Positions 1 to 46,889 of a DNA stretch of 46,889 nt are shown here, one piece after another. Source of the stretch: a bacterium. Its GTDB lineage: Bacteria > UBA8248. The translations under genes were made by a program, and so were the position numbers. The notes beneath the pieces were generated by a model that made no database searches, had not been told where the DNA came from, and was given only the letters and a program-made list of their open reading frames with translations. The stretch's first letter is position 1. Each line of letters opens with the position of its first letter. The DNA lies in the NCBI GenBank assembly GCA_965213685.1, contig CBDBZY010000019.1, positions 1-46,889 on the forward strand, in the 5' to 3' direction.

Positions 1-2291
1 CCGCAGCAGCCCGTCTCGGCGAGTTCCACCCCGAAGCCGGCGGATTCCAGAACCCGCACGGCGGCCTTGCCGATCTCCGGATAATGGAAGTTCGTAAAGG
101 TGTCGTTGAGGAACAGCACCTCGCCGCGCCTCGACGCCGCCCTCCCGGCCGCGGGACGGCCCCGAAACCACTCCTCGAAGGTGGGAGCGACGAGGGGAGG
201 GAGCCTTCTTCTTCTGTCAATCCCCAGAAACCTGTCCAGCAGGAAGCGCGCGAAGCGGTTGTCCAGCGTCCAGTTCACGAGGGGTGCCACCGGGACGCTC
301 CAGCGGTTCACCCCCGCGATGCGGCCCATCAGCCGCACGCGCAGGGGCACTCCGCGCTTGTCGTAGTAGGCCTGGAGCACCTCCGCCTTGAGCTTGGCCA
401 TGTCCACGCTGGAGGGGCACTCCGCCTTGCAGCCCTTGCAGGAGAGACACAGGTCCAGCACCTCGTAGAGGCGCTCGCTGCCCAAATCCTCCCCGGGTAT
501 TCCGTTCGAGATGACCTCCCGCAGCGCGTTTGCCCGCCCGCGCGTGGAGTGCTCCTCCTCCAGCGTCGCCTGGTAGGAGGGGCACATCGTGCCGTCGCGC
601 TTGCGGCACGCGCCCACCCCGTTGCAAAGCTCCACCGCGCGCGCGAAGCCGCCATCAGCCGAGAAATCCATGATGGTCGGTATCTCAGGGGTTTTATGAT
701 ACGACGCGCCGCCGAAACGCAGGTTTTCGGTAAAGGGCCGCGCGTTGACGATTTTCCCCGGGTTCATCCGGTTCTCCGGGTCGAAGAGCCGCTTCACCTC
801 CAGAAACGCGCCATAGAGTTTCTCGCCGAAGAATTTGGGCACCCACTGGCTCCTCGCCAGGCCGTCTCCGTGCTCCCCGCTCATCGCCCCCCCATATTCG
901 AGCACAAGGTCGGAAACCTCCTCGGCGATGGAGGCCATCTTCTCGATCTCCGCATCGTCCTTGAGGTTGATGAGGGGGCGCAGGTGGAGCAGTCCCACGC
1001 TCGTGTGGCCATAGTAGGAGGTGGCCGTCCCATGTTTCTTCATGATGGCCTCGAAGCGCCGGTAGTAGGCCAGAAGACGCTCCGGGGCCACCGCGCAATC
1101 CTCCACGAAGGCGTGCGGCTTCCAGTCGCCCCGGCGACCGAGGAGGAAGCCCAGCCCCGCCTTTCGCATGTTCAGGCAATCCTGCTTGTGGGCGGGATCG
1201 TCCAGGGGAACGCGCGCGTAGCCGATGTTCCTGGCTTCCAACTCATCGTGCAGGCGACGGACTTTCTTCCTGGCCTCCGCGTCGTTTTCGGCGAAAAACT
1301 CGACCGTCAGGAAAGAATCCGGATCGCCCACCACGAAGCTGTCCATGAGGCGCCGGGCCTCGAGATTCTTTTTCGCGAGCTCGATGATCACCCTGTCGAT
1401 GATCTCTATCGCCGCCACGTCGTGGTCCAGAATCGTCGCGCTCGCGGCGAGAGCCTCCTCGATGCTGTGGAAATGCACCACCAGAACGCCGAGTGCCCTG
1501 GGCTTGGGACACACGCGCACCTTGACCTCCGTGATCACCGCCAGCGTGCCCTCGGCCCCCACCAGGAGTTTGGCGAGGTTGAAAGGCTGGCTCTCCTTCG
1601 CGAGTTCATCGAGGTTGTATCCGCTCACGCGGCGCATGATTTTCGGATAGCGATCCGCAATCTCCTCCCGGTGGGCGTCCACGACGCCCCGGAGCGCCTT
1701 GTGCAGCCTGCCCAGGCGCGAGTCCTGCTCCATCAATCTTCTCAGGGAGTCGGCGTCCTGCGGGCCAAAGGAGAAGGGCGCGCCATCGACGAAATAGCCG
1801 GCTACCTCGATGACGTGATCCACCGTCTTCCCGTAGACGATGGAGCGCGAGCCGGAGGAGTTGTTCCCCACCATGCCGCCGATGGTGGCGCGGCTGCTCG
1901 TGGACGTGTTGGGGCCAAAAACGAAGCCGTGCGGGCTCAGATAGTCGTTGAAATGATCCTGCACCAGCCCCGGCTGCACGCGCGCCCATTCCTCCTCGGC
2001 GTTGAGTTCGAGCACCTGGTTCATGTATTTGGAAAAATCGAGCACCAGCGCCTCGCCCACCGTCTGGCCGGCGAGGCTGGTCCCGCCGCCCCGCGGCAGG
2101 ATGGCGGTGCCGTGGCGGCCGGCGAGCTCGAGCGTTTTGCGCACGTCGGCGTCCGTCCTGGGCAGCACGACGCCCACGGGCTCTATCTCGTACATGCTGG
2201 CGTCCGTGCTGTATATTTTTCTCGTGAAACGGTCGAAGCGCACCTCGCCGTCGATCGCGCCGCGCAACTCCTCCTCAAGTATCGCATTCAT
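1..2291 (-). CDS. FAD-linked oxidase / 4Fe-4S oxidoreductase (GlcD+GlcF fusion, YdiJ-like), 3' end runs off the window
   Basis: Read by hand on the minus strand because it is absent from the ORF track (no stop in window). It starts MNAILEEELRGAIDGEVRFDRFTRKIYSTDASMYEIEP and contains RGGGTSLAGQ, GGMVGNNSSG, MSGEHGDG, CNGVGACRK..MCPSY and CLSCKGCKAECP. Confidence 0.85.
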   Translation of the reverse strand, partial: MNAILEEELRGAIDGEVRFDRFTRKIYSTDASMYEIEPVGVVLPRTDADVRKTLELAGRHGTAILPRGGGTSLAGQTVGEALVLDFSKYMNQVLELNAEEEWARVQPGLVQDHFNDYLSPHGFVFGPNTSTSSRATIGGMVGNNSSGSRSIVYGKTVDHVIEVAGYFVDGAPFSFGPQDADSLRRLMEQDSRLGRLHKALRGVVDAHREEIADRYPKIMRRVSGYNLDELAKESQPFNLAKLLVGAEGTLAVITEVKVRVCPKPRALGVLVVHFHSIEEALAASATILDHDVAAIEIIDRVIIELAKKNLEARRLMDSFVVGDPDSFLTVEFFAENDAEARKKVRRLHDELEARNIGYARVPLDDPAHKQDCLNMRKAGLGFLLGRRGDWKPHAFVEDCAVAPERLLAYYRRFEAIMKKHGTATSYYGHTSVGLLHLRPLINLKDDAEIEKMASIAEEVSDLVLEYGGAMSGEHGDGLARSQWVPKFFGEKLYGAFLEVKRLFDPENRMNPGKIVNARPFTENLRFGGASYHKTPEIPTIMDFSADGGFARAVELCNGVGACRKRDGTMCPSYQATLEEEHSTRGRANALREVISNGIPGEDLGSERLYEVLDLCLSCKGCKAECPSSVDMAKLKAEVLQAYYDKRGVPLRVRLMGRIAGVNRWSVPVAPLVNWTLDNRFARFLLDRFLGIDRRRRLPPLVAPTFEEWFRGRPAAGRAASRRGEVLFLNDTFTNFHYPEIGKAAVRVLESAGFGVELAETGCC

Positions 2292-2504
2292 TGTCACATC
2301 TCATCTGTTTGTATTTATGACGAAAAATATCATAATATAACAAATTACTTTAACTTGGCCGGCCTTTGTCGATCATAGGACAGGGAGGCGCCCGAGACAA
2401 GGGAGGCTCCGCCCCTTTGCGGGATGGCCGCCATCCCCGTTTGCCAAGAGAGGGGAAGGCGCGCTAAGTTTTGCCTTCCCTCGTTCGGGAGAGGAGAGGA
2501 TGGG

Positions 2505-3509
2505 TTGAGGAAATATCACGAGCTGGCGAGGCGCGCCCTTGAAGATGAAAGCCCGGGACGGGAGGAGGCGTTCTCCGTCCTCGATGCGCCCGATGAGGAT
2601 ATCCTTCAGCTGCTCGACGCCGCCTTTCGCGTCCGGCGCGCGTATTTCGGGAAAAAGGTGCAGCTGCACTACCTCATCAACGCCAAAAGCGGCATTTGCC
2701 CGGAAGATTGCGGATATTGCTCCCAATCCGCCGTTTCCGCCGCCGCGATCGACAGATACGATTTGGTGGATGAAGAACAACTCCTCGCCGGGGCGGCGCG
2801 CGCCGAGGCGGCCGGTGCCCGGAGATATTGCATCGTCATGAGCGCGCGCGGCCCCTCGGATGCGGAAATCGACCGGATCTGCCGCGCAGTCTCCCGCATC
2901 CAGTCGCGCAGTCGCCTGGACATATGCTGCTCCCTCGGCTTGCTCGCATCCTCCCAGGCCGCCAGGCTGAGCGAGGCGGGCGTGAACCGCTTCAACCACA
3001 ACCTCAACACGAGCGCGCGCCACTACTCCCGAATTTGCACCACGCACGCCTATGACGACCGCCTAGACACCCTGGTCGCAGCGCGCGGGGCAGGCCTCGA
3101 ATTGTGCTCTGGCGTGATTTTCGGACAGGGGGAGAGCGCCGAGGACGTGGCGGACGTCTGCGAGGCGCTGAGCGCCCTCGGGCCGGAATCCATACCGGTG
3201 AATTTTCTGAACCCCATCGCCGGAACGCCGTTCGAGGGGAAGCCCCCGCTCGGACCGACGACCTGCCTCAAGCTCTTGTGCCTGATGCGATTTTACAATC
3301 CGCGCTCCGAAATACGGGTCGCAGGGGGAAGGGAAGTGCAATTACGGGAACTGCAGCCCCTGGCACTCTTTCCCGCCAACTCCATTTTTGTGGACGGCTA
3401 CCTCACCACGCCCGGCCAGGAATCGGCCGCGGCCCGCCGCATGATCCGCGACGCGGGGTTCGAGATCGACGCCGAAGGCCAGAGCGATCCCGTCCTCTCG
3501 CAACGATAA
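2505..3509 (+). CDS. bioB: biotin synthase (radical SAM)
   Basis: Motifs CPEDCGYCSQS, FNHNLNTS, CSGVIFGQGES, SIPVNFL, EIRVAGGRE and ANSIFVDGYLTT. Probable TTG start at 2505 after GGAGAGGA (ORF is open from 2424). Confidence 0.95.
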   Translation: MRKYHELARRALEDESPGREEAFSVLDAPDEDILQLLDAAFRVRRAYFGKKVQLHYLINAKSGICPEDCGYCSQSAVSAAAIDRYDLVDEEQLLAGAARAEAAGARRYCIVMSARGPSDAEIDRICRAVSRIQSRSRLDICCSLGLLASSQAARLSEAGVNRFNHNLNTSARHYSRICTTHAYDDRLDTLVAARGAGLELCSGVIFGQGESAEDVADVCEALSALGPESIPVNFLNPIAGTPFEGKPPLGPTTCLKLLCLMRFYNPRSEIRVAGGREVQLRELQPLALFPANSIFVDGYLTTPGQESAAARRMIRDAGFEIDAEGQSDPVLSQR

Positions 3510-3621
3510 TTGGATTTCTCGCACGGCCATTTCAGGAGAAGAAGGAAGGCGCAGACACATTATTTTACATAACATATCTTATCGTTCATTCAGGTCGTTC
3601 GGGCGTTCCGCAGGCCACGCT

Positions 3622-4290
3622 TCATTTGGCGGCTTTCACGCTCAGTTTCGAGCGAATCCGCTCGCTCAGGAATGGACTCTCGGGATGTTTTTTGCTCAGT
3701 TCCTCATACGTCTTGCGCGCATCTTCCTCCCGCCCGATCTTCTCCTGGCAAGCGGCGATGGAGAGATAGAGATCCTCCGGCGCGAAGAGGCTTCCTTTTC
3801 GCAGAATCGACCGCCACACGGCTATCGCCTCGGCGCAGGCGCCCTCGAGCATCAGGACGGAGGCCGTCCCGCGCCGGGCCAGCTCCTTGTCGCCCTCAGA
3901 GGAAGCGCCGCTGTTGTCGACGAGTGCGTAGTGCGCCCGCGCGCCTGGATAGTCTTTTCTCTCGCGCAAAAGGGACGCTAGGTGCAGCCGCGCCAAAGCG
4001 CCCGGGCGCGAGCGCGGATAATCGGCGATCACCTTTTCGAGGGCGCGCTCCACGGCTTCCCCCTTGCCGTCCGGGGATGCGGCCTTGGCCAGGCCATACG
4101 CCAAGGACGCCTTCTCCCGCGCGCGATCGTCCCACATGCGGTAGCCCACGAAGGCGGCCGCCAGCAAAGCGACGCAGGCCAAGGCGACGTAGAAGATCTT
4201 TTGATTCTCCAGGAACCAGAGGAGCGCCTTGCGCCCGTATGTCTGCAGCCTATCCGGCTGCCGAATGTCCTTGCGAAAAGTCCTCGCCAT
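3622..4290 (-). CDS. membrane-anchored tetratricopeptide repeat protein (YfgM-like)
   Basis: N-terminal KDIRQPD motif, one TM segment, then TPR-like helices (VIADYPRS..ARLHLA, YEELSKKHPESP). Confidence 0.75.
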   Translation of the reverse strand: MARTFRKDIRQPDRLQTYGRKALLWFLENQKIFYVALACVALLAAAFVGYRMWDDRAREKASLAYGLAKAASPDGKGEAVERALEKVIADYPRSRPGALARLHLASLLRERKDYPGARAHYALVDNSGASSEGDKELARRGTASVLMLEGACAEAIAVWRSILRKGSLFAPEDLYLSIAACQEKIGREEDARKTYEELSKKHPESPFLSERIRSKLSVKAAK

Positions 4291-4448
4291 CTCTCACCAC
4301 CATCTTTCCGGAATGGACGCTCCCGCGCGCGTCCACGGCGCCATTGCGGGGATTGATGTATTGGATTCGTCCTTGTCGTCCGAGCGTTTCCCTTTGGCAA
4401 ATGCGTCGTCTTGCCGGCCGTTTTCGGCACGACAGACGAGCGGCCCGC

Positions 4449-4478
4449 ACGATAAGTGGAACCGGGCGGCTCCGTCAA
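4449..4478 (-). promoter_or_regulatory. putative sigma70 promoter for the TPR gene
   Basis: TTGACG-N18-TATCGT on the minus strand. Confidence 0.4.
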
Positions 4479-4604
4479 TCGGCGCGCGTTTTTTCGTAAG
4501 TACAAGGCCAAGCGCCCCGCGCGCGCCATGCCGCAAGGAGTCCGTGTTTCCGCATGATTCGGGGTTCACGGGAACGCGCGCCCCGCGCTAAAGAGGACAC
4601 GAGG

Positions 4605-5012
4605 CTATGCCTGGCTCCCGTTGAGGATGTCGAGTATATCCCGGAGCTCTTTCCGGACCCGCGTGATATCCACCCTCTCTTTCTCCGCACTTCCGAACTG
4701 CGGCCCGGGGGTCGCTTCCGGCACGGCCCCGGCAGATTTGGATTTGGCCGCTCTTTTCTTTTGCATCTGCTTCTTGGCGCCGGCGATGGTGAAATTCTCT
4801 TCGTACAACAATTTTTTGATCGAAAGAACAATCTCCACGTCTTTTTTGCGATACACCCGCTGGCCCGACTCTCCCTTGGCGGGTCGAAGCGCCTGAAACT
4901 CGCTCTCCCAATAGCGAAGGACGTGGGGCTTCGTCCCGGTCAACTCCGCCACTTCGCCAATCTTGAAGAACAGTTTGTCGGGTATGCGCTGATCCTGGGG
5001 GGTCCGGGCCAT
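4605..5012 (-). CDS. MerR-family transcriptional regulator
   Basis: [39 protein letters not shown]...GQRVY...[14 protein letters not shown], the type usually found after ihfA. Real start at 5012 with GGGAG upstream. Confidence 0.9.
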
Positions 5013-5022
5013 CGTAGACTCC

Positions 5023-6321
5023 CTATTTCTTCGCAGGCCTTTGGCGAACGACGTAGGCGCCCTCAAATCCGGCGGCGAGGATTTTTTTTCGAAACGCCGA
5101 CGCCTCCCCGAACTTCTGGAATCTGCCCGTTCGGACGGCGTACAGCCGCGTCGACCCGCTTCGGGGCCGGGAGGCGAGCACGCCACGAAAACCGGCATCC
5201 TCCACCCGATCCAGCAGAATGGCGGCATCCTCCAGGTCCCGGAAACTTCCGGCGGACACCCTCCACAGGCTTTGATGCCGATACACCCTGGCGATAATTT
5301 TGCGACTCCTCGCCTCTTTCGCCAGGGCCTGCGCCTCACGGCGGCTCGCGAATGCGCCGAGGCGCACCTCCGTCGTGCGGCCGCGCGCCCCTCGAACCAG
5401 TCGCGCCGCCTGGAACGAGGAGAATCCCTTCTCCTTCAAGCGTTTTGAATATGCGCTCACGCAGCGACCGGTGCGGCACGAGGCCACCTGAACGCTGTAG
5501 TACGAACCCCGGCGGGGGGGCGTTGCGCGAGCGCCCGCTCCGCCTGCTCCTGAAACCTTCTGGCCCTTTGCTTTTTGCTCCCCCGTCCCGACGACCCGCT
5601 TTGCGGGAACGACCGGAGGCCTAGGCGCCGCTTGTTCCATCCCCACCTTTTTTTTCGGCGCGGATTTTTTGGCGGCCTCAGCCTTCCTCTCGTCCCCGGC
5701 GCTTTCATCCCTATCCCTCTTTTTCGCCTCTGGCGGCGGGGCAGCGGGCTTTTTCGTCGCCGCCACAGCAGAGGGGGGCTGGAACGTCCGGGGCGGGCTC
5801 AGCAGCGGAATTTTTTCTGCGGGTTCTACGGGTTTTGCGGGCTTCCGGGCGGGCGCACCGGCACCGGGCGCGTTTTCGCCCGGGGGCAGGCCTTCATGGT
5901 GCGGTCGTGCGGGACGCATGGCCGGATTCGCCGCACCGCCCGCCTCTCCCCTTTCTTGCGCGTTCCTGTGCGCATTCCTGTGCGAGGGCGGCGCCCCAGC
6001 GGGTTTCTGTCTTTTCAGCCCATCGCCGACTCCCATCTTCGCCAGGCGCGCGCTCCCCTGCTCCCTGTTCTTCTCCCTCTCCCTGGCTCTTTCGATTTCC
6101 GCTTCTTTTTTGTGCTTGGGAATCCACCAGAATTGATACCCCGCCCACGCCACGCCGCCCAGCATCACAAACACGAACAGGACGATCATCAAGACGTCGA
6201 TCCAGCCGCCGCCACGCTCCCGAAAGCCTCCCTCGCCGTCTCTCAAATTCGCCATGGAGCCGTCTCCCCTGCTCTCGTCATCGTCATCGCCCTCGAGGAG
6301 ATTCACCCTTTTCCCCGCCAT
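5023..6321 (-). CDS. SPOR-domain peptidoglycan-binding membrane protein (FtsN/DedD-like architecture)
   Basis: Single TM segment, long Pro/Ala/Lys-rich linker and C-terminal SPOR repeats ([37 protein letters not shown]). Confidence 0.75.
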
Positions 6322-6357
6322 GTGGCAAATCCTCTATATCACGCGATAGCGATTCAT

Positions 6358-8445
6358 CTATTCGTTCTCGCGGGCGAGCGCCGCCTCGGATATGATTTTT
6401 TCGGAAATTTGCCCCGGCACCTCTTCGTAGTGCGAGAACTCCATCGAGAAATCCCCCCGATCCGCGGTCAGCGAACGCAGCGCGGGAGCATAGTTCAGCA
6501 CCTCCGCCATGGGGACCTGGGACTTGATGACCTGCTTGCCGTTGGCGCCCGGGTCCATGCCGAGCACCCTGCCCCTGCGCGCGTTCATGTCTCCGATGAT
6601 GTCTCCCATATACTCTTCGGGAACGATGATAGCGATGTTCATGATGGGCTCCAGGAGGGTCGGCCTGCATTCCTGCACGCCCTTTTTGAAGCCCAGGGAG
6701 CCGGCGATTTTGAACGCCATCTCGGAGCTGTCCACGTTGTGAAAGCTGCCGTCGTAGAGCGTGACCTTCAGGTCCGTCACCGGATAGCCGGCCAGGGTGC
6801 CGGAACCCATCGCCTCCACGATTCCCTTCTCCACGGCGGGGATGAAGGTTTTGGGAATCGCGCCGCCCACAATCTTGTCCACGAACTCGAATCCACTTCC
6901 GCGCCGCAAGGGCTCGATGTCCAGCCAGGTGTCTCCGAACTGCCCCCGCCCGCCCGTCTGCTTCTTGTAGCGGCCCTGCACCTTGGTCCTGCCCTTGATC
7001 GTCTCCTTGTAGGGCACGCGCGGGGTATTCATCTCCACTTCCACCCCGTACTTGCGCTTGATGCGCTCCACCATCACCTCGATGTGCAAAACGCCCAGCC
7101 CCGAGAGAAGCATCTCCTTCGTCTGGGGGTCGCGGCTGACCGTGAGCGCGGGATCCTCGTCGCGCAGGCGCGCGAGGGCCGTGCTGAGCTTCTCCTCGTC
7201 GCCCTTGCTCTTGGGCGCCACGGCATAGGAGATGACGGGCGCGGGAAACCGGATGGGTTCGAACACGAGGGCGCCCGCCTCCTCGCAAAGGGTATCGCCC
7301 GTCCTGGTGATTTTCAGCTTCGCGAGGGCGGCGATATCCCCCGGCACGAGCCTGTCGGAGACCGGCGACTGCCCCTTCCCCTGAACGAAGAACAGGGCGC
7401 CGATTCTCTCTTTCTCCGATTGCGTGGTGTTGAGAACGCTCGTGTCGGAGGAAACCTCGCCGGAGATCACGCGGAAGTAGTTCAGCTTGCCGGCGAAGGG
7501 GTCCACGACCGTCTTGAACACCAGGGCGCGGAACGGCTCGCCCGCGTCCGCCTGGACGCTCACCGGCTCGCCGCTTGCGTCTTGTGCCTGAAACGCATGG
7601 GCCAGGGGCGAGACGCCAAACTGCTCCAGTGCGTTGAGCATCAGGTCCGTGCCCACGTTCCGGAGGCCGCACCCGCACAAGACCGGCAGGAAGGCGCCCT
7701 CCCGGATGCCCTGGCGCAACCCCTGGACGATCTCCTCCGGCGAGAGATCCTCCTCCTCCAGATACTTCTCGAGCAGCTCCTCGTTCGCCTCCGCCGCGAA
7801 CTCGACGAGCTGCCCGCGACGCTCCTCGCAGACCTCCGCCAGTTCCGCCGGAATCTCGCGCTCCGTCCCCTTTCCGCTGCCCTCCACCTCGTAGGCGTAG
7901 GCCTTGCCCGCGATGAGATCGACAACCCCGTTGAAACCGGCCCCGGGGTTCATGGGCATCTGCAGGACGACGAGTCGCTTGCCGATCGTTTTTGCGGCGT
8001 ATTCCATCGCGCGGCTCAAATCGGCCTGCTCATGATCCATCTGGTTGAAATAGACGAACGCGCACAGGCCCTCCTCCTCCGCCCAGGCCAGAACCTTCTC
8101 CGTGATCACTTTCGGTTCGGAATGAGAGTTCAGGACGATGACGGCGTTGTCGCACGCGCGAATGGCGGCGACGGTGTCGGATATGAAATTCGAATACCCC
8201 GGCGTGTCGAGGAGATTGAAGCGGTGCCTGTTCCAGTTCGCGTGGGCCACCGCTCCCAGGATGGAGGAATGCCGCTTCACCTCTTCGGGTTCGGAGTCGA
8301 GTATCGTGTTGCCCGCATCCACCTTTCCCTGCCTGTCCGTGCTCCCCGCGGTGAAGAGGCAGGCCTCCACGAGAGAAGTTTTTCCGTTGCCGCCCTCGCC
8401 CAGAAAAGCAACGTTTCGGATTTTGTCTGTTTCGTTCGCCGCCAT
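6358..8445 (-). CDS. fusA: elongation factor G-like protein (EF-G2 paralog)
   Basis: Motifs IRNVAFLGEGGNGKTSL, DTPG, YKKQTGGRGQFG, DGSFHNVDSSEMAFKIAGS and LLEPIM. It lies outside the str operon. Confidence 0.9.
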   Translation of the reverse strand: MAANETDKIRNVAFLGEGGNGKTSLVEACLFTAGSTDRQGKVDAGNTILDSEPEEVKRHSSILGAVAHANWNRHRFNLLDTPGYSNFISDTVAAIRACDNAVIVLNSHSEPKVITEKVLAWAEEEGLCAFVYFNQMDHEQADLSRAMEYAAKTIGKRLVVLQMPMNPGAGFNGVVDLIAGKAYAYEVEGSGKGTEREIPAELAEVCEERRGQLVEFAAEANEELLEKYLEEEDLSPEEIVQGLRQGIREGAFLPVLCGCGLRNVGTDLMLNALEQFGVSPLAHAFQAQDASGEPVSVQADAGEPFRALVFKTVVDPFAGKLNYFRVISGEVSSDTSVLNTTQSEKERIGALFFVQGKGQSPVSDRLVPGDIAALAKLKITRTGDTLCEEAGALVFEPIRFPAPVISYAVAPKSKGDEEKLSTALARLRDEDPALTVSRDPQTKEMLLSGLGVLHIEVMVERIKRKYGVEVEMNTPRVPYKETIKGRTKVQGRYKKQTGGRGQFGDTWLDIEPLRRGSGFEFVDKIVGGAIPKTFIPAVEKGIVEAMGSGTLAGYPVTDLKVTLYDGSFHNVDSSEMAFKIAGSLGFKKGVQECRPTLLEPIMNIAIIVPEEYMGDIIGDMNARRGRVLGMDPGANGKQVIKSQVPMAEVLNYAPALRSLTADRGDFSMEFSHYEEVPGQISEKIISEAALARENE

Positions 8446-8545
8446 GTGCTCCAACTCCTTTCATATCAGTGTCCTGCCAACGAAACCTTCACAGGATTCC
8501 TAGTTTCCGGACCGGTGGGGCGCGCCGCAAAAAGGCTTTTTTGGC

Positions 8546-8574
8546 ATCTTGCCATTCAATGGCGGTTTTGTCAA
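8546..8574 (-). promoter_or_regulatory. putative sigma70 promoter for EF-G2
   Basis: TTGACA-N17-CAAGAT with an AT-rich upstream element. Confidence 0.5.
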
Positions 8575-8662
8575 TCAGAATAATTACTTGCAAGAATATG
8601 ATAAAGCTGGATATGAACTATGGATTCGCGCGCCTCTTCCAAACCCTCGAAAAAGCTTGAAG

Positions 8663-10042
8663 TTACCGCCTTGGCCTCGCGCTCCGGCCCTGCGGGTTTC
8701 GCGGGGCGATTCCCCCCCTTTGGCGGAAGCTGACGCGCAACGGCGTGCCTTCAAAATCAAAACGCTCCCTGAGCCGGTTCTCCACATATCTTCCATACTG
8801 CTCGACGGGGATGCGGCTGGCGAGGCTCGCGAAGAGGATAACATGCGGCGGAGAGGCGGCACTCTGGGTGGAATAATACACCTTGGGGCGTCGGCCCCCC
8901 GGAGCGGTGGGCGGCGGGTGGGCCTGAACGATTTCCGCTATCGCCCGATTCAGCCGCCCGGTGGGGACGCGCCTGGCGTGCGACGCATGGATTTTGTCCA
9001 CCACCTCGAAAACGCGCTCGCACCTCTGCCCCGTCAGGGCGGAGACGGAGAGAACCGGGGCGAAATGGACGTGCACCAGCTTCTCCCTGAGCTCGCGCAC
9101 TTTCGCGTCGAACGTCTTGCTCTCCCTCGCCACGAGGTCCCATTTGTTCAGCAGAATCGCACAGGCGCGGCCGGCGTCCTTGATGTGGCGGGCTATCTGC
9201 GCGTCCATCGCCCGCGGGCCCTCGGTCGCGTCGATGAGGAGCAAGACAACCTGGGCGCGCTCGATGCTGCGATACGCCATGATCATGCTCACCGCCTCCA
9301 CCTGGTGCCTGCCAATCTTCCCGCGTCTCCGGATGCCGGCCGTATCCACGAGACGGTAGGATTTCCCCCCCCGCTCGCACAGGGAGTCCACCGGGTCCCT
9401 CGTCGTCCCCGGCAGCGGACTCACCAAGGTTCGCTCCCTTCCCAGAATGCGGTTCACGAAGGAGGATTTGCCCACGTTCGGGCGACCCACGACAGCGACG
9501 CGACGCTCATCGGCGCCCGCATCCTCACCCGCCCCGGTTTCACGCGAAGCGATGAGGAGCGCCTCGTCCATCATCTCGGACACGCCCGTCCCATGCTCCG
9601 CCGAGACGGGCCAGACCTCGCCGAGGCCCAGGCGGTAAAAATCCCACTCGGCCTCGCGCGCGCGTCGGGCGTCCGATTTGTTGAGGATGAGCAGCGCCGG
9701 CTTCTCCGAGGCGCGAATCATTCGCGCGATCTCGTGATCCCCGGGGAGGAGGCCGTCCAGTCCGTCCACCAGAAACAGGACGCCGTGGCTTTCCTCAATG
9801 GCGGCCGCCGTCTGTTCCTGAATCTTGGGCAGGAACGGGTCGTCTTCCGCCGCTGCGATGCCGCCCGTATCCACCACGAGAAACTTTCTTCCGCCCGCCC
9901 ACTCCCCCTCTCCGTAGCGCCTGTCCCGCGTCACCCCCGGCTCTGGCTGGACGATGGCCGAGCGCCTGCCGACGAGGCGATTGAAGAGGGTGGACTTGCC
10001 CACGTTCGGGCGACCCACGATGACGAGGACGGGAGAGGCCAC
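8663..10042 (-). CDS. der: ribosome biogenesis GTPase Der
   Basis: Two GRPNVGKS P-loops, GVTRDR/GTTRD, DTGG/DTAG and a KH-like C-terminus (FDFEGTPL). Confidence 0.96.
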   Translation of the reverse strand: MASPVLVIVGRPNVGKSTLFNRLVGRRSAIVQPEPGVTRDRRYGEGEWAGGRKFLVVDTGGIAAAEDDPFLPKIQEQTAAAIEESHGVLFLVDGLDGLLPGDHEIARMIRASEKPALLILNKSDARRAREAEWDFYRLGLGEVWPVSAEHGTGVSEMMDEALLIASRETGAGEDAGADERRVAVVGRPNVGKSSFVNRILGRERTLVSPLPGTTRDPVDSLCERGGKSYRLVDTAGIRRRGKIGRHQVEAVSMIMAYRSIERAQVVLLLIDATEGPRAMDAQIARHIKDAGRACAILLNKWDLVARESKTFDAKVRELREKLVHVHFAPVLSVSALTGQRCERVFEVVDKIHASHARRVPTGRLNRAIAEIVQAHPPPTAPGGRRPKVYYSTQSAASPPHVILFASLASRIPVEQYGRYVENRLRERFDFEGTPLRVSFRQRGGIAPRNPQGRSARPRR

Positions 10043-10073
10043 GGGGACGGCTCCAGATGATGGGGGATGCTGT

Positions 10074-11372
10074 CTAGCGCGTCGGAGCCGTTCGCCCGGC
10101 CTTTCGGCGGCCGACGCCGATAAAGCGCATCATACCTTTTGCGATTCCCTCCGCAAGCGCCTGGCGATACCGCGGATTTTTTATCCACCGCGCTTCCTGC
10201 GGGTTCGAGACGAAGCCCACCTCAATCAATATGCTCGGCATCTGGGCACCGAGGAGCACGTAGAAGGGCGCGCGCTTCACGCCCAAATTCCGAACGCCGC
10301 GATAGCGGGGCCGCAGGCGCGCGAGCATCGCTTTCTGCACCCGCTGCGCCAGCTGCCGCGACTCCGTCACCTTCGACCGCAACCCCAGCTCGCCCAATAT
10401 CTTCTGCAAATCGCTCATGCGCGCGACGCTCGTCCCGCTCTCCCGAGCCGCCAGCGCGAGCGCCCTTTTCGATGACGCCTCGCTCAGAAGATAGGTCTCG
10501 ATCCCCCGCAGGCGCCGCGAACGCGCGCTGTTCGCATGAATGGACACGAACATATCCGCGCCATGTTCATTGGCGAAAGACGTCCTCTCCGGCAAGGAGA
10601 GGTATCTGTCCGTAGTTCTCGTGAGATAGATTCGATTCCCGGGCAAGGCGCGCCGCAGTATCCGCCTCGTCCGAAACGAGATGTCTAGGGCGACGTCCTT
10701 CTCCCTCAGGCCGTACAGGCCTACCGCGCCCGGGTCCTTGCCGCCATGCGCCGGGTCGAGAACGATTCTTCCCACGCCGTGCCGGAACCTTTGGGACAAC
10801 GTCATCTCGCGGCGGCCCGGAAACCTCTTCTTCGGCTCCCGCGGCGGTCTCCGCGCGCGGCGAGTGCCCGCCCGGGGCGTAGAGGCGACCGCGCGTTTCG
10901 CGCGAAGGTCGATCACGATGCGATGCGGCCCGGGCAGGGTGAAAACGCGGTGCCCGACTTCGCGGCCGGGGGAGACGTCGACCACGAGGCGCAGGACGTC
11001 CCTTTGGGGATGGCCGAACCGAAGCCGGGAGACGACGCTCCGCCCCGGCTCGAACCTAGGCATCCGGGTTCCGCGCGCGATGCGCCCGTGCGGGATGTCG
11101 AGAAAAATTCGGGCGGGCCGCTTCAGGACGCCCGATCGAAAGTCGAACGTTTCGCGATCCAGGAGAAAGACTATCCGCGAATAACCCGTCGTGGAGAATT
11201 GCCGAACCCCGAGGACGCTTGTCCCGGCACCCGGTGCCCGCGCTCCCAAGGCGGGACCCGCCCCCTCCCCCCAAAGGATGAGGAGCAAAACGCAGAGGAG
11301 CCCCCCGCTCCCGGCCCGCAGCGTCCGGTTCTTTCCTCTACGGCACGGCGGTGCGAAGCGACGCCTCCCCAC
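10074..11372 (-). CDS. N-acetylmuramoyl-L-alanine amidase (AMIN + Amidase_3, AmiC-like)
   Basis: Signal/TM segment, AMIN domain (RIVIDL), DPAHGGKDPGA, EKDVAL, FVSIHAN and PSILIEVGFVSN. Confidence 0.9.
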   Translation of the reverse strand: MGRRRFAPPCRRGKNRTLRAGSGGLLCVLLLILWGEGAGPALGARAPGAGTSVLGVRQFSTTGYSRIVFLLDRETFDFRSGVLKRPARIFLDIPHGRIARGTRMPRFEPGRSVVSRLRFGHPQRDVLRLVVDVSPGREVGHRVFTLPGPHRIVIDLRAKRAVASTPRAGTRRARRPPREPKKRFPGRREMTLSQRFRHGVGRIVLDPAHGGKDPGAVGLYGLREKDVALDISFRTRRILRRALPGNRIYLTRTTDRYLSLPERTSFANEHGADMFVSIHANSARSRRLRGIETYLLSEASSKRALALAARESGTSVARMSDLQKILGELGLRSKVTESRQLAQRVQKAMLARLRPRYRGVRNLGVKRAPFYVLLGAQMPSILIEVGFVSNPQEARWIKNPRYRQALAEGIAKGMMRFIGVGRRKAGRTAPTR

Positions 11373-11418
11373 AAAAACCTCTCCCGCGTCGGGCGGCGCA
11401 TCCGATGCGGCGAACGCG

Positions 11419-13919
<2,501 letters not shown>

Positions 13920-14142
13920 CTATGCTCTCCTAGAAATTCGAGGTCACCACCGAGCCGAACAAGACCCCCGATCGCGCACATTCCGGAGCGTCTTGTAGCA
14001 TTTTCCGAATGGGGGCGGAAGCCTATGGAAAAAGCGTCGTTTCTTTCCCGAAACCATCCGCGAATCTATCAAGAAACCTCCCCCGCGCACCAGCAGGGGA
14101 GAAGCCTCTTTCCGGGCGATGGAAGACGACGAAAAAACCTTG

Positions 14143-14171
14143 ATTATCAATACATTAAAATATCATTTCAA
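14143..14171 (-). promoter_or_regulatory. putative sigma70 promoter of metK-ahcY
   Basis: TTGAAA-N17-GATAAT in an AT-rich island. The -10 overlaps the palindrome TTGATnATCAA (14140-14150). Confidence 0.5.
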
Positions 14172-14224
14172 TAGTTTACATGAAGAAACGGGCGCCCCGG
14201 AACCTCCTGGCGGCGCACGAAAGC

Positions 14225-14494
14225 CTAGGGCGTCTCCCCGAAGCCGGTCCGCACCAGATCCGCCAATGCCGAGGCCGCTGCCTCCGCATCCGCCCCGCTC
14301 GCGGTGATGCGCACCTCCGAGCCCGGAGTCGCCGCCAGCATCATGACGCCCATGATGCTCTTGCCGTCCACCTCCATGTCGCGGAAGCGAACAAGAATTT
14401 CGCTCTCGAATTTGCTCGACAGCCTCACGAATTTGGCCGCCGCCCTGGCGTGAAGCCCCATTTTGTTGTTGACGATGGCTTTTCGTTCCGCCAT
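14225..14494 (-). CDS. ptsH: phosphocarrier protein HPr
   Basis: GLHARAA (His15) and GKSIMG (Ser46). Confidence 0.93.
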   Translation of the reverse strand: MAERKAIVNNKMGLHARAAAKFVRLSSKFESEILVRFRDMEVDGKSIMGVMMLAATPGSEVRITASGADAEAAASALADLVRTGFGETP

Positions 14495-14502
14495 ATCGGC
14501 GC

Positions 14503-14925
14503 TCATTCCTCCCTGGCTGGGCGCTGCTTCGCCGAGTTGATCATTTCGCTGGGCTGGGCGAGGTTGCGCCTCCCGTATTCCACGAGGAAGCGCGCCGCCT
14601 CGGAAACGGTTTTTCCCTTGATGAACGAGAGCTTCAGCAGCATCGGCAAATTCACCCCCGTCACCACCTCCACCCCGGGATGGTTCAGCATCGCGAGCGC
14701 CGCGTTCGTCGGGGCGCCGCCCATCATGTCCGTCATGACGATCACCCCCTCGCCCGCCTCCACCTCCATGACCGCCTTTTCTATCTTTTCCGTAAATCCG
14801 GCCGGGTCGGCGTCCGGACCGAGGGAAAGCGCCTTCATCTGGGTTGTGCCGGAGAGGACGGACTCCGCCGCGTGCAGCAGCGCGTCCGGATAGTCCCCGT
14901 GCCCGACGATCACCAAGCCGATCAT
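14503..14925 (-). CDS. PTS EIIA component, mannose/fructose family
   Basis: Motifs MIGLVIVGHG, TDMMGGAP and VVTGVNLPML. Confidence 0.9.
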   Translation of the reverse strand: MIGLVIVGHGDYPDALLHAAESVLSGTTQMKALSLGPDADPAGFTEKIEKAVMEVEAGEGVIVMTDMMGGAPTNAALAMLNHPGVEVVTGVNLPMLLKLSFIKGKTVSEAARFLVEYGRRNLAQPSEMINSAKQRPAREE

Positions 14926-14956
14926 GCCAACGACCCTCTCCGTCTTCCGCGCCCGC

Positions 14957-15907
14957 CTAGCCCGTCGATTCGAGCGCGATCCGGGCGGAGAGCGTGCGGC
15001 TGAACTCCTCCGCCGAGAAATAGCCCATTCTCTGCAGCAGCAGATTCCTGGCCGCCACCTCGATGAGGGTCGGGATGTTCCTCCCGGGCGCCACGGGAAT
15101 CTTCACGTGTGGCCGGGACTTGTCCAGGACATTCTGGGTCTCGATGTCGATTCCGAGGCGCTCGAACGACAGGCCCGGGCTCCAGGGGATCAACTCCACG
15201 ATGATGTCGACGTTCTTCTCATAGCGAATCGCGACGACGCCGAAAAGGTCCTTGAGGTTCAGTATTCCCAGCCCCCGCACCTCGATGTGGTGCCGAAGCA
15301 GCTCCGTGCTTCTCCCCACCAGCTCATTGCCGCGCGACTGGATATCCACCACGTCGTCAGCCACGAGCCGATGCCCCCGCGTGACGAGATGGAGTGCGCA
15401 CTCGCTTTTCCCGATGCCGCTTTTCCCCTGGATGAGGACGCCGACACCATACAAATCGACCAGGACGCCGTGCAGCCGCGCATGCGGGGAGAGATGCTCT
15501 TCGAGATATTCCGACATCCGGGGCATCAATTCCTTGCCGGGCAAACTCGAGACGATGATCGGCACGCCGGATGCGTCGGACTCTTTCGCGATCCCCGGGA
15601 AAATGCGATTTCCCCCCGTGACCACCACGGCGCACAGCGGCATCCGAAAATATCGACGCACCGCCTCGGTGCGCTCCTCCTCCTCGAGGTTCTCCAGAAA
15701 CCCGACCTCGGTGTTGCCCCACACCTGCACCCTGTCCGGATGGACGGCTTTCAGGAATCCGGCAAGGGGCAAGCCATTTTTTTGAAAGCGCGTATGTCCA
15801 ACCTGACGCCCCAAGCCGGATGCGCCCGAGAGGATGGACAATCCCAGCTCCTCGCGCAGGTCCTCGTACAACTGGGACACCGAGAGCTTGCTCATCGCGT
15901 TCCTCAA
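14957..15907 (-). CDS. hprK: HPr(Ser) kinase/phosphorylase
   Basis: LHGVLVDLYGVGVLIQGKSGIGKSECAL..GHRLVADD, EVRGLGI and PVAPGRN. Confidence 0.95.
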   Translation of the reverse strand: MRNAMSKLSVSQLYEDLREELGLSILSGASGLGRQVGHTRFQKNGLPLAGFLKAVHPDRVQVWGNTEVGFLENLEEEERTEAVRRYFRMPLCAVVVTGGNRIFPGIAKESDASGVPIIVSSLPGKELMPRMSEYLEEHLSPHARLHGVLVDLYGVGVLIQGKSGIGKSECALHLVTRGHRLVADDVVDIQSRGNELVGRSTELLRHHIEVRGLGILNLKDLFGVVAIRYEKNVDIIVELIPWSPGLSFERLGIDIETQNVLDKSRPHVKIPVAPGRNIPTLIEVAARNLLLQRMGYFSAEEFSRTLSARIALESTG

Positions 15908-16088
15908 CTCTCAGGACGCCCCCGGAGCGTGGAACCTCCCTCCGGGGAATGATAATAAAAATTTTCGACGCTTCTCCGGCAAACGCCAGGTTGCGGACAC
16001 GCCCACCCGCCATTATGGGCCATGCGGGCGTGAACGGGAAACGGGGGAGGGGGCAACGCGCCTCCCCCCCCTCCCTCGCCCCCTGCGG

Positions 16089-17522
16089 CTATCCGTGTAT
16101 CGCGCGTCTTTTGCTCGCGGGAAGGATGCGCAACTCCTTGCGGTATTTCGTCACCGTGCGCCTGGCTATCACCACGTCATCCTGGCGCAGCCTGTCCACG
16201 ATGCGCTGGTCAGTAAGCGGTTTTCGGGGATTTTCCTGCGCCACCACCCTCTTGATGATCTCCTTCACCGCCACCGACGAGGCGACCCCTTCCGCCCCCG
16301 CTCCCAACCCGCTGTGGAAGAAATACTTGAAGCCCAGAACGCCCTGCGGCGTATCCATGTACTTGCCGGTCGTCACGCGGCTCACGGTCGATTCGTGCAT
16401 CCCGATGTCCTGGGCCACATCCCGCAGCACCAAGGGTTTCAGTGCGCGCACGCCCTGCTCGAGAAAATCCTTCTGGAAGCGGACGATGCTCCGGGAGACC
16501 TTCAGAATTGTCTGCCTCCTTTGCTCGACGCTTTTGACGAACCAGACGGCGGACTTCATCTTCTGCTCCAGATACTTGCGCGTGTCCGGCGGCGTTCCCG
16601 CCTTGTCGGCGGCCATCGCCGCGTAGAGCGGGTTGACGCGCAGGGGCGGCAGGCCCTCGTCATGGAGCGTCACCTCGTAATCGGCACCTCGTTTGGCGAC
16701 GACGACGTCCGGCGTCACCACCTCCACCCTCTGCTCGGAGAAGCGCAGTCCGGGATAGGGGTCGAGGCTCCGGATGATGAGGACGGCCTGGGCGATGTCA
16801 TCCACCTCCACGCCGTTGGCCCTGGCGAGCCTCGCGTATTGCCGCGCATCTATCCGCTCCATGTTCTCCAGCACCAACACCCGCGCCAAATCCACAAAGC
16901 GACCATGATGGTTCGGCGATAAAGCGTGGTTTTTCAGTTGAATAAGGAGGCATTCCTGAAGTGTTCTCGCGGCAACGCCGGGCGGGTCGAACCCTTGCAC
17001 CAGCACCAATGCCCTGTCCGCCTCCCGAGGCCCGAGGCCGGCGGCGGCCGCCAGCTCCTCCGGTTCGGCCTCGAGGTAGCCCTGATCGTTCACGTTCCAG
17101 ATAATCTGCCTCGCCACGCGGGCTATCGGCTCAGGAGCCATCGAAAGACCCAGCTGCCATTCCAGATGCTCATGCAGCGTGTCGGGACGGGTCAACGTCT
17201 GCTCGTAGGAGGAAAAATCACCATCATCGGCGGGCGGAGAGAAATCGCCATAACCATCCTGCACGATGTTTTCCCAATCAATCTCCGCCTCGGCTCTTTC
17301 ATCGTTCTCGCTCTCGGGAGCATCGTCCGGCGTCTCGCCGTCCGCCCCCTCCCTCCCCTCCTCCGGAACTTCCTCGAGGAGGGGATTCTCCTGCATCTCC
17401 CGCTGAACGGACTGCTGCATCTCCGCGCGCGTCAGGGGCAAGAGGCCAATCGCCTGCTGTAGCATGGCCGTCATCACCGGGCGCTGCTCCGTCCGCATCG
17501 TCATTTTATGCTGCAAGGCCAT
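16089..17522 (-). CDS. rpoN: RNA polymerase sigma-54 factor
   Basis: Region I LQQAIGLL, DPPGVAAR, MHESTVSR and the RpoN box ARRTVTKYR. Confidence 0.96.
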   Translation of the reverse strand: MALQHKMTMRTEQRPVMTAMLQQAIGLLPLTRAEMQQSVQREMQENPLLEEVPEEGREGADGETPDDAPESENDERAEAEIDWENIVQDGYGDFSPPADDGDFSSYEQTLTRPDTLHEHLEWQLGLSMAPEPIARVARQIIWNVNDQGYLEAEPEELAAAAGLGPREADRALVLVQGFDPPGVAARTLQECLLIQLKNHALSPNHHGRFVDLARVLVLENMERIDARQYARLARANGVEVDDIAQAVLIIRSLDPYPGLRFSEQRVEVVTPDVVVAKRGADYEVTLHDEGLPPLRVNPLYAAMAADKAGTPPDTRKYLEQKMKSAVWFVKSVEQRRQTILKVSRSIVRFQKDFLEQGVRALKPLVLRDVAQDIGMHESTVSRVTTGKYMDTPQGVLGFKYFFHSGLGAGAEGVASSVAVKEIIKRVVAQENPRKPLTDQRIVDRLRQDDVVIARRTVTKYRKELRILPASKRRAIHG

Positions 17523-17543
17523 CCCCCCGGCTCCTTCTTGCCC

Positions 17544-18308
17544 TCAGAGTCGAAATTCCTGGCCCAGATAGATGTCGCGGACCTTCTCATTACCGGCGAT
17601 CTCCTCCGGAACGCCGGACGCCAGTATGCGGCCTTCGTTGATAATGTAGGCCCTGTCGGATATCTGAAGCGTCTCGCGCACGTTGTGGTCCGTGATGACG
17701 ATTCCGATCCCCCGGCTTTTCAGTCCCGCCACGATGTCCTGTATCTCGTGCACCATGATGGGGTCGATCCCGGCGAAAGGCTCATCCAGGAGTATGAAAG
17801 CGGGGTTCGTAGCCAACGCCCGGGCGATCTCCACCCGCCTACGCTCCCCGCCCGAGAGGGCGTATCCCCTCCGCGACTGGATGTGCCGGATGTTCAGGTC
17901 CTCGAATATCTCGTCCAACCGACTCTCGCGGCGCCGGCCGTCGCGCAGAACCAGCTCGAGCACCGCCATGATGTTGTCCCGCACGGAAAGACGTCGAAAC
18001 ACGGACGCCTCCTGGGGCAAATAGCTGATTCCCCGCCGGGCGCGCATATACATGGGCTGGTCTGTTACCTCTCGCCCATTCAAGAAGACTTGCCCCGCAT
18101 CCGGGGCGACCAGCCCGACGATCATGTAAAATATCGTCGTCTTGCCGGCGCCGTTCGGGCCAAGCAGTCCCACGATTTCCCCGGGACGCACCCCGAGCCG
18201 CACGCTGGAGACGACCCTTCGGCCGGCGTAGCTTTTCGTCAGTCCGGCGACGAGGATGGAAGCGCCCTTCTGGCGCTCCGCGGCATGGCTGTCGGCTTGC
18301 GCGACCAT
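17544..18308 (-). CDS. lptB: LPS export ABC transporter ATP-binding protein
   Basis: Motifs [48 protein letters not shown] and [10 protein letters not shown]. Confidence 0.95.
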
Positions 18309-18312
18309 GGGG

Positions 18313-18969
18313 CTATCTGGATTTCTGGCGCTGGGGCGTCTCGCTCTCGCTGGAGGGAAAAAGGGTAACGTTGACCCTGCGGCGCGGAGAGCCATGGACG
18401 ATCGTCGTTTCCTCCTGCAGGTTCATCTCTATTTTGCTGCCCACCACCTGGTTCTTCCCTTCCCAGGCGCGCGGCTTGTCCGTCAGGACGGCGACGCCGG
18501 TCGATTCCCGATATTCCAGCCGCCCGGCGGTGGCGAACCTTCTTTGCGCCTGATTCATCTTCACGTTTCCGGTGGCCACGATTTTGTCCAGATCCCCCAT
18601 CCCGCCAGGTGAGGCGGTCTCGCGCTCCGCGCTCTTGTCCTCGTCGGCGCGCATATACACCTCCAGGCGATTCGCCTCTATGTGCATATCCCCCCGCTTC
18701 GCCTTCACATCCCCGGTGAACACGACGAGGTTCTTCTGGTTTTGCACCTCCATCTTGTTCGAGCTGACGTGAAGCGGATCCTTGCTGTCGGATAAGCCCT
18801 TTCTTCCCCTCTCCTGCCCGTGCGAGAAGGCCGCACCCCACAACAAAAGACCCGCGCACAAGCCCAGGCAAACGAGGCGAACGCGCCCCGGGCGACATGT
18901 CCCCGCTCTCAAAGCACTCCCTCCTTCCGGTGCGGCCGGCCGCCGCGCTGGTCGCCGCCGATTCATCAT
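18313..18969 (-). CDS. lptA: LPS transport periplasmic protein
   Basis: Signal peptide, OstA-like beta-jellyroll ([15 protein letters not shown]) and position between lptC and lptB. Confidence 0.85.
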
Positions 18970-18991
18970 GAACCCTCCTCCCCTTCCGTCG

Positions 18992-19576
18992 CTAGCGCGA
19001 CGCCTCGCGCGCCTCGCGCGTATCGTATAGCGTGGCGCGCACCTTCTCCTTCAGCTCGTAATGGCCCAAATCGGTTCTCCCCGCAAGGCCCGTGCCGCTC
19101 AGGCGAAACCGCTTCCCCTCTATCCGGACCCGCGAATCCGAATCAATGCGATTCTCCTGCGGGCGAAAATACAGGGATTCCGTTTGGAGGGAGAAGCCCT
19201 GGGCCGTCCGGACAATGACGTTGCCGCTGATCTTCATGTTTCGGCTCTTGTTCTCCATCGTCCCTCTCCGTGCGCTCACGTCCGCCGGCTTCCCGTTTTT
19301 CGGATACAACCGCAGGCGCAGGTTTCGCAAAACAGTCACATCCTTCTCGCGGTACACCTTGGCGGAGTCCGCCCACAGCTCCCATTCCTTCACGCCCTTC
19401 GTGTTTTGGACGACGTGCACCTTGTCCACGTTGAGATCCGCGTCCGAACCCTGGAACGACACGCCTCCCACGTCGATCCGATAACCGGAGGAATCCATGA
19501 AAAAATAGAAAACCACGCCGCCCATGGCGATCAGCAGGGAGAGCAACAAGATTTTCAGCACCCTGCGGGAAAGCAT
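18992..19576 (-). CDS. lptC: LPS export protein LptC
   Basis: N-terminal TM segment, WELWADSA, GNVIVRT..LQTESL and synteny with lptAB. Confidence 0.85.
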   Translation of the reverse strand: MLSRRVLKILLLSLLIAMGGVVFYFFMDSSGYRIDVGGVSFQGSDADLNVDKVHVVQNTKGVKEWELWADSAKVYREKDVTVLRNLRLRLYPKNGKPADVSARRGTMENKSRNMKISGNVIVRTAQGFSLQTESLYFRPQENRIDSDSRVRIEGKRFRLSGTGLAGRTDLGHYELKEKVRATLYDTREAREASR

Positions 19577-19706
19577 CGCAACCCTTCAGAAATATCTGGA
19601 TGGTCCGGAACAGACGCGCGCGACCCGGGCGGCACATCGCCCCATGCCGAAAGAACCGCTACATCCGCCTCCCGGATGCGCCGACGCCCTCCTGGCCATA
19701 ATGCGT

Positions 19707-19723
19707 ATGCAAAAACAATGCCT
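19707..19723 (-). promoter_or_regulatory. candidate sigma54 (-24/-12) promoter upstream of lptC-lptA-lptB-rpoN
   Basis: The minus strand reads AGGCATTGTTTTTGCAT, giving GG-N10-GC spacing with TTGCA at -12. Confidence 0.4.
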
Positions 19724-19768
19724 TATCAGATTGCCATCGTTTTCTTTTTTTGTAAAGAAAATTCTGTC

Positions 19769-20221
19769 TCACGACCGGGAAATGGAGACGCGCCGACTTT
19801 CTGCTCCCACGATCTCGAACCTGACGCGGGTGGAGACCGGAAAACGCCATCTCTCCACATGGTTCGGCCATTCGATCATCACGAAATCCTTCTCTCCAAC
19901 GTGCTCCCACAAACCGATTTCCTGGAGGTCGGAATCCCTCGGAAGGCGGTAGAGGTCCATGTGGTGGACGGGCGGGACCGTCGGATAATGACGCGCATAC
20001 ACAAACGTGGGACTCCTGACGATTCGCCCCCCTCCCCCCGGCAGCGATTCGATGAAACCCCTGGCGAACACGGTCTTCCCGGTGCCTAGGTCGCCATCGA
20101 GCAAAACAACCTCGCCGGGCCTCGACGCCCTTGCGAGCCGCGCGCCGAGGGCGGCCGTCTGCGCGACGGAATCACTCCGCGTCTCAAAGGGAAATTCGAG
20201 CAGCGCCGCAACCTCCCGCAT
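19769..20221 (-). CDS. tsaE: tRNA threonylcarbamoyladenosine biosynthesis ATPase
   Basis: Motifs GDLGTGKT, VRSPTF, HMDLYRL and IEWP. Confidence 0.93.
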   Translation of the reverse strand: MREVAALLEFPFETRSDSVAQTAALGARLARASRPGEVVLLDGDLGTGKTVFARGFIESLPGGGGRIVRSPTFVYARHYPTVPPVHHMDLYRLPRDSDLQEIGLWEHVGEKDFVMIEWPNHVERWRFPVSTRVRFEIVGAESRRVSISRS

Positions 20222-21770
20222 CCGTGAGCACTTTCTTTCTCGCCGCGGGAAGCGCCTCCAGAATATCGGTCGCCGCGATCCCGAGTCCGCCCATCTTCGC
20301 CGACGCCAACTCTCCGGACAATCCGTGCAGATAGGCCCCGCATATCAACGCCCATTTGCCGGAAAGCCCTTGGGCGAGCAATGCGCCGACTACGCCCGCC
20401 AGCACGTCCCCGCTGCCGGCGGTGGCCATGTCGGAGTTTCCCGTGGGATTGTACCAACTTTCTCCCTCCGGCGTGGCGAGAATCGTGCCCCAGCCCTTCA
20501 GGGCAATGTCCAGATTATGACGCGCGGCGAACCGGCTCGCGTGCCCCACCCGATCTTCCTGGACCTCCCCGACCGGGATGCCCAGAAGACGCGCCATTTC
20601 CCCCGGGTGGGGCGTCAGCGCCAGTTGCGCGACCCTGCTGTCGAGGATGGTGAGGTCCTGGGAGAGCGCGTTCAGGCCGTCGGCGTCCAGCACGGTGGGA
20701 GAGTCGATATGCTGGATGAGCCTGTGAACGAGTTCCACCGTTCGGGGGCCCGTCATGAGGCCCGGGCCCACGACGAGGGCGCTCATGTCCTCCGAGCGCT
20801 CCAGGATGAGGTCAAACGCCGCGACGTCGGCGGCGCCCGACTCGGTGGCCGGCAGGGACAGCGTCATGACCTCCGGATAGCGGCCCTCCACAAGGGCGTG
20901 AACGCTCTCCGGCACGCCGAGCGTCACCCGACCCGCGCCCGCGCGCAGGGCCGCCATCGCCGCCATGACGCCGGCCCCCGACATGCCGGGGGCGCCGGCT
21001 ATCAAAAACAGGTGGCCGGCATCCCCCTTGTGGGCGTCGGGAGGTCTGCGGGGCAAACGCTCCGCCACGTCGGAGGCCTCCGTAAGATGGAGGGAAACGT
21101 TTTCCGCATCCAGGCATTGCCGGGGAATTCCGATGTCCAGCAGCATCCGCTCGCCGACGTGCGCGGCGGCCGGCATGAGCAGATGCCCCCGCTTGAGCGC
21201 GCCCAGTGCCAGGGTAAGATCGGCGTCAATATGCGGAGGCTCGGCGCCGCCGGTGGTGGCGTCGAGGCCGGACGGCACATCCACCGCCACGATGGGGGCG
21301 CCGCACGCGGACAGGATGCGGATCGCCTGCGCCGGAAGGCTCCGGGCGGGCGGGCGAAACCCGGTGCCCAGAATGGCGTCCACGACGAGGTCCGCATTTT
21401 TCGCCATCGCCTCGAAGGGCGCGGCGTTCGCCTCGTCCACCTCGAGGAGGGGCGTTTGCGTCTTCTGCAGGGATTTCAGAAAAACAGCGGGGTCGCCCGC
21501 GGCCTCGCGCAGGGGAAACAGCGTCGCGACCCCCACGTCCGCGCCGAAGTTGCGCAAATGCCTGGCGATGACAAGGCCGTCCCCGCCATTGTTCCCCTTC
21601 CCGCACGCGACCAGAACGCGGAGGCCGGCCTTGCCGTATTTCTCCCAGATTCTCTGGGCGCACCGCGCCCCCGCCGTCTCCATCAGGCACGTCGAGGGGA
21701 TTCCGTATTCCCGGCTCGCCCGGCCGTCGATGCTGGCCATCTCATGGGCGGTGACGACGGGAATCGGCAT
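20184..21770 (-). CDS. nnr: bifunctional NAD(P)H-hydrate epimerase/dehydratase
   Basis: YjeF_N motifs LMETAG, GKGNNGGDG and VDVPSG. YjeF_C motifs HKGDAG, DADGLN, TPHPGEM and TAGSGDVLAG. Confidence 0.93.
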   Translation of the reverse strand: MPIPVVTAHEMASIDGRASREYGIPSTCLMETAGARCAQRIWEKYGKAGLRVLVACGKGNNGGDGLVIARHLRNFGADVGVATLFPLREAAGDPAVFLKSLQKTQTPLLEVDEANAAPFEAMAKNADLVVDAILGTGFRPPARSLPAQAIRILSACGAPIVAVDVPSGLDATTGGAEPPHIDADLTLALGALKRGHLLMPAAAHVGERMLLDIGIPRQCLDAENVSLHLTEASDVAERLPRRPPDAHKGDAGHLFLIAGAPGMSGAGVMAAMAALRAGAGRVTLGVPESVHALVEGRYPEVMTLSLPATESGAADVAAFDLILERSEDMSALVVGPGLMTGPRTVELVHRLIQHIDSPTVLDADGLNALSQDLTILDSRVAQLALTPHPGEMARLLGIPVGEVQEDRVGHASRFAARHNLDIALKGWGTILATPEGESWYNPTGNSDMATAGSGDVLAGVVGALLAQGLSGKWALICGAYLHGLSGELASAKMGGLGIAATDILEALPAARKKVLTDAGGCGAARISL

Positions 21771-21772
21771 GT

Positions 21773-22501
21773 TCAGGCGTCGCTGACCCGTTCTATGATA
21801 TCCGCCATCTCGCGCACCGCTCTCTCCAGGCCGACGAAAACGGCGTGCGAGACGATGCTGTGGCCGATGTTCAACTCCTGCAGGTGAGGGAGCGAGGCCA
21901 CGGGGCGCACGTTGAGGTAGGTGAGCCCGTGGCCCGCGTGCACGCCGACGCCGAGGCTGTGGGCGAGGGCGGCCGCCTCGCGGAGTGCGGCGAGCTCCCT
22001 CTCCGCCGAGGCGGGAGCTCTCGCCTCCGAATAGGCCGCCGTGTTGAGCTCCACAAAATGCACGCCCAACGCCTTGGCGGCCTCCACCTGCCGTGGATGG
22101 GGATCCACGAAAAGACTCAGCAGACGCCCCGCGTCCCGCAACGGCGCCAGCATGTCGGCCAGCTGCGCGACGTGGCCCGCCGCGTCCAGCCCGCCCTCGG
22201 TCGTTATCTCCTCGCGCCGCTCCGGCACCAAGGTGATCTGCTCGGGCTTCACGTCGAGGGCGATCCCCTGCATCTCGGGGACGGGCGCCATCTCCAGGTT
22301 TAGCTTGCCCCGCACCACCTGGCGCATCAGCCGCAAATCCCTGTCCTGGATATGCCTTCTGTCTTCCCGAAGATGGATGGTGACGCCCGCCGCACCCGCC
22401 CGCTCGGCGAGGAGGGCCGCCGCCACCGGGTCGGGCTCGTTCGTCTTGCGCGCCTCCCGCACCGTGGCCACGTGGTCCACGTTCACGCAGAGTTTCGCCA
22501 T
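21773..22501 (-). CDS. pdxJ: pyridoxine 5'-phosphate synthase
   Basis: [41 protein letters not shown] and ELNIGHSI. Confidence 0.95.
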
Positions 22502-22640
22502 GCCCACCCCCGTCGGCACAATAAACATCCCGGAAAAAGGCGCCCCCGCCTCATGCGCGCATTCCTCCCGCGACCTCACAACCGGTGGGGGGGCTCTTTC
22601 GCGCCGTCGCCATCAGCACCAATCGCAACGTGGGGAGATG

Positions 22641-24560
22641 CTAGGCCTGGCCGGGCGCCAGGTCCGGCGGCGACGCCTGCGGATCCTTGCGAGGCGTTTC
22701 CCCGGGCTGTGGAGAAACCGGTGCGCTTCCTTCGCCGACTTCGTCCTTTTTCTTCCTGCTCCTGGAAATTTTCCCGGTCTCCATCAAGGATTCGATGTCC
22801 TGCAGGTCGATGGTCTCATACTCCAGGAGCGCATTCGCCAGCAGGTCGAGCTTGCTGCGATTCTCCTCGAGCAGGTTGTACGCCCTGTCATAGCCCGCCG
22901 AGACCATGTCCTTCACCTCATTGTCGATCTCCAGTGCCACCTGATCGCTATAGTCCCTGTGCTGGGATATTTCCCGACCCAGAAAAATCTGCTCATGCTT
23001 CTTGCCGTAGGCGAGGGGGCCGAGCTTCTCGCTCATCCCCCACTCGCAAACCATGCTTCTGGCCAGGTCGGTGGACGTCTGGATGTCGGCCTTCGCCCCT
23101 GTAGTCAATTCCTCGAACACCAGCATCTCCGCCGCGCGTCCGCCCATCAGGCAGGCCAGCTGGTTCTTCAGAAAGGTCCTGTCGTTGCTGTAGCGATCCT
23201 CGAGGGGAGAGGACCACGTGCTCCCCAGCGAGAAGCCGCGCGGGATGATCGTCACCTTCTCGACGGGGTCCGTCCCGGGAATCAGCAACGCCACGAGGGC
23301 GTGGCCCGCCTCGTGGTAGGCCGTGCTCCTCCTCTCCTTTTCGCTGAGCGACATGCTGCGCCGCTCCTTGCCCATCAAGACCTTGTCCTTCGCCTCCATC
23401 AGGTCTTCATTCTGAACGGAGCGCTTCCCGCGCCGCGCCGCCAGGAGCGCGGACTCGTTCAGGAGATTCGCCAGGTCGGCGCCCGCGAATCGCGGCGTGC
23501 CGCGGGCGATGATGTTCAAATCGACGGATTCATCGAGCGGCACCTTTCCGGCGTGCACCTTCAGAATCGCCAGGCGTCCCTTGATGTCCGGCAAGGAGAC
23601 GATAATCTGCCGGTCGAAGCGGCCCGGCCGGAGGAGCGCCGGGTCCAGGACGTCGGGGCGGTTCGTCGCCGCGATCAAGATGACCCCGTCGTTCGACTCG
23701 AAGCCGTCCATCTCGACGAGGAGCTGGTTGAGCGTCTGCTCGCGCTCGTCGTGGCCGCCGCCGAGGCCGGCGCCCCTGTGCCGCCCGACGGCGTCAATCT
23801 CGTCGATGAAAATGATGCACGGCGCGTTCGACTTGCCCTGCTCGAACAAGTCCCGCACCCTCGACGCCCCGACGCCAACGAACATCTCGACGAAACTCGA
23901 CCCGCTGATCGAGAAAAACGGCACGTCCGCCTCGCCCGCGATGGCGCGCGCCAGCAGGGTTTTGCCCGTGCCCGGAGGGCCGACCATGAGGACCCCCTTG
24001 GGGATGCGCGCGCCCAGGCGGGTGAACTTTTGCGGATCGCGGAGAAAATCCACCAGCTCCTCGAGCTCTTCTTTCGCCTCCTCGATGCCGGCCACGTCCG
24101 CGAACGTGATCTTTTTCTTGGCGGACTCCGGCATCATCCGCGCCTTGCTCTTCCCGAATGACAGCGCCTTGGAGCCTCCCATCTGCATTTGCCGCATGAA
24201 GAAAATCCACACGCCCAGCATCACGAGCATGGGCAGCCAGCTCAGCAGCATGTTCATGTACCAGGCGTTCTGCTCCACGGGCTGTGCCGTGATGCGGACG
24301 CCCTTGGCCCGGAGCGTATCGATGAGTTTCGGGTCCTTGGGGGCGTAGGTCTGGAACGCCCTGCCGCTGAGGTAGCGGCCCCGAACGTTGTCTCCCTGGA
24401 CGATCACCTCGCTCACCTGGCCATCGTCCACCGCCTTGAGAAAATCGCTGTAGACGACGGTTCTTTCCATCGAGCGCGGGCCGTTGAAGGCCTGGAAAAG
24501 CCCCACCATGATCAAGCCGATAATCAGCCAAAGCGCCAAATTCTTGTAAAATTGGTTCAA
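22641..24560 (-). CDS. ftsH: ATP-dependent zinc metalloprotease FtsH
   Basis: TTG start ([11 protein letters not shown]) after GAGGGAAGG, two TM segments, [21 protein letters not shown] and HEAGH. Confidence 0.96.
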
Positions 24561-24691
24561 AATACGTTCCTTCCCTCTCGGATGGGCATTTCCCTGGCGA
24601 CCTCTCCCAGACAAGGTATCAGGATTATTCGCATCCGTCCATGAGGGGAGGCCTCGCATCCCGCGCGAAGGGACAAGCGAAGCCTCTCCCG

Positions 24692-26200
24692 TCAGTCGCC
24701 GGATGCGCCCGCGAGTCTTTTCTCCTCCCCGCCCTCGCGCAACGCCCTGAGAACGACCCCTCCCCTCGCCTTCGGGCCGCACGCGAATTCCGCCGAAACC
24801 CGATGGCCGATTATCCACGCGACCTTCTCCCGCACGGCCAGCAAAGGGAGCCGGTTCCGCGAGGATTTCGGTATTTTCTGCTCCATCAGGTAGTCCTTGA
24901 GCTTCCTCTCCTTCTCGCGGCCCGGGGGATGAAATCTGTCCCCATCGCGCCGGGTGCGTATGCGGGCGTCCGCGCCCAGCTTTTCCGGGTCGAGGCGCGC
25001 TTCCCACAACAACGGCCCCTCCGGCTGATGCGCGCCTCCCCCCCGGGAGGCTTCGATCGCCAGCCCCAGGGAGCGATGCACCGTCCTCCCCGGAATCCGC
25101 AGCCTCCGCTCCTCCGTCCACCTCGCATCGACGCGGGCGCGTCCAAGCAGGAGCCGGTCATACTCCCTCCTCGCCTCCAGGCCGCCCGGCAGACTCAAGA
25201 CGCCCGAGGGATTTCCCCTCCCCCTCGCGAGGCGGTCCAGCCCCTCGATCCATCTTCGGAGGGCGCGCCTGCGCGGGCGGGCGGGCGAGACGCTCCCGAG
25301 CGCCTCCAGCGCCGCGCGCCAGACACCGGCGCGTATCGCCCGGTTGAGCTTCTCCACCTCCCGCAGGGGGGAAACGGCGACCCTCCCGTCCGCCTCGCGG
25401 ATGAGCCTAGCGCTCGCCTCCGCCGTCATCCCGTTCACGAGGGAGACGAGCGGCGCCGATATTTCCGCGCTCTTAACGATTCCGCGGACCGCCGCATCGC
25501 CCAGGTTCTCCCGAATCGCCGGGATGACGTTCCGGCGTATCCGGTTTCGGAGGCGGCTTTCGTCCCGGTTGGTTTCATCCTCGACCCAGGAGACGCCCCG
25601 CGCCTCCAGATACTCCAGAATTTCCGCGCGCGAGAAGTCCAGCAAGGGGCGGATAACGTGGAGCCCGTCTCCCTCTTTGGACGCGAGCAGGGTCCGCCAT
25701 CCCATGCCCGCGATCCCCCGCGCCCCGGCGCCCTCGAACAGGCGCATGAGCACGGTCTCGGCCTGATCGTCCCTGTTGTGCGCCAGGGCGAGGGCGTCAG
25801 CCCCTGTCTCCCGGGCGACCTCCAGGAAGGCCGCGCGCCTCGATTCACGGGCGGCGCCCTCCAGTCCCCAGTGCGCCGACTGCCGCACGCGAACGCGCTT
25901 GCAACGGAAATCTACGCCGAACTCCCGACACACGCTCTCGGCGTGACGGGCGTCTCGCTCCGACGCGCCGCCTCGGAGCCCGTGCTCGACGTGAACGGCG
26001 CAAAGCGGCTGGGATTCCGGCAAGACCGCCTGCATGGACAACAAAAGGGCGGTGGAGTCCGCCCCGCCGGAAAAGCCGACGAGCAGGGGGGCGGGCGTCA
26101 CCTCATGGGCGGCGCGCCGAAGCCCCGCTCGCACCCTGGACTCGAACGCTTTTTTTGTCTTCCGGGAAGGAGGTTGTCGCCGGGCTGTGTCCGAGGCCAT
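24692..26200 (-). CDS. tilS: tRNA(Ile)-lysidine synthase
   Basis: Motifs SGGADS, HVEHGLRG, AHNRDDQAET, IRPLL, RNRIR and C-terminal KLKDYLMEQKIP. Confidence 0.93.
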   Translation of the reverse strand: MASDTARRQPPSRKTKKAFESRVRAGLRRAAHEVTPAPLLVGFSGGADSTALLLSMQAVLPESQPLCAVHVEHGLRGGASERDARHAESVCREFGVDFRCKRVRVRQSAHWGLEGAARESRRAAFLEVARETGADALALAHNRDDQAETVLMRLFEGAGARGIAGMGWRTLLASKEGDGLHVIRPLLDFSRAEILEYLEARGVSWVEDETNRDESRLRNRIRRNVIPAIRENLGDAAVRGIVKSAEISAPLVSLVNGMTAEASARLIREADGRVAVSPLREVEKLNRAIRAGVWRAALEALGSVSPARPRRRALRRWIEGLDRLARGRGNPSGVLSLPGGLEARREYDRLLLGRARVDARWTEERRLRIPGRTVHRSLGLAIEASRGGGAHQPEGPLLWEARLDPEKLGADARIRTRRDGDRFHPPGREKERKLKDYLMEQKIPKSSRNRLPLLAVREKVAWIIGHRVSAEFACGPKARGGVVLRALREGGEEKRLAGASGD

Positions 26201-26232
26201 GGAGAGCGTCCTCTCCCCAGACGGCAGGAAAA

Positions 26233-26309
26233 TGGTAGCGGCGGAGGGACTTGAACCCCCAACACTACGGATATGAGCCGTATGCTCTAACCGGTTGAGC
26301 TACGCCGCC
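26233..26309 (-). tRNA. tRNA-Met(CAT), elongator type
   Basis: GGCGGCGTAGCTCAACCGGTTAGAGCATACGGCTCATATCCGTAGTGTTGGGGGTTCAAGTCCCTCCGCCGCTACCA forms a cloverleaf with CAT anticodon and encoded CCA. It lacks the C1:A72 mismatch and the GGG/CCC anticodon stem of initiator tRNA. Confidence 0.92.
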
Positions 26310-26323
26310 AGAATGTGTCCCTG

Positions 26324-26479
26324 TCAGGGAGACTGCTTGGGTCGGAAAATGGCGAAAAAGAACATGCCCGAGAGAATATAGAAAAACACCCGAAAACCGA
26401 TGTCTTCCACGCGAAAGCCCACCATCAGGCACAAATATCCGAAAAAGAGCAAGATCAAAATTTCAATTTCACGTCTCAT
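26324..26479 (-). CDS. small (51 aa) two-TM membrane protein, hypothetical
   Basis: MRREIEILILLFFGYLCLMVGFRVEDIGFRVFFYILSGMFFFAIFRPKQSP, with a GAGGAG RBS upstream. Below the ORF-track size cutoff. Confidence 0.6.
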   Translation of the reverse strand: MRREIEILILLFFGYLCLMVGFRVEDIGFRVFFYILSGMFFFAIFRPKQSP

Positions 26480-26496
26480 GATTTATCGTCTGCTCC

Positions 26497-26670
26497 TCAT
26501 TTGGTGCCTTCGGACGAAGGCGGCGCTCCCTTCGGCCGCCCTTGCCGCAATCTCAGGTCAGGAGAAAACTCCGGGCAAAAAATCGCCCCGTTCGGCTCGT
26601 TGCGATATTTCAGGCGACAACCCTCTCGCCAGGCGCAAACGGCACACTCGCGAACCCCCTGATAGGCCAT
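26497..26670 (-). CDS. small (57 aa) four-cysteine putative metal-binding protein
   Basis: MAYQGVRECAVCAWREGCRLKYRNEPNGAIFCPEFSPDLRLRQGRPKGAPPSSEGTK, with a GGGGAGGG RBS upstream. Below the ORF-track size cutoff. Confidence 0.65.
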   Translation of the reverse strand: MAYQGVRECAVCAWREGCRLKYRNEPNGAIFCPEFSPDLRLRQGRPKGAPPSSEGTK

Positions 26671-26716
26671 GCGCAACCACCCTCCCCCTGAAAAGGCCGC
26701 CTGCCCACAGAAGCAG

Positions 26717-26746
26717 AATATAAATGCCCAGGGCCGAGAACGTCAA
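26717..26746 (-). promoter_or_regulatory. putative sigma70 promoter for the small ORFs/tRNA-Met/tilS
   Basis: TTGACG-N18-TATATT. Confidence 0.45.
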
Positions 26747-26843
26747 GTTTTCTATTCCTCCCCCCAGGTGCCTCCGGGATGGGGAGGCGCTAGCGGGAAA
26801 ACCCCCCGGGCGCGGCGGGGCGTGGCTTCGAGAACCCGGAAAA

Positions 26844-28565
26844 TCAACCGGCGGCCTTCATCTCCCCGGAAACCAGGGCCTCCAGAAAAGACGCCGCCTC
26901 TTCCGCCGCCACGAGGCGCGTCTCCCCCGACTTGCGGGATTTCACCTCGATCCGCCCCTCCCGGAGTCCCCGCGGCCCGACGATCGCCTTGTAGGGAAAC
27001 CCGATCAGGTCGGCGTCCTTGAACTTCACGCCCGGCCGCTCGTCCCTGTCATCCAGCACAGCCTCCACGCCGGTGGAGAGGAGCGCGTCGTACATGCGGT
27101 CACAAACCCGCATCGTCTCCCCATCGTCCGCCTTCACGGGGATGATCGCCACGTGGTAGGGAGCGATGGGAGTCGGCCAAACGATGCCGTCCGCATCATG
27201 GTTCTGTTCTATCGCCGCCGCCACCGTGCGTCCCACGCCAATGCCATAACAACCCATGACGACAGGGCGCGTCTCGCCGTTTTCATCCTGATAGGCGGCG
27301 CCGAGCGCCTCGGAATACTTGCAACCCAGCTTGAAGACGTGCCCCACCTCGATGCCGCGCCTGACGCTGAGCGCAGCCCCGCATTCGGGGCAGGCGTCCC
27401 CCGCCTCGGCGATGGTGAGGTCCGCGAATTCGCCCGCCGCAAAATCACGTCCCTCGCGCGCGCCACGATAGTGATGGTCCGTCTCATTCGCGCCGATGAC
27501 GAGTCCGCCGGCGCCCCGGATGGCGTGATCGGCGATGGTGAGACGAACGCCCGACAAGCCGACGGGGGCCCGCGAAACCCACTGCGGAGCGGGTGATCCT
27601 CTCCACCGTCCCGGGGTCGGCGAGCTCGACCTCCACTGCGCCGAGCGCGTTCTTGAGCTTCGTTTCGTTCAACTCCCTGTGGCCGGGAATCACCGCCGCC
27701 ACAGGTTCGCCATCCGCGACATACAGGAGGGTCTTGGCCATCCGGTGCGGCGGCAGGGAGAAGAACGCGGCCACCTCCTCAATCGTATGGGCGCCGGGAG
27801 TGTGCACCTTCTCGAGTTCGCCCCCCTCGTTGGCGGAGAGCTCCAGGCGAACCGGCGACTTCTCCACGTTCGCCGCATAGCCGCACGAATCGCACACGGC
27901 GACGGCCTCCTCGCCCGTATCGGCCATGACCATGAACTCGTGCGAGAAACTCCCGCCGATGGCGCCCGAGTCCGCCTCCACCGCGCTGAAGCGGAGGCCG
28001 CAGCGCCGAAATATCCGCGCATAGGCGCGCACCATCTCGTCATAGCTCCGCTCCGCGCCCGCCTCGTCGCGATCGAAGCTGTAGCCGTCCTTCATCGTGA
28101 ATTCGCGCCCGCGCATCACGCCGAAGCGCGGCCGTATCTCGTCGCGGAATTTCGTCTGTATCTGGTAGAGGTTGAGCGGCAGGTCCCGATAGCTCCGCAC
28201 CTCGCGCGCCACGAGGTCGGTGATCACCGTCCTCGTGCGTGGGGCCCAGGCAAAAGTCGCGCTCATGGCGATCTTGCAGGCGCATCAACTCCTTGCCGTA
28301 CACCTCCCAGCGGCCCGTTTTTTTTCCAGAGCTCGGCGGGGTTCAGGGTGGGCAGAAACACCTCCTGCGCACCCGCGCGGTTCAGCTCCTCGCGCAGAAT
28401 CCGCTCCACCTTGCGCTGGACGCGGACGCCGAGGGGCAAAAGCGTGTACACGCCCGCCGCCAGGCGCCGAATCATGCCCGAGCGCACCATGAGCGTGTGG
28501 CTGACGACTTCCGCCTCCGCCGGCGCTTCTTTCAGTGTGGGGAAAAACCCTCGCGAGAATCGCAT
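26844..28565 (-). CDS. proS: proline--tRNA ligase (three apparent +1 frameshifts at ~28320, ~28230 and ~27565)
   Basis: Consecutive pieces [62 protein letters not shown], YbaK-like editing domain, and [27 protein letters not shown]. Confidence 0.93.
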
Positions 28566-28578
28566 GAATCAGCAGTTT

Positions 28579-29826
28579 CTAGGGGAGGGCCGCTTGATAG
28601 GATTTTTTCTGGGGACGTTGCGCGGAGTGCTGCGCCGCGAGCGCCTCCACGCGCTCGACCAGATTTTTCTTGATGTCCTCATAGGCCACCAGGCCAGCCT
28701 TCTCGCCCTTCATGAAAATCAGGGCGCGCCTGTGGCCGCCGGCCACGCCAATGTCGGCCTCTTTGGCCTCGCCCGGGCCGTTCACCTCGCAGCCCATGAC
28801 GGCCACCGTGATGGGGGCGTCGATATGGGCGAGTTCCCGCTCCACCTCCATCGTCAGCTTGTCCACGTCAATCTGGACGCGGCCGCAGGAGGGACACGCG
28901 ACGACGTTCACGCCCCTCTGGCGCAGCTTGAGGCTCTTGAGGATTTCATAGGCCACGCGCACCTCCTCCACCGGGTCCGCCGCGAGGGAGACGCGCAGGG
29001 TGTCGCCGATGCCCTCGGCGAGCAGAATCCCCAGGCCGACGGCGCTCTTGACGCTCCCCGTCCGAAGGCTTCCGCTCTCCGTGATGCCCAGGTGGAGAGG
29101 GTATTCCACGCGCCCGGCCATCAACCGGTAGGCCTGCACCGTCCTCGAAACGTCGGAGGCCTTCAGGGAGATTTTCGTGTCGTAAAAGCCGCGCTTCTCC
29201 AGCATGGCGACATGCCGCAGGCCGCTCTCCACCATCGCCTCGGGCGTCGCGCCGCCAAAGCGGTCCAGCAGGTGCTTCTCCAGGGAGCCGGCGTTCACCC
29301 CCACGCGGATGGGCAGGCCGTGGTCTTTCGCCGAGGCGACCACCTCGCTCACCCTGTCCTCGCCATTGATGTTGCCCGGGTTGATGCGCAGGCAGTCGAC
29401 CCCCGCATCCGCCGCCATCAGCGCGTAGCGGTAGTCGAAATGAATGTCCGCCACCAGGGGCATCCGCGTGCGCTTTCGGATTTCCGGCAACGCCTGGGCC
29501 GACCTTTCATCGGGAACCGCCAGGCGCACGATTTCGCACCCGGCGGCTTCCAGGCGCTGGATTTGCTCGACGGTTCGCGCCACGTCGTGCGTGTAGGTGT
29601 TGCACATCGACTGCACGGAGATGGGCGCCCCCGCCGCCGACGCTCACGCCGCCCACCCTGGATCTGGAGGCTTTTTCGGCGATGGAGGGGAAAGGAGGAG
29701 GGATGCGCGCAGGGGCGGCGCCTCGCCCGCCATCGGCAGGGCGGGTACGCCCCCCTCCCTGGGCGGGAGCCCGACCCCGGGGACCGGTTTTGTGGAAAAC
29801 ACATCGTCCGTGAACGGCTCGAACAT
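28579..29826 (-). CDS. ispG: (E)-4-hydroxy-3-methylbut-2-enyl-diphosphate synthase (5' part frameshifted, start uncertain)
   Basis: Motifs QSMCNT, PLVADIHF, RINPGN, GIGDTLRVSL, CPSCGR and MGCEVNGPGEA. The N-terminal RRKSLQI/RVGGVSVGGG/APISVQSM is spread over frames at 29620-29700. Confidence 0.92.
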
Positions 29827-29842
29827 CACACCACAACCTTCG

Positions 29843-31037
29843 TCATTGGCCCTTTGCATTCCCGGAGGATGGCGCACTGGCGTTTCCGCCCCCCGTCCGT
29901 CCCTTCTCTCGCGCGATGGATGGCGCCTCGCCTCCGAAGAGATAATACACGCTGTCCTTGTAGGTGGCAAAGATCATCAGGCCAATGAGCAGGACGGTGC
30001 CCACCTGCATGGCCATCTCGCGGATTCTCAGGCTGACGGGCTTTCCCCCGCAAGCCCTCGATGAGCAGGAAAAGGATGTGCCCCCCGTCGAGAACCGGAA
30101 TCGGCAACAGATTCAGGATCGCCAGATTCACGCTGAGGAGGATCGTGAACATCACGAGGTAGCGGAATCCGCGCTGGGCCTGCTCCGCCGCCACCACGGA
30201 AATGCGAATCGGCCCGCCGATGTCGGCCGGAATCGTTTTCGTGAGCATCGAATACAGCGTCACGACCGTCAGGCGGGCGATGGCGTAGTTTTGCTGCAGG
30301 CTCCGCCGCAAAGACTCGAAGAAGCCGAATCGCTCGGTGTAGGAGCCTTTGCCGATGCTGATGCCGATACGTCCGTAACCCAGCTCCTTGCCGGTCGCAC
30401 TCCTCGAGGTGGGGACGATGACGGTCTCCAGGGACTGGCGGCCGCGCTCCACCTTCAGCGCCAGTTTTTTGCCGGCGCTCTTTCGGACGATCTCGACCAG
30501 CTCGGACCATTTCCGGACCGGCCTCCCGTCGATGGCCACAATGCGATCTCCGGTCTTCAGGTCGGCGCTCTGGGCCGGCGTGCCGGGGAAAACGCCGCCC
30601 ACCCAGGTGCCCGGCACGGGAACCCCGCCCAGGTGCAGCCCCCAGCTCAGGAGTATCGCCAGGACGACGTTGAACGCAGGGCCCGCCGAAATGACCGCGA
30701 ACCGGTGGCTCACCGGGCGCAGGTAAAAGGATTTTTCTCGCTCGTCCGGCGCCTTGCGGGCGTCGGGAGCGGCGGGCGCCGCCTCCGGGTCCTCGCCCAC
30801 GAGTTTCACATACCCGCCCAGCGGGATGAGCGATACGCGATATTCCGTCTCCCCCCTCTGAAAGCCCCAGATGCGGCGCCCAAAGCCCAGCGAAAACGTG
30901 GAGACGCCGATTTTTAGCCATTTGGCTACGAGATGGTGGCCCAGCTCATGGATAAAAATGAGCAGACCCAGCACCAGCACGGCCCAGAAAATCGTCTGCC
31001 CCAAACCCATCACCCAGCCCAGGATGTGCGTTGTCAT
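29843..31037 (-). CDS. rseP: RIP metalloprotease RseP (+1 frameshift at ~30045)
   Basis: HELGH, IPLGGYVK, AGPAFN, PDZ domain and NLLPIPVLDGGH. The corrected C-terminus GKPVSLRIREMAMQVG..ATYKD ends at 29843. Confidence 0.92.
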
Positions 31038-31051
31038 GATCGGATGAGCCC

Positions 31052-31801
31052 TTACCTGTCGCCGGCCGGCTGGCCTGGCATGTGCACCACCTCCACATGG
31101 GGCGGTGCGATGAACCGAAACTTCTCGCCCGAGATTCTGACGCCCTCTTCCACGTTTGAAAACCGCAAGCGGCTCCTGTTGCCGAGATTGTCCGTATACG
31201 CCAGGGAGAGGATGGCGAAGCTCCCGGCCTCCACCTCCAGCCACATCCGGCGAAACGAGGCGTTGGGAGACTTCGGCTCCAGGCGAATGCGATGCGGATG
31301 CCCCGCCCGCCAGATTCCTCCGCCTCGCCGGGCTATCCCGATTTCCTCCACGAACACGTCAAAATTCTTCCTCAAATCCCCCTCCCCGGCCAGGAACAAC
31401 AGGGGCGTGGGGCCGCCAAAGGCGGCACGCCCGGGCTGCGAGACCACCACTTGCCGGAAGCGGGGCGTGTAGAGCCAGAACGTCTGGCCGTCGGAGACCA
31501 GAACCTGCATTTCAGGCTCGCGATACTCCAGGCGCAGTCTGCCCGGCTTCTGCAACAGGAGGCTCCCGCTCGAGGTCGTCGTTCGGCCCAGGGTGCGCAG
31601 CTCGTTTTTCTGCTCGAAAGAGGCGCGCAACGACTCCATCCCTTCGTATTTCTCCTGGAGCGACGCGATGATCCTCTCCGCCTCCGGACGCGCCTCCTTC
31701 TCCATCGGCGCGGGGAAGACGGGCACCCTCGCGAACGCCAGAAACAGAAGACTGCACGCGAGCGTCCGACAAACGTTCGATTTGCGCAAAGTCTCGTTCA
31801 T
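31052..31801 (-). CDS. lolA: outer-membrane lipoprotein carrier protein
   Basis: Signal peptide, LRASFEQ, KPGRLRLEY, VLVSDGQTFWLY and TPLLFL. Confidence 0.85.
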   Translation of the reverse strand: MNETLRKSNVCRTLACSLLFLAFARVPVFPAPMEKEARPEAERIIASLQEKYEGMESLRASFEQKNELRTLGRTTTSSGSLLLQKPGRLRLEYREPEMQVLVSDGQTFWLYTPRFRQVVVSQPGRAAFGGPTPLLFLAGEGDLRKNFDVFVEEIGIARRGGGIWRAGHPHRIRLEPKSPNASFRRMWLEVEAGSFAILSLAYTDNLGNRSRLRFSNVEEGVRISGEKFRFIAPPHVEVVHMPGQPAGDR

Positions 31802-32475
31802 CCTTTCGGGTCGGCGGCCTGGAAGCGGGGGGAGATGAAGCCGTCGCCATCCACGGGTGCGTCCACCGCATATTCTACAACACCGCCCGCGCAGCGCACA
31901 CGCCCCTCGGCGATGAGCCGCACCGCCAGCGGGTATAGGCGGTGCTCGTAGCGGAGGATTCTCTCCGAGAGTGCTCGCTCATCATCCCCGGGGCGCACCG
32001 GCACGGCGGCCTGCAGGATGATCGGCCCAGTATCCACCCCCTCATCCACGAAGTGCACCGTGCAGCCCGCCACCCGCACGCCTGCGTCCAGGGCCTGTCT
32101 TTGCGCGCGCAGGCCGGGGAAACTCGGCAGAAGCGAGGGATGGATGTTGATGATTTTGCCCCGGAAGCGGTCCACGAACCCGGGAGGCAGGATGCGCATG
32201 AAGCCGGCACAGCAGATGAGGCCGATTCCGCAACGCTCGATCTCCTCGCCCATCCTTTGGTAAAACCCGTCCTCCCGGGGGTTGAGGCGCCTGTGCCGTA
32301 TGCCCGCCGCCGCCGCGCGCGCAAGCGCATGCGCCTTTTTCCTGTCGCTGAGGACGAGTGCGACTTCGGCTGGAAAATCCGCGTCCCGCTCCGCGTCGAT
32401 GAGCGCCTGAAGATTCGACCCGCGGCCCGAGGCCAGAACGCCCAGGCGCAAGCGCGTTCGAGGGGACATTCTCAT
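31798..32475 (-). CDS. purN: phosphoribosylglycinamide formyltransferase
   Basis: Motifs GVLASGRGSNLQAL, AGFMRIL, INIHPSLLPSFPG and GCTVHFVDEGVDTGPII. Confidence 0.96.
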   Translation of the reverse strand: MRMSPRTRLRLGVLASGRGSNLQALIDAERDADFPAEVALVLSDRKKAHALARAAAAGIRHRRLNPREDGFYQRMGEEIERCGIGLICCAGFMRILPPGFVDRFRGKIINIHPSLLPSFPGLRAQRQALDAGVRVAGCTVHFVDEGVDTGPIILQAAVPVRPGDDERALSERILRYEHRLYPLAVRLIAEGRVRCAGGVVEYAVDAPVDGDGFISPRFQAADPKG

Positions 32476-33525
32476 ACGCCCGCGATGACGACGGGCGGCT
32501 CGCCCCGCGGCCGCTGAACGACCTCGCCTACGATCAGGGCTTCTTCGCCCGCCGCCGCCAGGAGATCGCGCAGAGATTCCGCCCGACCCGATCTGGCGAA
32601 GAAGACGAGACCCAGACCCATGTTAAAGGTGCGGTACATCTCCGCCGGCGCGACCGGCCCCAGCTCCTGAATCAACGGGAATATCGCCGGAAGGGGCCAT
32701 TTCTCGGGACGCAACACGGCCTGCAGGCCGTCGGGCACCATGCGGCGCACGTTTCCGGGAATGCCGCCCCCCGTGATGTGGGCGACCCCGCTCATTCCCC
32801 GCTCGCCTCGGACGGCGGCCACGCCGTTCGCATAGATGCGGGTCGGCGCCAGGAACGCATCCTCCACCGAGAGGCGGAGCCTTTGCGCCGCGGCCTCCAT
32901 CTTTTCCCTGGAATCGAATATCTTTCGCAACAGGGAGTAGCCGTTGCTGTGAACGCCCGAAGAGGGAAGCGCGAGGATGACGTCGCCCGCCTCCGCGGAG
33001 GGCGCATCGTCCAGCCGCCGCCGCTCGACCACGCCTACGGCGAATCCCGCCAGGTCATACGCCCCGGGCGCATACAGATCGGGCATCTCGGCCGTCTCGC
33101 CCCCGATGAGGGCGCACCCCGCCTCCCGGCAGCCCCGAGCGATCCCGGATACGACATCCGCCAGCACCCCCCGATCGATCCTGCCCGTCGCGATGTAGTC
33201 CAGAAAAAAAAGAGGCTCCGCCCCCGTGGTCAGGATGTCGTTGACGCACATGGCCACCAAATCGACCCCGACGGCGCCATGGCGCCCGAGCCGCTGGGCC
33301 AAAAGCAGTTTCGTGCCGACGCCGTCCGTCCCGGCGACGAGAACCGGGTCTGCGTAATCCCCGCCCAGGCGGAACAGGCCCGCAAAATCCGCCCTCCCCC
33401 TCCAGGATGCGGCCGCCCTGGCGCTCGTGGGTGGACTTCACCGCGCGGGAGATGGCGCGAACGAAACTCTCGCCCGCATCCACGTCGACGCCCGCGCCAC
33501 GGTATGTCACATGGGGATCAGGCAA
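32472..33525 (-). CDS. purM: phosphoribosylformylglycinamidine cyclo-ligase (+1 frameshift at ~33385)
   Basis: [15 protein letters not shown], then the other frame gives [41 protein letters not shown] and TFNMG. Confidence 0.93.
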
Positions 33526-33575
33526 AGGAGGGGTTCCATGAGGGAGCCGGCGGAGTGATTCGGCAAAAAACAAGG

Positions 33576-35593
33576 TCAGCCATGGGCCTCCACCAGCTTC
33601 CTGACCAGGGCGACATTGTGCCGGTGACCGCTTCTCTCGGCGACCACCCTTCCCAGGACGGGACGACCCCAGCAGATACAGATCCCCCATCACGTCGAGA
33701 ATTTTATGGCGAACGAACTCGTCGGGGAAGCGCAACTCTGTGTTCAGAACACGCTCTCCATCCACGAGGATCACGTTGTCCCAAGCGCCCGCCCTCGGCC
33801 AGGCCCATGTTCTCGAGCGACTTGAGTTCGGAGACGAGGCCGAACGTGCGCGCCGGCGCGATTTCCTTCTGGAAGCCCGACGCATTCCGGTGCGCATACA
33901 GGTAGCGTTGCCTGCCAATCGGCTCGGGGTAATCCATCAGATACGAGATCGACAAGGAATCCGCAGGCTCGATGCGAATATACCCCTCCCCGGAGCCCGG
34001 CTCGCCCACCTCATGGGCTTCATCCAACCGCAACTCCTCGATTTTTTCCTGTTGCTCCTCGATCCCGGCCTCTTCCAGCAGGCGGCAAAACTCCCCCGCC
34101 GATCCGTCCATGACGGGGACTTCCTCTCCAATTTTCACGAGGATGTTGCTGACCCGGTAGGCGTGCAGCGCGCTCATGAGATGCTCTATCGTCCGGGCCG
34201 TCACGGCCCCGTCGCGCAGGTTCGTCGCATGGTTCGTACCGTCCACGAAATCGACGCGCGCACGCACGGTCTCGGAACTCGTCAGGTTGCCGAACCGGAC
34301 CCCGCTTCCCGGCGGCAGGGGCTCGACGATCAGCCCGGTTTTCAGCCCGGAGTGCAGCCCCCGGCCATGCAGCACAACGCTCCTGGCGATGCTCCGCTGG
34401 CTCGCCCTCCCGGGCGTCGAGGCCGGCGGTGCGGCGGGCTTCACCTCGACCGCCTTTGCTGGAGGCCGCAAGGCCGCCTCGCTTTCCGAACCATCCAAGC
34501 GGGGAGAAGAAGCCGCGCGCATCGCATACGGGAAGTGCTCGACGCGCACCTCCTTTCCGCGGGACGAATACGCCGCTTTGGCGACCACGCCCTTGAGTTC
34601 GGCGACATTGCCCGGCCAGTCATATTTATCCAGAAGCGCGATGGCGTTCTCCGAGAACTCCTTCTCCTCGCCGGCCGATTCGGCGCACTCGTCCAAAAAT
34701 TTGTTCGCCAGCAACAAGATGTCCCCCTTGCGTTCGCGCAAGGGCGGCAAATGTATCAGGGTGGCGCCCGTTTTCTCGGAGAGTAGCCGCACGGATGCCT
34801 TGTCTTCGGGAGTACCCGCATGATTGAGAGACGCTATCAAGCGCATCGAATCACTCGCATGCCCCAGAAGGCGATGGATACACTCCTCGCGCTCCGCAGC
34901 GGGCAACCCCTCCAGGCCATCGAGATATACCGTCCCCCGAAACGAGGCGGGCACCAGATGCGCTAGCGCCTTTGCCCATTCGTCTTTCTCTGAAAGCGGC
35001 GGCAAGGAGCGGCAATGGAGCGGCATGAACCCCCGCTCTTTGGCGACGCCATGCATGTGTATCATCCGCACGACAAAGCGCTTGCCCGTGCCCCGCTCCC
35101 CGGCGACCAGCGTGGGGGCCGCATCCTTCATGGCACTCCGGATGGCTTTGCGGGTCCTGAGCACCTCCCTTCCGCCGCCCTCCAGCATCACCTCGACGCC
35201 CTCGCCCGTCGTGCGTTCCTTCTCGCGCTTCGTTTGCACGGCGGAATCCACCACGCGCAGCACCGTGTCGAGGGAGAGGGGCTTTTCAATAAAATCAAAA
35301 GCGCCCAGCTTTGTCGCGGCCACGGCGGTCTCGATGTTGCCGTGGCCCGACATGACGACGACCTCGGTGTCCGCGTTGGATTCCTTGACCGTCTGCAAGG
35401 TTTTGATTCCGTCAATCCCCGGCATCCACACATCAAGCAAGACCACGTCCGGGGTTTCCGTCCGAAGCAGATGAAGCGCAATGTCCCCGGACTCCGCCCG
35501 CACGACGCGGTAGCCCTCGTCATGGAGGACGTTCTCCAGGCTCGTGAGTATTTCGCGCTCATCGTCGACGATGAGAACGTGTCCCTTATCCAA
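33576..35593 (-). CDS. lpxC: NtrX-like receiver + degenerate AAA+ domain fused to UDP-3-O-acyl-GlcNAc deacetylase LpxC (two +1 frameshifts near the 3' end, ~33780 and ~33668)
   Basis: REC motifs [18 protein letters not shown] and FIEKP. AAA-like motifs GERGTGK, LPPLRER and WPGNV. LpxC motifs [63 protein letters not shown] and SGHRHN. Confidence 0.9.
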
Positions 35594-37851
35594 TGGCGGC
35601 CGTCCTTTGTCTCTCGGGCGGGATGTCCGCGGCAGACGCCAGCGGCAGCGTGACGCGAAAAACGGAGCCCGCCGGCTGGTTGTCGCGCACGCCTATCGTT
35701 CCGTTGTGATCGGTCACGATGCGGTGGCAAATCGCCAGGCCCAGGCCGGACCCCCCTGTTCTTGGTCGAAAAATAGGGGGAAAACACGCGGACTTTCATA
35801 TCCTCCGATATCCCCTGTCCCTGGTCGGTGACTTCGACGACTATCATATTCTCATCTGCGTCGCTCCACGCCTGCAGGCTTACCTCGCCCTCGGCCTCCT
35901 GGGACTCGAACGCATTCTCCAGCAAATTGATGAACACGCGCTGCAGCTGCTCCGGATCGGCCAGGACAACCGCATTCTCGGCGTGGAGCTGAACGGCCAG
36001 TTTCACATTTCCCTTCCCGTCCCGATACAGATTCGCCACTTCCTCCAGAAGCGGAACAAACTCGCAAAGCCGCAGCCTCGGTTCCGGCATTCTCGCGAAA
36101 CGGCGAAACTCGTTCACCATTCCCTCCAGGCTCCTCACCTGATTGATGATGGTCTCCGTACACGCGTCGAGTATTTCGGGAAAATCATAGGCCCCGCTCT
36201 CAAATTTCCTCCGCATTCGCTGGGCGGACAGCTGGATGGGCGTCAGCGGATTCTTGATCTCGTGCGCGAGGCCCTGGGCCACCTCGCGCCACGCCGCTAT
36301 TTTCTGGGCGCGTATGAGGGCCGTCATGTCGTCAAACACGACGAGGGTGCCGAGCCTGTTGCCCTCCGCGCTCTTCAGCATGGTCAGGCTCGCTCGCAGC
36401 GTCAGGATGCGGCCATCGATCATGATCTCTATTTGCTCCGAGGTGTTCTCCAGGTTCCGCTCTCTCAGGGAGCGCATCAACTGCAGGACGGGCTCGATGT
36501 GCGCGCTTTGGAAAACCTCGCCGAACATCCGGCCAATGGCGCCGCGAGGAGGGATGTGCAGCAGCGCCCCGGCGGCTTTGTTGAGAGTGGTGATCCGCCC
36601 CTGCCGATTGATCGCTACGACGCCGGCGCCGATGTTCTCGAGCATCGCTTCCGTATATCTGCGCCTTCTGTCGATTTCAGCGTTGGAGTGGCGCAGGGTT
36701 TCCGAGGATTCTTCGATTTTCTTCTTGTTGGCCAGCAATTCCTCCGTCATGCTGTTGAACGCGCCGACCAGGATGCCCACCTCCCCGTCCGCCCGCGATT
36801 CGACGCGATGCTCGAGGTCTCCGCCCGACACCGCGCGGGTGGCCTCCGCCAACTTTTCGATGGGCACCGTGATGCTGCTGGCGAGATAGAGGCCGAACCA
36901 CGTCGCGGCGAACAAAATGAGCAGCGCGACCACAAAAAAGGTGATCATGTAGCTCGCCTTGAGCAGAACCTTGGACATTTCCACCTCCTTGTAATCCACA
37001 AAGGAGTCCGATATGCCCTGTATCCTGTCCGCGAGCCGCTCCGACACGTGCCTGGACGCAACGATGAAACCCACCACTTGTTTCTGAATCCGCAAGGGCG
37101 CCAGGCCGTGGATGACGTCGCCCTTCTCCCTGTGCTCCACGCTCGAGCGCGACTCCCCCTCCAGCACCTGCTCCACGTATCCCGTCAGGGGAGAGAAAAG
37201 CGCGCCCTGTCCCAGTCCCGAACGCCTCACCGAGGCGATTTCCTTTCGGTTTCCGTCGTAGAGCTGGACGCTGTCCACCCACAGGTTCTTTCTTTCCGCC
37301 TCCAGTATTTCTTGAATCTTTCGGGGGGTTCGCATCGCCTCCGGGTGCGCCCTCTCCAGGGTGAGCGCAAGCCGACTCGCGCTGAACAGCATGTTTCTTT
37401 CCGCCTCGCGATAATACGTCTGCGCCACCTCGAACGAGCCTTTGAGCGCATTCTCCACGCTCACGTTGAACAATGCGTTGAAACTCTTGGTGATCAGGCC
37501 GCTGGCCACCAGGAAAAGAGCCACCGTCGGGATGAGCGCGAATCCGACAAAAGCCAGGACGAGCTTTAATTGCAGGCGCGAGCCACCGGCGCTGCGTTTC
37601 CTCCCGTAATACAGGCGCATCAGATTCTTCGCCACCAGGAGGAGAACCACCATGAGGAGGATGATGCTGAGGTTCACGAGCGCGAAGACGACCACGTTGT
37701 TGAGGAGGGGAATTCCCGGCTCCGGATCCTTGAAGTAGAGCCAGGCCGCGAGCGACAGGGTAGCGATGCCGATCAAGGCGATGAGAAGGCGGATCAGGTG
37801 CTTTCGGCGGCGCGCGGCGATTTCTTCATGACTCAGGCGCACTGGATGCAA
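35586..37851 (-). CDS. NtrY-like multi-TM HAMP/PAS sensor histidine kinase (+1 frameshift at ~35752)
   Basis: TM segments, periplasmic domain, HAMP, PAS, AWREVAQGLAHEIKNPLTPIQLSA, N-box NLLENA, DQGQGI and PYFSTK. The corrected GSGLGLAICHRIV..GSVFRVTLP stops at 35586, overlapping the regulator start. Confidence 0.9.
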
Positions 37852-37854
37852 GAC

Positions 37855-38460
37855 TCACATTCCTTTCGAGCCGAATGTTACGGAATAGCTCCAATCGGAT
37901 TTCTTCGCCATGAAGGCAAGCAGGAGGTTAAAGGGGAAGACAAGATTCACAGAGCCCGACTGCGCCCTGATCCTGACATAGTATCGCTCATGGGGAGACA
38001 ACGCCCCGACAGAGGCGATGGGCACGCCATTCAGCTCGCGCATCCAGTCGATCATCTCGTCTTTGCTCCTGGTCGTTTTTCTCTCGAGGCTCTTCGCATC
38101 CTTCTCGACCACAAAGGTATAGGTCTTTTTCAACGCATTATATTGCACCTGGTGATGCAGCCGCCGGGAGGAGACTTCCACATCATAGATCAGCTTGCGG
38201 GATCGGAGGAGGGCCATATCGAAGACGAAGCGGACCATCACCCCGCTATGGATGGTCTCCAGCAGTTTCGGGGAGAACGCACCCCGGAGCGAAGCAAAAA
38301 CGAGCAGCTCCCCGCTTTTCTCCACCACGACAATATCTTGTATGTGAATTCCGCTTTTCCCGCCCGGAGCGGCGAGTGCCGGCCCGGCCATCACGCAGAG
38401 GAGGCAGGCGGAGAGGGCGAAACTCCATGGAGCAAGCATTTTCTGCGTGTGATGGCGCAT
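37855..38460 (-). CDS. DUF4390-like exported protein
   Basis: Signal peptide, IHSGVMVRFVF, QYNALKKTY and YYVRIRA. This is the typical gene upstream of ntrYX-like pairs. Confidence 0.7.
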   Translation of the reverse strand: MRHHTQKMLAPWSFALSACLLCVMAGPALAAPGGKSGIHIQDIVVVEKSGELLVFASLRGAFSPKLLETIHSGVMVRFVFDMALLRSRKLIYDVEVSSRRLHHQVQYNALKKTYTFVVEKDAKSLERKTTRSKDEMIDWMRELNGVPIASVGALSPHERYYVRIRAQSGSVNLVFPFNLLLAFMAKKSDWSYSVTFGSKGM

Positions 38461-38599
38461 CAGCTCACCTTGGCTTCCAGGCCCTGGCGCTGACGGACGA
38501 CGGGGAAAGAACATGGCGCTATCCTGTCTTCCCGCCTCCCGGCGCGCGCCTTCGGACGCCGCCTCCGCCCCGAAGCGAGGAGGCGTCCCTCCATTTTTC

Positions 38600-41287
38600 T
38601 TATTCCCCCTTGCCCTCCGCCATCCTCTGGAGCGCATACAGGGTATCGAGCGCCTCGCGCGGCGTCATCGCATCCGGATCGACGCCTTTCAGGGCCTCTT
38701 CGACCCTCGAGGGCGCGCGCGCGAACAGGGGCAGCTGCCCGTTCTGACGCCCCCCGCCCGGGAGCGGGTCCCCCCCACCGGCAGCGGACGACGCAGCCTC
38801 CGCACCCTCCTCAAACCGGGAGAGCAGCACCCTCGCCCGGCGGATGACCTCATCGGGAAGTCCCGCCAGCCTCCCCACGTGAATGCCGTAGCTCCTGTCG
38901 CAGCTGCCGTCGGTCACCTTTCTAAGGAACACGACGTCATCGCCCCACTCGCGCACCTCGACCGTCAGGTTCCGCACGCGCGGGAGCTTTTTCGGGAGTT
39001 CGGCCAGTTCATGGTAATGCGTCGCAAACAGGGTTCTCGCCCCCTGGCCGGCCTCCCGGTGGAGATACTCCACGATCGACCACGCGATGCTCACCCCGTC
39101 ATAGGTGCTCGTCCCCCGCCCCACCTCGTCCAGGACGATGAAGCTTCTCGGCGTCGCCTCCCTCAGTATGGCGGCCGTCTCCACCATCTCCACCATGAAG
39201 GTGCTTTGTCCCTCCAGAAGCCGGTCATGCGCACCGACCCGGGTGAACACCCTGTCGACCAAGGCAACCCTCGCGCTCCTGGCGGGGACGAAGCCGCCCA
39301 TCTGCGCCATCAGCACGATGAGCGCCGACTGGCGCAGATACGTGGATTTGCCGGCCATGTTCGGCCCCGTGACGATGAGTATCTGGCGCTCGCCGCCGAT
39401 GGCCAAATCGTTCGGCACAAAGGGGACGCCGGGATGCTCCGCCTCCATGACGGGATGCCTGCCCTCCACGATTTCCAGATGCGGGGAATCCGTGATTTCC
39501 GGGCGAACGTATCCGTGCTTCCGCGCCACGAGCGCCAGGGAGAGGACAGCGTCCAGAAGCGCGACCCGCTCCGCGGCGGCGAGTATGCGCCCGGCCTGCT
39601 TCGATATTTTCGCGCGCAGGACGCCGAAAAGCATGAATTCGCGCTGGCGGGCCTTCTCCTCCGCGCCGAGGATGTCATCCTCCATCTTCTTCAGCTCGGA
39701 GGTGATGTAGCGTTCCGCCGAAACGAGGGTCTGCTTGCGCGTGTACTCTGCCGGCACCGCGTCGCTCAGGCGCTTGGTGATCTCGAGGTAGTATCCAAAA
39801 ACGCGGTTGAACCCGATTTTGACAGGCAGCCCCGTCCTTTGCCTCTCCCCGGCCTCATAGTTTTTCAGCCACGTATCGCCCTCGCGCTGCGCCTCTCGCA
39901 GTTGCGCGAGTTCGCCGTCGTAGCCGGCGCGGAACATGCCGCCCTCGCGAATCGAAACCGGCGGCTCCTCCACGATGGCGTTTTGCAACTCGCGCGCCAC
40001 ATCCTCCAGAGAATCCCATCCCGACAAGGCGGAGCGGAACAACTCCGTGTCCGCCTCCGCTATGGCGGTTCGGACTTCCGGAAGCATGGACAGAGAGGCG
40101 CCTAGCGCCCGCAAATCCCTGGCGTTCGCGGTTTGAGAGCCCACGCGCCCCAGGAGGCGCTCGATATCCTGTATGGGCCGGATGGCGTCCTGGAGCGTCT
40201 CCTGGAACCCGGGATCCTCCACGAGTTCCTCCACGGATGCGGCGCGATGCGCAATAGCTTTTTTCTGAATCAGCGGCGAGAGCACCCATTTCTTGAGCAG
40301 GCGCCCCCCCATGCCCGTGAGCGTCTCGTCCAGCAGGGCGAGCAAGGTGCCCTTCCTCCCGTGATCCGCCGCCGAGCGGATGATCTCCAGGTTCCGCAGC
40401 GTGGCGGCGTCGAGAATCATGGTGTCGGAAAGTCGGGAGAAGGAGACGGGCTTGAGGTGGGGAAAATCGCCAGGCTGGTTTTCCTGGAGATAGGCCATGA
40501 CGCCCACGGCGGCGTTCGCCGCCGCCGGATTCGCCAGCACGTCCGCCTCATCGGGAAATATGGTCTCCGCCTGACGGAGGTCGAACGTTTCGCGAAAGGT
40601 GGCGGCCGGTCTTTTTTCCACATGAATCCCCAGCGCCTCGATCCTGCCTTGCAGTGCGGCGGACGGCGAGAAGGTGTCCGGCAAGACGATTTCGCGGGGA
40701 GAAATCCTCTCCAGCTGGTTGCAGACGAGCGTCTCGGCGGCGTCGCCCGCGGCCTGGGTCGCGCAAAACTCGCCGGTCGAGCTGTCGAGCCACGCCATCC
40801 CCCAAAGCCCGCCTCCCCCGCCCCTGGATACGGCGATCCCGGCCAGATACTGGGATTCCTTGCCGTCCAGCAGTTCGAGGTCGGCGATGGAGGTGCCGGG
40901 AGTCAGGACGCGCGTCACCTCGCGCTTCACGACCCCCTTGCTCTCTCCCGCATCCTCCACCTGCTCGCATATCGCGACCCTGTAGCCCGCCTTCAGCAGG
41001 CGCCCGCAATACGAGGACGCCGAATGACAGGGCACGCCGCACATCGGGATGGGCCCCTTCTCGTCGCTTTGGCGCGACGTCAGCGCCAGCTCCAGGGCTT
41101 TCGCCGCGAGCGTCGCGTCCTCGTAGAACATTTCAAAGAAATCGCCCAGCTGAAAAAAGAGTATCGCGTCCGGATAACGTCTTTTCATCTCCAGATACTG
41201 CCGCATCGCGGGGGATGGGCCGCGGGACTTCCCCCGCGACGCGCTCTTTTGCGCCCGCGGAGCGCTTTGTTGTGGGGGAGGAGACAT
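38600..41287 (-). CDS. mutS: DNA mismatch repair protein MutS
   Basis: SPAMRQY..FFQLGDFFEMF, PMCGVP, TGPNMAGKSTY, STFMVEM, DEVGRGTST and SYGIHVGRLAGLP. Confidence 0.96.
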   Translation of the reverse strand: MSPPPQQSAPRAQKSASRGKSRGPSPAMRQYLEMKRRYPDAILFFQLGDFFEMFYEDATLAAKALELALTSRQSDEKGPIPMCGVPCHSASSYCGRLLKAGYRVAICEQVEDAGESKGVVKREVTRVLTPGTSIADLELLDGKESQYLAGIAVSRGGGGGLWGMAWLDSSTGEFCATQAAGDAAETLVCNQLERISPREIVLPDTFSPSAALQGRIEALGIHVEKRPAATFRETFDLRQAETIFPDEADVLANPAAANAAVGVMAYLQENQPGDFPHLKPVSFSRLSDTMILDAATLRNLEIIRSAADHGRKGTLLALLDETLTGMGGRLLKKWVLSPLIQKKAIAHRAASVEELVEDPGFQETLQDAIRPIQDIERLLGRVGSQTANARDLRALGASLSMLPEVRTAIAEADTELFRSALSGWDSLEDVARELQNAIVEEPPVSIREGGMFRAGYDGELAQLREAQREGDTWLKNYEAGERQRTGLPVKIGFNRVFGYYLEITKRLSDAVPAEYTRKQTLVSAERYITSELKKMEDDILGAEEKARQREFMLFGVLRAKISKQAGRILAAAERVALLDAVLSLALVARKHGYVRPEITDSPHLEIVEGRHPVMEAEHPGVPFVPNDLAIGGERQILIVTGPNMAGKSTYLRQSALIVLMAQMGGFVPARSARVALVDRVFTRVGAHDRLLEGQSTFMVEMVETAAILREATPRSFIVLDEVGRGTSTYDGVSIAWSIVEYLHREAGQGARTLFATHYHELAELPKKLPRVRNLTVEVREWGDDVVFLRKVTDGSCDRSYGIHVGRLAGLPDEVIRRARVLLSRFEEGAEAASSAAGGGDPLPGGGRQNGQLPLFARAPSRVEEALKGVDPDAMTPREALDTLYALQRMAEGKGE

Positions 41288-41289
41288 CC

Positions 41290-41667
41290 CTACTCCGCCC
41301 TGGATTCGCCGGCGGACGGGCGCGGCTGGGCGGCGGAATCGGTTCGCGGCGCGGCTTCCACAGGTTCGGGATTCCCCGCCGCGAGCAGCCTGCCGCCTTT
41401 CTCGCGCGCTTCGTCGAGGCTGCTCTCCAGCGTCTTGACCTCGCGCTGGAGTTTTCCGATCTGGCTCCGGAACTTCAGCCTGTCGAACGCCCCGCCAAAC
41501 CACGCCGCCATGAACCCGCAGGCAAACACCGCCAGCAGAACGTAGAAAAGAGGGAGGCTGACGCTGCCCCGATAGTAGGCGACCGTCACCGGCTTCATGT
41601 TGACGACGCCGAAGCTGGAGATCGCCAATGCCAGAATCAAGCCGACGATGAGTCGCAAGCTGCCCAT
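41290..41667 (-). CDS. LapA-family (DUF1049) small membrane protein
   Basis: Two TM segments (..FGVVNMKPVTV.., LPLFYVLLAVFACGF) followed by a coiled coil. Confidence 0.7.
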   Translation of the reverse strand: MGSLRLIVGLILALAISSFGVVNMKPVTVAYYRGSVSLPLFYVLLAVFACGFMAAWFGGAFDRLKFRSQIGKLQREVKTLESSLDEAREKGGRLLAAGNPEPVEAAPRTDSAAQPRPSAGESRAE

Positions 41668-41690
41668 ATCGCCACCGAATGGAATGCGTT

Positions 41691-42197
41691 TTAGACTTCA
41701 AAATCCGGACGGAGTTGGTTGTAGGTCGTCTCCAGGCTGCCGGGAATCACCCGCACGTCCCCGAGAACGGGCATGAGGTTGTGGTCCCCCTCCCAGCGCG
41801 GGACGACGTGCATGTGCAGATGCCCGGCGATGCCGGCGCCCGCGCTTCTTCCCAGATTCAGCCCCACGTTGAAGCCGTGCGCTTTCAGGCGCTTTCGCAA
41901 GACGCCCACGCATTTCTGGGAGAATGCAAAAATCTCCCGGCATTCCTCCTCGCCGAGACCCTCGTAGTCCTCGACGTGGCGAATCGGCACCACCATGAGG
42001 TGGCCGTTCGTATAGGGGTACCTGTTCATCACGACATACGCCCACTCGCCCCTCTGGAGAATCAGGTTCTCCTCCCCGTCCTCTCCGTCAAGCAGGCCGC
42101 AAAACACGCAGGCGGAGGGCGCCCCTCCGTCTCCTTCCCCGGCGACGGCATCGCTCGACACATACTCTCCGCGCCACGGCGCCCATATCCTTTCCAT
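41691..42197 (-). CDS. HIT-family hydrolase (Ap4A phosphorylase-like)
   Basis: Motifs IWAPWR, CVFC, NRYPYTNGHLMVVP and GAGIAGHLHMHVVPRW. Confidence 0.9.
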   Translation of the reverse strand: MERIWAPWRGEYVSSDAVAGEGDGGAPSACVFCGLLDGEDGEENLILQRGEWAYVVMNRYPYTNGHLMVVPIRHVEDYEGLGEEECREIFAFSQKCVGVLRKRLKAHGFNVGLNLGRSAGAGIAGHLHMHVVPRWEGDHNLMPVLGDVRVIPGSLETTYNQLRPDFEV

Positions 42198-42680
42198 CTA
42201 GCGATTCCCCGCTTCTCGCCGCGACAGCCAGGCGCCGTCGAGCAGCCCGGCCATCCTCTCCTCTTCTTTTTGCATCCGGGCGGATTCCGCCCCGGCGTGA
42301 TGATCATACCCCCGGAGATGCAGGAGGCCATGAACGAGCAGGCGATCCGCCAGAACCCCGCAATCCACCGCTTCCGCCCCCGCCTGGCGCAGGACCTCAT
42401 CGACGGAGATGAGCACCTCGCCCCCGAACGTCTTCTTCTCTCCCCGCTCTCCCGTCAGGGCGAAGGAATCCGCCGGCGGAAAAGCCAGCACGTCCGTCGT
42501 TCCGTCTTCCCCGCGATACTGGCCATTCAGCGCCCGCATCGCCTTGTCCCGTATGAGCGCGACGCCCAGCAGCAAATCATCCTCGTACCGGAGCTCTCGC
42601 CGTATGACCTCCAAGCGCCTCCGCAGCGCCTTGCGATCCAGCGCCAACAGCCTTTGCGCGTTTGTGATGAGAACCTCCAT
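42198..42680 (-). CDS. ybeY: rRNA maturation endoribonuclease YbeY
   Basis: LNGQYRG..TDVLAF and HGLLHLRGYDH. Confidence 0.92.
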   Translation of the reverse strand: MEVLITNAQRLLALDRKALRRRLEVIRRELRYEDDLLLGVALIRDKAMRALNGQYRGEDGTTDVLAFPPADSFALTGERGEKKTFGGEVLISVDEVLRQAGAEAVDCGVLADRLLVHGLLHLRGYDHHAGAESARMQKEEERMAGLLDGAWLSRREAGNR

Positions 42681-44976
42681 TCGCGGCGCCTCTCCTGGGA
42701 GCGTCCTGTCCCGGGTAATGAATCCGATGATGATGGATGCCGACCAGAACGCGCATGAAAGCGTCCTGGATGTTGCTCAGATCCCTGAGCGTGAGGCTAC
42801 AGTTGTCCAGCTGTCCCTCCATGAAGGCGCTCTGGACGATCCTGTCGACCATGCCGCTCAGCCGCCCCAGGGAATGGTCGGAGAGAGAGTGCGTCGCCGC
42901 CTCCACCATGTCCGCCAGCATCAGGATGCCCGCCTCTCTCGTATGGGGCCTCGGGCCAGGGTAGCGAAAAATCTCCTCTTTCGCGTCCTCCCCGTTTTGT
43001 CTTTTCGCCTTCTCGTAGAAAAACCGAATCAGGGAGGTGCCGTGATGCTCCTGGATCAAATCCATAATCTCTCTGGGCAGCTTGTGGGTTCGGGCAAGCT
43101 CCACGCCTTCTTTCACGTGGTTGATCAGGATGAGCGCGCTCATGTTGGGCTTGAGCCTGTCGTGGCGGTTTTTCTGCCCCTGGTTTTCCACAAAATACTC
43201 CGGCTTCATCATCTTGCCAATGTCATGGAAATACGCGCCCACCCGCGTGAGGAGCGGATTCGCCCCGATCGCCTCGGAAGCCTCCTCCGCCAGGTTCCCC
43301 ACGAGGAGGCTGTGGTGGTAGGTGCCCGGCGCGTTGACGACCATCCTCCGGAGCAGCGGGTGGTTTTGGTCGGCCAACTCCAGGAGGCGCATGTCGGTCG
43401 TGAGCTGGAACATCGACTCCAGCAGGGGCAGCGCACTCGCCACGATGATGACGTTCGAGATACCGCCAAGCAGGGCGATGGGAATATCCCTCCACTGCAG
43501 CACCGCGGTGCGGAAACCGTCCTGCAAGTTGAAGCCCAGCGCGAGGGCAGCGCCCAGCAGGCCCAGGATGAGCGCCGCCTTGAGCACGGACGACCTGCGG
43601 CGATACTCCTTCCAGCGAATCGAGGCGGCCACGCCGCCGGCGAGGGCGACGATGCCGAAATGCATGTGGTTCGGCAAGATCAACGCGGCGAGAACGGCGG
43701 AGAAAACCGCCATCAACATCGCGGAGGAGCGCCCCTGCAAAATGGCCGCGAGGAAAGGAGCCGAACAGAAGGGAATGACGTAATAAAGCGATTGCAGCGG
43801 TATCCCCCGAAACGTTTCATGGAGCACCTGGGCGAAGAGAATCCCCAGCTTCAGCAAAACGGCCTGGACCAGGAGCAGCACCACGAAAAGGATGACGTTT
43901 TTCTGCGCGGACAGAAAAACCCGGTCATACTTCTTCACGCAGACCCACGCCAGGGCGAGCAGGATGAACACCACCAACGCCGTTCCCACGAAGTTGTCGA
44001 GCGCGTGGCTTTGCCGATAGATTTTCTCCAGGCCGTGAAGCCGGATGATTTGCCTCTTGCTCACCCGCTCGCCCTCGCGGACGATCATCTCCCCGCGCTT
44101 GAGAATCTCGAAAACCGGCTCGATGGCGGCGGCGGCCTTCTCCTGGCTCTGGAGGGTCGCCCTGTTGTTGAACGTCAACGTTGGCTGAATCATTTTGAAG
44201 ACTTGCGCGACGAGCAGCCCGACGATCCGCGCAGGGGCCTGGAGGTCCATCTTCCGCGTTTCGCGCCGGAGGAGCGCATCCACCTCCCGCAGCTCCAGGG
44301 GATTCATCAGCGCGTTGAGGGAAACGCGATTCCCCGTTCGGATGTCGCGCCCCGTAATCCCCTTGACCGCATGGGCCGCGTATAGCTGCTTGTCGCTCAC
44401 GATGTGGCGCGAGAAGGCCGCCTTCAGCAACCTGGCGACATCGTCCCGAATCCACCCAGCGAATCTCTCGGCCCTCAGCCAGGCCGACAACTCCCCGGGA
44501 ATCTGGCCGCCCATCAGTTTGCGGAACGCCTCCTCCGCCTTGACGTAGGAGGGCGCAGCGTACATTTCCCGATACGCTTCCGACTCGGCGAAGAGCGTCG
44601 CGCTCCTCTGCTTCGCCCGCTTGACGAACCGCTCGGTTTTCACCTTCTCCAGTTCAATGTCTATCGTCCTTTGAATGGCCTCGAACGCGCCGTTCAGCCT
44701 GTCGAGGACGGCTTTCGAGGGTTGCGCGTCAATATCGTAGTGCGGCAGCACTTTCCCCTTGGCCGCCTGCCGCTTCGCGTTCGTGGCGATGGGGTCCATC
44801 ACGCGCATGTCCTCGGGCGCCTTGATGTCTTTGGGAACGACATCGCCCGCCTGAAACGACACGCGCGGCGACGACACGTCCGCCGTGAGCAGAAAGGAGA
44901 GGATGAGGGCGAGTGCTCCGCCGAGGGTCCACGGGTACGCGCGCGTGCCGGCGAACGCCGACAGGGCGCGCAACAT
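42577..44976 (-). CDS. 7TM-HD phosphohydrolase (PgpH/YqfF family, putative c-di-AMP phosphodiesterase)
   Basis: Large extracytoplasmic domain, 7 TM segments, APGTYHHS, YFHDIGK, EHHGT, YPGPRP and MLAD. Conserved phoH-HD-ybeY synteny. Confidence 0.88.
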   Translation of the reverse strand: MLRALSAFAGTRAYPWTLGGALALILSFLLTADVSSPRVSFQAGDVVPKDIKAPEDMRVMDPIATNAKRQAAKGKVLPHYDIDAQPSKAVLDRLNGAFEAIQRTIDIELEKVKTERFVKRAKQRSATLFAESEAYREMYAAPSYVKAEEAFRKLMGGQIPGELSAWLRAERFAGWIRDDVARLLKAAFSRHIVSDKQLYAAHAVKGITGRDIRTGNRVSLNALMNPLELREVDALLRRETRKMDLQAPARIVGLLVAQVFKMIQPTLTFNNRATLQSQEKAAAAIEPVFEILKRGEMIVREGERVSKRQIIRLHGLEKIYRQSHALDNFVGTALVVFILLALAWVCVKKYDRVFLSAQKNVILFVVLLLVQAVLLKLGILFAQVLHETFRGIPLQSLYYVIPFCSAPFLAAILQGRSSAMLMAVFSAVLAALILPNHMHFGIVALAGGVAASIRWKEYRRRSSVLKAALILGLLGAALALGFNLQDGFRTAVLQWRDIPIALLGGISNVIIVASALPLLESMFQLTTDMRLLELADQNHPLLRRMVVNAPGTYHHSLLVGNLAEEASEAIGANPLLTRVGAYFHDIGKMMKPEYFVENQGQKNRHDRLKPNMSALILINHVKEGVELARTHKLPREIMDLIQEHHGTSLIRFFYEKAKRQNGEDAKEEIFRYPGPRPHTREAGILMLADMVEAATHSLSDHSLGRLSGMVDRIVQSAFMEGQLDNCSLTLRDLSNIQDAFMRVLVGIHHHRIHYPGQDAPRRGAANGGSHHKRAKAVGAGSQGAAEALGGHTARAPVRG

Positions 44977-45177
44977 CCCCTCTCCCACCGGCGCGCACAG
45001 GCGCCAACAGATATTCCTGTTCTTTCTGGCGGCTCTCCCTGCGCCGGCTCGATGAATCACGCAACTAGCCTCCAGAACCCTTTGGCGGTGGCGATGGGGG
45101 TGGAAGGAGTCCAAGACATACCGGCATATCGGAAAGCCCCCGTTGGCGCAAACGTCTGTTTCTGGCCAACTCGTCCA

Positions 45178-46134
45178 CTACAAGCTGTGCGCCTCGTATG
45201 CGGAAACGATTTTTCTCACCAGCTGCGTGCGGACGACATCCCGCTCGCTGAAGTGGATGAATTCCACTTCCTCGACATCCCCCAAAACCTCCTGCGCGTG
45301 AATCAACCCGCATCCGGAACCCTCGGGCAGGTCGCTTTGCGTGACGTCTCCCGTCACGACCGCCTTGCTGCCGGCGCCGAGGCGGGTGAGGAACATTTTC
45401 ATCTGCTCGCGCGTCGTGTTCTGGGCCTCGTCCAGGATGATGAACGAATCGTTCAGCGAACGCCCCCGCATATACGCGAGCGGGGCCACCTCTATCTCGC
45501 CCCTCTGGATGAGGCGCTCGGCCCGATCAAACTCCACCATGTCGTTCAGGGCGTCAAACAGCGGCCGGAGATACGGGTTCACCTTCTCCTGCAGGTCTCC
45601 GGGCAAAAACCCGAGCTTCTCGCCCGCCTCCACCACGGGCCGCGTCAACACGACGCGGGCATACGCCTTCTCCAGCAGGCCGGACACCGCCATGGCCATG
45701 GCCAGGTAGGTTTTCCCCGTCCCGGCCGGTCCGATGCCAAACGTCACCCCCTTCTCGCGAATCGCCCGGACGTATCGGCTCTGCACGGGGCTCTTGGGGA
45801 TGACGTGGCGCTTTTTCGAGAGAACCGATATGCGGTCCGCCACCAGGGAGCGGAGCGTGACGTCCTCTGCGGCCGCCACGGCGCGCGCCAGGGTCCCCAC
45901 GTTCAGCGAATCGAAGCGGAATCCCTCCTCCACGCAGCCCGCCAGTTCGTCGAGAAACAAGCGGGCCTTCTCCGCGTCGACGGGCGCGCCGTCGACCACG
46001 AAACCCTCCGATGCGAGCCGAATTTTTACGTCAAACGCCCTCTCCACGGAGCGGAGAGACGCATCCCGGTTGCCGAGAATGTGGATGAGCCTGTCCGGCC
46101 GCACCAGCGGGCTTGCAGAGGTTCTCGTCGCCAA
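45178..46134 (-). CDS. phoH: PhoH-family ATPase
   Basis: GPAGTGKTYLA, LTRPVVEAGEKLGFLPGD, APLAYMRGR, DEAQN and GDVTQSDLP. Confidence 0.93.
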   Translation of the reverse strand: MATRTSASPLVRPDRLIHILGNRDASLRSVERAFDVKIRLASEGFVVDGAPVDAEKARLFLDELAGCVEEGFRFDSLNVGTLARAVAAAEDVTLRSLVADRISVLSKKRHVIPKSPVQSRYVRAIREKGVTFGIGPAGTGKTYLAMAMAVSGLLEKAYARVVLTRPVVEAGEKLGFLPGDLQEKVNPYLRPLFDALNDMVEFDRAERLIQRGEIEVAPLAYMRGRSLNDSFIILDEAQNTTREQMKMFLTRLGAGSKAVVTGDVTQSDLPEGSGCGLIHAQEVLGDVEEVEFIHFSERDVVRTQLVRKIVSAYEAHSL

Positions 46135-46202
46135 AAGATTCGGGGCTCCTCGTATCTCTCATGCGTCTGGCTCGGGAGGAGTGGAAATCCACTCGGCCCC
46201 GG

Positions 46203-46231
46203 ATCGTAAGCCCGTCGATTGGAGGCGTCAA
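46203..46231 (-). promoter_or_regulatory. putative sigma70 promoter for the phoH operon
   Basis: TTGACG-N17-TACGAT. Confidence 0.5.
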
Positions 46232-46267
46232 CACGGGACTTCGCACTCCCCCCCTCCGCGCGACGCC

Positions 46268-46889
46268 CTACCCCCTCGGGTGACTTTTATCCAGGAGCTG
46301 GCGCAGCCTCCCCCCTCTCCACGTGCGTGTACACCTCGGTGGTCGAAATGTCCGAATGTCCGAGCATCGCCTGCACGGCCCGCAGGTCGGCCCCGTGATG
46401 GAGCAGGTGGGTCGCAAAGCTGTGCCGAAAGACGTGCGGGCTCACCCCTTTGCCCACGCCCGCCTTCATGGCCCACCGCTTGACCCGCGCCCAGAAGGCC
46501 TGGCGCGTCATGCCTCCCCCCCGGCGGGTGAGGAACACGTGGTCCGACTTGCCGGTGCGCAGCAGATGCGGACGCGCCATGCCGACATAATCCTCCAGGC
46601 ACTCCCGCGCGGCGTCGCCCATCGGAACGAGGCGGGATTTCCCGCCCTTCCCGTGAACGATGCAAAAGCCCGACTCCAGTTGAACCTGCGTGAGCCTGAG
46701 CTGGATGATCTCGCTCACCCGCATGCCGGTGGCGTAGAGAAGCTCGAACATGGCCCTGTCCCGAGCACCCTCGGGCGTCTTGTCGTCCGGAGCCTCCAGA
46801 ATCCTCCCCATATCCTCCTGCGAAAGCGTCTTGGGCAGGCGCTTCCACCTCGCAGGCTGCATGACGTCGGCCGTGAAATCCGCCTCCAC
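46268..46889 (-). CDS. xerD: site-specific tyrosine recombinase XerD (5' end outside window, +1 frameshift at ~46312)
   Basis: RDRAMFELLYATGMRVSE, GKGGKSRLVP, SPHVFRHSFATHLL..DLRAVQAMLGH..TTEVYTHV. The corrected tail is RLRQLLDKSHPRG*. Confidence 0.9.

Follow-up and report, generated by a model that had tools for sequence, protein, structure and literature searches.

In the bacterium that we studied (GTDB lineage Bacteria; UBA8248), LpxC belongs to the same protein as the receiver domain of a two-component system. We analyzed a window of 46,889 nucleotides, which is positions 1 to 46,889 of contig CBDBZY010000019.1 in assembly GCA_965213685.1. It encodes a receiver, a degenerate AAA+ domain, a proline- and alanine-rich linker, and LpxC, in that order, as one protein that is real and intact. 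LpxC is the committing enzyme of lipid A synthesis and the control point of the pathway, and it is a much-pursued antibiotic target. The fusion points to direct control of outer-membrane synthesis by a signal.

According to the portion of PMC12444477 that we draw on, the regulation of LpxC is understood mainly in enterobacteria, by way of proteolysis that involves FtsH, LapB, and YejM, and is open elsewhere. The first-pass annotation of this DNA knew of no characterized example of such a fusion. Similarly, a literature search, with subscription journals and supplements outside its scope, found no paper that describes a fusion of a receiver or of NtrX to LpxC, and it found no experimental work on any member of the family.

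The receiver and LpxC share one reading frame

From a TTG start codon at 35593, one frame continues without a stop to 33785, and the open reading frame as it stands in the assembly (33704..35593) encodes 629 amino acids. The remainder of LpxC is split between the two other frames (WDNVILV...DLYLLG at 33783-33667, and RPVLGRV...VEAHG followed by a stop at 33665-33576). We compared the assembly to contigs that were derived from sequencing reads, leaving out runs X1 and X2 (0.07 of the sampled words each). Single bases at 33783 and 33667 in lpxC and at 33396 in purM are absent from the contigs of runs X3, X5, and X6, and a single base at 35751 in the kinase gene is absent from the contigs of those runs and also of X7, which is from a second study. 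So the assembly has four single-base insertions within 2.7 kb, and all four places are short homopolymer runs. Because the bases are missing from the read-derived contigs and the sites are homopolymers, both frame breaks in LpxC are insertion errors of the assembly. Without the two inserted bases, the gene encodes (2018 - 2)/3 - 1 = 671 amino acids (Table 1).

The frame of the upstream kinase, whose C-terminal piece lies within the open reading frame 35586..35717, reaches the TAA at 35588-35586 only after the extra base at 35751 is removed. This stop then overlaps the TTG start of the fusion (35593-35591) within TTGGATAA. The first-pass annotation had claimed the continuous frame, the corrected length of about 671 amino acids, and the overlap between kinase and fusion, and all of these hold. 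It had also proposed a look at the reads across 34400-34520. A 21.7-kb contig from X5 and a contig from X7 (the other study) span 34281-34672 without gaps, and they confirm a junction that lacks the helix-turn-helix (HTH) domain.

Table 1. Features in and around the fused gene
Feature	Coordinates	Strand	Remarks
purM (AIR synthase)	32472..33530	-	Pfam AIRS and AIRS_C; downstream of the fusion; broken by the inserted base at 33396
ntrX-like::lpxC fused gene	33576..35593	-	Product of 671 aa after correction
LpxC domain, about 274 aa	33576..34399	-	Split in the assembly by insertions near 33784 and 33666
Pro/Ala-rich linker	34400..34510	-	Occupies the site of the Fis-type HTH of relatives
Degenerate AAA+ domain with lid	34502..35173	-	Pfam Sigma54_activ_2 and AAA_lid_14
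Receiver (REC) with long last helix	35213..35593	-	Pfam Response_reg, residues 6-114
NtrY-type sensor histidine kinase gene	35586..37851	-	About 754 aa after removing one extra base near 35751
DUF4390 protein gene	37855..38637	-	Pfam DUF4390, 96.2 bits (cut-off 27); directly upstream of the kinase gene

The fusion occurs in three forms

The first-pass annotation had suggested looking for the fusion in independent genomes, and also for relatives with separate ntrX and lpxC. Among 51 genomes from the phylum, 50 hold one lpxC locus, and none has a demonstrably stand-alone lpxC. In 37 of the 50 loci, lpxC is within an open frame of 641-757 amino acids; nine more are in frames of 432-538 amino acids, of which eight read as receiver-LpxC; and the remaining four are cut by contig ends or are unresolved. 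Elsewhere in the public genomes, 77 of 80 loci have a single fused frame. The related fusions are in records that are labelled as Nitrospinota, Thermodesulfobacteriota, Acidobacteriota, Binatota, Nitrospirota, and others. Three rows that look like stand-alone LpxC (P0157, P0177, and P0162) branch among the fused sequences of the tree. The first two sit on short contigs (902 nt and 925 nt) and are probably incomplete copies of fused genes; P0162 is an LpxC of 292 amino acids on an 89-kb contig.

The family has three forms: receiver-AAA+-HTH-LpxC, receiver-AAA+-LpxC (as in the window), and a short form with just receiver-LpxC. No part other than the receiver and LpxC is common to all three. Of 109 long forms, 97 keep the HTH and 12 lack it, and the short forms (n = 61) have no DNA-binding domain at all. 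The first-pass annotation had proposed that LpxC takes the place of the Fis-type HTH, and as a history of the family this is not supported: 20 of 22 genomes from the same genus, as well as most of the long forms, encode receiver-AAA+-HTH-LpxC. This implies that LpxC was appended to a complete NtrX and that the HTH was lost later. The window's lineage lost about 40 residues of HTH after that fusion. At least 5-7 switches between long and short forms are needed on the LpxC tree, so the AAA+/HTH module was lost repeatedly with the receiver retained.

At loci with at least 1500 nt of flanking sequence, an NtrY-type kinase is directly upstream in 65 of 106 cases (36 of 51 long forms and 29 of 55 short forms), and Pfam confirmed an adjoining kinase in five loci from other phyla. 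No such kinase adjoins the other 15 of the 51 long forms and 26 of the 55 short forms, so not every locus has an obvious partner for the fusion.

The regulatory half resembles a truncated NtrX

The receiver domain is a strong match to Response_reg (106.3 bits, with a cut-off of 30.2). All of 58 long forms have D10, D11, D54, and K104, and all of 61 short forms have these four residues together with S82. The last helix of the receiver extends over residues 108-130 in a model of a long-form relative and over residues 108-127 in that of a short form.

Sigma54_activat or Sigma54_activ_2, together with AAA_lid_14, cover residues 141-364. The AAA+ domain keeps its Walker A motif (GERGTGKR), but the Walker B motif is YLDGLE, with glycine at the site of the catalytic glutamate. 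By a count of motifs, just 6 of 109 long forms have this glutamate. We predict that the window's AAA+ domain binds nucleotides but is dead as an ATPase. We also considered whether the protein might be an activator of sigma 54, like NtrC, and rejected this: the match to Sigma54_activat is limited to positions 7-62 of the 168 in the profile, the Walker B motif lacks its glutamate, there is no GAFTGA loop in the window's AAA+ domain, and in L004, a close relative, the residues that align with the GAFTGA of PDB 4l4u do not resemble it.

The absence of the Fis-type HTH from the window's protein, as claimed at first pass, was borne out. HTH_8 does not match the protein at E ≤ 0.01, and no HTH is encoded in any frame of 34400-34520. 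L004 does have an HTH_8 (26.3 bits). The best solved match for its N-terminal 421 residues is 5m7n_A (E = 5.5e-46), which aligns over residues 5-421, from the receiver through the HTH. The solved NtrX structures are PDB 5m7n, 5m7o, and 5m7p, which we take to be Brucella abortus NtrX. L004 thus has the NtrX layout in full, and by comparison the N-terminal part of the window's protein reads as a derived and truncated NtrX module.

The linker varies in length and sequence across the family (roughly 25-55 residues in the short forms), which makes a rigid signalling helix less likely. We obtained AlphaFold single-chain models for a long form of 710 amino acids and a short form of 443 amino acids, and neither predicts a fixed interface between the receiver and LpxC. 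In both models, the domains are confident and their arrangement is not (pTM 0.51 for the long form and 0.66 for the short form). In the short-form model, the linker at residues 129-166 has pLDDT of 33-37.

The LpxC half appears to be a complete enzyme

Pfam's LpxC (cut-off 27) matches the window in two pieces: 172.7 bits for residues 399-604 (profile positions 1-203) and 54.6 bits in the shifted frame (profile positions 199-244). In an intact relative, it scores 274.5 bits. The motifs TIEH, HKxxD, and SGHRHN are all present, and every motif that the first-pass annotation named (DD and the phosphorylated aspartate of the receiver; TIEH, HKxxD..D, and SGH of LpxC) is in the window's translation. 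We take the zinc ligands to be the histidine of TIEH and the histidine and aspartate of HKxxD, with the glutamate of TIEH and the histidine of SGH as catalytic residues, as in work on the E. coli and Aquifex enzymes. None of 58 long forms and 61 short forms deviates at the E-H of TIEH, the H-K-x-x-D-x-x-x-D, or the G-H of SGH. The modelled LpxC domain of a short-form relative superimposes on the LpxC of P. aeruginosa and Aquifex with TM scores (target) of 0.81-0.93 and an rmsd of about 2 Å. We predict that the window's LpxC domain is catalytically complete.

Methionine is found at the site where a separate LpxC would start in 20 of 102 long forms and 7 of 61 short forms, and there is no conserved internal methionine. 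After SGH, the long and short forms that were counted have a tail of 7-30 residues, and in most of them it is 13-18 residues long.

Neighboring genes and the rest of the genome

The genes run in the order DUF4390, ntrY-like kinase, and ntrX-like::lpxC fusion. In other bacteria, a DUF4390 gene is often found just ahead of ntrY. The kinase has NtrY_N (37.1 bits, with a cut-off of 23.2), HAMP, PAS, HisKA, and HATPase_c domains, and it is intact in relatives.

The first-pass annotation had raised the question of a second, stand-alone lpxC. None was found: this genome, which is 94% complete, has no lpxC besides the fused gene. lpxB and lpxK are present. Because this is the sole lpxC and all of its catalytic residues are invariant, it is presumably at least the working enzyme. 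The genome also has other NtrC-like regulators (8 matches, for example C43:145270-146472). The zinc ribbon of LapB (PF18073) has no match in the genome, but this model has just 28 positions and also matches control genomes that lack LPS.

Comparison with known systems

The closest known system is NtrY/NtrX. NtrX also has a receiver, an AAA+ domain without GAFTGA, and a Fis-type HTH, as seen in the match of L004 to 5m7n_A, and the kinase has the domain layout of NtrY (NtrY_N-HAMP-PAS-HisKA-HATPase_c). Unlike NtrX, the fusion has LpxC within the same polypeptide, and its Walker B motif is YLDGLE instead of the YLDEVA of 5m7n. Furthermore, with the HTH lost, the window's protein cannot act on DNA by way of this domain.

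NtrYX has already been linked to lpxC in two alphaproteobacteria. In Rhodobacter sphaeroides, NtrYX represses the transcription of lpxC, and a mutant has 8.8-fold more mRNA and more LPS (the relevant part of PMC7240162); a passage in PMC12444477 states that NtrYX represses lpxC in Caulobacter as well. The published description of DVU2931-DVU2934 in Desulfovibrio vulgaris Hildenborough, insofar as we draw on it, gives another case of a two-component response regulator that is dedicated to lpxC, which was the single DAP-chip target of DVU2934, and in Syntrophobacter fumaroxidans, lpxC is beside the orthologous operon (Rajeev et al. 2011, PMC3333781). There, however, the regulator and LpxC are separate genes and, as described, the control is transcriptional.

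The short forms share the layout of CheB: receiver, flexible linker, and hydrolase. In CheB, the unphosphorylated receiver covers the active site and phosphorylation opens it, and by analogy, the short forms may work in the same way. But the output domains are not homologous, no interface between the receiver and LpxC is predicted (pTM 0.66), and the long forms have a dead AAA+ module as an extra. LpxC is also one domain of a larger protein in the bifunctional LpxC-FabZ fusions that exist in some Bacteroidota and Chlorobiota, but the partner there is a C-terminal metabolic enzyme rather than an N-terminal signalling module. Finally, in the FtsH/LapB/YejM system of E. coli, proteolytic control is by way of a C-terminal degron (per the portion of PMC12444477 used here), in contrast to the short tail past SGH in this family.

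How might the receiver act on LpxC?

The conservation of the fusion is a sign of selection for linkage; it does not give the nature of the coupling. Our best explanation, which as a whole we consider reasonably probable, is that phosphorylation by the NtrY-type kinase controls LpxC at the protein level. The membrane kinase would phosphorylate Asp54 of the receiver, and this would alter the receiver's self-association by way of the alpha4-beta5-alpha5 face and the long alpha5 helix that is kept in all forms. The dead AAA+ domain, where present, would serve as a scaffold. The change in self-association would then change the amount of active LpxC, so that the flux to lipid A would be set at the protein level. 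Functional coupling of the receiver to LpxC predicts a real fusion that is the sole lpxC, pairing with an NtrY-type kinase, and conservation of both the phosphorylation pocket and the catalytic residues, and this is what we found, throughout the phylum and outside it. More specifically, the receiver or scaffold might occlude or release the active site or the acyl tunnel of LpxC, in the manner of CheB; this is possible, but we are somewhat doubtful. Going by the repression of lpxC by NtrYX in Rhodobacter and Caulobacter, we guess that the phosphorylated form lowers the output of LpxC. In the long forms that have the HTH (97 of 109), control of transcription may still be the main output.

Alternatively, the amount of LpxC could be controlled rather than its catalysis. 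The receiver, alone or together with the dead AAA+ scaffold, would then be recognized by a protease or would dock to the membrane kinase depending on its phosphorylation, and this would replace control by FtsH/LapB. The short tail implies that there is no long C-terminal degron, the short-form model has a flexible and disordered linker, and the genome lacks a match to the (nonspecific) model of LapB's zinc ribbon. Also, proteolysis of LpxC is described for several lineages in the part of PMC12444477 that we used. On the other hand, no gene for a protease or an adaptor is linked to the fusion in the loci that we read. We think that this explanation is unlikely.

Another idea is that an NtrX-type repressor of lpxC was fused to its own target, which would give 1:1 production and tight negative autoregulation. 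The receiver would then control only the binding of DNA, and LpxC would be constitutive. This would fit with the Fis-type HTH between AAA+ and LpxC in most long forms (including the 26.3-bit HTH_8 of L004), with the transcriptional repression by NtrYX in two alphaproteobacteria and the binding of DVU2934 to just the lpxC promoter (both as given in the parts of those papers cited above), and with the lack of an interface between domains in the AlphaFold models. But the window's protein and 12 of 109 long forms lack the HTH, and in the 61 short forms, the phospho-acceptor pocket is invariant even though there is no DNA-binding domain. Under this idea, the receiver would not be expected to remain intact in proteins where LpxC is its only possible target, which counts against it, and we consider it rather improbable.

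It is quite improbable that the LpxC moiety is an input, that is, that the binding of substrate or product tunes the phosphorylation of the receiver, and that the protein is a phosphate sink or a metabolite sensor for NtrY's signalling to some other regulator. This is conceivable for any fusion of an enzyme to a receiver, and there are other NtrC-like regulators in the genome, but this is the sole LpxC, with every catalytic residue invariant, and it is the fused gene that is translationally coupled to the kinase by the start/stop overlap. Lastly, the assembly does contain four inserted bases, but we reject the idea that an indel or a collapsed stretch merged separate ntrX and lpxC genes, which has almost no chance of being correct given the gap-free contigs from four runs in two studies and the same single frame in 37 genomes from the phylum and at 77 of 80 loci elsewhere.

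Implications

If phosphorylation controls LpxC at the protein level, then the loss of AAA+ and HTH with the receiver kept would be a clear case of a transcription factor that became a regulator of an enzyme. The fusion also acts as a Rosetta stone, as it places the NtrY signal and LpxC in one circuit in these lineages. It is independent support for the link between NtrYX and lpxC, which had hitherto been seen only as a change in transcripts in two alphaproteobacteria. The short form should be a simple object to test: it is one soluble protein of about 430 amino acids, with an established enzyme assay and a single aspartate. How non-proteobacterial diderms set the flux to LPS becomes a directly testable question.

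More broadly, it is plausible, although we would not count on it, that NtrX and LpxC were fused once and that the fusion is the standard way to balance outer-membrane synthesis in several phyla besides the Proteobacteria (those whose labels are given above). NtrY, perhaps with DUF4390, would read the status of the envelope or of LPS, and the transcriptional link between NtrYX and lpxC in alphaproteobacteria would be this same circuit without the fusion.

Results

A phospho-receiver and LpxC in one polypeptide

The minus-strand gene at 33576..35593 joins, by its sequence, a fully equipped phospho-receiver and the genome's sole, catalytically complete LpxC in one polypeptide, and this gene is translationally coupled behind an NtrY-type sensor kinase. 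The TAA stop of the kinase and the TTG start of the fusion overlap within TTGGATAA, as the first-pass annotation had read them. The fusion's Sigma54_activat match covers profile positions 7-62 of 168 only, and a Pfam search found no Fis-type HTH in the window's fusion protein.

Features of the fused gene and its neighbors
Feature	Position	Strand	Remarks
Receiver domain	residues 6-114 of fusion	-	Pfam, 106 bits
Sigma-54-type AAA+ core and lid	residues 141-364 of fusion	-	Pfam
LpxC	residues 399-604 of fusion	-	Pfam, 172.7 bits
Fusion ORF as assembled	35593 (TTG) to 33704	-	629 aa open frame
LpxC continuation, WDNVILV...DLYLLG	33783-33667	-	second frame
LpxC end, RPVLGRV...VEAHG-stop	33665-33576	-	third frame
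NtrY-type kinase	upstream of fusion	-	NtrY_N, HAMP, PAS, HisKA, HATPase_c (Pfam)
DUF4390 protein gene	37855-38637	-	directly upstream of kinase gene; 96 bits
mutS ORF	38600-41701	-	1033 aa as listed; MutS domain I starts at residue 164

It had been proposed that two downstream +1 errors hide a product of about 671 amino acids. We aligned Logan contigs from the reads of four public sequencing runs to window positions 33300-36000. One base is absent at each of 33396, 33667, 33783, and 35751 in the contigs from X3, X5, and X6, which belong to the same study; a contig from X7, a run from a different study, spans 35751 and lacks the base there too. These are the frame-change sites of purM, LpxC (twice), and the kinase, and all four, within 2.7 kb, sit in short homopolymer runs; frame breaks disrupt purM downstream and the kinase upstream just as they do LpxC. 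Because the bases are missing from read-derived contigs, we conclude that the frame breaks are assembly insertions, and without them the product is 671 amino acids long. The window may derive from X3, which is nearly identical to it; X5 and X6 are strain variants with 22 single-letter differences from the window. The fusion junction (34400-34520) is spanned without gaps in both studies, by a 21.7-kb contig from X5 and by a 392-nt contig from X7 (34281-34672), and no HTH was found in any frame of that stretch. The fusion as first described is thus confirmed as a whole, including the predicted frame repairs. Elsewhere in the genome (G000), lpxB is likewise divided between two frames (G000:C12:6830-7772), and many of the seeming frameshifts and pseudogenes in G000 are probably errors.

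A search of this genome (7.97 Mb in 71 contigs, 94% complete) for a second, stand-alone lpxC gave no match besides the fusion; lpxB and lpxK were both found. The 22 other genomes of the genus are smaller (2.9-4.6 Mb), and G000 has a contamination rating of 3.68% and one lpxC locus. In betaproteobacteria, too, a DUF4390 gene commonly adjoins ntrYX, so the DUF4390 protein would be a candidate partner of the sensor kinase. The true start of mutS probably lies well inside the listed ORF rather than at its TTG.

Conservation of the modules

Relatives come in a long form, receiver-AAA+-(HTH)-LpxC, and a short form, receiver-linker-LpxC. Across 58 long forms, receiver residues D10, D11, D54, and K104 are invariant, as are G165, E166, G168, and G170 of Walker A (K171 almost so) and T507, E509, H510, H668, K669, D672, D676, G694, and H695 of LpxC. 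In 61 short forms, the same LpxC residues are invariant together with D10, D11, D54, S82, and K104.

The AAA+ module has fared differently. Of 109 distinct long forms, 107-109 keep Walker A and 79 keep the Asp of Walker B, but just 6 retain the catalytic Glu that follows this Asp; in its place are Gly (49 forms), Ala (15), Asp (12), Asn (12), and Ser (8). GAFTGA is absent in the alignment with solved structures. The best solved match to the N-terminal 421 residues, from the receiver through the HTH, is 5m7n_A (E = 5.5e-46; entry title "Nitrogen assimilation regulatory protein"), which we take to be Brucella NtrX; its YLDEVA corresponds to YLDGLE in the fusion. On these grounds the module is NtrX-like; it is probably still nucleotide-binding, and we do not expect it to hydrolyze nucleotides. 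The HTH is missing in 12 of the 109 long forms, as in the window, which leaves a spacer of 49-82 residues instead of 99-113. Few of the proteins have a methionine around the beginning of the LpxC domain (20 of 102 long forms, 7 of 61 short ones), so no route to LpxC alone is conserved. The tail beyond SGH is mostly 13-18 residues.

Relatives within and beyond the phylum

Of 51 genomes of the window's phylum that we searched with the LpxC profile, 50 gave a match, at one locus each: 37 in open frames of 641-757 amino acids, 9 in frames of 432-538, and 4 that are cut by a contig end or of unassigned form (G003, G032, G046, and G052). G025 (93% complete) had no LpxC match, and its congener G026 (genus g7) has the long fusion; G025 reflects either an assembly gap or a loss. 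Of the 22 other genomes in the window's genus, 20 have the long frame; the frame of G009 is short, and that of G003 ends at a contig edge. The long genes that we inspected encode 705-711 amino acids, arranged as receiver, AAA+, Fis-type HTH, and LpxC (in the close relative L004, HTH_8 reaches 26.3 bits, with a cut-off of 22). Compared with them, the window's protein lacks about 40 residues, precisely at the position of the HTH. G043, G045, G048, G049, G050, G051, G053, and G009 encode a receiver, an unconserved linker, and LpxC in 432-458 amino acids. The earlier statement that LpxC takes the place of the Fis-type HTH therefore describes the window's protein correctly but not the history of the family, as relatives carry both. 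Since the long relatives keep the HTH, LpxC was attached to the end of a complete NtrX-like regulator, and the HTH, alone or jointly with the AAA+ module, was lost afterwards.

In a word-indexed protein search, all 120 of the best 120 matches belong to the LpxC family and 116 to the receiver family; matches are labeled "UDP-3-O-acyl-N-acetylglucosamine deacetylase" at NCBI and "NtrX" at JGI. A scan of one genome per species gave at least 592 stretches, 590 of which encode a relative, and we retained the best 80. Independent assemblies bear out the architecture: receiver and LpxC lie within a single open frame in 77 of these 80 loci (25 long, 52 short), and of the other three, two end at a contig edge and one has no in-frame receiver. 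Among the best 80, long forms are labeled Nitrospinota (Nitrospina, Nitromaritima), Thermodesulfobacteriota (Syntrophaceae, Desulfomonile), and Nitrospirota, and short forms Acidobacteriota (Thermoanaerobaculia, Holophagae), Binatota, Thermodesulfovibrionia, Chrysiogenota, Omnitrophota, Syntrophobacter, Syntrophorhabdus, and "Deltaproteobacteria bacterium." The fusion also occurs in records labeled "Promethearchaeota archaeon" and "Patescibacteria group bacterium" (loci L051 and L110), but these labels are probably binning errors rather than hosts; the L051 contig is 3163 nt, with a title coverage of 0.34. Among the best 150 of the 50%-identity representatives, about 20 clusters have the long form and about 30 the short form; unfused NtrX-like proteins (33-38% identity) and unfused LpxC (38-49%) rank below the fusions.

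We built a FastTree phylogeny of 117 LpxC domains, thinned of near-copies from 173 rows, with the window's LpxC entered with X at both frame breaks. A branch of 0.55 (support 99) sets off all of the fused domains, along with four "stand-alone" rows, two of which (on contigs of about 900 nt) are probably fragments. A protein of stand-alone size, P0162 (292 amino acids, on an 89-kb contig), is nested in a short receiver-LpxC clade; it may stem from a secondary fission, or its start may be miscalled or its frame shifted. There are at least 5-7 switches between long and short forms on well-supported branches, and short forms are nested among long ones at no fewer than 3 places in the window's family; the window clusters with P0002, P0038, P0041, L019, and the short P0054. 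Because the outgroup is thin (10 rows), the tree permits a single origin rather than demonstrating one. Whatever lies between receiver and LpxC has been repeatedly stripped, the receiver never.

AlphaFold2 models of a 710-residue long relative (58 sequences; mean pLDDT 82, pTM 0.51) have a well-formed receiver (1-130), AAA+ module (142-361), HTH (377-420), and LpxC (435-710) with low-confidence connections. For a 443-residue short form (61 sequences; pLDDT 85, pTM 0.66), the linker at 129-166 has a pLDDT of 33-37, and the LpxC domain aligns with solved LpxC structures at TM 0.81-0.93; a structure search with this model found no solved chain that covers both receiver and LpxC. Given the low-confidence linkers, the models offer no fixed receiver-LpxC interface, and the tether looks flexible.

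Linkage to the kinase

We scored loci whose flank reaches 1500 nt or more. The gene immediately upstream, on the same strand, encodes an NtrY-like kinase in 36 of 51 long-form loci and in 29 of 55 short-form ones; in the window's phylum, every locus with enough flank has it. Pfam found NtrY_N-HAMP-PAS-HisKA-HATPase_c upstream of L048, L053, L072, L074, and L108; five other upstream ORFs that we submitted are different genes or spurious frames. The adjoining kinase is missing in marine Nitrospinaceae, in Syntrophaceae/Desulfomonile, and in most Acidobacteriota loci.

Discussion

The interpretation offered in the first-pass annotation finds partial support. We lean toward the view that NtrY would phosphorylate Asp54 of the receiver and that the phosphorylated receiver would thereby alter LpxC output at the level of the protein. 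As to how, our tentative favorite is that catalysis might be gated by phospho-dependent self-association or docking of the receiver, by analogy with the way CheB works. Control of the turnover or localization of LpxC comes next, and we consider it rather improbable. We doubt still more that the fusion serves purely to co-express a constitutive LpxC enzyme with the regulator, which would suit the long forms that bear an HTH but is at odds with the window's HTH-less protein and with the short forms.

Separate regulators of lpxC are known. The available text of a 2025 review of lipid A regulation (PMC12444477) has NtrYX inhibiting lpxC transcription in R. sphaeroides and C. crescentus, and the words "fusion," "fused," and "response regulator" are absent from that text. 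In the accessible parts of Lemmer et al. 2020 (PMC7240162), the lpxC transcript is 8.8-fold up and there is more LPS without NtrYX, with no NtrX site at lpxC. According to excerpts of Rajeev et al. 2011 (PMC3333781), lpxC is the single target of the D. vulgaris regulator DVU2934, whose orthologues occur in Geobacter lovleyi and Acidobacterium capsulatum; in Syntrophobacter fumaroxidans lpxC adjoins the DVU2934-orthologous operon. Other papers repeat the link between DVU2934 and lpxC. In L077, a short-form locus from an uncultured Syntrophobacter sp., the gap to the kinase is 535 versus about 150 elsewhere; this may be the same layout as in S. fumaroxidans (PMC3333781).

Our literature search found no published description of a receiver-LpxC fusion, so the fusion, which is widespread, is as far as we have found undescribed in print. 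It is an NtrX-descended response regulator with an enzymatic output. Response regulators with enzymatic outputs are already known; what is new is that the output is LpxC.
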